62,118 nt of DNA from an uncultured Gammaproteobacteria bacterium (GTDB lineage Bacteria; Patescibacteriota; Patescibacteriia; UBA1558; S5-K13). The stretch lies in the NCBI GenBank assembly GCA_964640635.1, contig CAZXFD010000005.1:1-62118 (forward strand), written 5' to 3'. This document shows, one piece after another, positions 1 through 62,118 of the stretch. Within the stretch, counting starts at the first letter, position 1, and the number at the start of each line of letters is the position of its first letter. A program made the translations under genes and the position numbers. The notes under the pieces were generated by a model, which was not told the origin of the DNA, ran no database searches, and saw only the letters and a list, made by a program, of their open reading frames with translations.

Positions 1-576
1 GATGCAACAAACGGACCAATCATAAGGTTAAAATCTGGAAGAAGTGATACTTACAAAGGAATAAGTATATTTGATAGCTCTGCTACTACTGAAAGATGGT
101 TTGTCGGTGCGTCATCAGCACAATTTGTTATAAGAAGAGGTGGTAGCACGAATGCTTTAAAGGTGGATACAAGTAGTAATATTGAAATGAGCAATGCTTT
201 AAATGTGAAAGGTGCTATATCATCAGACACCTTGAAAGAAGATCAATCAGATGATTCTGAAGGCAGATGTTTGTATGCAAATAATGATGGTGTTATAAAG
301 GCGAAAACAACTGATTGTGGTGCGGGTGGAGGAGGTGGTTTTTGGACGAGTAATGGAAATAATATTTATAGAAATTCAGGTAATGTAGGAATAGGAACAA
401 CAAATCCAACACAAAAATTAGAAGTTAATGGTAATATTAAATTTTCTTCCGTTAACAATCAAATTATAGGAACAGATTCTTCTATTGATAACTTGCCGGG
501 TGCAAAAATTGAGTTTGATCAATATGGAAATTTAATAATCACTGTTTCTAGTTTTATTCCATATGGAAATCGCTAA
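1..576 (+). CDS. C-terminal part of an exported/fibre-like repeat protein (5'-truncated by window)
   Basis: Frame 1 is open from base 1 (DATNGPIIRLKSG...) to TAA at 574-576; contains GNVGIGTTNPTQKLEVNGNI motif typical of tail-fibre-like beta repeats. Confidence 0.7.
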   Translation, partial: DATNGPIIRLKSGRSDTYKGISIFDSSATTERWFVGASSAQFVIRRGGSTNALKVDTSSNIEMSNALNVKGAISSDTLKEDQSDDSEGRCLYANNDGVIKAKTTDCGAGGGGGFWTSNGNNIYRNSGNVGIGTTNPTQKLEVNGNIKFSSVNNQIIGTDSSIDNLPGAKIEFDQYGNLIITVSSFIPYGNR

Positions 577-626
577 TATCAACAATACTTTAATACATTG
601 ATAAATATTAATTTGAAAAAAGATTT

Positions 627-2444
627 ATGAATTTATTGCATAACAAAAGATTAATTATTTTATCGATTTTGTTTTTGCTTTTTATTTTTATTTTTTATGG
701 AAGCTTTAAGTATGGTTGGATTGATAATCCTGAGAATACTAATAAAGTATTCGCACAACAGAATCAGGATATGCAAAATTGTTTTATAGTAAGAAATGTT
801 TATACAGATTCACCAGTCGGGTCTATGAATTTTTATATTTGTGCAGACGGTATTTATTATTCAATAGATTATGTAAATTTTCATTTTGGTTTAAAGCCCA
901 CATTGTATGATACGCATATATTTAAGTTGTCTTGTAACATGATTATGGATCAAGAAAAGGCATCAAATCCCCTGTTTATTTTTTATGGTTCAGGTATTTG
1001 GGCTTCAATATGGGATTCTTTGCGCCAGCCATTTACTTCTTCGCAAGCAGGGGGGATTAGAGGATTTAAAATACAGAATGAATCAGGGCAAGCATTGGCA
1101 CTTTTTTATAATTCGGAAGATCCAAAAATTCTTGCTTTTCAAAAAGCTCAAGCATTTTATGAAGAACCTACAAATGTTAAGGGCTCTTTTGTCGTTAAAA
1201 CAAACATTTTAGATGAGGATGGAAGTATGGTAACTAAAACTTTGTTTTTTGTAGATGCAGGTGGGGTTAATTATAGATTTGGAATGTGTGGAGAAAAAAA
1301 ATTGCTCTCAGGAGTTCAATCTATTTCAGCAGGATCAAACTCAGTATGTGCAATAATGTTGGGTGGAACATTAAAGTGTTGGGGTGGTGGTCCAGAGTTT
1401 GCAACTACAACAACTAATTTATCAAATGTTACAAAAATTTCAATTGGAACCCCTGAACATGGTGGAGGTACTCAATATTGTGCTCTTTTGACAGATGGAA
1501 CTGTAAAATGTTGGGGTGATAATAGCTATAAACAGTCTGTTTGTAGTAATAATGATTACATAGCTACACCTACAGATGTGGGATTAACTAACGCCACAGA
1601 TATATCTGCCGGTATGAGTTTTTCTTGGGCATCTATTAGATCACAGATTTTAAAAAGATGGGGTCATGTAGATACATATAATCAATTACCAGCAGAAACT
1701 TTTTGTAGTGGATCTAGTCCGCAGACAGTTCCAAGTTCAGGCAACTCTATTAGCGAATTGAGTTCTAGTAAGAGTAGCGCTTTTGGATGTTTTATTGTTA
1801 ATAATGTTGTAAAATGTTGGGCTAAATGGGATACTTATTATAATTTTGGAATACTTGGTGGAGTGTCGCCTACTACAACACCAGTCACAATAAATGTTGG
1901 CGCTGGCACAGTTTTAAAAGTTGCCGTAGGTGGAGCTCATGCATGTGTATTGATGGAAAATGGCACTAAAATAGTAAAGTGTTGGGGTAATAACGCAAGT
2001 GGTCAATTGGGAAATGCAAGTGGTGGATTTAGCGCAACTCCTATTGTTGTAAGTGGTTTATATGATGCTGGTTTCGCCCCTATTGATATATCAGCTGGAG
2101 ATGCTCATACATGTGTTCGTCTCGAAAATGGGGCTGTAAAGTGTTGGGGTGACAACACTACGGGACAATTAGGGGGAAATGCTAGTCAACAAGGAGCGCC
2201 TGTTTTGGTAAGTGATGTTACAAATGCTACGAGTATATCTTTGGGAAGTTATTTTACATGTGCTCTTTTAAGTGATACTACTGTAAAATGTTGGGGATCA
2301 AATAAATATAATCAATTGGGGGCTGGTAATGCTTATATTCCTGGTGTGTTTGATGCCTGTGAATATGCAACATTTTGCCCTAGCACAAAAATTCCACATA
2401 GAGTTAGAGTGGATGAAGAAGCGAAAGTGAATTTAAAAAATTAA
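627..2444 (+). CDS. Membrane-anchored RCC1/BLIP-II-like beta-propeller protein
   Basis: N-terminal TM helix; about 7 repeats of SAGxxHTC...GxVKCWGxNxxGQLG. Confidence 0.85.
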   Translation: MNLLHNKRLIILSILFLLFIFIFYGSFKYGWIDNPENTNKVFAQQNQDMQNCFIVRNVYTDSPVGSMNFYICADGIYYSIDYVNFHFGLKPTLYDTHIFKLSCNMIMDQEKASNPLFIFYGSGIWASIWDSLRQPFTSSQAGGIRGFKIQNESGQALALFYNSEDPKILAFQKAQAFYEEPTNVKGSFVVKTNILDEDGSMVTKTLFFVDAGGVNYRFGMCGEKKLLSGVQSISAGSNSVCAIMLGGTLKCWGGGPEFATTTTNLSNVTKISIGTPEHGGGTQYCALLTDGTVKCWGDNSYKQSVCSNNDYIATPTDVGLTNATDISAGMSFSWASIRSQILKRWGHVDTYNQLPAETFCSGSSPQTVPSSGNSISELSSSKSSAFGCFIVNNVVKCWAKWDTYYNFGILGGVSPTTTPVTINVGAGTVLKVAVGGAHACVLMENGTKIVKCWGNNASGQLGNASGGFSATPIVVSGLYDAGFAPIDISAGDAHTCVRLENGAVKCWGDNTTGQLGGNASQQGAPVLVSDVTNATSISLGSYFTCALLSDTTVKCWGSNKYNQLGAGNAYIPGVFDACEYATFCPSTKIPHRVRVDEEAKVNLKN

Positions 2445-2491
2445 AACAAATTTATTTTAAATTATTTTTTATAGTTAATATAAAAAGATTA

Positions 2492-5400
2492 ATGCTAAAA
2501 GTTTTTAATAAAAAAAATAATAGAATTCTATTTTTTGCAATTATAATAATTGTTGTTTTTTCTTTTGTAATAAATACCAAATTTATATATAAAATGTTGT
2601 TTGCGCAAAATGAAAGTGGAACAGAAAATCCAGCAGGATGGAGTTGGAATAATATTTTTGGTTGGCATAGCGGAGGATGTAATGGAAGTTATTATGGAGA
2701 ATATGAGGATTTTTGTGGAATAGGAGAACCTGTTTTGGATGTAAATTTTGATAGTCAGGATTTTAATTTTACGACCGAGAGAATCAAAGATAATTCAATA
2801 AATCATTTTTCAGGAATAACTTCACATATAGATATTGCAAACGTTAGAAATAGAACTGGTAGCTCCAATTTTAATCAGTCTATTTATTTTGATGGAGTAA
2901 ATTCATTTATAGATTTTGGAATAAAACCAGAATTTAATTTTTCTAGCAATGCTCAGCCATTTTCTATAAGCGCATGGTTTAAATTAGATGACGCAGACTC
3001 TAATTATACAATATTTTCAAATGGTATAGGAAACAATGGACAATATATGTGCTATGTAGATACATCTTTAAAAGTTATATGCTTTATTGCTGGTAATAGA
3101 TTTGAATCTGATGAGGAAGCTGTGTTGTATGGCAAGTGGTATAATTTGACAATTACATATTCAGGATCAGATGATTCAAAATTTAATATATATCTTGGTC
3201 GCTATGATAATAATAAAGTTGTAACTGATTATTTATTTAAGGATAGGATCATATCTTCTTATGAAAATCATACAAATAGTAATTTATTAATAGGTAAGGG
3301 GAAAATAACTACAATAGGAGTAGACAATTTTTTCAAAGGTGAAATAGATGATTTTAGAATATTCAATGTTGCACTTACAGCTGAGCAAGTGCTTCATAAT
3401 ATGTCTCACAATTCAAATTATTCTATAAAAATAGATGAGTTAAATGGTAAGATTTCCGGATGGGTTTGGAATCAAGGTTTGGGATGGATTTGTGTAGGAG
3501 AAACTTGTTCACCATCAACTCCTCCAATTGGTGGTTTTTCAGCAAATCTTTCAGATACAAAACTAAATTGGCAAGGAAATATGAGTCAGGGTATATATCC
3601 TAATATGATAACTGGTTGGGCAAAGGTGAATAATCCAAATCCAAATAGTTTAGATCCAAATAATGGATGGATTTCTTTTCAGGGGGATGTTTTGACACCT
3701 ACCCAAAGAACTTATTCACAGTGCGCTAGTTGTGTCACAAGAGATAGAGAAGACGGGCTTGTGGGCTATTGGAAAATGGATGATGGATCTGATAATACAG
3801 TGTCTGATTCATCTGGATTCGATAGAGATGGAGTAATAAAAGATTATGAATCTGAAAATTGGGTTTTGAGTGGATGTGTATTGAATAATTGTTTTGCCCC
3901 AAAAACCGAAAATAATTTTGTAGAAATTTCAGGCATAGAAAGAATAAGCACTAATAATTTTTCTTTTGAAGTTTGGATAAAAATGAATGAGGCTATGAAG
4001 GGCGGGGGATATATATTGGGATTTAGAGGAGCAGACAAATCAAATTTTGTAATGCTTTTTAATGAGGAAACAATAAATGTCAAATTGTTAAAAATAGATG
4101 TATGGGCAGATGGGCGAACTATTTTAGATAAAAAATGGCACCATATTGTTTTTACAGCAGATAGACGAGGAGATGCAAAGATATATATAGATGGCAAGTT
4201 ATCAGAAAAATCAGTTAAAAATATTAGTGATTTAGCAAATGAAGAAATCAATGAAGACGTCTTAAATATTGGTAGTTCCGAAAAAATAGAGAGACTGAGT
4301 GGTGGTTTTGAAAAAATGGAAAATTGGAATGGTGAAATAGATGTTGTAAGAATGTATAGTAGAGCCATTAGCAAAGAAGAAGTCGCTTATAATTATAGAT
4401 ATGTAGAAAAAAGAACATGTTCTGCATGTTTTGATATAAAAACAGATTTTACACAAAATATTTGTTATGAATGTAATACTTGTTATTTTTCAGATTCTTT
4501 GTATAAATGTGATTCTTGTTATCGCTGTCATAAATATGGACTTGTTTTTGATTCAAATACAGCAAGTGTAAAAGGATATGCTTGGGGAGGAAAAGATTAT
4601 GGGTGGCTCAAGTTTGGACCAAGCTTGGGTTCTGGAATATATAGATCCTATGTTTCTGCAAAATATGGAAATATATATAGTAAGGGTAATATTGGATCAG
4701 ACTATTCTGTCACTCCGCCAATAGGTTCTTACAATTCATCTTATCTTATACAAGCCAATGGCCATCTCATAAATTGGGCAAGTGAAAGCTCCGTTACAAA
4801 ATTAGTTCAAGGATCTGTTACAACAACAATTCCTAATTTCAACCCTACAAAGCCGTGGCTAAATTATTTTGGAAATCCAAGAGGATATACGGCTCCTGTT
4901 TATGAATATCCAAAAAATACCAACGATTACGGAAATGTTTTAGGAAGTATTGATTATGACAAATTGGTAGCAAAGGCAAGAGTAGATAATCATACTTTTC
5001 CAGGTATAGTAAATGGAACAAATAATGGAATTACTACTTGTCTGGGTGGTAAAGTATATTATAATAATGCAGCTACAACGCTCGGCAATGCTGGTGGGTC
5101 ATCATTAACATTTTTAAACGCTGCTTCATTGAGTCTTTGCTCAGATGCTTCTGGATTATTAATTATTAATGGAGATTTAACGATCACTGGCGATATTTTT
5201 TATCAAGCCAATCCCGTAAGTGGTAGTTATAAATCGCTTGCCTCAGCAGCTTGGATAATAAAAGGAGATTTATTTATAGATCCAAACGTTACAAATTTAG
5301 CAGGAACATTTATTGTACTTGGACGAGATGATATAGATTGTGGTAATAACCTAGATGATCCGACAGAGGGATGTGGTATTATATATACAGGGGATAGTGA

Positions 5401-5587
5401 CAAGCAATTAAAAATTTCTGGTCAAATTATGGCAAAGAATTTTCAGTTTCAAAGAAAATATAAAGATGCTATGAAAAGTCCAGCGGAGCTTGTGATATAT
5501 GATGGAAGAAATATTATAAATCCACCAATGGGACTAGGAGATCTTATGAAATCTCTTCCAAGATGGGATCAGATAGCACCTTATTAA
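2492..5587 (+). CDS. Large exported protein with two LamG/concanavalin-like domains, GWxW repeats and Cys-rich segment
   Basis: N-terminal TM; two FSxxxW...W.H/N...G.ID..R.Y/F LamG units; GWSWNNIFGW, GWVWNQGLGW, GYAWGGKDYGW repeats; directly upstream of pilM. Confidence 0.8.
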   Translation: MLKVFNKKNNRILFFAIIIIVVFSFVINTKFIYKMLFAQNESGTENPAGWSWNNIFGWHSGGCNGSYYGEYEDFCGIGEPVLDVNFDSQDFNFTTERIKDNSINHFSGITSHIDIANVRNRTGSSNFNQSIYFDGVNSFIDFGIKPEFNFSSNAQPFSISAWFKLDDADSNYTIFSNGIGNNGQYMCYVDTSLKVICFIAGNRFESDEEAVLYGKWYNLTITYSGSDDSKFNIYLGRYDNNKVVTDYLFKDRIISSYENHTNSNLLIGKGKITTIGVDNFFKGEIDDFRIFNVALTAEQVLHNMSHNSNYSIKIDELNGKISGWVWNQGLGWICVGETCSPSTPPIGGFSANLSDTKLNWQGNMSQGIYPNMITGWAKVNNPNPNSLDPNNGWISFQGDVLTPTQRTYSQCASCVTRDREDGLVGYWKMDDGSDNTVSDSSGFDRDGVIKDYESENWVLSGCVLNNCFAPKTENNFVEISGIERISTNNFSFEVWIKMNEAMKGGGYILGFRGADKSNFVMLFNEETINVKLLKIDVWADGRTILDKKWHHIVFTADRRGDAKIYIDGKLSEKSVKNISDLANEEINEDVLNIGSSEKIERLSGGFEKMENWNGEIDVVRMYSRAISKEEVAYNYRYVEKRTCSACFDIKTDFTQNICYECNTCYFSDSLYKCDSCYRCHKYGLVFDSNTASVKGYAWGGKDYGWLKFGPSLGSGIYRSYVSAKYGNIYSKGNIGSDYSVTPPIGSYNSSYLIQANGHLINWASESSVTKLVQGSVTTTIPNFNPTKPWLNYFGNPRGYTAPVYEYPKNTNDYGNVLGSIDYDKLVAKARVDNHTFPGIVNGTNNGITTCLGGKVYYNNAATTLGNAGGSSLTFLNAASLSLCSDASGLLIINGDLTITGDIFYQANPVSGSYKSLASAAWIIKGDLFIDPNVTNLAGTFIVLGRDDIDCGNNLDDPTEGCGIIYTGDSDKQLKISGQIMAKNFQFQRKYKDAMKSPAELVIYDGRNIINPPMGLGDLMKSLPRWDQIAPY

Positions 5588-5716
5588 TTTCTAATTTCCA
5601 ATTTTCAATTTCAAGTGATAGTTTTTAATAATTTTTGAGATTTATCATTTGTAATTAATAATTAATACGTTTCAACGGTTTTGGAAATTTGACATTTGTA
5701 ATTTGTAATTAAAAAT

Positions 5717-6814
5717 ATGGGTTTATTTAAAGAAAAAAAACAAGATTTTTTAGGCATTGATATAGGAACATCCGGTATCAAAATTGTTCAACTTGCAAAT
5801 TATAATGGGAAAGCAAGAATTGTTACCTATGGAATGGTAGAAATGAATTCTGATCTTATAAGAAATAGAACACCAAGATTGTTAAAAGATGTTAGCGTCT
5901 CTATAAAAAAACTACTTGAAAAATCAAGAGTATCTACAAAAATTTGTTCAGCAGCGCTTCCTACGTTTTCTGTTTTTAGTTCTGTAATAAGTCTACCCAA
6001 GATGGATAAGGTTGATATGGATTCAGCTGTGAAATGGGAGGCAAAAAAGTTTATACCACTTCCAATGGAGGATATGATACTTAGTTGGGAGCTCATGGGA
6101 AGAAATAAAGCACAAACAAAAATAGCGCCAGAAAAATTTACAAATGAAAAAGGTTTTATTGAAACCCAATCAAGCTTTGATAAAGTATTTCTTACTGCTG
6201 CACCAAAGGGTGTTGTAAGTACATATATAGATCTTTTTAAGGGCTTAGGTATAGATTTATATAGTCTTGAAATAGAATCTTTTGCAACAGCAAGATCTCT
6301 TATTGATGACAGACTTACAACAACAATGATAGTAGATATAGGATCTATTACAACAGATGTTTGCGTTGTAGAAAATGGTTTTCCAATTTTAAATAGAAGT
6401 ATTGAAATAGGTGGAAATATTATGACAAAAGGAATAGCAGCTAGTATGAATGTAAGTGAAGAAAGAGCGGAGCAGTTTAAGAGAGATTTTGGACTAGTAT
6501 CGCTTGGAGAAAATGGAGGTGGCATTCCAAGAATTATAGAAGAAACTCTTAATCCAATGGTTAATGAAATTAAGTATGTTTTTGATCTGTATCGTCGCCA
6601 AGGGAACGGAACAGTAGAGAAAATAATATTATCAGGTGGCTCTGCTTATTTGCCAAATATTGTTAATTATCTTCAAAGTGTTTTAAATACACCAGTATAT
6701 ATTGGAGATGCATGGCATAAAGTAATGTATCCAAAAGAATTAAAACCAGTTCTTGATGAAATAGGTCCAAGATTTTCTGTTGCTATAGGACTTGCACTTA
6801 AAAATATAGTATAA
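5717..6814 (+). CDS. pilM: Type IV pilus assembly protein PilM
   Basis: LGIDIGTSGIK, VDIGSITT, ILSGGSA actin-fold motifs; C-terminal AIGLAL; first gene of pilMNO. Confidence 0.93.
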   Translation: MGLFKEKKQDFLGIDIGTSGIKIVQLANYNGKARIVTYGMVEMNSDLIRNRTPRLLKDVSVSIKKLLEKSRVSTKICSAALPTFSVFSSVISLPKMDKVDMDSAVKWEAKKFIPLPMEDMILSWELMGRNKAQTKIAPEKFTNEKGFIETQSSFDKVFLTAAPKGVVSTYIDLFKGLGIDLYSLEIESFATARSLIDDRLTTTMIVDIGSITTDVCVVENGFPILNRSIEIGGNIMTKGIAASMNVSEERAEQFKRDFGLVSLGENGGGIPRIIEETLNPMVNEIKYVFDLYRRQGNGTVEKIILSGGSAYLPNIVNYLQSVLNTPVYIGDAWHKVMYPKELKPVLDEIGPRFSVAIGLALKNIV

Positions 6815-6898
6815 TTAAATAGGTGAAAATAATTTTTATTGTGGCTGACAACTTATTTATCCCGTCTTGGCGGGACAAGCTGAAGGCTAAAAGCTAAA

Positions 6899-7867
6899 AT
6901 GAGTGATATAAATTTATTACCAGAAGATTTAAGAAAGAATGAATCAAAAATTCTGCAAGGCAGAGGATCTTTTTCTTATACTGATACTGAAGTTGAATAT
7001 ACGCCTGGAGAAAAATTACAAAAAAATGGAATTGGGGTTGTAGTTGATAAAGATAATAGTAAATCAAGAAATACTACAAATAATTTTAATAAAAATATAG
7101 CAACTCCTTACGTAGAAAAAAATATAAATATAGAGAAAGAAAGAGCTTATAATCCCCCAGTATTAGAGAAAAAAAATATTGTAAGTGAAAGTAATGAGAA
7201 TAAAAATAAAAAAGTAGGACAGGTAAGATCAAAGATGACTTTAGGAAAATTTTTAGCAAAGATAGATTTAGCTCTCAGATCCAAAAAGACTAAAAAAATG
7301 GAATCGGGTATTAATCTTATTCCAGAGAGCTTGAAAGCACCCTCTAATAAGGTTTTATTTTTTACTTTTTTTTATCCACTTTTGATTGTCGTGGGAATTG
7401 TTTTGGTGATATATTCTGGTTTAAAAATTTATGATATTCAAATACAAAACAACATAAAAGATGTTGATAATCAGGTTACAAGTGTTGTAGAGAGTGCGGG
7501 AGATTATAATAAATTAATTGTAGAGTTAGAGGATTGGCAAAATAAAACAAAAAAGATCAAAAATATTTTGACAAAGCATATTTATTGGACAGAGTTTTTT
7601 AGAAAATTAGAAGACAATACACTTGCAAATGTGAAATTTAATAATTTTTCAGGAAATATTCAGGGTAATCTTACATTTTTGGCAACAGCTCCAGATTATA
7701 CGACTGTCGTGCGTCAGTGGATGCACCTAAAAAGAGCAAAGGATTTTGTTAAAAATGTTATAATAAGTGGAGCAACGCTTTCTACAGGTCAAGCAGCTGG
7801 TAGTGGCGGAGTTTCTTTTTCAGTGACCCTAGATTTAGCTGAAGATATTTTTTATAAAACAGAATAA
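6899..7867 (+). CDS. pilN: PilN-like alignment protein with long N-terminal low-complexity linker
   Basis: N-terminal INLLP motif (repeated as INLIP), single TM, coiled coil, follows pilM. Confidence 0.7.
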   Translation: MSDINLLPEDLRKNESKILQGRGSFSYTDTEVEYTPGEKLQKNGIGVVVDKDNSKSRNTTNNFNKNIATPYVEKNINIEKERAYNPPVLEKKNIVSESNENKNKKVGQVRSKMTLGKFLAKIDLALRSKKTKKMESGINLIPESLKAPSNKVLFFTFFYPLLIVVGIVLVIYSGLKIYDIQIQNNIKDVDNQVTSVVESAGDYNKLIVELEDWQNKTKKIKNILTKHIYWTEFFRKLEDNTLANVKFNNFSGNIQGNLTFLATAPDYTTVVRQWMHLKRAKDFVKNVIISGATLSTGQAAGSGGVSFSVTLDLAEDIFYKTE

Positions 7868-7878
7868 ATAATTGAAAA

Positions 7879-8553
7879 ATGTTTGAAGATAAACAACAAA
7901 ATTCAAAAGAAGGTATCAAAGAAGAAAGAATAGATATCAAAGTTGGTAAAATCAAGAAAGATTCAAAACTCATTCTTTGGCTTATGAAATATAAAAAAGC
8001 CTTTATTCTTTTTGAGATGATTATATTTTTTGTGTCGTCCTACATTTTCTTTATTGGGCCAGAAGTTATGAAAGTGATTACATCGAAACAAATTTTATCT
8101 TCTAAAGAACAAGCACTTGTAGAAGCACAAAGTTTCAAGTTAAAAGTAGAAGAACTTCAAAGAGAGAGGGATGGAATACTTAGTCAAGACAATCAATATG
8201 CAAAAAAATTATATGAAGTTTTACCTCAAAAACAAAATTTACCAGAAATTATGGCCCAGGTAGATGCTCTTGTAAGAGATTATGGGCTCGTATTAGGAAG
8301 CGTGCAAATACAGGGCACTCAAGAAGATTCATCTGATGGTGAAATTCCAAACAATGAAGCACCAATAGGAGATATAATAAAAATAGTTCAAGTTACAGCC
8401 TTTGTTTTGGGTGGAGACGGAAGCTATGAGAAGGTAAAATTATTGTTAGATGGACTAGAAACTCATATAAGACTTTTTGATATAACCTCATTTAGTTTTG
8501 ACCCAGAAATGACAACTTATTCAATAGTTTTTAAGACCTATTATCTAGATTAA
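7879..8553 (+). CDS. pilO: PilO-like protein
   Basis: TM plus coiled coil, LPxxxNLPE motif, RLFDI strand; position after pilN. Confidence 0.7.
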   Translation: MFEDKQQNSKEGIKEERIDIKVGKIKKDSKLILWLMKYKKAFILFEMIIFFVSSYIFFIGPEVMKVITSKQILSSKEQALVEAQSFKLKVEELQRERDGILSQDNQYAKKLYEVLPQKQNLPEIMAQVDALVRDYGLVLGSVQIQGTQEDSSDGEIPNNEAPIGDIIKIVQVTAFVLGGDGSYEKVKLLLDGLETHIRLFDITSFSFDPEMTTYSIVFKTYYLD

Positions 8554-8557
8554 AAAA

Positions 8558-8923
8558 ATGGCAAAAAAAAATAAAAAAAATACATTGTTAATTATTGCTT
8601 TCATCATTTTAATGATCGCCGTAATTTATTTGAATAAAGAAAGACTTGGAATTAATACTTCAAAAGTAAGCGATATTATAATTCCAGACAGTGTTGTAGT
8701 TTCTAATAATGATCAAGTAAGCGAAATTAAAGCAAACAAAGATAAAATAGATAAAATTTTAAAAGAAACCAAGGACCTTCTACAAAAAGATCAGGGGTTT
8801 TTGAATAATTTACATTCTTATATAAGTCTTCCTATGACAGAGGATGAATATAAGTTTTTCATAGGTACTGTTCACAATGACTATCCATTTGGAAATCCAA
8901 TAAACGAAAAAAACAAAGAATGA
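8558..8923 (+). CDS. Small single-TM protein (PilP position)
   Basis: Lys-rich N-terminus plus TM; stop overlaps pilB start (ATGA). Confidence 0.6.
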   Translation: MAKKNKKNTLLIIAFIILMIAVIYLNKERLGINTSKVSDIIIPDSVVVSNNDQVSEIKANKDKIDKILKETKDLLQKDQGFLNNLHSYISLPMTEDEYKFFIGTVHNDYPFGNPINEKNKE

Positions 8924-10671
8924 TAAGCGACTACATAAATAAAATATTAGGTGCGATAAAAGAAAATAATTTATTAGACAACGATAAATTTTCTTTTCTG
9001 CAAGACAAACTAAAAAAAGAAAGTCCAAATATAGATGAACTTGTTAAAAAATATTCTCTTGTTGGTCAGGAAGAGTATGCAAAGATAAAGTCTCAGGCTA
9101 TAGGTATGCCCTATAAAGATCTGGTTGATGAGAATATTGGAAATGAAGCTCTTAGAATTTTGCCAATGAATTTAGCATCTAATTACAAGATGATAATTTT
9201 TAATAGGGTAAATGATATTTTGGAAGTAGGACTTGTTGACCCTGAAAATTTTAGTGCAATAGAAGCAGTAGAGTTTCTAGCGCATAAAAATAATTATAAT
9301 GTAAAATATTATCTTATATCAGAGAACTCTTTTAATAGTGCATTTAAAAAAGCACAAAACATAGAAGAAGAGGTTGGCGAGGCACTTGATTATGCAAAAG
9401 ACAAATTTGAAGATCTGGGAGATGTTGTAGAAGAAGAAAACTTAGAGGAAATAATTAAAACAGCCCCAGTTACAAAAATAGTTTCAGTTTTACTCAAGCA
9501 TGCGGTAGATGGAAGAGCATCAGATATTCACATAGAGCCCATTGGAAAAAATTCTGTAATAAGATTTAGAATAGATGGTGCACTTCATAAGTCCATTATT
9601 CTTCCTATATATATACATAATGCCCTTATAGCAAGAGTAAAAGTTATGTCGAACATGAAAATTGATGAAACAAGGATTCCCCAAGATGGAAGAATAAGAG
9701 TAAACGTCAAAAGTCAGGGAGAAGAAAAGAAGATAGATCTTAGAGTTTCCACTCTTCCACTATTGGATTATGAAAAAGTCGTAATGAGAATTTTAAGCAC
9801 GCCAGAAACAGTTCCAGATTTTGAAGAATTGGGTTTTATGGGAGAAGCGAGAAAGAAAATAGAGGTTGCAATAACAAAACCAAATGGGATGTTGCTCGTT
9901 ACAGGACCTACAGGAAGTGGTAAATCGTTTACTCTTTTTACTGCTTTAAATAGAATAAACAAAGAAGCTGTAAATATTTCAACATTAGAAGATCCAGTCG
10001 AGTATAGTGTTGAAGGTGTTAATCAATCTCAAATAAGACCGGAGGTAGATTATACATTTGCTACTGGACTTAGGTCACTACTTCGTCAAGATCCGGATAT
10101 TATCATGGTTGGAGAAATTAGAGATGCCGAAACAGCTGAGCTTGCTATTCACGCTGCTCTTACAGGACATCTTTTATTGTCCACACTTCATACAAATAAT
10201 GCACTAGGTGCAATTCCAAGACTTATGGATATGAAGGTAGAGCCATTTCTTTTGAGCTCCACTCTTAATCTTGTCCTTGCACAACGTTTAGTGCGAAAGA
10301 TTTGTGATAATTGCAAAGAAGAAATGAATTTACCAGAATCCCTGAATAAAGAAATAGAACAAATGATACAAGATTTACCAGAATCAGCTTTTTATGGTAA
10401 ATTTAAGAAAGGAGATAAGCCAAAATTTTATCGTGGCACAGGTTGTAATAGATGTGGCGGGACAGGATATAAAGGAAGATTAGCAATTGTTGAGGCATTT
10501 GAAATGGATAATAATTTGAAAGATGTCATCAATCAAAAGGCAGATATGATAAGGTTTCAGAACGAACTTAAAAAGCAAGGCTATATAAACATGGCCCAAG
10601 ATGGAGTTATAAAATCACTAGATGGAATTACAACAATACAAGAGGTTTTGAGCGTGACAAAGGATGAATAA
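8920..10671 (+). CDS. pilB: Type IV pilus extension ATPase PilB (GspE family)
   Basis: ASDIHIEP, Walker A GPTGSGKS, TLEDPVEY, Walker B DIIMVGE, GHLLLSTLH, CxxC...CxxC zinc motif. Confidence 0.95.
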   Translation: MISDYINKILGAIKENNLLDNDKFSFLQDKLKKESPNIDELVKKYSLVGQEEYAKIKSQAIGMPYKDLVDENIGNEALRILPMNLASNYKMIIFNRVNDILEVGLVDPENFSAIEAVEFLAHKNNYNVKYYLISENSFNSAFKKAQNIEEEVGEALDYAKDKFEDLGDVVEEENLEEIIKTAPVTKIVSVLLKHAVDGRASDIHIEPIGKNSVIRFRIDGALHKSIILPIYIHNALIARVKVMSNMKIDETRIPQDGRIRVNVKSQGEEKKIDLRVSTLPLLDYEKVVMRILSTPETVPDFEELGFMGEARKKIEVAITKPNGMLLVTGPTGSGKSFTLFTALNRINKEAVNISTLEDPVEYSVEGVNQSQIRPEVDYTFATGLRSLLRQDPDIIMVGEIRDAETAELAIHAALTGHLLLSTLHTNNALGAIPRLMDMKVEPFLLSSTLNLVLAQRLVRKICDNCKEEMNLPESLNKEIEQMIQDLPESAFYGKFKKGDKPKFYRGTGCNRCGGTGYKGRLAIVEAFEMDNNLKDVINQKADMIRFQNELKKQGYINMAQDGVIKSLDGITTIQEVLSVTKDE

Positions 10672-10706
10672 GTTGAGGTACGAAATAAGAATTAAAATTT
10701 AAATAT

Positions 10707-11087
10707 ATGGGTTACAAAAAAATTAAAATTTTGATAGCAGAGGATGATCCGTTTTTGTCACAGATGTATAGCGAAAAATTGGAAATGGAGGGCTATGACG
10801 TCACTCTTTCAACAGATGGTGAGTCAGCACTTGATAAAATGAAACTTGTAAAACCAGATATTGTATTACTTGATTTGCTAATGCCAAAAAAAGATGGTTT
10901 TGAAGTTCTTTCAGAAAAATCTACAGACATAGATATCAAGGATATACCAGTTATAGTTCTTACAAATCTTTCTCAGAATGAGCAGATAAAAAAATGTTAT
11001 GATTTGGGCGCAAAAGATTTTTTAATAAAAGCTTATTTTGTGCCAGCTGAAGTAATTCAGAAAATAAAGGATGTGCTAAATAAGTAA
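10707..11087 (+). CDS. Stand-alone response-regulator receiver (CheY-like)
   Basis: IAEDD, VLLDLLMP phospho-Asp, conserved T and K. Confidence 0.9.
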   Translation: MGYKKIKILIAEDDPFLSQMYSEKLEMEGYDVTLSTDGESALDKMKLVKPDIVLLDLLMPKKDGFEVLSEKSTDIDIKDIPVIVLTNLSQNEQIKKCYDLGAKDFLIKAYFVPAEVIQKIKDVLNK

Positions 11088-11162
11088 GAAGTATAAAGGA
11101 CGAGGTCCAAAGTCTAAATAAAATTAAAAATACGATTTTATCTTATATTTTGTATTTATTAT

Positions 11163-11236
11163 TTCAAACCTTATCCTTAATAACTTAACACTCCTTGCAC
11201 TTCATACTTCAAACCTTATCCTTAATAACTTAACAC
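11163..11236 (+). repeat. Perfect 29-bp direct repeat, 2 copies
   Basis: TTCAAACCTTATCCTTAATAACTTAACAC at 11163-11191 and 11208-11236. Confidence 0.9.
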
Positions 11237-11237
11237 C

Positions 11238-12290
11238 GTGCCAGCAATAGAACAATTACAATTAAATGAACTCATAAATCAAGCCATAAAAGAGCAAGTA
11301 AGCTCTATTTATTTCAATATAAGTAATTATCCTACTGTAGAAATTTTTGGTTCGCTCAAGTCTTTAAAAGACAAGCCAATTCTTACAAAAGAATTTTTGG
11401 AAACAATAGCTTCTAATTTTTTGTCAGATAATCAAAGAAGAATGTTGGATGAAAAAAAAGAGCTAAAAGTTGCTTATGATTGGTCTGCAAAAGTAAGATT
11501 GATTATGAATTTTTTTTATCAAAAACAGTCTCTTTCTATTTCTATAAAAATAGTCCCAACCCAACTAATGGATATTAATGATTTTGAGATTTCATCTATT
11601 ATGCAACAAGCAGTAGGTATGAATTCTGGCCTTGTAATAATTTGTGGGCCAGCATCATCAGGACGTAGTATGACTGTTTTATCGATGATAGATTATATAA
11701 ACAAAAATCAAGAAAAAAGAATAGCCACAATAGAAGAGCCAATTGAATATCAGTTTGTAAATAATTTGTCTATAATAAATCAAAGAGAAGTGGGTCTTGA
11801 TGTTGAATCTTTTGAAGAAGGACTCAAAAATGTCATTGATGAGAGTGTCGATGTAGTATATGTTTCTAAAATTCAGTCAAAAGAAGAAATAAATCTTGTA
11901 TTACAGGTTGCCTCTTCTGGTAAGCTAGTTTTTGTGATTATAGATAGTGAGTCAATAATAGAGCTTTTGGATAAAATTTTTGGAAGTTTTGATTTGTCAG
12001 AAAAAGAATGGGCAAAAAGCCTTGTAACAGAGTCTTTAAAAATTATTATAAATCAAAGAATGTTTCAAAAGGTGGGGGGCGGTCAAATAGTAACAGCAGA
12101 AGTTCTTACAATGACTCAATCAAGTAAGCCAATAGTAAAGTCATTTAAATTTGATCAGCTTAAATCAATAATGCAAACATCTAGAAGAGAAGGAATGCAA
12201 GATCTAGATGGAGTTATTAGAGATCTTTTGCAACGCGGGGTAATTAGATCAGAGGAAGCAAAAAAATATTTATCATCATTAAGTATATAA
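11238..12290 (+). CDS. pilT: PilT-family protein with degenerate catalytic motifs
   Basis: PilT-like layout (EPIEY, INQREVG, SIMQTSRREGMQ) but Walker A GPASSGRS, Walker B VYVSK, His box lost. Confidence 0.8.
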   Translation: MPAIEQLQLNELINQAIKEQVSSIYFNISNYPTVEIFGSLKSLKDKPILTKEFLETIASNFLSDNQRRMLDEKKELKVAYDWSAKVRLIMNFFYQKQSLSISIKIVPTQLMDINDFEISSIMQQAVGMNSGLVIICGPASSGRSMTVLSMIDYINKNQEKRIATIEEPIEYQFVNNLSIINQREVGLDVESFEEGLKNVIDESVDVVYVSKIQSKEEINLVLQVASSGKLVFVIIDSESIIELLDKIFGSFDLSEKEWAKSLVTESLKIIINQRMFQKVGGGQIVTAEVLTMTQSSKPIVKSFKFDQLKSIMQTSRREGMQDLDGVIRDLLQRGVIRSEEAKKYLSSLSI

Positions 12291-12291
12291 A

Positions 12292-13503
12292 ATGTCAGTT
12301 TTTTCATACAAAGCATTAAATGAAAATGGTCAGAGTATATCTGGTTTTGTTGACGCACCATCTGTTGATATTGCAGAAGGGGCACTCCTTGAAAGAGGAT
12401 TCAAAATTATAGATATTCAAGAAGAATCAAGTAATGAATTTTCTTTGGTAAAGCTTTTGCCATTTTTAAATAAAATAGGAAAGAAAGACTTAGTTATTTT
12501 TTCAAGACAGTTGTCTGTGATGATTTCAGCTACTGTGCCTATTATTCAAGCGCTTCGCGCAATATCCAAGCAAACTAAGAAGCTTCCACTACAGAAAGTA
12601 ATAGATGAAATTGCTGATGATGTAGATGGTGGTATGAAGTTGTCTGACGCATTTGATAAACACGATGCATTTGATAATGTTTTTGTAAATATGATAAGTG
12701 CTGGAGAAACATCGGGTAAGTTGGACGAAGTCTTAGAATACTTGGCGGATGAGATAGAAAAAAGCTATGACCTAGAGTCAAAAATAAAAGGTGCAATGAT
12801 TTACCCAGCTTTTATAGTGGGCGGACTTATTGTAGTCGGTGTTGCTATGATGGTGTTTGTTTTGCCAAATATGGTAGGAATGCTTGAGGAGTCAGGACAG
12901 ACACTCCCACTCCCTACAAGAATTTTGATATTTATAAGTGGCGCTTTAAGAAATTATTATTATTTGGTTCTTTTGTTTTTGTTTGGAGTCGTAGGAGGTT
13001 CTTATGTATTTGTCAAAAAGACAGTTGTTGGGGCAAATATTTTCAACACTGTAAAGCTCAAGTTCCCAGTATTTGGAAAGTTGTGGCAATATATTTATGT
13101 CGTTAGATTTTCAGGAACTCTATCAAGTCTTCTTGCAGCAGGTGTTTCTCTTACGGGTGCTCTTAGAATTTCGGGAGAAGTTGTCGGAAATGTAAAATAC
13201 AAAGAAGTTATTACAGGAACCATTGCAAAGGTAGAGGATGGTTATTCTATGGCGGATACACTTGCAAAATCAGAAATTTTTCCATCAATGGTAATTCAGA
13301 TGATAAGAGTGGGAGAAAAAACTGGTAAAATGAATTTGGTTTTAGATAAATTATCTAGTTTCTATGCAAGAGAGGTCAAAAATATTGTTTCAAATCTTTC
13401 TTCACTTCTTGAGCCAATAATTATGGTGGTCATTGGTATTGCTGTTGCTGGAATGGTAGCTGCTGTGCTTATGCCTATGTATAATATGGCGAATGCGTTT
13501 TAG
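12292..13503 (+). CDS. pilC: Type IV pilus platform protein PilC (GspF family)
   Basis: FSRQLSVM, AGETSGKLD, YPAF, GEKTGKM, LLEPII motifs. Confidence 0.95.
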   Translation: MSVFSYKALNENGQSISGFVDAPSVDIAEGALLERGFKIIDIQEESSNEFSLVKLLPFLNKIGKKDLVIFSRQLSVMISATVPIIQALRAISKQTKKLPLQKVIDEIADDVDGGMKLSDAFDKHDAFDNVFVNMISAGETSGKLDEVLEYLADEIEKSYDLESKIKGAMIYPAFIVGGLIVVGVAMMVFVLPNMVGMLEESGQTLPLPTRILIFISGALRNYYYLVLLFLFGVVGGSYVFVKKTVVGANIFNTVKLKFPVFGKLWQYIYVVRFSGTLSSLLAAGVSLTGALRISGEVVGNVKYKEVITGTIAKVEDGYSMADTLAKSEIFPSMVIQMIRVGEKTGKMNLVLDKLSSFYAREVKNIVSNLSSLLEPIIMVVIGIAVAGMVAAVLMPMYNMANAF

Positions 13504-13555
13504 TAAAAAGGCGAAGAGCGAAAGATAAAAGTTAAAAAGGCATAATTTTAAATTT

Positions 13556-14074
13556 ATGAACAAAAACAAAAAAGGTTTTACGATTATTGAACTTCTGGTT
13601 GTAATTGCAATTATTGGATTGCTATCGACCCTTGCTCTTAACTCTCTTGATAATGCAAGAAAGAACGCAAGAGATACAAAGAGAGTATCAGATTTAAAAA
13701 CTATTCAAAAAGCTCTTGAAATGTATGCAAATGCGCATGATGGTCATTTGCCTACAGGACCAGTAATCAACTTTAGTAGCCAGTTGGCAGAATATTTACC
13801 AGAAGGTTTACCACACAATCCTTTTTATGGAGTTATTAGATATTATTGGATATGCACAATTGGCACCAAATATATTTTATATGCAGATATGGAAAAAAAT
13901 ATTTATACACAAGCCTCTAAACCGGTTAATGATGATTTTAATTCTATTTCGGGATGTTATTATTTTCGTTATACCAGTCCAACTGCAAAGTCTAATGGGC
14001 TTTATACTTTTTCTCGCGCAATAAACTGTAGTCTTGATAATACGTATTGTTTTTCAGGAACTTTTACACCCTAG
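13556..14074 (+). CDS. Type IV pilin 1
   Basis: KKG|FTIIELLVVIAIIG class III signal peptide, ARDxKRxSD helix. Confidence 0.93.
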   Translation: MNKNKKGFTIIELLVVIAIIGLLSTLALNSLDNARKNARDTKRVSDLKTIQKALEMYANAHDGHLPTGPVINFSSQLAEYLPEGLPHNPFYGVIRYYWICTIGTKYILYADMEKNIYTQASKPVNDDFNSISGCYYFRYTSPTAKSNGLYTFSRAINCSLDNTYCFSGTFTP

Positions 14075-14204
14075 GAATTATTGTATTTGTCGTGTTTTGA
14101 AATTTGTGTTATATAATTTTTTCATCTCTTTATTATCGAAGATGGGGTGGGAGGTATAAAGGTGAAAGTTTCTTGTATTTCTCCTTCCGCCTAATTTTAA
14201 TTTA

Positions 14205-14213
14205 TGCTATAAT
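14205..14213 (+). promoter_or_regulatory. Extended -10 promoter upstream of pilin 2
   Basis: TG-C-TATAAT. Confidence 0.5.
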
Positions 14214-14349
14214 ATTTATATAAATAATGTTGATAAAAAAAGACTTTTGGGTTTGTCAAAGGTCAAATTAAAATAATTAAAATAAATAAGGTTATGAGTT
14301 CTACTGGGATTTACCTAGACTAGAGACATAACTAAGAAAGCTAAATAAA

Positions 14350-14805
14350 ATGAAGAAAAAAGGTTTTACTCTGATTGAGCTCTTGGTTGTAATCGCAATC
14401 ATTGGGCTACTATCAACACTTGCTGTAGTTTCTCTTGGAACTGCAAGAGGAAAAGCAAGAGATGCAAAAAGAATTTCTGATGTAAAAGCAATTCAAACCG
14501 CTATTGAAATGGCAAAAAATGATAATAATGGCAACATTGTTTTGACCAATATAGCAGCTTATATACAGGGTGGAATGCCTACTAGTAGTTTGGGATTTTA
14601 TATTTGTACTACAACAGATAAATATTTAATTGGGGCTAAGTTAGAAGATACTGGTGGAACTGGATCAATAACAACAAAGCCAACGTGGTTAGGTACTAAT
14701 GCTATGTGTGTTAAAACAGAAGCATTAACTGCAACACCTGTAGCATTACCAGCAACACATGAATGTACACTAGCAAGTAAAAGTTTTTGTACTGGCGATA
14801 ATTAA
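14350..14805 (+). CDS. Type IV pilin 2 (candidate major pilin)
   Basis: KKKG|FTLIELLVVIAIIG; has its own upstream promoter-like region. Confidence 0.93.
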   Translation: MKKKGFTLIELLVVIAIIGLLSTLAVVSLGTARGKARDAKRISDVKAIQTAIEMAKNDNNGNIVLTNIAAYIQGGMPTSSLGFYICTTTDKYLIGAKLEDTGGTGSITTKPTWLGTNAMCVKTEALTATPVALPATHECTLASKSFCTGDN

Positions 14806-14880
14806 AATTTTTTTATGTAATTTAAATGCTAAAACTAAAAATTTTAAATTTATAGTTTAGCATAAAAAGGATTTAATAAT

Positions 14881-15357
14881 ATGAAGAAAAAAGGTTTTAC
14901 ACTGATCGAGCTCTTGGTTGTAATTGCGATCATTGGGCTACTATCAACACTTGCTGTAGTTTCCCTTGGATCTGCAAGACAAAAGGCGGCTGATGCAAAG
15001 AGAATTTCTGATTTAAAAGCAATTCAAACAGCAATGGAGATGGTCAAAAACAATGCTGATCCAGAACTAGCAACAAATAGCACTACAACGCTTGGAGGAT
15101 ATATTCAGGGTGGTTTTCCAAAGCCAGTAAGCGATAGTTTCCTTTATTATATTTGTGCAAATGGATCAAGTTCTTTAATGGCCGCAACACTGCAAGCTAC
15201 CGGAGCTAATACAGCATCACCTATTTCAGGATCACCAACTACATATACAGCTGCTACACATTGTGTATCTGTTAATAGTAATTGGGTTAGAACTCCTCTA
15301 ACAGATTTTACGAATTTAAATTGTGGTACAAATGCATATTGTATTGGTGTTAAATAA
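14881..15357 (+). CDS. Type IV pilin 3
   Basis: KKKG|FTLIELLVVIAIIG; first 30 aa identical to pilin 2. Confidence 0.93.
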   Translation: MKKKGFTLIELLVVIAIIGLLSTLAVVSLGSARQKAADAKRISDLKAIQTAMEMVKNNADPELATNSTTTLGGYIQGGFPKPVSDSFLYYICANGSSSLMAATLQATGANTASPISGSPTTYTAATHCVSVNSNWVRTPLTDFTNLNCGTNAYCIGVK

Positions 15358-15374
15358 GAAGTAGTAGTTTTTTC

Positions 15375-15406
15375 AAACCCCGTTCATTTATAATGGCGGG
15401 GTTTTT
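15375..15406 (+). terminator. Intrinsic terminator after pilin 3
   Basis: AAACCCCGTT...GGCGGGGTTT stem followed by T-run. Confidence 0.75.
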
Positions 15407-15428
15407 AGTTTGTTGAAATTAGAAAAAC

Positions 15429-15466
15429 CCAACCCTGGGTTAGTCTATCGACTAACCCAGGGTTGG
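15429..15466. repeat. Perfect 17-bp inverted repeat
   Basis: CCAACCCTGGGTTAGTC-TATC-GACTAACCCAGGGTTGG. Confidence 0.9.
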
Positions 15467-15525
15467 TGTGATTAAATACTTTATGTAAATATGATATAAT
15501 AATTACATAAATATTTTTATATCGC

Positions 15526-16056
15526 ATGAATAATTGTAAAAATAAAAATTTCAAGAAAAAAGCCTTTACTCTTATTGAGCTTTTGGTTGTAATTGCTATT
15601 ATTGCACTTTTATCAACGCTCGTTTTAAATGCTTTTAGTAGTACAAGGTCAAAGGCGAGAGATGCGAAAAGAAGATCTGATTTAGTAGCCATTCAAAAAG
15701 CTATGGAGATGTATAAAGATAGTAATTCTAAACAAGAGGCAACAAATGATATTAATTTATTGAGTATATATATTCAAGGCGGATTTCCAAAACCAACAAG
15801 CGACAAATTTTATTATGTTTGTAAGGGTATTAACTGGGTTGGGAATAGAGATCTGACAAAATATTTAGTTGGTGTTGAATTAGAAAATGATCAAATTTCT
15901 CCAGATCAACTTTCTTCACCGCCATCGGGGAATACCCTTAATTCTTATAGCGCTACGGGATGTATATCTATTAATAATAATTTAGCTACAACTACTGTGA
16001 CTCAAGCAAGTGTTCCTTGTTTTGAATCTAATGTATATTGCGTTGGTAATAAATAG
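15526..16056 (+). CDS. Type IV pilin 4
   Basis: KKKA|FTLIELLVVIAIIA; YIQGGFPKP shared with pilin 3. Confidence 0.92.
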   Translation: MNNCKNKNFKKKAFTLIELLVVIAIIALLSTLVLNAFSSTRSKARDAKRRSDLVAIQKAMEMYKDSNSKQEATNDINLLSIYIQGGFPKPTSDKFYYVCKGINWVGNRDLTKYLVGVELENDQISPDQLSSPPSGNTLNSYSATGCISINNNLATTTVTQASVPCFESNVYCVGNK

Positions 16057-16176
16057 TATTATAAACCTAAATTTATATTAGATATTTAAAATATTCTATA
16101 AATTAGGATATTTTTTTATTTGATATTTTAGATTATTAGATTTTGATTTTGAGAAAATAAATAGGTGTGCATTTTC

Positions 16177-16205
16177 CTAGAGACGTAGCATTGCTACGTC
16201 TCTAC
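16177..16205 (-). repeat. GTAG-type REP-like palindrome
   Basis: Minus strand GTAG-AGACGTAGC-AAT-GCTACGTCT-CTAG. Confidence 0.75.
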
Positions 16206-16385
16206 GTTGTTTATATTGGACAGACAATATTATATGAACATGATTTAGTATTATAATGGATGCAATGTTAACAAAACGGAAATGCATAAAATAAAAACCC
16301 AGTATTGTGACTGAGATAGGGCGGTATTAAAACTAGTATCTAGTTTTTGTAATTTGAAATTTGTAATTTCGCACAAAGTGCGATT

Positions 16386-16460
16386 TGGTACCCTCGCCAG
16401 GAATCGAACCTGGATCCTATGCTCCGCAAGCACATATTCTATCCGTTGAACTACGAGGGC
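16386..16460 (-). tRNA. tRNA-Arg(GCG)
   Basis: GCCCTCG/CGAGGGT acceptor, TGTGC-TTGCGGA-GCATA anticodon arm, GGTTCGATTCC T-arm, encoded CCA. Confidence 0.95.
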
Positions 16461-16541
16461 GAATACTTATTTATACTACTAGATATTTGTATTTTTGACA
16501 ATATAAAAAGGGCTTATACAGCCCCATTAGGAAATAGTATA

Positions 16542-17030
16542 TTATATCTTTAAAATTTTCGATAAATAATCTGACAATGGTTCGTCATCTTTTTCTACAT
16601 CTTCGCTTAGGAAATTCATAAGTATATCTCTCACCTTGATGGGGTTTTGTTCTTTTAGGGGGATGTTGAGTCTTGGAGCAATTCTTGTTTTCATTTGAAT
16701 ATATAGATTGGATGTTATTGGTGGCTCGTATATGATAAAGAAACTAGAAATATCTTTGTATTTATAAAACTTTTCTCCAATCTCTATTCCCGCTTCCATA
16801 ATTTTGATATTTAGCTCAAGAGGATCTCTTCTTTCTTGAAGAATAAGTATTACGATAGTCATCACTATTATTACTGCGAATAAAAAATTGGAATTCATAA
16901 TTGCAATAATGATAAAGGCTATTGATGTTATAAGCATTATTACATACCACAAAAGAGATCTTTCCGGTTTTTCAAATTCCGGAAAATGCCAATCTATAAG
17001 TACGTTTCCTTTGTCTATTAATTCTTCCAT
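16542..17030 (-). CDS. Conserved hypothetical membrane protein (2 TM plus soluble domain)
   Basis: Start reassigned to ATG at 17030 because the longer ORF overlaps tRNA-Ser; WHFPEFEKPERS..WY motif then TM hairpin. Confidence 0.7.
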   Translation of the reverse strand: MEELIDKGNVLIDWHFPEFEKPERSLLWYVIMLITSIAFIIIAIMNSNFLFAVIIVMTIVILILQERRDPLELNIKIMEAGIEIGEKFYKYKDISSFFIIYEPPITSNLYIQMKTRIAPRLNIPLKEQNPIKVRDILMNFLSEDVEKDDEPLSDYLSKILKI

Positions 17031-17126
17031 ATTTTTTATTATACAATAATTATACATTTTTATGTAAAGATTGACAATGACATTTTTTTTAGGTAAAATT
17101 TTTATACCCTTGTAAAATATGGGTTT

Positions 17127-17216
<90 letters not shown>

Positions 17217-17587
17217 CACTAAGAATATTCACTTAAAAATGAATATTTTTTATTTATTATGAAAAAATATCAAACAATTTTGGGAGCGACGCAACTGCTT
17301 GCGTCGCGTAGGGATGAGAACGTCGGAGCGATGTCGAGCTAACAAGCGAGACCGCGAGACGGTGCCTAGACTAATCTGAGCGACGGCGAGGATTAAGTCG
17401 AAGGAGAATCCCCGCCTACCGGCAGGCAGGCCTCCCTCTCCGCCATTCGATTCGTCCTCATTTCATTCGGACTCACTCATGGTCTTCGACCACTCTCGAT
17501 TAAATAGCACGTTAATCGAATGTCCCGAGCGAAGTCGAGGGACAACATCCATAAGAATATTCACTTAAAAATGAATATTTTTTATTT
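17217..17587 (+). mobile_element. Non-coding tRNA-anchored element with duplicated tRNA 3' end and duplicated terminator
   Basis: CCTCCCTCTCCGCCA repeated at 17431-17445; 36-bp terminator at 17220-17255 and 17552-17587; GC-rich palindromic interior. Confidence 0.65.
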
Positions 17588-17646
17588 TTCAAACAAGATA
17601 AACTTATGTTATAATAATATTAATATTAATCAATATTCACGTTTTT

Positions 17647-20505
17647 ATGCTTAGAAAGCAAAAGTTATTAGCGTTTACAATTATAATTGTTTTTACGCTA
17701 TTTTTTATCTTAGCTCAGTCTACTCAAGCAAGTAGTGTTTTTGTTTTTAACAAGGATCTGCAAATAGGTAATGTTAATACTGATGTTAGAGAATTACAAA
17801 AGTTTTTGAATAATAATGGGTTTGTTTTAAATAAATCTGGTCTTGGCTCAAGGGGTAGAGAAACAACATTTTTTGGATTATCGACTAGAAATGCTTTAAT
17901 AAAATTTCAAAAGGCCAACAAAATTAACCCAGCTTTAGGATATTTTGGTTCTATTAGTAGAAATGTAGTTAATAAGAAAATGGAATTATTGTCTACAAGC
18001 TCTAGTTTTTTAGAAAATAAAGTTAATAATAATTTACCCGTCAATCAAATCAATAATCATCTTAATCAAAATATTAAAAGCGATTATTTTACTATCGGAG
18101 GCAATATTACTGGTATTGTTGCTACTGTAACTTTACAAAATAATGGTAAAGACGATTTAATTATTAATCTTGGTGATAATAGTAATTTTACATTCACCAT
18201 ACCATTAGCTGATAGGGCAAATTATAATATAACAGCCAAATCAAATTATATAGGTCAAAATTGCTATGTTTACAATGGTATTGGATCAGTTAATGGATCT
18301 AATGTAGAAAATATTAAAATTGCCTGTGGTTTGAATTTGCTATATAACCCATTTACTTTTAAATTGTCCGGATCTTCTATCAATACATTTACCCTTGTGT
18401 ATTCAGCAGGAGCACATGGCTCAATCACAGGATCAAGTTCTCAAATAGTAAATCGTGGATCAGACGCTTCTTCTGTCATCGCAATTCCAGACACTGGATA
18501 TCATTTTACTTCTTGGAGTGACGGTGTTTTAACAGCTATTAGAACAGATGTAAATATAACTTCTGCTTTTTCAGTTACTGCCAATTTTGCAATTAATACT
18601 TACGAAATTACATCATCTGCTGCTAGTAATGGTTCTATTACTGAAAGTCAGACAGTAAATTATGGAGCAAATCAAATCTTTGTTATTACTCCTTCTGCAG
18701 GTTATAGAGTTAGTGATGTTTTGATTGATGGTGTTTCAATTGGTTCTGTTGAAACATATATATTTAGTAATGTCACAGCTACACATAATATTTCTGCAAC
18801 TTTTATAAAAATAATTTCTGTCCCAGCTATTGCTGGGGTGACAGCACCAGTAACGGGTGCAACACCAGTATCAACTATTGATGATACTACAGAATATACA
18901 GCAACGATTACGTGGTCACCAGCGGGCGTATCCTTTACTCCAGTCACGCAATATACGGCTACGATTACCATTGCCCCAAAAGCAGGATATACATTGATGG
19001 GTGTATCTGAAAATTTTTTTACTGTAAATGGTGGCGTAGCAACCAATAATATAAATGAAGGAGTTGTTACGGTGGTTTTCCCAGAAACCCTAGCGATACC
19101 GATTACAGTAATAGGGGCAATCAGTGGAACATCCCAGGTCGGGTCAATATTAACAGCGGGAGCAATTACACCGTTAGATGCAACTGTAAATTATCAATGG
19201 AAAATATCTGAGACAGTAGATGGTATTTATGAAAATATAGTTGGTGCAACAAATAATACTTATACAATAGTCCTAGGAGATGTAGGAAAATTTATTAAAG
19301 TTGTCGCAACAGGTACTGGAAATTATTCTGGAACACAGACAAGTGAGGCTACAAGCGCTATCTCGCCCAATGTCACATCTAATTTAACTGGATTAGCTCT
19401 AAGCGGCTCCCCAGCAAATTATACTTTTGTTGGAAGTACTTATGATTATAATAATGTTTCGGTTTTTAATAGTGTAAGTAGTATTACAATAACCCCAACA
19501 GGAGTTGGATCTATAACTGTAAATGATGTATCTGTTATTTCTGGATCACCCTCTGGTGCTATAAATTTAACTGCTGGAGCAACAACAACAATTACAATTT
19601 CTGTTGCAGAATCTGAAAAATTACCAATAACTTATACGATTAATGTGTATAGAAATTCTATTCAAGCCACTCCTACATTTAGCTCTGCTTCTGGTGCACT
19701 TACATTTGGCACCACTGTAACAATTACTTCAAGTGGAGCAGACGCTATATATTACACCACCAATGGAGACGACCCAACGACATCATCTACCAATCAAGCA
19801 ACAACACCACTAGTTATTAATTCAACTGTGACGGTTAAGGCACTGGCAGTAAAATCTGGATATGATAATAGCGCTATTGGAAACGCATCTTATACTGCGC
19901 AAGTCATTTATGACTCCTATACTTATCCAATTGTACAAATAGGAAATCAGTATTGGTTTCAAAAAAATCTTGCAACCGCACACAATAATGATGGTACAAA
20001 TGTTACTAATATAACAAATGCCGCTAATTGGTCCACTGCCAATGTAAATGCATATGCTTGGTATAATAACGATTATGCTACTTATGGATCTGTTTATGGG
20101 GCTTTATATAATAATTTAGCAGCTACAAACGGTAAACTTTGTCCAGTCGGTTGGCATGTTCCAACAGATGAGGATTTAAAAATTTTAGTAGAGGGACAGG
20201 CAACAATAGGTTGTGAATCTGGTACAGATTGGCAATGTTCCCCAGCGGGAAGTGCTTTAAAAGAGTCTGGAACTACTCATTGGGGATCTCCAAATACAGG
20301 AGCAAATAATGCCTCTGGTTTTACTGCTTTAGCAGGGGGTTACCGCAATACTTCGGGTACGTTTGTTAGTCAGGGAACCTATAATTATTTATGGTCATCA
20401 TCTGTAAATAGGGCTAGCAGGCTTTTATCTAAAGATAATACAGATGTTTATCGTAATTTTGCTGGCGCTGTTAATGGTTTTTCTATACGTTGTTTGAAAG
20501 ATTAA
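17647..20505 (+). CDS. Secreted multidomain surface protein: peptidoglycan-binding domain, Ig/InlB-B-like repeats, cadherin-like and Fn3-associated domains, C-terminal Fib_succ_major-like domain
   Basis: Signal peptide; DVRELQKFLN...FGLSTRNALIKFQ; YTLVYSAGAHGSI repeats; QIGNQYWFQKNL, YGALYN, LCPVGWHVPT, GFSIRCLKD. Confidence 0.8.
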   Translation: MLRKQKLLAFTIIIVFTLFFILAQSTQASSVFVFNKDLQIGNVNTDVRELQKFLNNNGFVLNKSGLGSRGRETTFFGLSTRNALIKFQKANKINPALGYFGSISRNVVNKKMELLSTSSSFLENKVNNNLPVNQINNHLNQNIKSDYFTIGGNITGIVATVTLQNNGKDDLIINLGDNSNFTFTIPLADRANYNITAKSNYIGQNCYVYNGIGSVNGSNVENIKIACGLNLLYNPFTFKLSGSSINTFTLVYSAGAHGSITGSSSQIVNRGSDASSVIAIPDTGYHFTSWSDGVLTAIRTDVNITSAFSVTANFAINTYEITSSAASNGSITESQTVNYGANQIFVITPSAGYRVSDVLIDGVSIGSVETYIFSNVTATHNISATFIKIISVPAIAGVTAPVTGATPVSTIDDTTEYTATITWSPAGVSFTPVTQYTATITIAPKAGYTLMGVSENFFTVNGGVATNNINEGVVTVVFPETLAIPITVIGAISGTSQVGSILTAGAITPLDATVNYQWKISETVDGIYENIVGATNNTYTIVLGDVGKFIKVVATGTGNYSGTQTSEATSAISPNVTSNLTGLALSGSPANYTFVGSTYDYNNVSVFNSVSSITITPTGVGSITVNDVSVISGSPSGAINLTAGATTTITISVAESEKLPITYTINVYRNSIQATPTFSSASGALTFGTTVTITSSGADAIYYTTNGDDPTTSSTNQATTPLVINSTVTVKALAVKSGYDNSAIGNASYTAQVIYDSYTYPIVQIGNQYWFQKNLATAHNNDGTNVTNITNAANWSTANVNAYAWYNNDYATYGSVYGALYNNLAATNGKLCPVGWHVPTDEDLKILVEGQATIGCESGTDWQCSPAGSALKESGTTHWGSPNTGANNASGFTALAGGYRNTSGTFVSQGTYNYLWSSSVNRASRLLSKDNTDVYRNFAGAVNGFSIRCLKD

Positions 20506-20517
20506 TGGAAATAGTTT

Positions 20518-22041
20518 TTATTTACTATTTTTCCAGCTAATAATTTTTTGAGAAATTTTTTCTTTGAAATTTGTAATAATATTTACCCCAGATTTTTGTA
20601 GGGTATGTCTTATTTTTTCAGCTGCACTATGGGTTCTTACAAAATTGAGCCATTCTGGATTTGGGGTATTTCTTTTTTTATCAATAATAATATCTACTAT
20701 ATCTCCATTTTGAAGTTCGGAGTCAAGGCGAGTTATTTTGTTATTAATTCTTGCACCGATACATTTGTTGCCAATGTCAGTATGTATATGATATGCAAAA
20801 TCTATTGGAGTTGATTTCTCAGGGAGCTCTATTACATCATTTTTTGGCGTTAGGACAAAAATTTTTGTTTTAAACATATCGCTAAATTTGATATCTTTTA
20901 AATAATTTTTATTATCTTTGATTTTCTTTTGCCAATGTATGAGTTCATTTATCCATTTAAATTGTTGGTCGCTTAAATTGATTTTATAATTTTCTTTATA
21001 AATCCAGTGAGAGGCAATACCGAATTCTGCATATATGTCCATTTCTTCTGTTCTAATTTGAATTTCTATAGGATTGTGGTCCTCATTAAATATTGTTGTG
21101 TGTAGTGATTGATATCCATTTGGTTTAGGTCTCAAGATGTAATCTTTTACACGACCGTTTAATGGTTGCCAGTTATTATGTATTAATCCTAGAATAGAAT
21201 AACATTCTTCTTTTGTTTTTGTTATGATACGCAGTGCAATAAGGTCATAAATTTTTCCCATATCCTTATTTTTTCTAAGTAGTTTTTGGTATAGAGGATA
21301 GTAATGTTTTTTTCGCCCATATATTTTTATGAAAGGAATTTTGTTTTTTTTGAGAAGCTTTATAATATTCTTTTTTGTTTTAGCTAAGGATCTAGCCCTT
21401 TCTTCTACATGAGAATGAAGTTCTTTGAGTGTCCAAGTGTATTCTTCTGGGTAAACATATTTAAATGACAGGTCTTCAAGTCTTTCTTTCGCTTTATAAA
21501 TTCCAAGTCTTCCTGCAATGGGCGCATATATTTCTAGAGATTCAAGTGCTATTCTTTTTCTTTTTTCTTCACTTTTGTGATATTGAAGTGTTTTTAAATT
21601 ATCAATACGATCAGCGAATCTTACCAAAACTACCCTTATGTCTTCTGAAATAGCAATAAACATTTTTCTTAAATTTTCTGCATATCTTTCTTCTCCCCTG
21701 TAATGTATTTTTCCTATTTTTGTATCACCCTCGACTATTTTTGCAACATCTTCTCCGAATTCATTTTTCAAATCTTCTATAGTGAATTCCGTTTCTTCTG
21801 TTACGTCATGAAGAAGACCTGCGCATATCGTATCTACGTCTAAGTTCATAACACTAAGATAATAAGCTGTTCTAGCGCAATGATTTATATAGTCTTCTCC
21901 ACTTAATCTTTTTTGATTTTGATGAGCCAAAAGAGCAAATTCCCATGATTTTTTGATTTTTAAAATATCTCTTTTGAGATTGGGATCTTTTTTGTTGTTG
22001 TGAGAATATATTTCTATGATATTTCCTATTGTCTTTGTCAT
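20518..22041 (-). CDS. rel: RelA/SpoT (Rel) (p)ppGpp synthetase/hydrolase, HD+SYNTH+TGS only
   Basis: LLHDVTE HD motif, DLIALRI, KDYI..PKPNGYQSLHT, EIQIRT, TPIDFAY..HT TGS. Confidence 0.93.
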   Translation of the reverse strand: MTKTIGNIIEIYSHNNKKDPNLKRDILKIKKSWEFALLAHQNQKRLSGEDYINHCARTAYYLSVMNLDVDTICAGLLHDVTEETEFTIEDLKNEFGEDVAKIVEGDTKIGKIHYRGEERYAENLRKMFIAISEDIRVVLVRFADRIDNLKTLQYHKSEEKRKRIALESLEIYAPIAGRLGIYKAKERLEDLSFKYVYPEEYTWTLKELHSHVEERARSLAKTKKNIIKLLKKNKIPFIKIYGRKKHYYPLYQKLLRKNKDMGKIYDLIALRIITKTKEECYSILGLIHNNWQPLNGRVKDYILRPKPNGYQSLHTTIFNEDHNPIEIQIRTEEMDIYAEFGIASHWIYKENYKINLSDQQFKWINELIHWQKKIKDNKNYLKDIKFSDMFKTKIFVLTPKNDVIELPEKSTPIDFAYHIHTDIGNKCIGARINNKITRLDSELQNGDIVDIIIDKKRNTPNPEWLNFVRTHSAAEKIRHTLQKSGVNIITNFKEKISQKIISWKNSK

Positions 22042-22127
22042 ACTATTATTATATATGGTTTTCTAATAATAAAACAACCCATATGGATAAGTGGCGCCCT
22101 TTAGAAAAGAAATTTTTATATTTGAAG

Positions 22128-24167
22128 TTATTTACAATCTTTATTTGAACATTTTTCTCCATTTTTGAACTCTACCATAGGAGACTTACATTTTTCGCAT
22201 AATGTACCCGTAGGCTTGTACCAAGTTGCAAAATCACATTTTGGATAATTATTACAACCATAAAATGTTTTACCTCTCGACGTTCTTTTTGTGACCACAT
22301 TTCCATTTTCACATTTTGGACATTTTATACCAAGCTCTTTTGTCATGTTTTTTGTATTTTTACATTCTGGAAAATTTGAGCATGCTTTGAATTTACCGAA
22401 TCTTCCTAGTTTTATTATCATAGGAGATCCACATTTTTCACAAACCTCGTCTGTCGTGTTGTCTTCAAGTTCTATTTTTGAAACGGTTTCATATTTTTCT
22501 TTTAAGTTTGCTTTAAATGGAGTATAAAAATCGCGAAGAAATGGCACCCACTCTTTTTCACCTCTTGCAATATCATCCAGCCCCTCTTCCATAGTGGCTG
22601 TAAATTGATAATCAACGACATCTTTAAAAGATTCTACCATTACTTTGTTGATAAGCTCACCAGTTTCAGTAGGCATAAGCCTTTTTTGTTCTTTTATGAC
22701 ATATCTTCTTGCAATGATATTTGAAATTGTAGGTGCGTATGTAGAAGGTCTTCCTATTCCTAATTTTTCCATTATTTTGATAAGTGAAGCTTCGTTGTAT
22801 CTTGCTGGAGGTTCTGTAAAGTGTTGATCACCACTTACATTTTTTAGGTTTAGCGCCTCATTTTTCTTTAGTTCAGGAAGTTCGCCTTCTTCTATTTTCA
22901 TAGGATATACTTTTAGAAATCCATAAAAAGTAATTATGTTTCCAGAGGACATAAAAGAATAATTTTTTTCTTTATCGGATATTATAATTTTTGTTTTCTG
23001 CATTTTGGAAGGAGACATTTGACTAGCTACGGCTCTTTCCCAAATTAGTTTATATACTTTGTATTGTTTTGGGTCTAAATATTCTTTTATTAGTTCAGGA
23101 GTTTTTGTAACGTCCGTTGGTCTAATGGCTTCATGAGCTTCTTGTGCATTCTTGCTTTTTGTTTTGAATTGTCTTGTTTCAAGATATTCCTTTCCATATT
23201 CACTAGTTATAAATGAAGAGGCTTTTTCTATAAAGTTTGTTGATAGATTTAGAGAGTCTGTTCTCATGTATGTTATAAGACCAAGGCTTTCTTTTCCAAG
23301 TTTAATGCCTTCATATAGTTGTTGTGCTAGCATCATTGTTTGTTTTGAACTATATCCAAGCCTTATGTTTGAAGCTTGTTGAAGAGTTGATGTGGTAAAT
23401 GGAGGAAGAGGATTTTTGCTTGCCTCTTTTTTTTCTATGCTTTCAATAGAGTATTTTTTTTCTTTTATGTCTGTAATGATATTTTCTACATCATCATTTT
23501 TTGTAAAATAAAATTTATCAAGTGTTTTTTCGCTAATTTTTATAAGTTCTGACTCAAAGCTTAGGTTGGAATCTATTTTTTGAAATATAGATTTTATGGA
23601 CCAATATTCTTGCTTATTAAAATCTTTTATTTCTTGTTCTCTCTCGCAAATGAGTCTTAGTGCTGCAGATTGAACTCTTCCTGCAGAAAGTCCTTTTGCA
23701 ATTTTTTTCCATAAGAATGGAGATATTTCATAACCCACAAGACGATCTAGTATTCTCCTAGCTTGTTGTGCATTTATAAGATTCATATCAAGCTCTCTAG
23801 GATTTTTTAATGCTTCTAAAATGGCATCTTTTGTAATTTCATGAAAACAGATTCTTTTGTAATCTTTTGGTTTAAGAATAAAATTTAAGTGCCAAGAAAT
23901 AGCCTCTCCTTCTCTATCCTCATCAGTAGCAAAGTATATTGTACTAGCAGTTTTTGCTAATTTTTTGAGAACGCTAAGGTTTTTCTTTGCACGCGTAGGA
24001 ATTGTGTAGCTTGGTTCAAAATCATTTAGAACATCGACACCCATTTTACTAGCTGGTAAATCTCGGACATGACCAAATGATGATTCGACATCATATGAAG
24101 AGCCCAAGAATTTTTTTATTGTTTTTGCTTTTGTTGGAGATTCAACGATAACTAAATTTTTATTCAT
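22128..24167 (-). CDS. topA: DNA topoisomerase I
   Basis: IVESPTKA, ATDEDREGE, ITYMRTDS catalytic Tyr, C-terminal zinc ribbons. Confidence 0.97.
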   Translation of the reverse strand: MNKNLVIVESPTKAKTIKKFLGSSYDVESSFGHVRDLPASKMGVDVLNDFEPSYTIPTRAKKNLSVLKKLAKTASTIYFATDEDREGEAISWHLNFILKPKDYKRICFHEITKDAILEALKNPRELDMNLINAQQARRILDRLVGYEISPFLWKKIAKGLSAGRVQSAALRLICEREQEIKDFNKQEYWSIKSIFQKIDSNLSFESELIKISEKTLDKFYFTKNDDVENIITDIKEKKYSIESIEKKEASKNPLPPFTTSTLQQASNIRLGYSSKQTMMLAQQLYEGIKLGKESLGLITYMRTDSLNLSTNFIEKASSFITSEYGKEYLETRQFKTKSKNAQEAHEAIRPTDVTKTPELIKEYLDPKQYKVYKLIWERAVASQMSPSKMQKTKIIISDKEKNYSFMSSGNIITFYGFLKVYPMKIEEGELPELKKNEALNLKNVSGDQHFTEPPARYNEASLIKIMEKLGIGRPSTYAPTISNIIARRYVIKEQKRLMPTETGELINKVMVESFKDVVDYQFTATMEEGLDDIARGEKEWVPFLRDFYTPFKANLKEKYETVSKIELEDNTTDEVCEKCGSPMIIKLGRFGKFKACSNFPECKNTKNMTKELGIKCPKCENGNVVTKRTSRGKTFYGCNNYPKCDFATWYKPTGTLCEKCKSPMVEFKNGEKCSNKDCK

Positions 24168-24172
24168 TTTAT

Positions 24173-25450
24173 TTAGAAGCTTATTCTGTTTTTTAAAATA
24201 TATTGTTCATCAATCCATCTTTCTCTCAAATTTCCAGTGAGATACATGGATCCTGTAATTACAAGACAATCGGCACTTCCAGTTACAGATAGTGCATAGT
24301 CTAGTGCTTGCCATTGATCTAGGAAATAGTCTGTTTTTAATTTTGGTTTTATCTTTTTTACGGCGCTTCTATAATTTATAAGGGGGGTTGTTTTTCTTCC
24401 ACCTACAAGATTTAAACTTCTCGTAAATACAACATGGTCTGCTATGGGGAGTATTTCATTTAAAGATTCTTGTAAATCTTTGTCATAAACCATGCCAAAT
24501 AAGATAACAAGTTTTTTGTATTTTATATTTTTTAGATCTTCAACAAGTTTTCTAAGTTTGATTCTATTATGAGCACCATCAATGATAACGCGAGGAGCAA
24601 CTTGAATTGTTTCAAATCTGCAAGGAAGTCGTAAACTTGAAAGCGCTTTGTCTGCAGTTTTTTTGCTTATGTGCATTAACTCGGCAATTTTTTTTGGAAT
24701 TATTGTATTTTTTTCTGCATTCGCGTGTATTTTTATTGGAATAAATTTTGCATTTAATTGCTTACAACGATTACTAAACATTTTTAGAATTTGTGGACGA
24801 GCCTCAGTTGTAATGAGTGTGCAATTTTGTTTTATTATTCCCATTTTTTCAGTAGCTATTTCTTTCAATGTATTTCCCAATAAGTCTTGATGATCATAAT
24901 CTATATTTGTAATAACTGCATATTTTGTTCCAGTTATAATATTTGTAGGATCACATAGTCCACCTACGTGCACTTCTAGAACAACCCACTCACACTGCAT
25001 TTGTTGAAAATATATAAATGAAATTGCCAAAAATACTTCAAAATAAGAAGGTGTTCCATAAGGACTATGTAGTGAGCACTCTGTCAGTGGATTTTTTAGA
25101 CTATCTACGATATTTGCAAAAGAGTTTGGAGATATATATTTATTTCCTACCTTCATTCTTTCAATAGGTGTTGTTGTGTGTGGTGAAGTATAGGAGCCAA
25201 CTTTGTATCCAGCTTTTTTTAGCAAATTATGGATAGCTATTGTATTTGATCCCTTTCCAGCCGTGCCTGTAACATGAATATATTTAAAATTTTTGTGAGG
25301 ATTTCCAATCAGTTTCAATAGGTATTCTAATCTTTTGATGTAGAATGTTCTATCTGGAGTGCCACCCTTTTCAGAGTAATTTGTTGCAGGAATGTTGTTT
25401 AAAGACTTTAAAAACTCAACCGCCTTTTGATATTTTATATTTGTAATCAT
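24173..25450 (-). CDS. folC: FolC-like Mur ligase (folylpolyglutamate synthase family)
   Basis: IHVTGTAGKGS, YTSPH, LEVHVGG..DPTN, ITNIDYDH..LG, PCRFE, DGAHN; start placed at ATG 25450. Confidence 0.82.
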   Translation of the reverse strand: MITNIKYQKAVEFLKSLNNIPATNYSEKGGTPDRTFYIKRLEYLLKLIGNPHKNFKYIHVTGTAGKGSNTIAIHNLLKKAGYKVGSYTSPHTTTPIERMKVGNKYISPNSFANIVDSLKNPLTECSLHSPYGTPSYFEVFLAISFIYFQQMQCEWVVLEVHVGGLCDPTNIITGTKYAVITNIDYDHQDLLGNTLKEIATEKMGIIKQNCTLITTEARPQILKMFSNRCKQLNAKFIPIKIHANAEKNTIIPKKIAELMHISKKTADKALSSLRLPCRFETIQVAPRVIIDGAHNRIKLRKLVEDLKNIKYKKLVILFGMVYDKDLQESLNEILPIADHVVFTRSLNLVGGRKTTPLINYRSAVKKIKPKLKTDYFLDQWQALDYALSVTGSADCLVITGSMYLTGNLRERWIDEQYILKNRISF

Positions 25451-25499
25451 TTTGAGGTGATTATTGTTTAAATTATAATTTTTTCCAATAAAAAATAGC

Positions 25500-26591
25500 T
25501 TAGTTTGATACTTTATAATTTTGATTTCCAATGTTCTCTATCAAATTGGATAATTCCATTTTCGTCAAACTAGCTATTACGATATTAACATTAAGTCTAC
25601 TACTTATTACTATTTTGTCAATGCTCATGGGGCCATTCTCTAAAAGTTCATAAATCATTTTTTCTGTATCTGATTCAAAAATAGGTTTCTTTTTTGCTGA
25701 TTTTACTTGATTTGATGTGATTTTATAGATTTCTAGCACATCTTCTATGGATGTAATTAGCTTTGCCCCCTGTTTTATGAGATTATTGGTGCCTATTGAG
25801 TTTTTGTTGAAAATTGATCCCGGGATTGTTAAAACCTCACGATTCTCGTCTATTGCAAAGTTTGCTGTTATTAGGGCGCCAGATTTTTCATCAGCTTCTA
25901 TTACAAGAGTTGCACAGGATAATCCAGCAATTATTCTATTTCTTTTGGGAAAATTTTCTTTTGCGAGTTTTGAGTCAATAGGGAATTCAGAAATAATAAG
26001 TCCATTTTCTTCAATTTGTTTGCTGAGCTCTGTATTTGAAGTTGGATATATTTGATTTATTGCAGAGCCAAGGACTGCTATTGTTGACCCCACTCCCTTT
26101 AAGGCTTCAATGTGAGCTAGAGAGTCTATTCCCATGGCAAGGCCAGAGACTATTGTAATGTTTTGATTTGAGATTTGGCTCACCATGTTTTTTACAACAT
26201 CTTTTCCATAATGACTATATTTTCTGGTCCCAACAATACTAAGTAGATTTTTGTTTTTTAGTAGTTCAATATTTCCCCTTGTAAAAAGTATTATTGGAGG
26301 AGAATAAGTTTCTTTTAATAATTTTGGATAATCATTATCAAAGCAACTGATTACATTAATATTTTGTTTTTCATATTTTTCTATTTCACGATCTATGTCT
26401 ATAAGATTTCTATTTTTGATAAAAGTTTTTGCCAATTTTTCTCCTAATGTATTTTCTATATCAGGATAGTTGAGATTCCAAATTTTTTCAAAGTCGTTAA
26501 ATATTTCATATAGTTTATTTATTCTTCTATATCCAAAATAGGGGATTAGAGACAGTCCGAGGATATATTTTGTGTTGGTATCAATTTTCAT
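25500..26591 (-). CDS. dprA: DNA processing protein DprA
   Basis: SIVGTR, SGLAMGID, FPKRNRIIAGL, SGALITA, C-terminal winged helix. Confidence 0.96.
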   Translation of the reverse strand: MKIDTNTKYILGLSLIPYFGYRRINKLYEIFNDFEKIWNLNYPDIENTLGEKLAKTFIKNRNLIDIDREIEKYEKQNINVISCFDNDYPKLLKETYSPPIILFTRGNIELLKNKNLLSIVGTRKYSHYGKDVVKNMVSQISNQNITIVSGLAMGIDSLAHIEALKGVGSTIAVLGSAINQIYPTSNTELSKQIEENGLIISEFPIDSKLAKENFPKRNRIIAGLSCATLVIEADEKSGALITANFAIDENREVLTIPGSIFNKNSIGTNNLIKQGAKLITSIEDVLEIYKITSNQVKSAKKKPIFESDTEKMIYELLENGPMSIDKIVISSRLNVNIVIASLTKMELSNLIENIGNQNYKVSN

Positions 26592-26639
26592 AGTTTTTAT
26601 TATTAGTTTAATTTATTTTTTATAATTCCTATCATTTTT

Positions 26640-27176
26640 TCAGTTACTGGGATTATTTTGTATATATTTTCTACATTTCCACAAATCATTTTCTGTCCTG
26701 ATAATATGTTCGTAATAGGATGTCTGCCAACGAAAACATATTGCGTGATTTACCAGATTTATTTTTTTAGATGAAAATGTTTTAAATCCGCGAATCATTT
26801 CAAATAATGGATATGGTTTGTATTCCGTAGAGGCGGGTTTGTAACCCGCCTCAGAGATGGGTTGCAAACCCATTTCTACGTGTTTATTGAAATTTACATA
26901 TTTTATTTTAATAATTCCGTGGAAATGATTCGGCATTATAACAAATGAATCCAAAATACAATTTTTATAATGATTTGGTAAATCACGCCAACAATGTTTT
27001 ACAATATATTCCAATCTATTTGACACCATTTTTTCATTTATAATTTCACCAAACATCTTTATTTTATTCTTGATACAGATTGTAACAAAATAAAAACCAG
27101 GATTAGAATAATCCCAGCAATTGAGTCTCGTTGATTTAATTCTATATTTATTTTTAAATAAGGCCTTGTTTTCCAT
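26640..27176 (-). mobile_element. HUH Y1 transposase, REP-associated (RAYT)-like
   Basis: RL..WDYS.PG.YFVTIC, MPNHFHGII (HUH), WQ.SYYEHIIR, YIQNNP catalytic Tyr. Confidence 0.85.
26826..26880. repeat. Inverted doublet of GTAG REP hairpins inside the transposase CDS
   Basis: GTAG-AGGCGGG-TTTGTAA-CCCGCCT (+) and GTAG-AAATGGG-TTTGCAA-CCCATCT (-). Confidence 0.85.
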
Positions 27177-27236
27177 ACAATCGCTTTTCAGGTGATTATG
27201 TATATATCTTATTACTATAATTTTTAAATATCAAGA

Positions 27237-27265
27237 TTGACAAATGATTTTTTATATATTATTGT
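27237..27265 (+). promoter_or_regulatory. Sigma70-type promoter of orphan gene
   Basis: TTGACA-N17-TATTGT. Confidence 0.55.
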
Positions 27266-27299
27266 ATTGTTAATAAAAAAATATATTTCGGGAGGAATA

Positions 27300-28229
27300 A
27301 TGAAAGACAAAATTTATTCAATACCAGTTAAGGATAGGATGGGGTGGTACGAAAAAAAACGAGGATTTATGCATATTTTTCATATTGTAGTCTTTGTTAT
27401 TCTAATTATAACGTTGATGTTTGTCGCGTTTGAAGTAGATCAAAAAGCAAGATTTTTATCAGCCAAGGTAATAATAATTTGTTTTATTATAAATTCGATA
27501 ATTTATTTTATTCATTGGTTAAATAATCCATATACCATCATGTTATTGAATTATAATAAAGAAAGGCCATCAGTAACTATGATGCCAATTCATCCTAAAT
27601 CAATAAAAGAATGTATTAAGATACACTCGAATGATGAGGGTGTTTTTTATGATATCTTGAAACAGTTTTATTCGTTTTATTGTTGTTATCCAGTTGAAGG
27701 TGATATGTGTTTAGGGGATTATATTTTGGAAAATTATTCAGAGTATAAGGATGACCCAGAGGTAATGGTTTTCGCAAGTGATAAATGGCTTTTGAATTAT
27801 TTTAAAAGAAATGATTTTAGTGAAGCTAGTTTAAAGTTGATATTTACAATAGCTTTCTTTGACGACAATCTGAGAAATCATCACCCAGGAATTATGCGTA
27901 GCCTAGATAAAACCTATATGGAAAACAATGTTTTGGGTGGAATTGGAATGATGTTGGACGAAGATTATAAGAAGGCGCGTAGAAAAAAGTATAATGGACT
28001 TTGTGTCTGTCAGATGTCTCATAGTGCCACGTTAATGTTGAGAATGATTAATGGTTATTATTTAGATATAGATATTAAAGACAAAAAGACCTATGTCGTA
28101 GATTGGCTGTTTGATAATATAGAAAGGCCATATGAAGATTTGATAGATCATACACTTACTTTGGAGGGTGTCCGTGATAATGGAATACTAAAAAAACATA
28201 TTCTAGAGAAATATTCAGAAAAAAATTGA
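27300..28229 (+). CDS. Orphan protein with 2 N-terminal TM helices
   Basis: GGGAGG at 27290-27295 before ATG 27300; no recognisable family; terminator AACCGCA/TGCGGTT plus T-run at about 28237-28267. Confidence 0.75.
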   Translation: MKDKIYSIPVKDRMGWYEKKRGFMHIFHIVVFVILIITLMFVAFEVDQKARFLSAKVIIICFIINSIIYFIHWLNNPYTIMLLNYNKERPSVTMMPIHPKSIKECIKIHSNDEGVFYDILKQFYSFYCCYPVEGDMCLGDYILENYSEYKDDPEVMVFASDKWLLNYFKRNDFSEASLKLIFTIAFFDDNLRNHHPGIMRSLDKTYMENNVLGGIGMMLDEDYKKARRKKYNGLCVCQMSHSATLMLRMINGYYLDIDIKDKKTYVVDWLFDNIERPYEDLIDHTLTLEGVRDNGILKKHILEKYSEKN

Positions 28230-28279
28230 AACAATAACCGCATCATTTAAATATGTGCGGTTTTTTTGTTTAATCAATA

Positions 28280-28308
28280 TTGACAAAGTTTTTCATTCGT
28301 GTTAGACT
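28280..28308 (+). promoter_or_regulatory. Sigma70-type promoter of rlpA-like gene
   Basis: TTGACA-N17-TAGACT with extended TG. Confidence 0.65.
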
Positions 28309-28343
28309 TGTTTTCCAAAATACAAAAAAATACAGGAGTAACA

Positions 28344-28796
28344 ATGAAAATAATCACCTTATTGATTATAATGTCGTTTATCATTGGAATAATGTTTATT
28401 CCAGTTATATGCCTTAGCGATCTTCATGCAAAAAATGCATGTCAACAAACGGACCTTGGAAATTCAACTCAAGTTAAGAAAAGTGTCACAATAGAAAAAA
28501 CTATTTACGGTAAGTCTTCTTGGTATGGGCAGTACTTTCATGGTCGTACGATGGCAAATGGAGATCTATTTGACATGTATGATCCTACAATCATTGCTCA
28601 CAAATATTTACCATTTGGTACAATACTCAAAATTACGAATATCCAAAATGGTAAGTCTCTTGAGGGCACAGTGCAGGATAGAGGACCTTATGTAGTAGGA
28701 AGAGACATAGATTTATCTTATGCTGGAGCAAAAATTCTAGGCATGGATGAGCAAGGTGTCGCAAGCATAAAAATGGAGATTTTGCACAAAAGCTAA
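28344..28796 (+). CDS. rlpA: RlpA-family (DPBB) lytic transglycosylase-like protein
   Basis: SSWYG..FHGR.MANG..FDM, AHKYLPFGT, DRGPY, DLSYAGA; CAGGAG before ATG 28344. Confidence 0.9.
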   Translation: MKIITLLIIMSFIIGIMFIPVICLSDLHAKNACQQTDLGNSTQVKKSVTIEKTIYGKSSWYGQYFHGRTMANGDLFDMYDPTIIAHKYLPFGTILKITNIQNGKSLEGTVQDRGPYVVGRDIDLSYAGAKILGMDEQGVASIKMEILHKS

Positions 28797-28972
28797 TCTC
28801 TGGAATTATAAAACAAGCTCGCAGGTTTAATACATGCGAGTTTTTATTTTGATATCATTGAATGAGAAGTCGAATGATTTTATAAAAATGAGTTATATGG
28901 CCTCATAAGAGGAGTTGACTAACTTTACCTCGAGGAATCTAATATGCGCCATGGTGGTATGCCATGAACTCC

Positions 28973-29000
28973 TTGACAAATATTTTAGATGTGCTATAAT
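28973..29000 (+). promoter_or_regulatory. Consensus sigma70 promoter driving a non-coding transcript
   Basis: TTGACA-N16-TATAAT with extended TG. Confidence 0.75.
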
Positions 29001-29006
29001 AGCTTA

Positions 29007-29188
29007 TACAATATACATTAACAATTGTTATTATATTTCTACCTGTCAGTAGTTTTTGGTTGCCCCCCTCCTGGCGGCCTTAAATGCAAGTTAGGTGATG
29101 TTCCTTGCTTCGGCTTGTGAATAGCATCTACACTGACTGGTAGTAATATGCTAATAATACATGACCCGTCATTTTGATAGGGTTTTTT
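29007..29188 (+). ncRNA. Candidate structured ncRNA, about 180 nt, unknown family (6S-like long closing stem)
   Basis: About 30-bp closing stem 29024-29052 with 29128-29158, two internal hairpins, own promoter and ACCC/GGGT plus T-run terminator, no ORF on +. Confidence 0.7.
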
Positions 29189-29195
29189 GTTTTTT

Positions 29196-29230
29196 AAAAA
29201 AAGGGCCAGGACCAGCGTGGGTCCTGGCCC
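29196..29230 (-). terminator. Minus-strand intrinsic terminator (perfect 11-bp GC stem)
   Basis: GGGCCAGGACC/GGTCCTGGCCC followed by T7 on minus strand. Confidence 0.7.
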
Positions 29231-29310
29231 CAAATTTAGATTGACAAATTAATATAATAGTTATAATATCAAATGTTAGCAATAAAGCTAATTAAAATTA
29301 GGAGGAAAAA

Positions 29311-29799
29311 ATGAAATATTCACTTTTTATGCTATTAGTCATTGTGATTTCGCTGTTTTCTTTTGGATGTGAATCAAATCCTGTAGAGATAACAGCAACT
29401 GGAAATAACACCGTCTACATAGGTCCAAATTCTGGGTTACCAGGTAATTGTGAGTGGTTTATAATGTATATGACTAATCACGGCCCAGCAATTTTGGCGG
29501 TTAATGGTCCAGCAACTGCCGTTGGGTATCAGATTAGAAGTGGTGCAACCATATATTTTCAAGATAGATATGTTGGTCCTAACGGGGATTCATATCAGTA
29601 TGGTAGCTACTTGCCCTTGGATACTTGGTTGGAGTTTAATTATGTAATTTTCAAGTCTTCTTTTTCCGGTTGGCTTTGGCCTATAGCTGATTTCTGGGTT
29701 GGACTAAATGATGCAATTGTTGAATCTAGCTATCAGTGGCAAGTCAAATTTGTAGATAATGGAGATGGAAATTTACAAGTTGAGCTAGCCGATGAATAA
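29311..29799 (+). CDS. Orphan putative lipoprotein, beta-rich
   Basis: TTGACA at 29241, AGGAGG at 29300-29305, signal peptide ending FSFG|C; terminator at about 29811-29840. Confidence 0.75.
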   Translation: MKYSLFMLLVIVISLFSFGCESNPVEITATGNNTVYIGPNSGLPGNCEWFIMYMTNHGPAILAVNGPATAVGYQIRSGATIYFQDRYVGPNGDSYQYGSYLPLDTWLEFNYVIFKSSFSGWLWPIADFWVGLNDAIVESSYQWQVKFVDNGDGNLQVELADE

Positions 29800-29865
29800 T
29801 CCTTTTAACAAAAAGGCTCGTCACAATAGACGGGCTTTTATTTTTTTTTATCTAAATTCTATATT

Positions 29866-30387
29866 TTACTCTAAGGTGTATTCTAATATTTTGTTTACTT
29901 CATTTATTGCACTATCAAGTTTTTCTTTTTCAATATCACTAAATTTTTGAAGAACTATATCTTCAGATGGCAAGTCTAGTGGATTATCATTTTTTATTCC
30001 AATTCTTATTCTAAAAAATTCCGTTGAACCAAGAATATCGATAATTGATTTTATGCCATTGTGCCCAGCAGAGGATTCAAATAATCCAGATTTTATTTTT
30101 CCAAGTTCTATATCTAAATCATCATAAACTACAATAATATCTTTGTTTTCTATTTTGTAATATTGTTTTACTACATTTACTGCTTCGCCACTTATATTCA
30201 TGAATGTCAGTGGTTTTATAATAACCGAGTCACCAGTTTTTAATATATAGGCTTTTAACTTTTTGTTCTCTGTAAAATTTCCAAGATTATTTTTTTCTAC
30301 AAAAAAGTCAATCGCCATAAAGCCGGCGTTGTGTTTTGTTTTTTCATATTGTGTTCCTGGATTTCCCAGTCCAACTATTAATTTCAT
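29866..30387 (-). CDS. pth: Peptidyl-tRNA hydrolase
   Basis: LIVGLGNPG..Y..T.HNAG, KPLTFMN.SG, YDDLD, GHNG, RIRIGI. Confidence 0.97.
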   Translation of the reverse strand: MKLIVGLGNPGTQYEKTKHNAGFMAIDFFVEKNNLGNFTENKKLKAYILKTGDSVIIKPLTFMNISGEAVNVVKQYYKIENKDIIVVYDDLDIELGKIKSGLFESSAGHNGIKSIIDILGSTEFFRIRIGIKNDNPLDLPSEDIVLQKFSDIEKEKLDSAINEVNKILEYTLE

Positions 30388-30442
30388 ATTATTAGTGAGG
30401 TTAATTTGTTGGTTGCGTAGCTACGTAGCTATGAAGCTAATT

Positions 30443-31819
30443 CTATCTAACCATTGTTCTAGATTTTCTTACATATACTACAACCGGTACTCCACGAAGT
30501 GAGAATTCTTCTCTTATCTTTTTTTCCATAAATCTGATATATGAATCGTGTAAACTTGTTTTTGATCCAATGGAAATTTCAAATGTAAGTGGATTTACGG
30601 CAACATTTTTTATGTCATATATTCTTGGTTTGTGTGATCCACGACCTATTGTAGGTGGATGAAGCTTGATAATTTTTAGAAGAAACTTTTTGAGGATTTC
30701 ACGACTTATTTCTATTTGATTTTTTTTGTATATATCTATTGCTTCATCAAGTATTTGAAAGATTCTTTGTTTGCTTATTGCTGATATTGGGAGCACACTT
30801 GCCCATGATAGGTAGGGCATCATTTTATTATAATAAGCTACATATTTATTATATGATTTTGTATCTTTATCTTCAACAATGTCCCACTTGTTTGCAACCA
30901 GAATAAGTCCTTTTTTTTCTTCTTTTATAATTTCTGCAAATTTCATGTCACCCACTGATAGTGGAAGAGAAACATCTGTGACAAGTATTATGATATCGCT
31001 TTGTCTTATTGCTTTTTTGGTCTGTACTACTGACTTTGACTCAAGCTCATCTTTTTTTATTTGCATGGTTTTTTTTCGTACACCCGCTGTGTCAACAAGA
31101 ATAAAGTTTTGTTCTTTGTATAAAAATGGAATAAATTGCGCGTCTCTAGTAGTATGTTCTTTTTGGGATACAATAACTCTATTTTCATTTAAAATAGCAT
31201 TTATGATAGATGATTTACCAACATTAGTTTTTCCAATGAACGTAATTTTGATTGCATTTTTGATTTCGTTTGTTTCAGTTTTGGCTTTAACTTTTTTTAC
31301 AACCTCATCTAATAAATCTCCTACTCCAACTCCGCTAGCAGAGGATATCATAAAAGGATCTCCAAGTCCTAGTTTAAAAAATTCATTGCTTTGATTTCTA
31401 TCTTGCTTACTATGGCATTTGTTTACCACAAGGATAGAATTGAGTTTGTTTTTCTTTATAAAATTTGCAAACTCTCTATCCTGTGGCATAAGTCCAGTTT
31501 TTACATCTACCAAAAAAATGACAAGATCAGAATTTTGGATTGCTTGTTTTGTTTTCTTATAAATTTCAAGCTCCATTTCTGGTAGCTTTGTTTTTTCCAA
31601 ATCTTTCAATATTTCTGTTTCAAGTCCACCAGTATCTACAACTGTAAATCTTTTTCCAAGCCATTCAGCTTCTTGATAGTTTGCATCCCTTGTGGTATTA
31701 GCTATTGGACTTATTATAGCTTTATTTTTTACGAGTAAATTAAATAGCGTAGATTTGCCTACGTTGGTACGACCTATTATAGATACAACAGGTAATTTAT
31801 TTGTGTTTTTTGCTGTCAT
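30443..31819 (-). CDS. der: Ribosome biogenesis GTPase Der/EngA
   Basis: Two G domains (GRTNVGKST, GKTNVGKSS; DTGG, DTAG; NKWD) plus KH-like C-terminus. Confidence 0.96.
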   Translation of the reverse strand: MTAKNTNKLPVVSIIGRTNVGKSTLFNLLVKNKAIISPIANTTRDANYQEAEWLGKRFTVVDTGGLETEILKDLEKTKLPEMELEIYKKTKQAIQNSDLVIFLVDVKTGLMPQDREFANFIKKNKLNSILVVNKCHSKQDRNQSNEFFKLGLGDPFMISSASGVGVGDLLDEVVKKVKAKTETNEIKNAIKITFIGKTNVGKSSIINAILNENRVIVSQKEHTTRDAQFIPFLYKEQNFILVDTAGVRKKTMQIKKDELESKSVVQTKKAIRQSDIIILVTDVSLPLSVGDMKFAEIIKEEKKGLILVANKWDIVEDKDTKSYNKYVAYYNKMMPYLSWASVLPISAISKQRIFQILDEAIDIYKKNQIEISREILKKFLLKIIKLHPPTIGRGSHKPRIYDIKNVAVNPLTFEISIGSKTSLHDSYIRFMEKKIREEFSLRGVPVVVYVRKSRTMVR

Positions 31820-31823
31820 AATA

Positions 31824-33221
31824 TTATTTTTGATCCTTACCCAGTATTATAAGGAAATCTACACCTTCTTCAAGTGTGTTTTTAAGTTCGTCTGGAATAG
31901 CCGTTGATCTTGCTCCAAGTATCAAGGATTGAATAGTTTCAAGTGTCTTGGGTTTTTTATTTTTACTAAGATCATAAATGATTGTAGTTTCATAATTCTT
32001 TTTATCTGCATTTCCAAGAGATCTTATTTCAAGTCCAGAGCTTTTTAATTTTTGTGAGACTTTTGATGCTAGTCCGCTTGCATCTGTTCCATTTAGAATT
32101 ATTATAACTGGATTTTCTTCTTCAATCTGCCGTGCATCTTTTTGTTCAAATATGTTTAAGAAATAATTTTTTAAGTTAGTGTAATCATAATTTCTTGGAA
32201 TAAGGACGTATGCACCATCATACGTAGAAGTTGTACCTTGTAAAATACTATCTGGAGCATCACTTATCGTGCTGTTTAATATATTTTTTTGATCAAGTGT
32301 TCTTAGAATTTCTGCGAATCTTATTGCTTCCCAAGACTCGACATCTGTTTGTATATATTTATTTAAAATATTAAACATTTTTACAATTTTACTTGGATTG
32401 GTAATAGTTGAAAAACTTAATACTTTTTCTTTGACGGCATTTATGATTTTGAATTGTCTTTTGCTTCTTGCAAAATCATTTCCTTCTGTGCCAGTGCCTT
32501 CGGTTATTATTCCATGACGAGATCTTGAAAATTGTAATGCCCTTTCGCCGGTCATATGTTCTTTGCCTTTTTTGAATATAAGTTTTTGCACCTTGTGATT
32601 ATATGTAGGATATTGATAGTCTACAAAACTATTATCAATTATTACATCAACACCCCCTAGCGCATCAACTACTTCCTTGAATCCATAGAAATCTATAATC
32701 ATGGCGTAGTGAATTGGAATCCCAATATTTTTACTAACTATTTCTTTTTCATATTTCATTCCATAGCCTTTTTTTATTTGCTCACCTATTGTGTATAGAG
32801 AATTTACTTTTTTGTATTGACCATTATCAATACGTACAAGCAAGTCTCTTGGAATTGAAACCATTGATATTTCTTTAGTATCATAATTGTAGCTTAGAAG
32901 TATTATTGTATCTGTAAGATATGGACCATCATGTCCTTCACCACCCATTCCCATTATTAGGATATTTGTTCTTCCATCTTTCTCGCCCTGCAATTTTTTT
33001 GTATCAGCGGCAATAAGATGGGATATTTGTTTTATAAAAGAATTTTTTTGTATTGTTTGTGAAAAACCAGAATTAGAGGTGGCTGCGATATTTGAAAGTA
33101 TGAAAATGCTTGTCAAAAAAATAACCAAAAACAAAAAAAGCATGTTTTTGAATATTAGCTTGTTCTTGACTTTTCTGTATTGTTTCTCTATGTCTATGTA
33201 GTTTTTGTCTACTTCATTCAT
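31824..33221 (-). CDS. LCP (LytR-CpsA-Psr) family protein with LytR C-terminal domain
   Basis: TM; NILIMG, TDTIIL, SIPRDL, ALQFSRSR, ARSKRQ; ILNGT..SGLA C-terminal domain. Confidence 0.92.
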   Translation of the reverse strand: MNEVDKNYIDIEKQYRKVKNKLIFKNMLFLFLVIFLTSIFILSNIAATSNSGFSQTIQKNSFIKQISHLIAADTKKLQGEKDGRTNILIMGMGGEGHDGPYLTDTIILLSYNYDTKEISMVSIPRDLLVRIDNGQYKKVNSLYTIGEQIKKGYGMKYEKEIVSKNIGIPIHYAMIIDFYGFKEVVDALGGVDVIIDNSFVDYQYPTYNHKVQKLIFKKGKEHMTGERALQFSRSRHGIITEGTGTEGNDFARSKRQFKIINAVKEKVLSFSTITNPSKIVKMFNILNKYIQTDVESWEAIRFAEILRTLDQKNILNSTISDAPDSILQGTTSTYDGAYVLIPRNYDYTNLKNYFLNIFEQKDARQIEEENPVIIILNGTDASGLASKVSQKLKSSGLEIRSLGNADKKNYETTIIYDLSKNKKPKTLETIQSLILGARSTAIPDELKNTLEEGVDFLIILGKDQK

Positions 33222-33507
33222 AGTATAATGATTTTTCAGATTAACTATTGTGTATGATACTACAAAAAAGAGGTTTTGTTAAGGGATGCCCGTCTCGCCT
33301 AACGGCGAAGCCGAGGCGGACGAATGTAAGCACAATGTCAATATACTAATGAGTACTAATAATACTAATTAATATGAATAATATATATATGAATGTTTGT
33401 GAAGTGTTTAGTTTTTAAGGTTTAGTGTTTACAACGTATAATATAAAGATGATCTAAATACTAAGCTCTAACTTTCTAATCTCCTAATTTTTTGCTATTA
33501 TATTACT

Positions 33508-33702
33508 ATGGGAATAAAAGATGTAATAAAAAATCTTCCAGTAATGGAAACAAAGGGCGATTATTTTGGTGTTGCATCCGATAAATTTGTCAATGGATTT
33601 TTGGAATTTATTTTTAAGAGCTTGCCAAGGATACTTTTTGGTCTTGCTATTTTTTATACACTTTATAATATATTGAGTCCGATGGTGGTTGTAGTTAGAT
33701 AG
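33508..33702 (+). CDS. Small hypothetical membrane protein
   Basis: 64 aa, one C-terminal TM; isolated intergenic ORF. Confidence 0.5.
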   Translation: MGIKDVIKNLPVMETKGDYFGVASDKFVNGFLEFIFKSLPRILFGLAIFYTLYNILSPMVVVVR

Positions 33703-33735
33703 AGTTTAGTATTTGGGGTTTAGTATTTAGTATTT

Positions 33736-33766
33736 TTCGCCAAAGGCGGATCAGCCTCAGGCTGAA
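33736..33766. repeat. Double-hairpin REP-like element (copy 1)
   Basis: CGCC-AAA-GGCGG-AT-CAGCC-TCA-GGCTG. Confidence 0.75.
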
Positions 33767-33945
33767 GAGTTTAGTTAAGAAGAGGACCTGGGTTCTTTTT
33801 TTATTTGTGGTAAGAGTCGAAAGGTTAAGGATAAATAAGCAAAGTTTGACAAATAAATTTATAAATGATAAGAAAAATACATTACTAAATGCTGGACAAA
33901 AATGTCATAGTAAAGGTAAAAAAAGAATGTACTGGGAGGTACAAA

Positions 33946-34668
33946 ATGAAAAATCTAAATACTGGTAGTTTGCTTCCTGTGCCAAGGGGCGAATTTGAAG
34001 CAAGCATAAACGTTTTAGAAAATGCAGGAATGAAACCCTGGATGTTGAACTTGTTACGTTCATCAAGGGGTGAATTAATTGCAAAGAGAGTAATATCTGT
34101 TTTTATTGAGATTAAGCTAAAGGAATGGCAAGAATTCTATAAAAAATACTTTGATCTCGAGATCGACGTGTTTAATGTTATTTTACCAGATCCTATAAAG
34201 AATTTTGATAAACTCATTATCGTAGTGCCTAGTCTAACTATTGGAAAGGTGTTTGATGTGATGTCCAAGCATTTTAAATGTTCGTGGACGACTGATAAAT
34301 GGGACGGACAATGGCATTTTAAAAAAGAAGACATTCTTAATTATGTTAACTCAGAAGCAAAAAATTATGCATTTTGGGTTAGAGATAGTTCTGAGTCAGA
34401 TCAAAAATATCTTGGGAAGTTAACGGACGAGAATCGGCAGGTGAATTGTCCTATAGAAAATATGCTAGAAGCTTTGCTCCATATTTTCAAAGTCTGGGAT
34501 GAGTCTGGGGAGTTCATTAATTCAAGAACTAATTTACTTACCTATTGCGATGCTTTCCAAGGAGTTTTAATAAGCATTAACTATCGAGGGGCAGGCATAG
34601 TATATGTAAATTTATTTTATGGTTTTGCACGACCTGAACACTGTGGCCCAAGAGAAAAAATAGTTTAA
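33946..34668 (+). CDS. Orphan protein, possible divergent C-type-lectin-fold family member
   Basis: TTGACA at 33846, GGGAGG at 33934-33939; WQEFYKKYF, YAFWVRD..ESD, C-terminal GPRE.IV; terminator at about 34682-34718. Confidence 0.65.
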   Translation: MKNLNTGSLLPVPRGEFEASINVLENAGMKPWMLNLLRSSRGELIAKRVISVFIEIKLKEWQEFYKKYFDLEIDVFNVILPDPIKNFDKLIIVVPSLTIGKVFDVMSKHFKCSWTTDKWDGQWHFKKEDILNYVNSEAKNYAFWVRDSSESDQKYLGKLTDENRQVNCPIENMLEALLHIFKVWDESGEFINSRTNLLTYCDAFQGVLISINYRGAGIVYVNLFYGFARPEHCGPREKIV

Positions 34669-34811
34669 GTAAGAATTGTAGAGCCCTATTTGTAAAAATT
34701 TGCAGACAGGGCTTTTTTGTTTGTATTCGAATCAATCTTGGGTTGGGTATTGATTAATAAAAAAACAGCCACATAAAGGTGTAGCTGTAAGTATTAGTTT
34801 TTACTAAGTCA

Positions 34812-35354
34812 TTAGACTTCGGTGAGTTCGATCTCATCGTCGTTTTGTAGAATGCAGTCTAAGCTTAGGAGTTTTTCTGGATTATCGAACTCATGGACAT
34901 TAAAGTTCTCTGGCAAGGAGAGGGTATCTTTGGTTTGTTCTATAAGTTGAGCAATGGTACTTCCCTCAAGAACTTTTATCGGGTTTCCTTTTCCATCACA
35001 ATATATCCAAACTTCAATTATTCCTGGTTTGGAAAATGTTATCTCCTCTCCGCTTGCGACTGTGGCATCATTGGTGAGAATTTCCCCATAACTTTTTGCT
35101 ATGAGATCAGGTGGTACATTAGATTTTTCTCGGATTTTTGATACGGTGGTTTCTTCTTTAACTTTGATAACCATTTCGGGCTCGATAAATGTGATCTCAT
35201 CATGCTGCTCAACTGAAGCAATATCTCGGAGAACTTTATCCCCAATTTTTGCAATGAATCCCGAGGGGATATTAAATTGTTCCCTGAGTTTGAATAGGGG
35301 CATCTTCCCAAATGAGTTAATGTCCGCATTGTGGATATTAATAATTATTTTCAT
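34812..35354 (-). CDS. Protein with three tandem ubiquitin-like (beta-grasp) repeats
   Basis: Repeats K(L/I)RE..N(I/V)P...IAK..G..L....V...(D/E)EITF..P; TTGACA-N17-TAAGAT promoter, AAGGAGG RBS. Confidence 0.7.
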   Translation of the reverse strand: MKIIINIHNADINSFGKMPLFKLREQFNIPSGFIAKIGDKVLRDIASVEQHDEITFIEPEMVIKVKEETTVSKIREKSNVPPDLIAKSYGEILTNDATVASGEEITFSKPGIIEVWIYCDGKGNPIKVLEGSTIAQLIEQTKDTLSLPENFNVHEFDNPEKLLSLDCILQNDDEIELTEV

Positions 35355-35514
35355 GATTTCCTCCTTGTATTTTTTGATATCTTATTACTTATGTTATATT
35401 TTGTCAACGGGTCATACGACCCGTTTTAATGAAAAATGCCGAACCCCGGATTGGTTAAGTTATAAATAAAAAACAAGGCTTTCGCCTCGTCTTTAGATGT
35501 ATATATAAAAGAAG

Positions 35515-35697
35515 TTATTTTATTTTTTTTGGCTTTGCCATTGTTTTAATACAATTTGCACAAACATTTACATATTTGTCACCAACTTTTTTGCTCTGCA
35601 TATTTATTTTTACCACCCTTTTTGTTTTTACTTGAGAATGGCTTTTTAAAAATCCAGATGAAGTACCTCTTTGACATATTGAACAAATTTTTGGCAT
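35515..35697 (-). CDS. rpmB: 50S ribosomal protein L28 (zinc-binding type)
   Basis: MPKICSIC..G...G...SHS..KTKR....N.Q...CANCIK. Confidence 0.88.
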   Translation of the reverse strand: MPKICSICQRGTSSGFLKSHSQVKTKRVVKINMQSKKVGDKYVNVCANCIKTMAKPKKIK

Positions 35698-35870
35698 ATA
35701 ATTAGTTAGATTAGTAAGATTGGCCTGCCCCGCGGAAGCGAAGCGTAGGCGGGGGAAATTAGTATAGAATTATTGAGAAATTTTTGACTTTCTCCTATAT
35801 TCACTATACAATAGGATATATGTAATTTTAAAATTTGTCAAGAAGTCATTCGACCTCTCAAAACAATATT

Positions 35871-36512
35871 ATGCCAATAACATTTATGTTTAGTCAGCCA
35901 ATGGTTTTTGTTGCCTGGCTACTTGCAGTTTTAATTGCTCTTACAATTCATGAGTTTTCCCACGGTTTTTTTGCATTTAAACAGGGCGACCCAACAGCAA
36001 AGATAATGGGAAGAATATCCCTTAACCCACTTAGACATCTTGATGTTTTTGGATTTTTAGCAATGTTGTTTTTGGGATTTGGTTGGGCAAAACCAGTTCC
36101 AATAAATCCTATTTATTTTAAAAACAAAAAATGGGGAGAGGCGATAGTCTCTATTGCAGGACCAATGAGCAATTTATTTATGGCATTGTTTTTTGGCATT
36201 ATTTTAAAGATACTATATTCTTCTACGGGAATTTCAGGAGACAACCTAATGGTAAATTTTTTGTATTTTATAGTTCTTATAAATTTAATTTTTTGCATAT
36301 TTAATCTTATTCCAATTCCGCCACTTGATGGCTCTCATATATTGTTCTCTGTTTTGGGAGAAAAGTTTTCAGAGATAAAATATTTTTTAGCAAAGAATGG
36401 ACCAATGTTTCTTTTTGGAATTATTATGTTGGACCTTGTTATGAATGGAGGAATATTTAGCCATTTATTTAGTTTTTTCTTTAACATTAGCAACAAGCTT
36501 ATTTTTGGGTAG
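35871..36512 (+). CDS. Site-2 protease family (M50) membrane peptidase
   Basis: HEFSH, GDPTAK.MGR.SLNPLRH, AGPMSN, FNLIPIPPLDG. Confidence 0.93.
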   Translation: MPITFMFSQPMVFVAWLLAVLIALTIHEFSHGFFAFKQGDPTAKIMGRISLNPLRHLDVFGFLAMLFLGFGWAKPVPINPIYFKNKKWGEAIVSIAGPMSNLFMALFFGIILKILYSSTGISGDNLMVNFLYFIVLINLIFCIFNLIPIPPLDGSHILFSVLGEKFSEIKYFLAKNGPMFLFGIIMLDLVMNGGIFSHLFSFFFNISNKLIFG

Positions 36513-36681
36513 TCATAAAAACTAATACTATTTATTCATGGCCCTTGCTTTTTTTTCTCTTTATGATAAAATATTGACTAATCACAAGACTTGTGATAAC
36601 CTTTTTTAGTATTATAAAATAGGTTTTAAATTTAATAATCTTTTTAATCAGTCTTATTGATATAATAGGACAAGTAAATAA

Positions 36682-37110
36682 ATGCCAACAATAAATCAAT
36701 TAACAAAAAATCCAAGAAAAAATCCAAGAAAAAAGTTGAAAATGATTGGACTTAAGGTTACTTCAAATTCTTTAAGAAGAACAAAGAAAACAAGCAATGT
36801 AGGATCTTCTTTCAAAAGAGGGGTTTGTGTTAAGGTTACTACAGTAACTCCAAAAAAACCTAATTCAGCTCTTAGAAAAATAGCTAGAGTAAGACTTTCA
36901 AATGGATCAGAAGTAACAGCATATATTCCAGGAATGGGTCATAATTTGCAAGAGCATTCAATCGTTTTGATAAGAGGTGGAAGAGTAAAAGATTTATCAG
37001 GTGTTTCTTACCATATAGTAAGAGGTGTCTATGATACTCAGGGTGTCCAAAATAGAGCTCAAGGAAGATCTATTTATGGAGCAAAAAGACCAAAAGAAAA
37101 GAAGGTATAG
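36682..37110 (+). CDS. rpsL: 30S ribosomal protein S12
   Basis: [31 protein letters not shown]. Confidence 0.98.
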
Positions 37111-37115
37111 TTAAT

Positions 37116-37149
37116 TTCTCAGCCAAAGGCTGATCCGCCTCGGGCGGAA
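37116..37149. repeat. Double-hairpin REP-like element (copy 2)
   Basis: TTCTCAGCC-AAA-GGCTG-AT-CCGCC-TCG-GGCGGAA. Confidence 0.8.
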
Positions 37150-37218
37150 AATTTCAAATGTCAAATTTCAAAAGTAAATGTATTTGACTTAAAACTTAAA
37201 ACTTTAAACTTAAACAGC

Positions 37219-37683
37219 ATGAGAGGAAAAAAATCACCAAAAAGAAAAATTGAAGCAGATAAAAAGTTTGCTAATATTGTTATTGCAAAGCTTATTAATT
37301 ATGTAATGAAAGATGGTAAGAAATCAATTGCAGAAGGTATTGTTTATGACGCTATTGATATAGTATCTCAAAAAACAAAACAAGACGGATTATCAGTATT
37401 TACTCAAGCAATGAAAAATATTCAACCATCAGTAGAAGTAAAAGGAAGAAGAGTCGGTGGTGCAAATTATCAAGTTCCTGTCATTGTTTCAGGAGATAGA
37501 AAGAATACACTAGCATTTAGATGGCTTCTTGAAGCAAGTAGATCAAAAAAAGGCAAAAGAATGGCAGAGAAATTAGCTGATGAAATAATTTTAGCTACAA
37601 ACAATGAGGGTGATGCTATAAAGAAGAAAATCAATGTTAATAAAATGGCTGAATCCAATAAAGCTTTTGCACATTTTGGTTAA
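37219..37683 (+). CDS. rpsG: 30S ribosomal protein S7
   Basis: GKKS.AE, VEVK.RRVGGANYQVP, MAESNKAFAHF. Confidence 0.98.
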   Translation: MRGKKSPKRKIEADKKFANIVIAKLINYVMKDGKKSIAEGIVYDAIDIVSQKTKQDGLSVFTQAMKNIQPSVEVKGRRVGGANYQVPVIVSGDRKNTLAFRWLLEASRSKKGKRMAEKLADEIILATNNEGDAIKKKINVNKMAESNKAFAHFG

Positions 37684-37862
37684 TTTTTTAGCTACGTAGA
37701 CGTTGATTTACGTAGTTTATTGTGCGTTTTAATAGGCGAAGTGAATGGCAATCTTAAAGCCCAAGCGCTATAGCGGGGCAAGCTTCCGCCTTTCCACTTC
37801 CGCCTTTTTATTTTATATCTAAATACTTTAAACTTAATACTTTAAACTTTAAATTTAACACT

Positions 37863-39941
37863 ATGCCAAGACAATTTCCGTTAGAACAAACAAGAAATAT
37901 AGGAATTATAGCTCATATAGATGCTGGAAAGACAACAGTAAGTGAGCGCGTTTTATATTATACAGGTAAAAAACATAAAATCGGAGAAGTTCATAATGGT
38001 GAAGCTGAAATGGATTGGATGGAACAAGAAAAAGAAAGAGGAATCACTATCACATCAGCTGCAACAACTTGTTTTTGGCATGATTATAGAATAAATCTTA
38101 TTGATACCCCAGGACACGTAGATTTTACAGCTGAGGTAAAAAGATCTTTGAGAGTATTAGATGGTGCTGTCATTATTTTTGATGGTGTTGCAGGAGTAGA
38201 ACCACAATCTGAAACAAACTGGAGATACGCTGAAGATTATCAAGTTCCAAGACTTGCTTTTATAAACAAGATGGATAGAATGGGGGCTAATTTCTTTTTC
38301 GATCTTGACTCTATTCACGATAGACTTACAAAAAGAGCATTTCCTATTCAATTGCCAATCGGAGCAGCTGAAACATTTAAAGGTATTGTAGACTTACTAG
38401 AAGAAAAAGCATATATCTATGAAGGAGAGCAAGGAGATACTATCAATATAACAGAAATACCAGAAGATATGAAAGAACTATGTGCTGAATATAGAGGAAA
38501 ATTATTAGAAGCAATAGTTGAAAATGATGAGGCTTTGATGGAAAAATATTTAGCAGGAGAAGTTATCCCACTAGAAGATTTGAAAAGAGTTTTGAGAATT
38601 GCTGTTATAGAAAATAAAATTGTTCCTGTTCTTGCAGGAAGCGCACTTAAGAATAAAGGTGTTCAAAAAATGCTTGATTGTGTTGTTGATTATTTACCAT
38701 CACCACTTGATATTCCTCCAATAAAAGCAATAGACAAGGATACCGGAGAAGAAGTTGCAAGAAAGACTGATGACAATGAAAAACTTACTGCACTTGCATT
38801 TAAAATAGCAGTAGATCCATTTGTTGGAAGACTTATTTTTGTTAGAGTATATTCAGGAGTATTAAAATCAGGTTCTTATGTTTATAACTCTTCAACTGAT
38901 ACAAAAGAAAGAATTGGAAGAATTGTAAGACTTCATGCAAATTCACGTGAAGATGTTGATGAAATATATGCTGGTGAAATAGCAGGCGTTATTGGTTTAA
39001 AAGATACAAAAACAGGAAATACATTATGTTCTGAAGATGATAATATTTTACTTGAATCAATTACATTTCCAGAACCAGTTATTCATATGTCTGTTGAACC
39101 AAAAACAAAACAAGATCAAGAAAAAATGGGCATGGCTCTTTCAAAGCTTGGTGAAGAAGATCCAACTTTCAAAATCAGAACAGATGAAGAAACACAACAA
39201 ACTATTATTGCTGGAATGGGAGAATTGCATTTAGAAGTTCTTGTTGAAAGAATGAGAAGAGAATTTAAAGTAGAGGTTAATACTGGAAGACCACAAGTAG
39301 CTTATAAAGAAACAATTAAAACATCTGCTCAAGCAGAAGGAAAATATGTTAAACAGTCTGGTGGTCGTGGTCAATATGGACATTGTTGGATAAAGATAGA
39401 ACCACAAGAAGACAAGGCGAAAGGATTTGAATTTATCGATCAAGTTAAAGGCGGTGCTATTCCAAGAGAGTATATTCCAGCTATTGAAAAGGGTATAAAA
39501 GAAGCTATTGATGAAGGAGTATTAGCACATTATCCGATTATTGATGTAAAAGCTACTGTATATGATGGATCCTATCATGACGTTGACTCATCTGAAGCAT
39601 CGTTTAAAATTGCTGGTAAAATGGCATTTAAAGAGGCTTTTAGAAATGCAAAACCAATAATATTAGAACCTATTATGAAAGTACAGGTTACAACACCCGA
39701 AAGTTATATGGGAGATGTCATTGGAGATCTCAATTCAAAAAGAGGTCAAATCGATGAAATGGTTGATAAAGGAAATGTAAAGGTTATAAATTCAAGAGTT
39801 CCACTGTCAGAATTATTTGGATATGCAACAACTCTTCGTGGCATGACTCAAGGTCGTGCAGCCTATTCAATGGAATTTAGCCATTATCAAGAAGCACCTT
39901 CAAAAATAGCACAAGAAATTGTTGAGGGAACTAGAAAATAA
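37863..39941 (+). CDS. fusA: Elongation factor G
   Basis: [49 protein letters not shown]. Confidence 0.99.
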
Positions 39942-39991
39942 ACTTGATTTTATTTATAAAATATAGTAACCTTATTTATTGTTAAAAAAAT

Positions 39992-40204
39992 ATGTTTGAT
40001 TTAGATAAAATATTCCAAATAGCAGATAGTGGCAAAGAAGTATTCATTGCAAGAGACGCTAAGCCGATGCTTGTCGTAATGCCCTTAGAACAGTATGATA
40101 GACTTACGTCTTTAGAGAAAAAAGATGTTTTAGAAAATAGAATCAAAGATACGGGATTAAATGAGGATTATGCGTCAAGAGTTAGAAGATCTATTATAGA
40201 ATAA
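39992..40204 (+). CDS. Solo Phd/YefM-like small protein
   Basis: SGKEVFIARDAKPMLVVMPLEQYDRL resembles the Phd pattern G.EV.ITR.GKP.AV...EEY..L; TTGATT-N17-TAACCT promoter at 39944-39972. Confidence 0.6.
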   Translation: MFDLDKIFQIADSGKEVFIARDAKPMLVVMPLEQYDRLTSLEKKDVLENRIKDTGLNEDYASRVRRSIIE

Positions 40205-40219
40205 AGATAGGTGTCTGAC

Positions 40220-40248
40220 TTGCGTTTTTATAATTTTTTTGATAGAAT
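40220..40248 (+). promoter_or_regulatory. Dedicated tuf promoter
   Basis: TTGCGT-N17-TAGAAT with extended TG. Confidence 0.6.
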
Positions 40249-40321
40249 TAATACACATTAATTTAAAACTTGCTTTAAAAGGCAAAAAACGAGTTAAACT
40301 CGTTAATAAAGGAAAAAAAAT

Positions 40322-41509
40322 ATGGCAGAAAATTTTAATAGAAACAAAACCCATGTAAACGTAGGTACTATCGGACACGTTGATCATGGAAAAACAACCC
40401 TTACAGCTGCTATTTTACAAGTTCTAATGGCATCTGGTGGAGTTGCTCAAAACAAATCAGTAGATCAAATTGATAATGCTCCAGAAGAAAAAGAAAGAGG
40501 TATTACAATTGCTACTGCTCACGTAGAATATGAAACAGAAAAAAGACACTATGCTCACGTAGATTGTCCAGGGCATGCTGACTATGTAAAAAATATGATT
40601 ACAGGAGCAGCTCAAATGGATGGAGCAGTACTAGTTGTTTCAGCTACAGACGGTGCTATGCCTCAGACAAGAGAACATATTCTTTTGGCAAAACAAGTTG
40701 GTGTTCCTTATATCATAGTATTTTTGAACAAAACCGATCAAGTAAGTGATCCAGAACTTATCGACCTTGTAGAAGAGGACATAAGAGATTTACTCAAAAA
40801 ATATGAATTCCCTGGAGATACAACACCTGTTATTAGAGGATCAGCTCTTAAAGCATTAGAAGATCCAACAGGAGAAGCTTCAAAACCAATTTTAGAACTT
40901 ATGAAAGCATTAGATGAATATATTCCAGATCCAGTAAGAGATCTAGATAAACCATTTTTGATGCCTATTGAAGACGTTTTCTCAATTGAAGGAAGAGGAA
41001 CAGTTGTCACAGGAAGAATTGAAAGAGGTATTGTTAAAATCAATGAAGAAGTTGAAATCATCGGAATGAAAGATACTACAAAGACTGTAGTTACTGGAAT
41101 TGAGATGTTTAACAAATCATTGAATCAAGGACAAGCAGGAGATAATGCAGGACTTCTTTTAAGAGGTACAAAAAAAGATGATGTTGAAAGAGGACAGGTT
41201 TTAGCAAAGCCAGGATCTGTTACTCCTCATTCAGAGTTTGAAGCTCAAATTTATATCTTGTCTAAAGATGAGGGTGGAAGACATACACCATTCTTTAAAG
41301 GATACAAACCACAATTTTATATCAGAACATGTGACGTTACAGGTGATATTGAATTACCAGAAGGAACAGAAATGGTTATGCCTGGAGATACAGTAAATCT
41401 AAAAGTAAAACTTATCACACCAGTTGCTTTAGAAGAAAAACAAAGATTTGCTATTAGAGAAGGTGGTAAAACAGTTGGAGCAGGGGCTGTTGTTAAAATC
41501 ATGAAATAA
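40322..41509 (+). CDS. tuf: Elongation factor Tu
   Basis: [38 protein letters not shown]. Confidence 0.99.
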
Positions 41510-41519
41510 ATTTTTTTAC

Positions 41520-41558
41520 CCCCCCATCTTGCTAGTCAAGATGGGGGGATAATTGTTA
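41520..41558. other. Perfect 12-bp stem-loop between tuf and rpsJ
   Basis: CCCCCCATCTTG/CAAGATGGGGGG; no downstream T-run. Confidence 0.7.
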
Positions 41559-41577
41559 TTTAATAATCTAGTTAAAT

Positions 41578-41955
41578 ATGGAAAAAAAGAATACAAGTAA
41601 AGCTAGCGTTGTAAAGTCTCAAGGTGATGCACAAGAAGGTGCTGAAAAGGCAACTAATAGAATTAGAATAAAGATAAAGGCATATGACCATATGTTGATT
41701 GACCAGTCTACAAAGACTATTATTGATGTTGCTGTAAGAAATGGAGCAAGCATTATAGGACCTATTCCACTTCCAACAAATATCAAAAAGTATACAGTTT
41801 TGAAGTCAACTTTTGTTCATAAGGATTCAAGAGATCAATACGAAATGAGAGTTCATAAAAGACTTATCGATATACTAGAGCCAAACAAAAAAGTTATTGA
41901 TTCTTTGATGAGTCTGGACTTGCCAAATGGTGTTGACATTGAAATTAAGATGTGA
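41578..41955 (+). CDS. rpsJ: 30S ribosomal protein S10
   Basis: [32 protein letters not shown]. Confidence 0.97.
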
Positions 41956-42102
41956 TATTCTATTTGAGAATAAGATTTAAAAATTATTACTATACTCATT
42001 GAGTAGAATAACCCAGTAGGAAGTGTTCTATGAGATGAATTAAGTAAGGAGATTGAAATTTCATTTATTAAATTCTGCAAAATATATTAATTTTAAAAGC
42101 AG

Positions 42103-42154
42103 AATCGCAACTTTAGATCTTGATGTTTTTGAAGATTTAAGGTTACGATTTTTT
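42103..42154 (+). terminator. Terminator/attenuator-like 19-bp hairpin before rplC
   Basis: AATCGCAACTTTAGATCTT pairs with AAGATTTAAGGTTACGATT (18/19 including GU) then T-run. Confidence 0.55.
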
Positions 42155-42166
42155 GTTATAAAATAT

Positions 42167-43000
42167 ATGAATTTTATACTAGGTAAAAAAATTAGAATGA
42201 CTCAAATCTTTCGAGAAGACGGAAGATTTGTTCCAGTTACAGAAATTAGCATTACACCAAGCACAGTAATAGGAACAAGAACAAAAGAAAAGGACGGATA
42301 TTCTGCCCTTATTTTGGCTTATGGAAATAAAAATAAAGTATCAAAGTCTATAGCTGGTTTTTTTAAAAAACTAGGAAATTTTAGAACTATCAAAGAATTC
42401 AGAACAGATAACATGGCAATAGATTTAAAGGTTGGTGATAAAATAGGTATAAATAGTTTTAGCGTAGGAGATAAAGTAAAAATATCATCACTTTCTAAGG
42501 GAAGAGGATTCCAAGGTGTTGTAAAAAGACACGGATTTGCTGGAGCTATAGCTACTCATGGTACAAAAGATCAAGTAAGAATGCCTGGAAGTATCGGAGC
42601 AACAGCACCAGCTCGTGTTTTCAAAGGACTCAGGATGCCTGGACACATGGGCAATGCAAGAGTAACAATTGACAATTTAGAAATAGTAAAAATAGATTTA
42701 GAACATAATCTAATATATATAAAAGGAGCCGTTAGTGGAGCAAGAAACGCACTTTTATATATTTATGGAAAAAACGATTTTAAGGTGTTTGAAGAAGTTA
42801 AACCAGTAGAAACTGAAACAGAAGCAAAAATAGAAGATACTATAACGCCAGAAGAACCAAAAATAGAAATTAAAGAAGAAGATATAAACATAGAAAGTGT
42901 TGCAGCCCCAGAAAAAGTAGAAGAAGTAAAGATAGAAGAAACAAAAGATTCTGAACCAGTAGAGGAAGTAAAAGCGGAAGAAGTTAAAGAAGAAAAATAA
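42167..43000 (+). CDS. rplC: 50S ribosomal protein L3 with acidic C-terminal extension
   Basis: Start at MNFILGKKIRMTQ; KGRGFQGVVKRHGF, LRMPGHMG. Confidence 0.97.
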   Translation: MNFILGKKIRMTQIFREDGRFVPVTEISITPSTVIGTRTKEKDGYSALILAYGNKNKVSKSIAGFFKKLGNFRTIKEFRTDNMAIDLKVGDKIGINSFSVGDKVKISSLSKGRGFQGVVKRHGFAGAIATHGTKDQVRMPGSIGATAPARVFKGLRMPGHMGNARVTIDNLEIVKIDLEHNLIYIKGAVSGARNALLYIYGKNDFKVFEEVKPVETETEAKIEDTITPEEPKIEIKEEDINIESVAAPEKVEEVKIEETKDSEPVEEVKAEEVKEEK

Positions 43001-43084
43001 AGTATAGAGTTTAGTTGTTAGGGTTTAGAGTTTAGGAATACAAACATCTAAAAACTAAATACTAAAAACTAGATAGCTAAAAAT

Positions 43085-43717
43085 ATGATAAAAGAAAAAA
43101 TTTACAATTTAGAAGGAAAAGAAACTGGAGAAATAGAATTAGATTCAAAGATTTTTGATATAAAAATAAAACCATGTGTTATCCAACAGGTTGTAGAGGC
43201 TTATCTTGCAAATAGAAGAAGTACCATATCACACACAAAGACAATTTCAGAAGTTCGTGGTGGTGGTAGAAAACCTTGGAAACAAAAGGGTACAGGACGT
43301 GCAAGACAGGGTTCTATCAGAGCAAATCAATGGAAGGGTGGAGGAGTTGTATTTGGACCCTCAAAGGATCAAAACTTTGAAAAGAAAATCAATCAAAAAG
43401 TTAAGACAAAAGCTTTGTTTATGGTTTTGACAGATAAATTACAAAATCAAAAACTAAGAATCGTAGAAAATTTAGATTTAGCAGATCAAAAAACAAAAAA
43501 CATTCTTTCAATATTTAAAAAGTTGGAATTAGATAACAAAAAATCACTTATAGCAAAGGACGTTACTGATGAAAATCTAAAAAATGCAACAAAGAATTTG
43601 AAAACTATCAAATTTGTAGCAGCAGATAGTTTGAATGTTTATACAATGTTAAAATATGAATATTTGATTTTGACAAAAGAAGCAGTAAACAAGATAAGCA
43701 AACATTTTCTAAAATAA
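43085..43717 (+). CDS. rplD: 50S ribosomal protein L4
   Basis: EVRGGGRKPWKQKGTGRARQGS. Confidence 0.98.
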   Translation: MIKEKIYNLEGKETGEIELDSKIFDIKIKPCVIQQVVEAYLANRRSTISHTKTISEVRGGGRKPWKQKGTGRARQGSIRANQWKGGGVVFGPSKDQNFEKKINQKVKTKALFMVLTDKLQNQKLRIVENLDLADQKTKNILSIFKKLELDNKKSLIAKDVTDENLKNATKNLKTIKFVAADSLNVYTMLKYEYLILTKEAVNKISKHFLK

Positions 43718-43721
43718 AACT

Positions 43722-44159
43722 ATGGGAATATTTACTAAGAAAAAATTAGACACTGATATAGATAAAGACAATTTGCCAAAAGAGAGTGCAAAGGAGCTTA
43801 CAGTTGAAGAAATCACGAACTCTAAGAAAGAAAAAAAACATGTTGCAAAAGCAGGCGTTGTAAAATCAGACACAAAGAATGCTTACAAGGTTTTAGTTAA
43901 ACCAATCATTTCAGAAAAAGCAGCACATCTAAAAATACAAAATAAATATTTATTTCAAGTAAGTTTGGATACAACAAAGAATGAAATCAAAAAAGCTATT
44001 TTTCATGTTTATGGTGTGTGGCCAATAGAAATTAATGTAATAAATACAAAGGGTAAGAAGGTTAGATACGGAAAATCTCATGGTGTTACAAAAGATAAGA
44101 AAAAAGCAATTGTAACTCTTAAAAAGGGAGATAGTATGGAAGTTTATGAAGGAGTATAA
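43722..44159 (+). CDS. rplW: 50S ribosomal protein L23 with N-terminal extension
   Basis: KPIISEKA, KYLFQV, EIKKAI, KKAIVTL. Confidence 0.95.
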   Translation: MGIFTKKKLDTDIDKDNLPKESAKELTVEEITNSKKEKKHVAKAGVVKSDTKNAYKVLVKPIISEKAAHLKIQNKYLFQVSLDTTKNEIKKAIFHVYGVWPIEINVINTKGKKVRYGKSHGVTKDKKKAIVTLKKGDSMEVYEGV

Positions 44160-44198
44160 ATAATTACAAATTTCTAATTTCAAATTTCAAATAATGAT

Positions 44199-45041
44199 AT
44201 GCCAATAAAATTATACAAACCAACAACATCAGCAAGAAGACACACATCAGTATCAGTTAGTTTTGTTGCACCAAGAAAAAATAAATTAGTAAAAAAATTA
44301 TCTGTTATAAAGAAAAAGCACGGTGGTAGAAATAATCAAGGAAAAATAACCGTAAGACATCAAGGTGGTGGAGCAAAAAGATATATCAGAATTGTTGATT
44401 TTAAAATGGATAAATATGATATTCCTGCAAAAGTAGAGCAAATAGAATATGATCCGAATAGAAATGCATATATAGCTCTTATTTGTTATAGAGATGGAGA
44501 AAGAAGATATATTTTAGCGTGTGAAAATTTGAAGAAAGATCAGATTGTTATAAGCTCAGAAACAAAACTCACATTGTCAGATGGAAATAGATTTCCGCTA
44601 CATCTTATACCAGCAGGAACTCCAATATGTAATTTAGAATTACAGCCTAAAAAAGGTGGAAAACTTGTTCGTAGTGCTGGAAACAGTGCAACGCTCATGG
44701 GTATAGATGGAAATAATGCTCAAATCAAACTTCCTTCTGGAGAAATGAGATTAGTATCAAAAGATTGTTTTGCAACCATAGGAGCTGTATCAAATTCAGA
44801 ATTTAGAAATATTAGATGGGGAAAGGCAGGAAGAACAAGACATCGTGGAATAAGACCTACGGTTCGTGGAAAAGTAATGAATCCATGTGATCATCCTCAT
44901 GGTGGTGGAGAAGGTAAGCATCCTATTGGACTTAAATATCCAAAGACACCTTGGGGTAAGCACGCAATAGGTGTAAAGACAAGAAAGAAAAAGAAATACA
45001 GTAATAATAGAATCATAAAACGCAGAGCTAAGAGAAAATAA
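44199..45041 (+). CDS. rplB: 50S ribosomal protein L2
   Basis: [35 protein letters not shown]. Confidence 0.99.
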
Positions 45042-45048
45042 TTTAAAT

Positions 45049-45143
45049 AGCTATCAGCTATTAGTTATCAGCCATTAGGGTTAATATCTAATAGCTAAAT
45101 TAAATAAGGTGCTGACAGCTGACAGCTGAAAGCCGAAAGCTAA
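45049..45143. repeat. 7-nt periodic dyad repeat element
   Basis: Left arm (AGCTATC)n, right arm GCTGACA GCTGACA GCTGAAA GCCGAAA GCTAAAA. Confidence 0.8.
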
Positions 45144-45148
45144 AAAAT

Positions 45149-45427
45149 ATGTCAAGAAGTTTAAAAAAATTACCATTTACATGTCCTAAACTATTAAAGA
45201 GAGTAGCTAATTCCAAGCCAGGAGACAATGCAATGATAAAGACATGGTCAAGAAGATCTACTATCATTCCAGAAATGGTTGGATATACTATTTATGTACA
45301 TAATGGAAAAAGTCATTTGCCAGTATTTATTGTAGAAAACATGGTAGGACATAAACTAGGAGAATTTTCTCTTACAAAGAAATTTATTTCTCATGGTGGT
45401 AAGATGGCAAAAACACAAAAGAAATAA
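45149..45427 (+). CDS. rpsS: 30S ribosomal protein S19
   Basis: [29 protein letters not shown]. Confidence 0.98.
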
Positions 45428-45436
45428 TTAATAACC

Positions 45437-45456
45437 AGCTACGTAGCTACGTAGCT
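45437..45456. repeat. Self-complementary (AGCTACGT)n repeat
   Basis: AGCTACGTAGCTACGTAGCT, 20-bp perfect palindrome; other copies at 30416, 37690, 47449, 50470. Confidence 0.85.
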
Positions 45457-45479
45457 ATTAAGCCAACAAGCTAAATAAT

Positions 45480-46016
45480 ATGGAAGTAAAAGCACAATTA
45501 AAATATTATAGAGTAGCACCAAGAAAAGTAAGATTAGTTACGGATGTTATTAGAGGTATTGGTGTAAAGTCTGCAATAGGGCAACTTAAAAATCTTAGTA
45601 AAAAATCTGCTACAGATATTTTGAAGCTTTTAGATTCAGCTATAGCAAATGCTACAAATAATTTTTCACTAGACAAAGACAATTTATTTATAAAAAAAAT
45701 ATTTGTAAATCAGGGGCCAGCACTAAAAAGATGGATGCCAAGAGCACATGGAAGAGCAGGAAGAATCTTGAAATTTACAAGCCACATTACTATTATTTTA
45801 GATGAATATAAGCCAAGTGATGAAAGTAAGGCTAAAAAATTAGTTAAAAAATCAATTAAGAAATCAGATAAAAAAGAAGTAATATCAGAAGAAAAAAATA
45901 CAGATAAGATTGTCAAAACACCAAAACTTAGAGCAAACAAAATCGATGCAAAATTAAATAGAAGAGGCGTTAAAACCAATTTAAAAACCTTTGTAAGAAA
46001 GGCGGGAGATAAATAA
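45480..46016 (+). CDS. rplV: 50S ribosomal protein L22 with Lys-rich C-terminal extension
   Basis: RVAPRKVRLV, SAIANA, GPALKRW.PRAHGRA, TSHITIIL. Confidence 0.97.
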   Translation: MEVKAQLKYYRVAPRKVRLVTDVIRGIGVKSAIGQLKNLSKKSATDILKLLDSAIANATNNFSLDKDNLFIKKIFVNQGPALKRWMPRAHGRAGRILKFTSHITIILDEYKPSDESKAKKLVKKSIKKSDKKEVISEEKNTDKIVKTPKLRANKIDAKLNRRGVKTNLKTFVRKAGDK

Positions 46017-46017
46017 C

Positions 46018-46758
46018 ATGGGACAAAAAGTAAATCCAATATCTTTTAGACTAGGAAACCTACAGACTTGGAAGTCTAGATGGTTTAGTGATAAAAGTTA
46101 CGCACAATTTTTAAAAGAAGATATTACAATTAGAAGATTTTTGAAAGTTAAACTAAGAGAAGCATCTGTTGCAAGATTAGAAATAAATAGATCAGGTAAT
46201 GGTATAGAATTGGTAATCCATTCAGCAAGACCAGGTATTATTATAGGTCGTGGTGGAACAGGCGTAGATGAATTAAAAAAAGAGATACTTGTAAAATGTT
46301 TCAAAAATAAAAAACAGAACCTAAAGATTTCTATAGAAGAAGTAAGAAGACCAGGAATGTCTGCAGAAATAGTTTTGCAAAATATGATAGATCAAACAGA
46401 AAAAAGATTGCCATATAGAAAAATTATGAAAAAGGCAATTGAAAAAGCATTAGAAGCAGGATGTCGTGGAATAAAAGTTATGATGTCAGGAAGATTAAAC
46501 GGAGTAGAAATTGCAAGAAGAGAAATGTTGAGAGACGGTAGATTACCACTTCATACACTACGCGCAGACATTGACTATGCAAGAGGAGTAGCAAGAACTA
46601 CTTACGGAGCGATAGGAATAAAGGTATGGTTATATAAAGAATCAGAACCAAGCACCAACACAAAGGTAGTGTCAATGGAAGAATCTCAAGAAAAGAAAAT
46701 GTCTCCAAGAAGAACTCCATTTAATAAAGACGTAAAGAAACCATATAATAAAAAATAA
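46018..46758 (+). CDS. rpsC: 30S ribosomal protein S3
   Basis: MGQKVNP..FRLG, ARPGIIIG, SGRLNG.EIAR, PLHTLRADIDY. Confidence 0.98.
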   Translation: MGQKVNPISFRLGNLQTWKSRWFSDKSYAQFLKEDITIRRFLKVKLREASVARLEINRSGNGIELVIHSARPGIIIGRGGTGVDELKKEILVKCFKNKKQNLKISIEEVRRPGMSAEIVLQNMIDQTEKRLPYRKIMKKAIEKALEAGCRGIKVMMSGRLNGVEIARREMLRDGRLPLHTLRADIDYARGVARTTYGAIGIKVWLYKESEPSTNTKVVSMEESQEKKMSPRRTPFNKDVKKPYNKK

Positions 46759-46828
46759 TTTTAAATAGCTACTAGCTTTTAAAAGCTGGTAGCCATCTAT
46801 CTAAGGGTAGATTAAGAAAGCTAAAGAT

Positions 46829-47239
46829 ATGTTAGCACCAAAAAAAGAAAAACACAGAAAATGGCATAGAGGTGACCAAATTAAAGGGGTTGCTACACAA
46901 TGCAATAAAATTAGCTTTGGAAGTTTTGGATTAAAGTCAAAAGAGGCTGGTTGGATTACTGCAAGACAAATTGAATCAGCTAGACGTGCAATAGTTCATC
47001 ATTTACAAAGAGGTGCAAAATACTGGATTAGAATATTTCCACACAAACCAATCACATCAAAAAGTGGAGAAATGCCTATGGGAAAAGGAAAAGGACCGGT
47101 TGATCATTATGTAGCAGTAGTAAAACCAGGAACCATTCTATTCGAGCTAGAAGGAATAAAAGAAAATGATGCAAAAGAAGCTTTTAGATTAGCATCACAT
47201 AAATTATCAGTAAAATGTACCTTTGTTTCAAAGGAATAA
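46829..47239 (+). CDS. rplP: 50S ribosomal protein L16
   Basis: [21 protein letters not shown]. Confidence 0.98.
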
Positions 47240-47243
47240 ATAT

Positions 47244-47441
47244 ATGGAATTTAAAGAATTAAAAGAAAATAAAGTAGAGGATTTACAAAAAACATTGCAA
47301 TCTGAAAGAGAAAAAGTTAGAGCTTTGAGATTTAGTGTAAATTCAAAACAAGAAAAAAATGTAAGAAAAATGAGACAAGCAAGAAAAATAATAGCTCAAG
47401 TTCTTACTATTCTAAATATAAAAAAAGAAGATACAAAATAA
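47244..47441 (+). CDS. rpmC: 50S ribosomal protein L29
   Basis: MEFKELKE, LRF, RK.IAQVLT; position in operon. Confidence 0.92.
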   Translation: MEFKELKENKVEDLQKTLQSEREKVRALRFSVNSKQEKNVRKMRQARKIIAQVLTILNIKKEDTK

Positions 47442-47491
47442 TTAAGTTAGCTATGTAGCTACGGAGCTGTAAAGCTAAGAAGCTGAATAAT

Positions 47492-47746
47492 ATGGAAAAT
47501 AAGCAAAAAAAACAATCTAGAGAATTAAGTGGTGTAGTTGTAAGTAATAAAATGATGAAAACCGTTGTTGTTAAAGTTGATACTACAAAAACTCACAAGA
47601 TCTACAAGAAGAAATATGTTGTCAGCAAAAAATATAAAGCTCATGATGAAACTAATGAATATAAAAAGGGAGATAAAGTTTTAATGAGAGAAACAAAGCC
47701 TGTGTCAAAAGACAAAAAATGGGCAGTAATAAAAAAGATAAAGTAA
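47492..47746 (+). CDS. rpsQ: 30S ribosomal protein S17
   Basis: [32 protein letters not shown]. Confidence 0.98.
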
Positions 47747-47754
47747 TACAGATA

Positions 47755-47825
47755 GTTAGTAAGTTAGCAAGTTAGTTGGTTAGAATGTCTGACCCACTAA
47801 TCACCCTAACCCACTAACCAACTAA
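47755..47825. repeat. 8-nt periodic dyad repeat element
   Basis: GTTAG at 47755/63/71/79 facing CTAA(C) at 47797/806/814/822. Confidence 0.85.
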
Positions 47826-47829
47826 ATAT

Positions 47830-48201
47830 ATGATACAAATGCAAACAATGTTGAATGTCGCTGACAATACTGGAGCAAAAAAAGTCCAGTGTATTAAGGT
47901 ACTCGGTGGAACCAAAAGAAGATATGCAAGAATAGGCGATATTATAATAGTTGCAGTAAAATCAGCACAGCCACATAGTATGGTTAAAAAAAGTGATGTT
48001 CTAAAGGCTGTAATAGTAAGACAAAGAAAAGAATTTAGAAGACCCAGTGGAATGTATGTAAGATTTGATGATAATGCTGTTGTAATAATGGATAAAGATG
48101 CAAAAGAGCCTAGAGGCACAAGAATATTTGGACCAGTCGCAAGAGAATTAAGAGCCGCTGGATATAATAAAATAATTTCACTTGCACCGGAGGTTTTATA
48201 A
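47830..48201 (+). CDS. rplN: 50S ribosomal protein L14
   Basis: [34 protein letters not shown]. Confidence 0.99.
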
Positions 48202-48236
48202 TAGGTTAATAGCATAATTGAATAATAGATATAAGT

Positions 48237-48554
48237 ATGAACACAATTAAAATAAAAAAGAACGATCAAGTAAAAATTCTTTCAGGAAAAGATAAAGGTA
48301 AAACAGGAAAGGTTAATCAGATTTTTGCTAAAGAAGAAAAAATCGTTGTAGAAGGTGTAAATAAAAAATTTAAAAATCTAAGACCAAGAAAAGAAAATGA
48401 AAAAGGTCAAAGAATTGAATTTTTTGGACCAATAGGCATGTCAAAGGCTATGCTTATTTGTAAGAAATGTGGAAGAACAACAAGAATCTCTTACAAAATT
48501 TCAGAAGCAAAAAAATATAGAGTTTGTAAAAAATGTAATGAAGTAATTGATTAG
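48237..48554 (+). CDS. rplX: 50S ribosomal protein L24
   Basis: IKKNDQV..LSGKDKGKTG, VVEGVN, CxxC. Confidence 0.97.
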   Translation: MNTIKIKKNDQVKILSGKDKGKTGKVNQIFAKEEKIVVEGVNKKFKNLRPRKENEKGQRIEFFGPIGMSKAMLICKKCGRTTRISYKISEAKKYRVCKKCNEVID

Positions 48555-48622
48555 TATATAATACCCAGTTAGATTCGCTATTCTAAGATATTAGCGAGAT
48601 AAATAACTGAACAAGCAAAATT

Positions 48623-49210
48623 ATGATAAGTATAAAAGAAAAATACACAAAAGAGGTTATTTCAAAAATGAAAACTGATTTTGGATACAAAAATTCTTTA
48701 TCTGTTCCAAAAATTGAAAAAATTACTTTTAATGTAGGACTAGGTAGAGCTATAACCAACAAAGAATATGTTGCTATTGCAGAAAATACATTATCTAGAA
48801 TTACTGGTCAAAAATCAGTTCAAACAAAAGCAAAAAAATCTATTTCAGCTTTCAAAATTAGAGAAGGAATGATTATTGGAGTAAAGGTTACAATTAGAGG
48901 TAGTAAAATGTATGATTTTTTAGATAAATTAATTAATATTACATTTCCTAGAGTAAGAGATTTCCATGGTATTGATGTAAAAAATAAACATCTGGATTCA
49001 AAAGGAAACTTTGCTTATGGATTTAAAGAATACACTGTTTTTCCAGAAATAAAGGCTGATGAAGTTGAGCATGTTCACGGACTTGAAATTGCCATCACAA
49101 CAACAGCAAAGACAAAGGCAGAGTGTTATTTCTTGTTAAAATATATGGGATTCCCATTTATTATAGATAAAGAATTTGAAGAAAAATTAAAGAATAGTTT
49201 CAAAAAATAA
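48623..49210 (+). CDS. rplE: 50S ribosomal protein L5
   Basis: VPKIEKI..NVG, ITGQK, SAFKIREG, PRVRDF.G. Confidence 0.98.
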   Translation: MISIKEKYTKEVISKMKTDFGYKNSLSVPKIEKITFNVGLGRAITNKEYVAIAENTLSRITGQKSVQTKAKKSISAFKIREGMIIGVKVTIRGSKMYDFLDKLINITFPRVRDFHGIDVKNKHLDSKGNFAYGFKEYTVFPEIKADEVEHVHGLEIAITTTAKTKAECYFLLKYMGFPFIIDKEFEEKLKNSFKK

Positions 49211-49211
49211 T

Positions 49212-49397
49212 ATGGCAACACAAGGACAAATAGCAAAATCAAATAAAAAACCAAAATTTTCAACTAGAATTGTAAGAAGATGTTGGAAGTGCGGTAGAAA
49301 AAGATCATACATGAGAGATTTCAATCTTTGTAGAATCTGTTTTAGAGAACTAGCAAGTAAAGGTGAGATGCCAGGAGTAAAAAAGAGTAGTTGGTAA
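49212..49397 (+). CDS. rpsN: 30S ribosomal protein S14, zinc-binding type Z
   Basis: RCWKCGR...LCRICFRE...G.MPGV.KSSW. Confidence 0.97.
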   Translation: MATQGQIAKSNKKPKFSTRIVRRCWKCGRKRSYMRDFNLCRICFRELASKGEMPGVKKSSW

Positions 49398-49438
49398 TAA
49401 AATAAATAATTAATATAAGTTGATATTACAATAAAATT

Positions 49439-49831
49439 ATGATGACAGATCCAATAGCTGATATGCTAACTAGAATAAGAAACGCTCAGGCTGTTAAAAA
49501 GCAAGAGGTCATTATTCCATTTTCAAAAATTAAATATGAAATTGCTAAGCTGTTAGTAAGAGAGAGCTATCTTAATTCTGCTGAAAAAGTAAAGGAAAAG
49601 TTTGATGTAATTAAAATAGAATTAAAATACAGCCCTACAGGAGAATCAGCAATAGAACATATAAAAAGAATATCAAAGCCAGGACAGAGAATCTATGTAG
49701 CAAGTGATAAATTGCCAAAAGTTTTGAATGATATTGGTCTTGCTATTATTTCTACATCAAGTGGAATAATAACCAACAAAAAGGCAAGAAGAATGAAGGT
49801 TGGCGGAGAATTTTTATTTGAAATATGGTAA
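49439..49831 (+). CDS. rpsH: 30S ribosomal protein S8
   Basis: TDPIADMLTRIRNA, RISKPGQRIY, STSSG. Confidence 0.98.
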   Translation: MMTDPIADMLTRIRNAQAVKKQEVIIPFSKIKYEIAKLLVRESYLNSAEKVKEKFDVIKIELKYSPTGESAIEHIKRISKPGQRIYVASDKLPKVLNDIGLAIISTSSGIITNKKARRMKVGGEFLFEIW

Positions 49832-49904
49832 AGAGATGAAGATCTAGGGGCAAAAGACGAAAGTTTTTATAGCCTATAAATTTATAACTTTTTAATTAAA
49901 ATAT

Positions 49905-50459
49905 ATGTCAAGAATAGGAAAATTACCAGTTGTTATACCAGAAAAAGTTGATGTAAAAATCAGCGATGTTTCTATTGAAGTTTCTGGACCAAAGGGAAAG
50001 TTAATAGAACTATTAGTTCCTGATACAAAAACAGAGATAGTTGAAGAAAATGGTCAAAAACAAATTATAATAAGTATTGATGACGATACTGACAAAAATA
50101 AAAGAGCAAAATGGGGACTACAGAGAAGTCTTATTGCTAATATGGTAATAGGTGTTGTAAGTGGATATGAAAAAAAATTAGAAATAAATGGAGTGGGTTT
50201 TAAAGCAGAAGCAAAGCCAGGAATGGTTCTTTTAAATGTTGGTTTTTCTCATCAAGTTGAATATAAATTACCAGAAGGTGTTGGCGCAGTTGTAGAAAAA
50301 AATGTTATCACGCTTATCGGAATAAGTAAGCAATTAGTTGGTCAAACAGCAGCTGAAATAAGAGCAATCAAAAAACCAGAACCATACAAAGGAAAAGGTA
50401 TTAAATATTCAGATGAAATAATTAGAAGAAAAGTAGGAAAAGTTGCTAAATCAGGCTAA
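49905..50459 (+). CDS. rplF: 50S ribosomal protein L6
   Basis: MSRIGKLP, GPKG, GFSH, KPEPYKGKGI. Confidence 0.98.
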   Translation: MSRIGKLPVVIPEKVDVKISDVSIEVSGPKGKLIELLVPDTKTEIVEENGQKQIIISIDDDTDKNKRAKWGLQRSLIANMVIGVVSGYEKKLEINGVGFKAEAKPGMVLLNVGFSHQVEYKLPEGVGAVVEKNVITLIGISKQLVGQTAAEIRAIKKPEPYKGKGIKYSDEIIRRKVGKVAKSG

Positions 50460-50505
50460 CAATTAAATCAGCTACGTAGCTACGTAGCCAATAAGCTAAA
50501 ATCAT

Positions 50506-50859
50506 ATGGATAAAAATAAATTAAAAAATAGCACAAAAGAAAGAAAGACTAATAGGGTAAGAAAAACTATCAAAAGTAGTTCAAAAAGACCAAGATTGTC
50601 AGTATTCTTTAGTTTACTTCATTCTTATGCTCAGATTATAGATGATTCAAAAGGTGTAACTATGGTAAGTGCAAGTGATAAAGAATTAAAGAATAAAGGA
50701 AAAAACATTGAAATAGCAAAAGAACTCGGAAAACTTATAGCAACAAAAGCAAAAGAGAAAAAAATAGAAACAGTTGTTTTCGATAGAGGATTTAAGAAAT
50801 ATCATGGCAAGGTCAAAGCACTTGCAGATGGTGCAAGAGAAGAAGGATTAAAATTTTAA
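50506..50859 (+). CDS. rplR: 50S ribosomal protein L18
   Basis: [36 protein letters not shown]. Confidence 0.97.
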
Positions 50860-50868
50860 TATATTTAT

Positions 50869-51432
50869 ATGGAAGACAAAAAATCAACATTTGATAGATC
50901 AAACAATAGAAGACAAGTACCAAGAGAAAAACCAGAGTTTGAACAAAAGCTCGTCGATCTTGCAAGAGTCACTAGAGTTATGGCAGGTGGAAAAAGACTA
51001 AGATTCAGAGCTTGTGTTGTTATAGGTGATTTTAATGGTAGACTTGGATGGGGTATCGCAAAAGGTGCCGATGTTTCAATTGCTATAAATAAGGCAGTGA
51101 ATCAAGCAAAAAAAAGACTTATAGACGTAAAGATTTATAAGAATACTATAAGACATGAAGTGCTTGGAAAATTCAAGTCAGCTCAAGTATTTATTAAGCC
51201 AGCTACAGAAGGTCGTGGAATTATTGCTGGAGGTGTTGTAAGAGATTTATTAGAGCTATCAGGTATTAAAGATGCTATTGCAAAAATTTATGGTGCTAAA
51301 AATAAAATGAATAATGTAAAAGCCGTTTTTAAAGCACTAGATCAATTAAAAGATATACAAGAAGAAGTAGTGGTAGAGGCTGAGGCAACTAAAGAAATCA
51401 AAAAAGAGGAAATTAAAGAAGAAAATAAATAA
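50869..51432 (+). CDS. rpsE: 30S ribosomal protein S5
   Basis: RVTRVMAGG.R.RF, VVIGD, KPA.EG.GIIAGG. Confidence 0.98.
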   Translation: MEDKKSTFDRSNNRRQVPREKPEFEQKLVDLARVTRVMAGGKRLRFRACVVIGDFNGRLGWGIAKGADVSIAINKAVNQAKKRLIDVKIYKNTIRHEVLGKFKSAQVFIKPATEGRGIIAGGVVRDLLELSGIKDAIAKIYGAKNKMNNVKAVFKALDQLKDIQEEVVVEAEATKEIKKEEIKEENK

Positions 51433-51444
51433 TTTAATTATATA

Positions 51445-51520
51445 GTCAGATAGTTAGTCAGTTAGTCAGAACGTTAGAAATTTCCTAACCAACTAACAAG
51501 CTAACTTACTAACCTACTAA
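51445..51520. repeat. 8-nt periodic dyad repeat element at the position where rpmD would lie
   Basis: GTTAG/GTCAG arm facing CTAA(C) at 51485/493/501/509/517. Confidence 0.8.
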
Positions 51521-51524
51521 ATAT

Positions 51525-52016
51525 ATGTTAACACTCAGTAATTTAAAAGTTCAAAAAGGAGCTAAACAAAAGAAACAAAGACTAGGTCGTGGAGATGCTT
51601 CTGGTCGTGGTAATTATTCTGGACATGGAATGAAGGGGCAGAAAGCAAGGGCTGGTGTTTCAGGACTCAAAAGATTGGGTATGAAGAAAAATATAGCTCA
51701 ACTTCCAAAGCACCGAGGATTCAATAGACAATCTACAATATTTAATATAGTAAATATTAATATACTTGAGAAATATTTTAAATCAGGTGAAGAAGTCAAT
51801 GTAAATAGTCTTCTAAAATTAGGATTTATTAATGATATCAAAAACCCTTTGAAAATTTTATCAAAAGGAAGTTTGACCAAAAAACTTACAGTGAAGGCTC
51901 ATCATTTTTCAAAAACAGCAAAAGATGCAATAATAAAAGCTGGAGGAAGTGTTGTTGAAACTCCAAGAATAAAAAGAAACAATCCAGCAAGAAAAGTACC
52001 TATAATCAAAAAATAA
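51525..52016 (+). CDS. rplO: 50S ribosomal protein L15
   Basis: RLGRG..SG.G..SG.G.KGQKAR, PKHRGF, KILSKG. Confidence 0.97.
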   Translation: MLTLSNLKVQKGAKQKKQRLGRGDASGRGNYSGHGMKGQKARAGVSGLKRLGMKKNIAQLPKHRGFNRQSTIFNIVNINILEKYFKSGEEVNVNSLLKLGFINDIKNPLKILSKGSLTKKLTVKAHHFSKTAKDAIIKAGGSVVETPRIKRNNPARKVPIIKK

Positions 52017-52017
52017 G

Positions 52018-53301
52018 ATGTTTTTAGATAAAATAAAACAAATATATAAAATAAGAGATTTAAGAAACAGTATTGTATTTGTTTTAGTGATGCTTTTGGT
52101 AAGTAGAATTGTTTACCATATTCCAATTCCAGGACTTGATATTGTAACTTTGAGAAATTTATTTCAATCAAATCAATTTTTGGGACTTATGGATTTGTTC
52201 TCCGGTGGAGGACTTACTAATTTTTCTATAGCAATGTTGGGCGTTGGTCCTTATATTACAGCTTCTATCATTATTCAGCTTCTTTCAATGATCGTTCCCC
52301 AATTAGAGGCTCTTACAAAAGAAGGTGAAGAAGGTCAGAGAAAAATAAATGCTTATACAAAATATCTTACTATTCCACTTGGAGCTATGCAGGCTTATGG
52401 ATTTTTGACATTACTTCAAAAATCTGCAAATACACCAATTCTATCAAATCTTAGCGGACTTCAATATGCAGCAGTAATTATTACAATTACAGCAGGAACG
52501 TTCTTCTTGGTTTGGATAGGAGACCTTATTACTGAAAAGAAAATTGGAAATGGTGTATCATTGCTTATTTTTGCTGGAATAGTTGCAAAACTTATTTCCA
52601 CAACAAAAAATATTTTTGTAGTATATGACGCAAGCAAGATATTTAGTTTATTGGTATTTGTTGCAACAGCAATACTTACAATAGTTGTTGTTGTGATGGT
52701 AAATGAAGGCCAGAGAAATATTCCTGTGTCATATGCAAGAAGAGTAAGGGGAAATAAAGTTTTCGGAGGTGTAAATACTCACTTGCCACTCAAGGTAAAT
52801 CAATCAGGAGTTATTCCAATTATTTTTGCTATTTCTCTTATTATGTTTCCTACAATGATAGCAAGATTTTTTGCTGCCGCTGGAAATCAGACAATAGCTT
52901 CTATTTCAAATTGGGTTATTAATTTATTTCAAAATCAAGTTTTCTACGGTGTGATATATTTCTTACTTGTATTTGCATTTACATATTTTTATACAGCTGT
53001 TATATTTCATCCAGACAAAATTGCAGAAAATCTCCAAAAACAAGGTGGATTTGTACCAGGTATTAGACCAGGAAGCCATACGGCACAGTATTTACAAAAC
53101 ATCGTATCACGTATCAATTTAGCAGGAGCACTTTTCCTTGGTATTGTAGCCGTGCTTCCAGTAGTTTTGCAAGGTCTTACAAGAGGAATTGGATCTACCG
53201 TGATTGGTGGAACAAGTATTTTGATTGTTGTATCAGTTGTAATTGAAACAGTAAAACAAATAGATTCTCAGCTTACAATGAGAAATTATGATAAGCTTTA
53301 G
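52018..53301 (+). CDS. secY: Preprotein translocase SecY
   Basis: HIPIPG, LGVGPYITASII, GNGVSL, PIIFA, GGFVPGIRPG, GGTSILI. Confidence 0.99.
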   Translation: MFLDKIKQIYKIRDLRNSIVFVLVMLLVSRIVYHIPIPGLDIVTLRNLFQSNQFLGLMDLFSGGGLTNFSIAMLGVGPYITASIIIQLLSMIVPQLEALTKEGEEGQRKINAYTKYLTIPLGAMQAYGFLTLLQKSANTPILSNLSGLQYAAVIITITAGTFFLVWIGDLITEKKIGNGVSLLIFAGIVAKLISTTKNIFVVYDASKIFSLLVFVATAILTIVVVVMVNEGQRNIPVSYARRVRGNKVFGGVNTHLPLKVNQSGVIPIIFAISLIMFPTMIARFFAAAGNQTIASISNWVINLFQNQVFYGVIYFLLVFAFTYFYTAVIFHPDKIAENLQKQGGFVPGIRPGSHTAQYLQNIVSRINLAGALFLGIVAVLPVVLQGLTRGIGSTVIGGTSILIVVSVVIETVKQIDSQLTMRNYDKL

Positions 53302-53367
53302 GAAACTAGGAAACTAGGAAATTAGGAAGTCGGGGTAAAACCTGATTTTTTGTTTATTTTTTGACTA

Positions 53368-53396
53368 TTGACATATAGCATTAAATATGATATATT
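53368..53396 (+). promoter_or_regulatory. Sigma70 promoter of inserted orphan gene
   Basis: TTGACA-N17-TATATT with extended TG. Confidence 0.7.
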
Positions 53397-53406
53397 ACCA
53401 TGTTAT

Positions 53407-53418
53407 TGTTCTTTAACA
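53407..53418 (+). promoter_or_regulatory. boxA-like antitermination motif
   Basis: TGTTCTTTAACA, 11/12 match to E. coli rrn boxA TGCTCTTTAACA, a few nt after the predicted TSS. Confidence 0.5.
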
Positions 53419-53545
53419 TAAATGTAACAGAGTGCCTTCTTTGAGGGATTTTTTGCAAGAATTAAAATATTCAAAATTTGAAGGTCGTTTTAAGCGACAA
53501 TTGTTTTTAATTTAATAAAAATGGTGACCAAAAAAGGAGGAAACC

Positions 53546-54415
53546 ATGTCAACAAATGCTAAAGAAACAAGAGTTGTTAGAGGACTTGAAAAGGGTATGG
53601 AGCTTGAGCTTCGTACATATTCAAGGTGTGGTGAGGTTCTGTTTGAAAGATGCGTTGCTGCTGAAAGTCAAAGGATGGTGTATTTTAACGTCCATAAGAA
53701 AAATTTGTCTGATCAGGGCAAGCTTCAAAGTGGGCGGGCTAAGTCGGTTTGGAGGGTAATCGTAGATGCAATATTCGATAACGAAAAAAGTATATGTGTT
53801 TATGTACACTTACCAGACCCAGAAAGAATCTCACATGAGGAGTTTTCCGTGGCCGGATATACAAATGGTCAAGAAATTACGGTCATGGTGGGAAGCCTCA
53901 ATGATGATACCAAATACATTCTCTCGGATAATCGTCAGGATGGTATTAGAATTAGATTCCATATCGATGAGGAAAATGAAGAGCAATTTAAAAAACTCAA
54001 CTCCTCAGTTTATGGTGATAAATGGCTTGCCAGAGTGGTCTTTTTAAAACCCCCCAATGATGAGAGTAGGGGTCAAAAAACAGTCCATGCAAATATAGAG
54101 CTATTAGGCTCTGAACCCATATCCAAGATTGTGTTTGATGAATTCCGGACAGGAAATTATTATTCCGTGTCCGTTACCATCAACCCTCAAAAGGTTAATC
54201 AACTTTGCTCCATTTTTCGTAGTGGAAAGAAGGTTCTCTTTTGCCTTGACCAGGAGAGAGAGGACTACAAAGAAAGTAGAGAATATCTTCAAACCCTCAA
54301 GGTGGGATGGAATACGAGATTTACTGTTACCAGAGCTAAAATTGGTAACAAAGAGGTCGTAATTTACGGTTATCTTAATGATGCTGTAAATAAAAAACAG
54401 AAAACCACCGCATAA
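53546..54415 (+). CDS. Orphan protein with three degenerate ~90-aa beta-rich (OB-like) repeats
   Basis: AAGGAGG RBS; repeats begin GLEKGMEL, GYTNGQEI, EFRTGNYY; higher GC than flanks. Confidence 0.7.
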   Translation: MSTNAKETRVVRGLEKGMELELRTYSRCGEVLFERCVAAESQRMVYFNVHKKNLSDQGKLQSGRAKSVWRVIVDAIFDNEKSICVYVHLPDPERISHEEFSVAGYTNGQEITVMVGSLNDDTKYILSDNRQDGIRIRFHIDEENEEQFKKLNSSVYGDKWLARVVFLKPPNDESRGQKTVHANIELLGSEPISKIVFDEFRTGNYYSVSVTINPQKVNQLCSIFRSGKKVLFCLDQEREDYKESREYLQTLKVGWNTRFTVTRAKIGNKEVVIYGYLNDAVNKKQKTTA

Positions 54416-54653
54416 TCCAGCGCGGCAAAAATATATGGAGGCTAGGTCCAACGTGATCGATGCCTCTTTTTTATATGCGAATATTACGATACTAATATAT
54501 TAATGTATGCTAATAATACTAATATAAAAATAGTACGAATGAATTTGTATAAATTTGTATAATTAGCATACATCAGCATATTGGCATTGTGCTCAAAATA
54601 GGGTAATATTTATTTAGTATTTAATCATATTAATTTAATCTAAAGACAAAGTA

Positions 54654-55292
54654 ATGAATTTAATTTTTTTTGGGATTATTGGTTCTGGGAAAGGAACTCA
54701 AGCAGAACTTATTTCAAATAAATTTCATATTCCTATTATATCAACGGGAAATATTTTTCGTCGTAATATTAAGAATAAAACAAAGCTAGGAATACAAATT
54801 GAGCATATTTTAGCAAAAGGTCACTTGGTGGACGATAAAATCACGGTAAAAGTTTTACAAAAAGAACTTAAAAAAATTGATTTAAAAAAAGGCATTATTT
54901 TTGATGGTTTCCCTAGAACACTACATCAAGCAAAAATGTTGAAACATATTTTATCAATTGATCACGTTTTTAATATTTCTTTATCAGAACATGAAGTTCT
55001 TGATAGGATTTTAAATAGAAGAACATGTAAATGTGGAGCAACTTATCATATAAAACATAATCCACCAAAAAAAGAGGGGGTCTGTGATAAGTGCAAAAGA
55101 AAATTATTTATAAGAGATGATTCAAAACCAGCTGTTGTCAAAAATAGAATACGTGTCTACAAAAATAAAACAGAGAAATTGATAGAATTTTACAAGGAGA
55201 AAAGAATGCTTATAAATATAAATGGAAACCCATCTATAAAAGAAGTTTTCAAACAAATATCTGACAAAATAATAGAGTTAAAAAAGAAATGA
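54654..55292 (+). CDS. adk: Adenylate kinase (zinc LID)
   Basis: G.IGSGKGTQA, ISTGNIFR, FDGFPRT, RDDS. Confidence 0.96.
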   Translation: MNLIFFGIIGSGKGTQAELISNKFHIPIISTGNIFRRNIKNKTKLGIQIEHILAKGHLVDDKITVKVLQKELKKIDLKKGIIFDGFPRTLHQAKMLKHILSIDHVFNISLSEHEVLDRILNRRTCKCGATYHIKHNPPKKEGVCDKCKRKLFIRDDSKPAVVKNRIRVYKNKTEKLIEFYKEKRMLININGNPSIKEVFKQISDKIIELKKK

Positions 55293-56059
55293 TAACTATA
55301 AAAAATGAAAAAGAAATAAAAATTTTAGAAATTGGAGGAAAAATCCTTGGAAATATTTTGTTTAAACTTGGGCAGGCTGCAAAAGTAGGAGTTAGAGTTG
55401 GAGATCTTGAAGATATAGCAGAGAAATTAATTCTTGAGTCTGGAGGTATTCCGTCTTTCAAAAATTATGGGGATGATGATCCATATCCATGCACGCTTTG
55501 TGTTTCTATAAACGATGGGGTGGTTCACTGTATTCCTGACAATACAATTTTGAAAGATGGGGACATAGTAAGCTTAGATATTGGAATGAAATATCCAAGA
55601 ACCGACGAGGGATTATATACTGATTGTGCTATTACAGTTGCTGTTGGAAATATTTCTAGCGATGCTCAAGAACTTATGGACGTTACAAAGGGAGCTCTCA
55701 ATAAGGCAATTAGCATAATAAAGCCAGGGATATATTTAAATAAAATAGGGGAGACAATAGAAGATTATGTATCTTCACGTGGAAACTATGGAATTGTAAA
55801 AGAGCTCGTAGGTCATGGAGTAGGGTATGCCGTTCACGAAGACCCTTTTATACCAAACTATAGAGTTGGGTTTAAAGGAGAAATACTTAAATCAGGAATG
55901 GTTTTGGCTATTGAGCCTATGATAAATTTTGGAAGTAGTTCTATTCGCTCTGATAAAAGTGGGTGGAATATAAAAACTCAAGACGGATCTATCTCTGCTC
56001 ATTTTGAGCACACTATCGTGGTGACAGATGATGGATGTAGGATATTGACTCAGGCGTAG
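55289..56059 (+). CDS. map: Methionine aminopeptidase type I
   Basis: SLDIG, TDCA.T, GHGVG..HEDP, AIEPM, SAHFEHT. Confidence 0.97.
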   Translation: MITIKNEKEIKILEIGGKILGNILFKLGQAAKVGVRVGDLEDIAEKLILESGGIPSFKNYGDDDPYPCTLCVSINDGVVHCIPDNTILKDGDIVSLDIGMKYPRTDEGLYTDCAITVAVGNISSDAQELMDVTKGALNKAISIIKPGIYLNKIGETIEDYVSSRGNYGIVKELVGHGVGYAVHEDPFIPNYRVGFKGEILKSGMVLAIEPMINFGSSSIRSDKSGWNIKTQDGSISAHFEHTIVVTDDGCRILTQA

Positions 56060-56097
56060 AAATTAATAAATAAATGATGAATGGTTAATTTAATAAA

Positions 56098-56210
56098 TAC
56101 GAAATTTTAAATACGAAATTATAAACAATATTTAAATTTGAAATTATAAATTATTTAAAAATTATAATTTGGAATTTGTTTCGTATTTCGAATTTAATAT
56201 TTGAGATTTA
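56098..56210. repeat. AT-rich imperfect inverted-repeat element
   Basis: ATACGAAATT (x2) left arm, TTTCGTATTTCGAATTT right arm. Confidence 0.6.
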
Positions 56211-56216
56211 AATTTT

Positions 56217-56621
56217 ATGTTAATAAAATTTCTAGGTATAGATTACGGTAGTTCTAAAATAGGACTTGCACTTGGAAATAGTAAAGACATGTTATCTTTG
56301 CCATATAATATTTTAAATGAAGAAGAATTTTTTAATAATATTACAAGTATTATAGATCAAGAAGAAATAGCAGAAATAGTTGTTGGCTATCCTATGAATA
56401 TGAGTAATCACGAAACTAAGCAGACAGATAAGACTAAGATTTTTATAGAAAAGTTAAAGAAGATTGTCACTATTCCAATCCACATGGAAGATGAAAGAAT
56501 GACTAGTCTAATGGGTCAAAAGTTACAAAGACAAGGTGGAGCAAAAGTTACAAGAGGCGATGATTCAGCTGCCGCAAGTCTTATTTTGGACTCTTTTTTA
56601 CAAAGAAAATATGTTAAATAA
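56217..56621 (+). CDS. ruvX: YqgF/RuvX family nuclease
   Basis: LGIDYG..KIGLA, IVVGYP, DERMTS, DDS.AA..IL. Confidence 0.93.
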   Translation: MLIKFLGIDYGSSKIGLALGNSKDMLSLPYNILNEEEFFNNITSIIDQEEIAEIVVGYPMNMSNHETKQTDKTKIFIEKLKKIVTIPIHMEDERMTSLMGQKLQRQGGAKVTRGDDSAAASLILDSFLQRKYVK

Positions 56622-57690
56622 AATTATATTTTATAGTTGTTTATTTTTAGCTTCATTTTTATTGAGCTATTTTTTGATACCTTTTTTTAGAAAACTTTCT
56701 ATAAAACTAGGTATTTTAGATATACCTCAGGGAGATAGAAAAATTCATGAACAACCAATGCCACTTCTTGGGGGTTGGGCAATATTTGTTTCTTTTTTGA
56801 TTTGTTTGTTTGCAATTATTTTGATAAGACCAGGACTTATAAGTGGATCAACTAGTTATATTCATGTTATTGCAATAGTTGTTTCTGGATTTTTACTTAT
56901 GATTATGGGCACCTTAGATGATAAATATAATTTGTCTGCAAAAAAACAATTGTTTTGGGTAATTTTAGTATGTCTTATAATTATTTTATCTGGGGTAGCT
57001 ATTAAATTTATAACTCGTCCTGGTGGAGGAGTGATAGATCTTACCCTAGGATTAAAATATAATTTTCTAGGAATAAATATTTATCTAATAGGATCTCTTA
57101 TTACATTTGCTTGGCTTATAATAATGACAAATTCTACGAAATTATTAGATGGCCTAGATGGCTTGTCTAGTGGAGTAGTTTTTATAGGGATGATAATTCT
57201 TTTTATAGTTAGTCTATTTTGGGATAAACCAGATAGCCTTACGTCAGTTCTTACGATTATTTTTGCAGGTGCAATATTAGGGTTTTTAATTTTTAATTTC
57301 CACCCAGCAAAAATATTTTTAGGAAATGGAGGGAGCAATCTACTAGGTCTTTATTTGGGGGTTTTTGCTATCATAAGTGGAGCAAAAATAGCTACAGCAC
57401 TTCTTGTAATGGGTGTGGCTGTTATAGATATGTTTTGGGTAGTCATTCAAAGATTGTTTAGAAAAGAAGCGCCATTCAAGCATGCCGATAGGAAGCACCT
57501 TCATTTTAGACTACTTGATTTGGGATTTAGTCACAAACAAAGCGTTTTGATAATATATTTTATATCATTATTTTTTGGTACTATATCGCTTTTTCAAAAC
57601 ACTACTGGGAAGATTATAATGACACTTTTTTTGTTGCTTTTTATGTTTTCAATATTTTTTTATATTTACAAAAAGAATGCAAAAGTTTAA
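56611..57690 (+). CDS. MraY/WecA/TagO-like polyprenyl-phosphate GlcNAc-1-P transferase
   Basis: RKIHE.PMPLLGG, GTLDD, LLDGLDGL, FNF.PAKIFLG, DRKHLH.RL; start set at ATG 56611. Confidence 0.9.
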   Translation: MLNKIIFYSCLFLASFLLSYFLIPFFRKLSIKLGILDIPQGDRKIHEQPMPLLGGWAIFVSFLICLFAIILIRPGLISGSTSYIHVIAIVVSGFLLMIMGTLDDKYNLSAKKQLFWVILVCLIIILSGVAIKFITRPGGGVIDLTLGLKYNFLGINIYLIGSLITFAWLIIMTNSTKLLDGLDGLSSGVVFIGMIILFIVSLFWDKPDSLTSVLTIIFAGAILGFLIFNFHPAKIFLGNGGSNLLGLYLGVFAIISGAKIATALLVMGVAVIDMFWVVIQRLFRKEAPFKHADRKHLHFRLLDLGFSHKQSVLIIYFISLFFGTISLFQNTTGKIIMTLFLLLFMFSIFFYIYKKNAKV

Positions 57691-58123
57691 GAAAATTTTA
57701 TTACTTGTTATATCGCTTTGTATTGTCTCGGGATGTGCTAATTCTAATAGTGAAGAAACAAAAGGTAAAAATATTTTATTGAAGAATGAAACCATCAAAG
57801 TAGAAATAGCAGATACACAATATCTAAGAGAGAGAGGGCTTTCTTATAGAACTGATTTGTGTAAGGAGTGTGGCATGCTTTTTCTTTTTAAAAGCTATAA
57901 AAATTATGCATTTTGGATGAAGGACATGAATTTTCCGCTGGATATAATTTATTTGAAAGATAATAAAGTTGTTGAAATTTTTAAATCAGTTCCCCTTACA
58001 ACTGGAGATAAAATAACTCAAATTTATCCTCAAAATGAGGCTAATATGGTCTTGGAGCTAAACTCGGGATGGTCAGATAGTCACAATCTAGAGATAGGGG
58101 ACAATATTGACATTTTAGATTAA
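57677..58123 (+). CDS. DUF192 family lipoprotein
   Basis: Lipobox IVSG|C; VEIADT...ERGLS.R, GMLFLF, FWMK.M.FPLDII, VLELNSG. Confidence 0.9.
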   Translation: MQKFKKILLLVISLCIVSGCANSNSEETKGKNILLKNETIKVEIADTQYLRERGLSYRTDLCKECGMLFLFKSYKNYAFWMKDMNFPLDIIYLKDNKVVEIFKSVPLTTGDKITQIYPQNEANMVLELNSGWSDSHNLEIGDNIDILD

Positions 58124-58173
58124 ATGTATTAACATTATTACACGATAATAATTCAATTACTAAGTATAACAAT

Positions 58174-58509
58174 ATGGAAAAAACAGTAGCTAAAGACTTA
58201 AAAATAGCCATTATAAGGACAGGTGGTAAACAATACAAAGTCAAAGAAGGTAGTAAAGTAAAAGTAGAAAAACTAGAAGGTGAGCTAGAATCAAAGATAA
58301 TCTTGGAGGATGTTTTATTTATCTCAGACGCAGATGGAGAAAACATTGAACTTGGAACCCCAGTATTAGATAGAAAAATTGAAGCAAAAATAATCAAACA
58401 AGCAAGAGCTCCTAAGATAAGGGTGGTAAAATACAAGAACAAGACAAGATATCATAAGGCATATGGTCACAGACAGCACTTTACAGAGCTTGAAATCACA
58501 AAAATATAA
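58174..58509 (+). CDS. rplU: 50S ribosomal protein L21
   Basis: AII.TGGKQYKV, GTPVL, GHRQ.FTEL.I. Confidence 0.97.
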   Translation: MEKTVAKDLKIAIIRTGGKQYKVKEGSKVKVEKLEGELESKIILEDVLFISDADGENIELGTPVLDRKIEAKIIKQARAPKIRVVKYKNKTRYHKAYGHRQHFTELEITKI

Positions 58510-58528
58510 GAATATCACGTATTATATA

Positions 58529-58556
58529 AAAAAGTCCCTAATAAGGGATTTTTTTG
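58529..58556 (+). terminator. Intrinsic terminator after rplU
   Basis: AAGTCCCT/AGGGATTT stem plus T-run. Confidence 0.65.
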
Positions 58557-58623
58557 TGTTTCTGGGTATACTTGATTTATCTAATATAATATGATTTAAT
58601 TATATGTTAAAAAAGGAGGAATC

Positions 58624-58830
58624 ATGGAAAATATGCCATTTTTGCACAATATCATTTTTTACGTGTTGTTATTGCTTTGTATGCTTGAGGGCCTTGGAAG
58701 AATATTGGGGAAAAAAGGACTTGGCGTAAAAGCGGGTAAGAAGATTATACGAGGCTTAATTAATTTATTAGCCCTTGTATTTAGAGAGGGCGGTAAGGTT
58801 CTTTTAAAATTAGCTAAATCAATTAAGTAA
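58624..58830 (+). CDS. Small orphan membrane protein
   Basis: AAGGAGG before ATG; TM plus amphipathic basic helix; terminator AACCGAG/CTCGGTT at about 58830-58860. Confidence 0.65.
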   Translation: MENMPFLHNIIFYVLLLLCMLEGLGRILGKKGLGVKAGKKIIRGLINLLALVFREGGKVLLKLAKSIK

Positions 58831-58913
58831 ACCGAGCAAAAAACTCGGTTTATTTTTTTTGCTTATTTATAGAAGATGAGATTGAGTTATGATACGGGAT
58901 TGAACTTTTTAGT

Positions 58914-59112
58914 GATAGATTTTGTATGTGCAGATTTTTTTCTTTTCCACCCTTTTCTAGAAAAGGGTGGAGCCTAAAAGTCGCGAGCAGTACAAGAATT
59001 TTAAAATTTATCATTTCGTCAAACTAAAACTTCAAAATGTTACCTATCGGTAACTTGAAGTTTTTTGACGTTTGACTTCATTCAAATTTTATAAAATTCT
59101 TATAAGTTCGCA
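58914..59112. mobile_element. 199-bp palindrome plus long-hairpin element, copy A
   Basis: 78/79 identity with 60185-60263; 24-bp palindrome CCACCCTTTTCTAGAAAAGGGTGG; 129-nt hairpin closed by GCGAGC/GTTCGC. Confidence 0.7.
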
Positions 59113-59257
59113 AACAAATAACATAGTATACGTTTTATTAATAACATTATAATATAATAAGTGTTTGAGCGTGGATTTCGGTTTCGCTTTTCTCGAGTCT
59201 AAGCGATCTCGGAGTCGAATACAAGACACTCAATTCTAATTAAAAATGTTTCTCTCG

Positions 59258-59338
59258 TGCCCTTCGGCAAGCTCAGGGCATTCGTCTCGCTTTTATATGT
59301 AAGTGGCGGAACGCCATGAGCGAGCGAAGCGAGTCGAA
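59258..59338 (-). mobile_element. Non-coding element abutting tRNA-Val CCA end
   Basis: TTCGACTCGCTTCGCTCGCTCATGG...CGAATGCCCTGAGC..CGAAGGGCA, homologous to 17446-17544. Confidence 0.65.
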
Positions 59339-59414
59339 TGGTGGGCATGAGAGGATTTGAACCTCTGACTTTCACGATGTGAACGTGACACTCTAACCAC
59401 TGAGTTACATGCCC
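59339..59414 (-). tRNA. tRNA-Val(CAC)
   Basis: GGGCATG/CATGCCC acceptor, TCACG-TTCACAT-CGTGA anticodon arm, TTCAAAT T-loop, encoded CCA. Confidence 0.95.
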
Positions 59415-59507
59415 AAGTTAATTTTGAATGATGAGTAAATTTTGAATTAAGAATTATGAATTATTTGAGTTTTTAGTAAATTTTTATAAGCTCGCAAATA
59501 AAATTCA

Positions 59508-60083
59508 TTATAATATTATTTCATTTAATAGTTTTGGAAATTCATTTGTTTTCATATCCCCCAGTGTATAGTGACCATGATTTGGAAACTCTATTATTTT
59601 TCCACCCAATGCATTATGAAATATTTTTAAGCTCTTTTTACCATCTTCTTCTTCATCGTTTGATGTAAACATTATAATTTCTTTAACTCTTGAAACGATA
59701 GATTTATCAATATCATATTCATAAAATGTTTTATCAGCACCATCATTTCTATATGGAAGCTTCCAAGGTGCTACAAGTATAAGTTTTGGAATTTGTTTCT
59801 TTGTTTCTCCTAGATAACGAACCAAGAAAGCACATCCGCAACTATGACCTATTAAAATAGTATTTTCTGAAACGTCATATTTTTCAAGTTCTTTTTTGAA
59901 TTTTTCATAATCTGGTTTCCATGGTTCTGGCATTTGAGGAGTTGAAACATTAATTTTGTTTTCAACTAATTTTTCTTTAAGCCATGGGATCCAATGCTTA
60001 TCATACGTGCGAGTTTCTACATTCATTGCTTTTTCTTCATCTCCTGGACAGCCATGAATGATTATGCAATTTATATTTTTCAT
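59508..60083 (-). CDS. Alpha/beta hydrolase, RBBP9/YdeN family
   Basis: IIIHG, W..WL, MPEPW.P, GHSCG nucleophile elbow, S.D, GH. Confidence 0.9.
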   Translation of the reverse strand: MKNINCIIIHGCPGDEEKAMNVETRTYDKHWIPWLKEKLVENKINVSTPQMPEPWKPDYEKFKKELEKYDVSENTILIGHSCGCAFLVRYLGETKKQIPKLILVAPWKLPYRNDGADKTFYEYDIDKSIVSRVKEIIMFTSNDEEEDGKKSLKIFHNALGGKIIEFPNHGHYTLGDMKTNEFPKLLNEIIL

Positions 60084-60184
60084 ATATTTTTTATTAATAT
60101 ATTATTTATAAATTATAATACAGAATTTAATATTGGTATAATTGATATAGAATTGAGTTTTGAGACGTAATTGAATTTTTTTGA

Positions 60185-60383
60185 GATAGATTTTGTATGT
60201 GCAGACTTTTTTCTTTTCCACCCTTTTCTAGAAAAGGGTGGAGCCTAAAAGTCGCGAGCAGTATAAAAATTTAAAAAACTCTTCGCTTAGTCAAATCAAA
60301 ATTTTTACACTCGTCATACCTATTCCTCATGAAAATTTTGTTTGCCTTCACTCGAGTTTTTAGTAAATTTTTATAAGCTCGCA
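60185..60383. mobile_element. 199-bp palindrome plus long-hairpin element, copy B
   Basis: Same 5' 79 bp as copy A; hairpin closed by GCGAGC/GCTCGC; last 30 bp repeated at 59467-59496. Confidence 0.7.
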
Positions 60384-60433
60384 GAATTGATATTTGTAAT
60401 TTGATATTGATTTGACATTTGAAATTTGTAATT

Positions 60434-60467
60434 TTCCGCCATAGGCGGATCAGCCTTTGGCTGAGAA
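60434..60467. repeat. Double-hairpin REP-like element (copy 3)
   Basis: Reverse complement is 32/34 identical to 37116-37149. Confidence 0.85.
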
Positions 60468-60468
60468 A

Positions 60469-61062
60469 TTACTTTACCTCTCTTCTATTCTCTAGGGCAG
60501 AGGATAGGGTTATTTCGTCGGTGTATTCGATATCAGAGCCCATTGGAATTCCACGAGCCAGACGAGTTATTTTGATGTTCATATTTGCTAATATGTTTTT
60601 GAGGTATGTTGTAGTTGCCTCACCTTGTATGTTTGAGTCGAAAGCAAGAATTAGCTCATCTACATCATTAGTTTTTATTCTATTTATGAGCTCTTTTATA
60701 AAAAGTCTATCAGGAGTTATGCCCATTATAGGATCAATTAACCCACCCAGTATATGAAAGACGCCATTGAACTTTTTCATGTTTTCAATTGTTTCTAAAT
60801 CTGTTGCAGTTGCGACAACGCAGATTATTTTTTGTAATCTTTTTTCATCAGAACATATTGAACAAGGATTTATATCAGAAAAATTATTGCAAATAGAACA
60901 AACTTTTATATCTTTAATAAGTGTGAGGGCATTTATAAATTCATCTATTTTGTTTTTTGATTTTCCAATCAAAGAAACAGCAAGGCGTTCTGCTGTTTTT
61001 GGTCCAATGCCTGGGAGAGTAATAAATTGGTCTATTAAATTTTTGAGAGATTTTGGAAACAT
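60469..61062 (-). CDS. recR: Recombination mediator RecR
   Basis: LPGIGPKTAERL, C..C.N....C.IC, FHILGG, LARG.PMG.DIEY.D..TL..ALE.R. Confidence 0.97.
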   Translation of the reverse strand: MFPKSLKNLIDQFITLPGIGPKTAERLAVSLIGKSKNKIDEFINALTLIKDIKVCSICNNFSDINPCSICSDEKRLQKIICVVATATDLETIENMKKFNGVFHILGGLIDPIMGITPDRLFIKELINRIKTNDVDELILAFDSNIQGEATTTYLKNILANMNIKITRLARGIPMGSDIEYTDEITLSSALENRREVK

Positions 61063-61074
61063 TTATCTGGTAAT

Positions 61075-61104
61075 AACCTCGAAGGTCCTAGGACCCTCGA
61101 GGTT
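61075..61104. repeat. Palindromic stem-loop between ybaB and recR
   Basis: AACCTCGA-AGGTCC-TA-GGACC-C-TCGAGGTT. Confidence 0.7.
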
Positions 61105-61108
61105 GATG

Positions 61109-61396
61109 TTAGAATTTAAAGTCTGGCATTGTTATTTCGCCACTTTTCATTTTTTCAGCCATTATTTTTTGAAGTTTTTTAATAGCATCATTAAATGTAT
61201 CGGGGATATATTTTTCTAATTCAGATTTAGCCATTCCTTCAGGAATGTTTATAGATAGAACATTTTGGTTTCCATCCATTTTGAGTTTGATCCCGTGATT
61301 TTCTATTTCAATTATTTCTTGAGATAGAGTGTTTTGCATTTGTTTTGCTTGAGAACGTAGGTCTTTGATTTGATTCAATTTTGAAAATAAAGTCAT
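61109..61396 (-). CDS. ybaB: YbaB/EbfC nucleoid-associated protein
   Basis: QAK.MQ..L, MDGNQ.V..I.I, FNDAIKK; canonical position upstream of recR. Confidence 0.88.
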   Translation of the reverse strand: MTLFSKLNQIKDLRSQAKQMQNTLSQEIIEIENHGIKLKMDGNQNVLSINIPEGMAKSELEKYIPDTFNDAIKKLQKIMAEKMKSGEITMPDFKF

Positions 61397-61402
61397 TTGT
61401 TT

Positions 61403-61461
61403 GTTTATCCCGCTAAGGCGTGGGTTTATCCCGCTATGCGTGGGTTTGTCCCGCTAAGGCG
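61403..61461. repeat. Three tandem 20-21 bp repeats
   Basis: GTTT(A/G)TCCCGCTA(AG/T)GCG(TGG) x3. Confidence 0.85.
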
Positions 61462-61476
61462 AGTATTATTAAATAA

Positions 61477-62118
61477 TTAATTAAGTTCTTCCGGTATCGA
61501 ATTTTTATCTCTTTCGAGAGTTTTAAAACTTACCGTGTTAAAGTCGAAATATAAATGCACAAGTCCTGTCGGTCCATTTCTGTGTTTTGCGATATGAATT
61601 TCAGCAATGTTTTTTTCTTCAGGAGTAAGATCTTCTAATCTATAATTTCTATCTGCTGCTTTTCTATAAATAAATAAAACTACGTCAGCATCTTGTTCAA
61701 TACTACCGGATTCTCGCAAGTGAGCTAGTTTTGGAATAGCTGGCTTCGATTGTTCTACGGCACGAGAAAGCTGTGAAAGAGCAATAATAGGAATATTGAG
61801 TTCTCTTGCAATACTTTTTAGTCCACGAGTTATCTCAGCAACTTCTTGAACTCTATTTTCTTGACCAGACTTACTTTCCATAAGCTGTAGGTAGTCTATT
61901 ATAAGCACGGAAAGATTATGTTCTAGCTTTAATCTTCTTGCCTTTGTTCGAATTTGCATTATGTTCAATATGCCAGAGTCATCTATAAATATTTTACTAT
62001 CAGCAAGAGTTCCCATAGCTCTTCCAATTCTTGGAAAATCATCATGATCATCTCTATCTGATAAGCGCCCGGTTCTCATTTTCCATAGAGATACACCAGC
62101 CTCAGAACAGAGGATTCT
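61477..62118 (-). CDS. dnaB: Replicative DNA helicase DnaB, C-terminal part (5'-truncated by window)
   Basis: IIDYLQLM, NR.QEV.EITRGLK..ARELN.P, LSQLSR..E, LRESGSIEQDAD, IAKHRNGPTG; frame open to window end. Confidence 0.97.
   Translation of the reverse strand, partial: RILCSEAGVSLWKMRTGRLSDRDDHDDFPRIGRAMGTLADSKIFIDDSGILNIMQIRTKARRLKLEHNLSVLIIDYLQLMESKSGQENRVQEVAEITRGLKSIARELNIPIIALSQLSRAVEQSKPAIPKLAHLRESGSIEQDADVVLFIYRKAADRNYRLEDLTPEEKNIAEIHIAKHRNGPTGLVHLYFDFNTVSFKTLERDKNSIPEELN

Follow-up and report, generated by a model that had tools for sequence, protein, structure and literature searches.

A widespread, previously undescribed family of folded RNAs without a match in Rfam starts at the first base (+1) past the 3' ends of tRNA and tmRNA genes of diverse bacteria and is read from the same strand as these genes. 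Its core consists of two hairpins, P1 and Pc, with base +1 used in the opening pair of P1. Most copies additionally carry an optional middle domain between the two P1 strands, made up of a variable hairpin (Pa), a second hairpin (Pb) and a variable stretch. The explanation that we tentatively prefer, while giving it somewhat less than an even chance, is that the element is a co-transcribed 3'-trailer RNA and that an endonucleolytic cut at +1 makes the tRNA or tmRNA 3' end, with an enzyme of the RNase Z/BN type as the likeliest agent.

Element copies in the window and their surroundings

The window, i.e. the whole stretch of DNA analysed (62,118 nucleotides), contains three tRNA genes, each with an encoded CCA (ARAGORN, Rfam), and two copies of the element. 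Its relevant features are:

16386-16460, minus strand: tRNA-Arg, CCA encoded (ARAGORN and Rfam)
17127-17216, plus strand: tRNA-Ser(gct), CCA encoded (ARAGORN and Rfam)
17220-17255, plus strand: terminator-like hairpin with T-run (B1), a 36/36 direct repeat of 17552-17587
17257-17430, plus strand: stretch 'x', G+C-rich and hairpin-rich (fold z = -2.0; genome 31% G+C)
17431-17445, plus strand: 15-mer CCTCCCTCTCCGCCA, identical to the last 15 nt of tRNA-Ser(gct) (17202-17216)
17446-17544, plus strand: element copy 2, 99 nt, directly 3' of the 15-nt tRNA-Ser fragment
17446-17452 paired with 17514-17520, plus strand: P1 of copy 2
17454-17457 paired with 17469-17472, plus strand: hairpin Pa of copy 2
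17480-17492, plus strand: hairpin Pb of copy 2
17521-17544, plus strand: UG and hairpin Pc of copy 2
17552-17587, plus strand: terminator-like hairpin B2, which closes the unit of x, tRNA fragment and element
59160-59245 (approximate), minus strand: degenerate second 3' half of the element (AAUUGAGUG UCUUG ... AAGCGAAACCGAAAUCC), split by the module-2 hairpin
59192-59219, minus strand: module-2 hairpin TTCGACTCCGAGATCGCTTAGACTCGAG, 28 nt, a separate small repeat
59258-59338, minus strand: element copy 1, 81 nt, G+C-rich, starting at CCA+1 of tRNA-Val
59258-59280, minus strand: UG and hairpin Pc of copy 1 (CCCU GAGCUUGCCGA AGGG CA)
59304-59316, minus strand: hairpin Pb of copy 1 (UGGCG-UUC-CGCCA)
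59328-59338 (5' strand) and 59281-59291 (3' strand), minus strand: P1 of copy 1
59339-59414, minus strand: tRNA-Val(cac), CCA encoded (ARAGORN; Rfam tRNA, 73.2 bits), the 5' partner of copy 1

Copy 1 reads TTCGACTCGCTTCGCTCGCTCATGGCGTTCCGCCACT...CGAATGCCCTGAGCTTGCCGAAGGGCA on the minus strand from the first base past the CCA of tRNA-Val. An earlier, sequence-only reading of this DNA had proposed that both copies start at CCA+1 and have complementary ends. Both claims held, as the +1 start turned out to be the rule in the family and the complementary ends form helix P1 in either copy. A covariance model (R1), built on 25 copies, scored copy 1 at 70.9 bits (E 4e-12) and copy 2 at 93.9 bits (E 1e-16), with E-values that are rough, and a scan with this model gave no third copy in the window. 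Inside the window alone, the shared patterns were not significant, with 13-25 of 100 shuffles also yielding two matches. Since the window-only similarity was not compelling, other genomes were searched, and with these added the family is unambiguous.

At the tRNA-Val locus, the tRNA is followed by the element and then by the degenerate second 3' half carrying the module-2 hairpin. The layout of 59160-59245 (flank, module, flank) is the same as in L116, L139 and L040, and R1 matches in this segment were at noise level only. The sequence-only reading had likened 59160-59229 on the minus strand to 17334-17354. This resemblance is weak by itself (alignment score 19 versus 14.9 +/- 2.1 for shuffles, 29 of 500 of which reach it), but the segment does belong to the locus as a degenerate second 3' half with a separate module. 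In a relative from a groundwater metagenome (run X6), position 59118 is joined to 59225, without the 106 bases 59119-59224, and the element is kept 3' of tRNA-Val despite this gap. Module 2 was found in five independent occurrences, namely in the window and at the following sites:

L016, 1502-1529: module-2 copy
L040, 1745-1785: module-2 copy
L116, 2108-2148: module-2 copy
L139, 182-222: module-2 copy

In four of the five occurrences, module 2 (TTCGRCTCYGAG...CTYAGRCTCGAR) stands after ...GAGUGUCCYG of the Pc 5' strand and, to judge from these sites, may prefer this spot in Pc for insertion. The neighbouring A+T-rich intergenic region 59000-59150, which includes a hairpin at 59014-59073, has the look of a further repeated or conserved element, as several different contigs per run in unrelated metagenomes matched it at a depth of up to ~230. 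The motif TTATAAGYTCGCAAA is present at ~59105 and again at ~59478.

The order at the tRNA-Ser locus is tRNA, hairpin B1, x, 15-nt tRNA-Ser duplicate, element and B2. Here, tRNA-Ser(gct) itself, which is preceded by a promoter-like TTGACA-17-TAAAAT at 17071-17099, is directly followed by the A+T-rich terminator-like hairpin and not by the element. A weak promoter-like site lies at 17233-17260, near the start of x, and x contains a weak Pc-like module at ~17373-17395 (R1, 8.2 bits within 17333-17395). The identification of x as a divergent tmRNA or a known small RNA was rejected, as it was supported by neither ARAGORN nor Rfam. We cannot say whether x and the tRNA-Ser fragment form a working RNA with a tRNA-like end or are debris.

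Family, position and fold of the element

Pattern 1 (CTCATRGNNTTCNNCYACTN{10,40}CGAATG), which includes no tRNA sequence, was used to scan 185,579 species genomes and returned 33 loci, which is about the chance expectation. In 22 of these, the two NN dinucleotides of the pattern are complementary, and these are the true element loci; all of their copies lie directly after ...CCA, apart from one extra partial tandem copy in L007. The hosts of the pattern-1 loci are labelled in the database records as Patescibacteria/Parcubacteria, uncultured Gammaproteobacteria, Armatimonadetes and unclassified bacteria. R1 added six copies missed by pattern 1, five of them at +1 of a tRNA and the sixth at +1 of an RNA identified by Rfam as tmRNA (112 bits). 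Pattern 2 (TCGARTGYCCYGAGN{5,35}TCGARGGRCA), which covers only the 3' part of the element, gave at least 120 loci in a metagenome collection, and R1 yielded 82 + 39 sense-strand matches on the corresponding contigs, among the matches listed. In all, ~150 further copies were obtained among the matches listed, from Patescibacteria and other, mostly uncultured bacteria; together with the blocks shared by the two window copies, they confirm the multi-copy family proposed earlier. Both patterns were derived from the element, and distant variants are under-sampled.

Searches of 50,697 phage records, 72,556 plasmid records and 2.9 million viral contigs gave no BLAST or pattern match, and a phage or plasmid origin was rejected on these grounds. 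When the window and 18 loci were compared with Rfam 15 (4227 models), only tRNA, tmRNA and rRNA reached the gathering score; at E <= 10, four element copies gave tRNA, tmRNA, rRNA and noise only. A literature search retrieved the theta ribozymes and no paper describing the element motif.

The +1 position was imposed by neither search pattern. Nevertheless, CCA stands just upstream in 104 of the 121 R1 matches listed (73/82 and 31/39); position -1 is A in 77/81 and 32/39, and position -2 is nearly always C, again among the matches listed. Around half of the 201 tRNA and tmRNA genes in all loci carry the element at +1, a share that is no genome-wide frequency because the loci were chosen for having the element. 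The carriers comprise 17 tRNA isotypes and 15 of 16 tmRNA genes (both counts among the matches listed), the latter being standard one-piece genes. The element is often placed between two tRNAs of one array (Ala-element-Val, Tyr-element-Thr, Ile-element-Val). A flank scan with a covariance model had been suggested as a check by the sequence-only reading; in the loci retrieved here, almost all copies listed lie at tRNA or tmRNA ends.

In genes that do not encode CCA (tmRNA, tRNA-Ala, Tyr, Arg and Leu), the element directly follows the discriminator A73, and only A73 RNAs are found among the CCA-less carriers listed. Such cases occur on G+C-rich contigs (examples within L037-L156 are L112, L049, L072, L113, L074 and L136), where tmRNA genes end in ...GGGGGUUCGACUCCCCC CGCCUCC A, with the element right after the discriminator A and no CCA encoded, tRNA-Ala in ...GGCUCC-A| and tRNA-Arg in ...GGGGGC-A|, each with the element next. 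The start after A76 where CCA is encoded, or after A73 where it is not, indicates that the element marks the encoded 3' end rather than the letters CCA. Of the proposal that targeting is independent of tRNA sequence, one part can therefore be kept, as almost any isotype or a tmRNA may stand upstream, while CCA as such is not the target. Two further ideas were dropped. CCA is not encoded only where the element is present, as it is encoded in 45/45 tRNA genes of the A+T-rich Patescibacteria genome loci; and an insertion into ...UCCA^CCA of tRNA-Ala or tmRNA genes should have left a CCA 3' of the element, where none is seen.

A few copies stand alone. Units consisting of a promoter-like TTGATT...TAGAAT, a 45-nt leader, the element and a terminator hairpin were found twice in L019 and once in L033:

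L019, 4600-4654: leader, directly followed by the element
L019, 6885-6937: leader, directly followed by the element
L033, 3505-3557: leader, directly followed by the element

The 45-nt leader is conserved and can be folded as a minihelix resembling an acceptor/T-arm that ends in ...AGCCC-G-CCA, without an ARAGORN tRNA call; on this folding, the units may be a tRNA-like mini-RNA gene. In L054, TATAAT is followed by a short leader ending in GCCA and then by the element.

In P1, the strand UUCGAC(UC) pairs with (GA)GUCGAA, with UUCGAC/GUCGAA as its core. An invariant UG separates P1 from Pc, which reads G-YCCY / GA / GC ... G(U)C / GA / RGGR-C, followed by a terminal A, and contains one or two tandem G-A motifs. 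Pb (CUCAU-GGNN-UUC-NNCC-ACU) is conserved, and its loop can hold an inserted hairpin. Minimal copies lack the middle domain and consist of P1 and Pc alone. In a MAFFT alignment, 96.9% of the cells are paired, and the observed values were reached by no shuffle. Among 83 model-aligned copies, for which pair counts lean towards the model, 97.4% were paired and both sides had changed in 13 of 18 pairs; the pair formed by base +1 was U-A in 56, C-G in 23, U-G in 3 and unpaired in 0 of the model-aligned copies. RNAalifold, run on an alignment not fitted to the model, returned the same helices and the base of Pa, with pair types GC 8, CG 7, UA 4 and AU 2 for the latter. One pair of Pc is U-G in 10/25 and 28/83 copies. 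As U-G corresponds to an A-C mismatch on the other strand, the folded strand is the tRNA-sense strand. An RNA on the opposite strand, to which a promoter-like plus-strand motif near 59105 and a single C>T variant had pointed, was rejected because U-G is frequent on the tRNA strand and model scores in the antisense direction are far lower. The core is constant in hosts from 31% to ~70% G+C, with variable parts that track host composition; this constancy, together with covariation that includes strand-specific G-U pairs, argues for a selected RNA structure and against a recently spreading DNA transposon. Judging from the conserved letters, the U of UG could pair with the terminal A of the element, so that its two ends would meet in a continuous stack (a nicked dumbbell), and the CA of the upstream RNA could fill the same UG slot; the bases concerned are invariant and hence show no covariation.

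Contigs from wastewater metatranscriptomes, derived from other organisms, span the junction between tRNA 3' end and element at a word depth of 60-100. The element is thus transcribed together with the tRNA in some molecules, and uncut junctions exist; these data are assembled contigs, which give no RNA ends. The window organism was present in wastewater DNA runs and in no RNA run among the public runs searched.

Candidate roles of the element

According to the preferred explanation, a conserved, folded 3' trailer would be made in one transcript with the preceding tRNA or tmRNA. Pc would stack on P1 and place the bond between tRNA and element exactly at the helix junction, with the terminal CA of the upstream RNA paired to UG. 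One endonucleolytic cut at the P1/Pc junction would then produce the exact tRNA or tmRNA 3' end in a single step, after which the terminal CA of the element itself would replace that of the upstream RNA. The likeliest agent would be an RNase Z/BN-type tRNA 3' endonuclease, able to cut after the discriminator or after CCA, and the element would be freed as a compact, exonuclease-resistant 'nicked dumbbell' RNA. Recombination or duplication would exchange copies among tRNA loci, which would make the family look like a miniature inverted-repeat transposable element (MITE).

The family, its position, strand, fold and breadth are observed, as is co-transcription in some molecules; the cut, the enzyme and the fate of the freed RNA are inferred. 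A cut at the P1/Pc junction is suggested by the way copies start precisely at +1, by the pairing of their first base and by the relation between CA and UG. On CCA-less precursors, RNase Z cuts after the discriminator, and for Thermotoga RNase Z and E. coli RNase BN the site lies past an encoded CCA; the element starts at just these two positions. An endonuclease is favoured by the tRNA-like leader kept in stand-alone copies, which fits a dependence on a tRNA-recognising enzyme, by the minimal copies, which are too plain for a typical ribozyme, and by the uncut junctions readily found in RNA. The same junctions also count against it, since they were not cut in the contigs. Moreover, the first bases of the trailer are paired in P1, although RNase Z usually calls for a trailer that is single-stranded, and the paired UCGA in P1 and the CA at -2/-1 are strict, which a ribozyme core or a DNA target would fit as well. 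Roughly one in two tRNAs of these loci goes without the element, so that it is not required for every tRNA, and copy 2 of the window follows a 15-nt tRNA fragment, with no tRNA to mature.

A serious, if unlikely, rival is that the element is itself a small catalytic RNA, whose candidate activity would cut or exchange the bond at its own first nucleotide. This could happen by plain self-cleavage or by attack of its own 3'-terminal A, giving a tRNA 3'-OH and a circular element. The scissile bond would lie at a helix junction amid the most conserved bases (the U1/C1 pair, UG, terminal CA and tandem G-A), the terminal A of the element would take the same UG-paired slot as that of the tRNA, and the upstream CA at -2/-1 matches the CA at the element 3' end, as seen at the tandem junction ...GGGACA|CUCGAC. 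Occurrence behind any tRNA and tmRNA would suit such an RNA, and theta ribozymes behind phage tRNAs provide a precedent (PMC10879173). The middle domain is, however, dispensable, which reduces minimal copies to two plain hairpins; no Rfam ribozyme model matched even at E <= 10; and where the next tRNA is close, copies lack the putative P2-like pairing to the 3' tail. A ribozyme independent of its leader would have no need of the tRNA-like leader that stand-alone copies retain, the junction-spanning contigs at depths of 60-100 speak for uncut RNA, and plain self-cleavage would put a 2',3'-cyclic phosphate on A76. In its most specific form, to which we give little credence, the element would be a new catalytic RNA class that matures tRNA and tmRNA 3' ends in cellular bacteria by a CA-for-CA exchange on the UG as guide, freeing tRNA-CCA-OH and closing a circular dumbbell; the reverse reaction onto 3' ends in CA would then account for the +1 position at many tRNA genes.

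Copies of the element turn over. Within one genome, copies behind different RNAs share Pa and the variable stretch (L023/L024, L005/L017, L026/L033, L040), and in two related genomes (L015 and L016) two element types, UUCGACU...CUCAUGG and CUCGAUU...CUCGUGG, have traded places between tRNA-Asp and tmRNA:

L015, 2370-2480: swapped copy
L015, 4260-4378: swapped copy
L016, 159-257: swapped copy
L016, 2273-2383: swapped copy

Copies also occur in tandem (L092, L007, L090) or linked to fragments, and Pc modules are nested in Pc in L004, L011, L026, L090, L120 and L149. Shared variable parts, swaps and nesting indicate that copies move or convert one another. In L133 and L144, 3' of tRNA-Pro, the Pc of one copy runs into a ~37-nt tandem repeat (GAGCCTGTGGTTCGATGGACTCACCACGGT...).

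The sequence-only reading had concluded from the window that the family is MITE-like. A non-autonomous DNA transposon (MITE/PATE, e.g. of the IS200/IS605 type) that inserts 3' of a CA-ending target and whose transposase is encoded elsewhere is a rather improbable explanation in our judgement. It would account for short, multi-copy sequences that carry a hairpin at either end, keep one orientation and have unduplicated flanks, for variable parts that are common within a genome and types exchanged between L015 and L016, for tandem, nested and fragment-linked copies, and for the presence of module 2 at the same Pc site in four loci; the left flank and the element both end in CA, like the target and right end of single-strand transposons. 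Yet a target of 2-4 bases occurs thousands of times per genome, and the copies are nearly confined to tRNA and tmRNA ends. No ORF-containing full-length version, for which the sequence-only reading had advised a search, and no tnpA (Y1) or tnpB between the same ends was found downstream of the 201 tRNA/tmRNA genes (~1 Mb of loci, among the matches listed), and the element is absent from the phage, plasmid and viral collections searched. The core is shared between phyla, the variable parts having drifted towards the G+C content of the host, and the covariation includes strand-specific G-U pairs. What remains of the MITE-like description is thus that copies turn over and nest. Inspection of 43 copies gave no target-site duplication, only ...CCA on the left and unrelated sequence on the right, and with these differing flanks a terminal-inverted-repeat MITE moved by a DDE transposase was discarded. 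A tyrosine-integrase island in the tRNA gene was likewise dismissed, as the 15-nt tRNA-Ser repeat bounds only 214 bp, which contain no plus-strand ORF of 40 aa or more, and more than 15 different tRNA types are used by the family.

It is quite improbable, finally, that the element acts as a small RNA with an independent function (e.g. protein binding) that borrows the upstream tRNA-like RNA as a 5'-end processing signal, with nothing gained by the tRNA. Such an RNA could explain why units of promoter, minihelix leader, element and terminator occur alone in L019 (twice) and L033, with a short GCCA leader in L054, why there are many copies per genome and why Pc contains tandem G-A motifs, which are typical of protein-binding sites. 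It has no known partner, however, and an RNA acting in trans needs no seat behind 15 of 16 tmRNAs or inside tRNA arrays (among the matches listed). As it would involve the same cut and the same product, it overlaps to a large extent with the preferred trailer explanation.

Comparison with known systems

IS200/IS605-derived miniature elements (PATEs) and REP/BIME sequences are short, hairpin-rich, multi-copy intergenic repeats that are oriented and lack target duplications. The element resembles them in these traits and in the similarity of its left flank and right end (CA); of the PATE traits, it has end hairpins, a fixed orientation, a short 5' motif and no target duplication. In contrast to PATEs, its copies are not spread over many short-target sites, as almost all follow a tRNA, a tmRNA or a tRNA-like leader. 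REPs are species-specific, whereas the core of the element is kept across phyla, shows RNA-type covariation and is tied to tRNA and tmRNA ends, with no transposase partner found.

The intervening segment of permuted (two-piece) tmRNA is comparable in that it starts directly past the CCA with which the acceptor piece ends and that tRNA-type processing removes it. It is followed by the coding piece, whereas none follows the element, and the Rfam permuted-tmRNA model matched across the junction of tRNA-Val and element at chance level (11.3 bits, E 3.9).

Among tRNA-linked small RNAs, plant tRNA-snoRNA genes, the tRNA-pre-miRNA units of MHV68 and MALAT1-mascRNA likewise combine a tRNA-like module and a second structured RNA in one transcript, and tRNA endonucleases set the shared end. 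These systems are eukaryotic or viral and have known functions, whereas the element is bacterial, involves a new partner RNA and has a predicted cleavage.

To our knowledge, tRNA 3'-end finishing in bacteria with very small genomes (e.g. the candidate phyla radiation) is poorly known, and the sole RNA element reported as dedicated to tRNA trailer removal is the phage-borne theta ribozyme. In our rating, the present element is a structured RNA devoted to the 3' trailer of tRNAs, chromosomal and distributed across distant bacterial groups. It would offer either a novel processing signal, a novel ribozyme or a mobile RNA of a new kind that seeks tRNA ends. For annotation, it explains G+C-rich 'islands' and tRNA-fragment duplicates beside tRNA genes in A+T-rich genomes.

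An HDV-like fold of the element was considered by assigning P1, P2, P3, P1.1 and P4 by hand and was rejected, because P2 and P3/L3 are not conserved. Only some copies have a CACGAG tail that could base-pair with CUCG, and it is absent where the next tRNA starts 13-16 nt past Pc (L024, L013, L059). The hairpin enclosed by the P1 strands, which minimal copies lack, contains either a loop of 3 nt or a large insert. On four element copies, the HDV-like model gave no match at gathering score or E <= 10, and the hammerhead, twister, twister-sister, pistol, hatchet and hairpin models of Rfam 15 gave none up to E = 10. Theta ribozymes are minimal HDV-like ribozymes behind phage tRNA genes, proposed to remove 3' trailers (Kienbeck et al. 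2024, PMC10879173); they occur in gut phages, in which CCA is encoded in only 4.5% of their tRNAs (PMC10879173). They form an HDV double pseudoknot, whereas the element has no conserved P2, P3/L3 or P1.1. Unlike them, the element is chromosomal, mostly located behind an encoded CCA and also found behind tmRNA. Both are folded RNAs directly 3' of a tRNA, are co-transcribed with it and have their own first nucleotide as the proposed processing site, which makes theta ribozymes the nearest functional analogue of the element.
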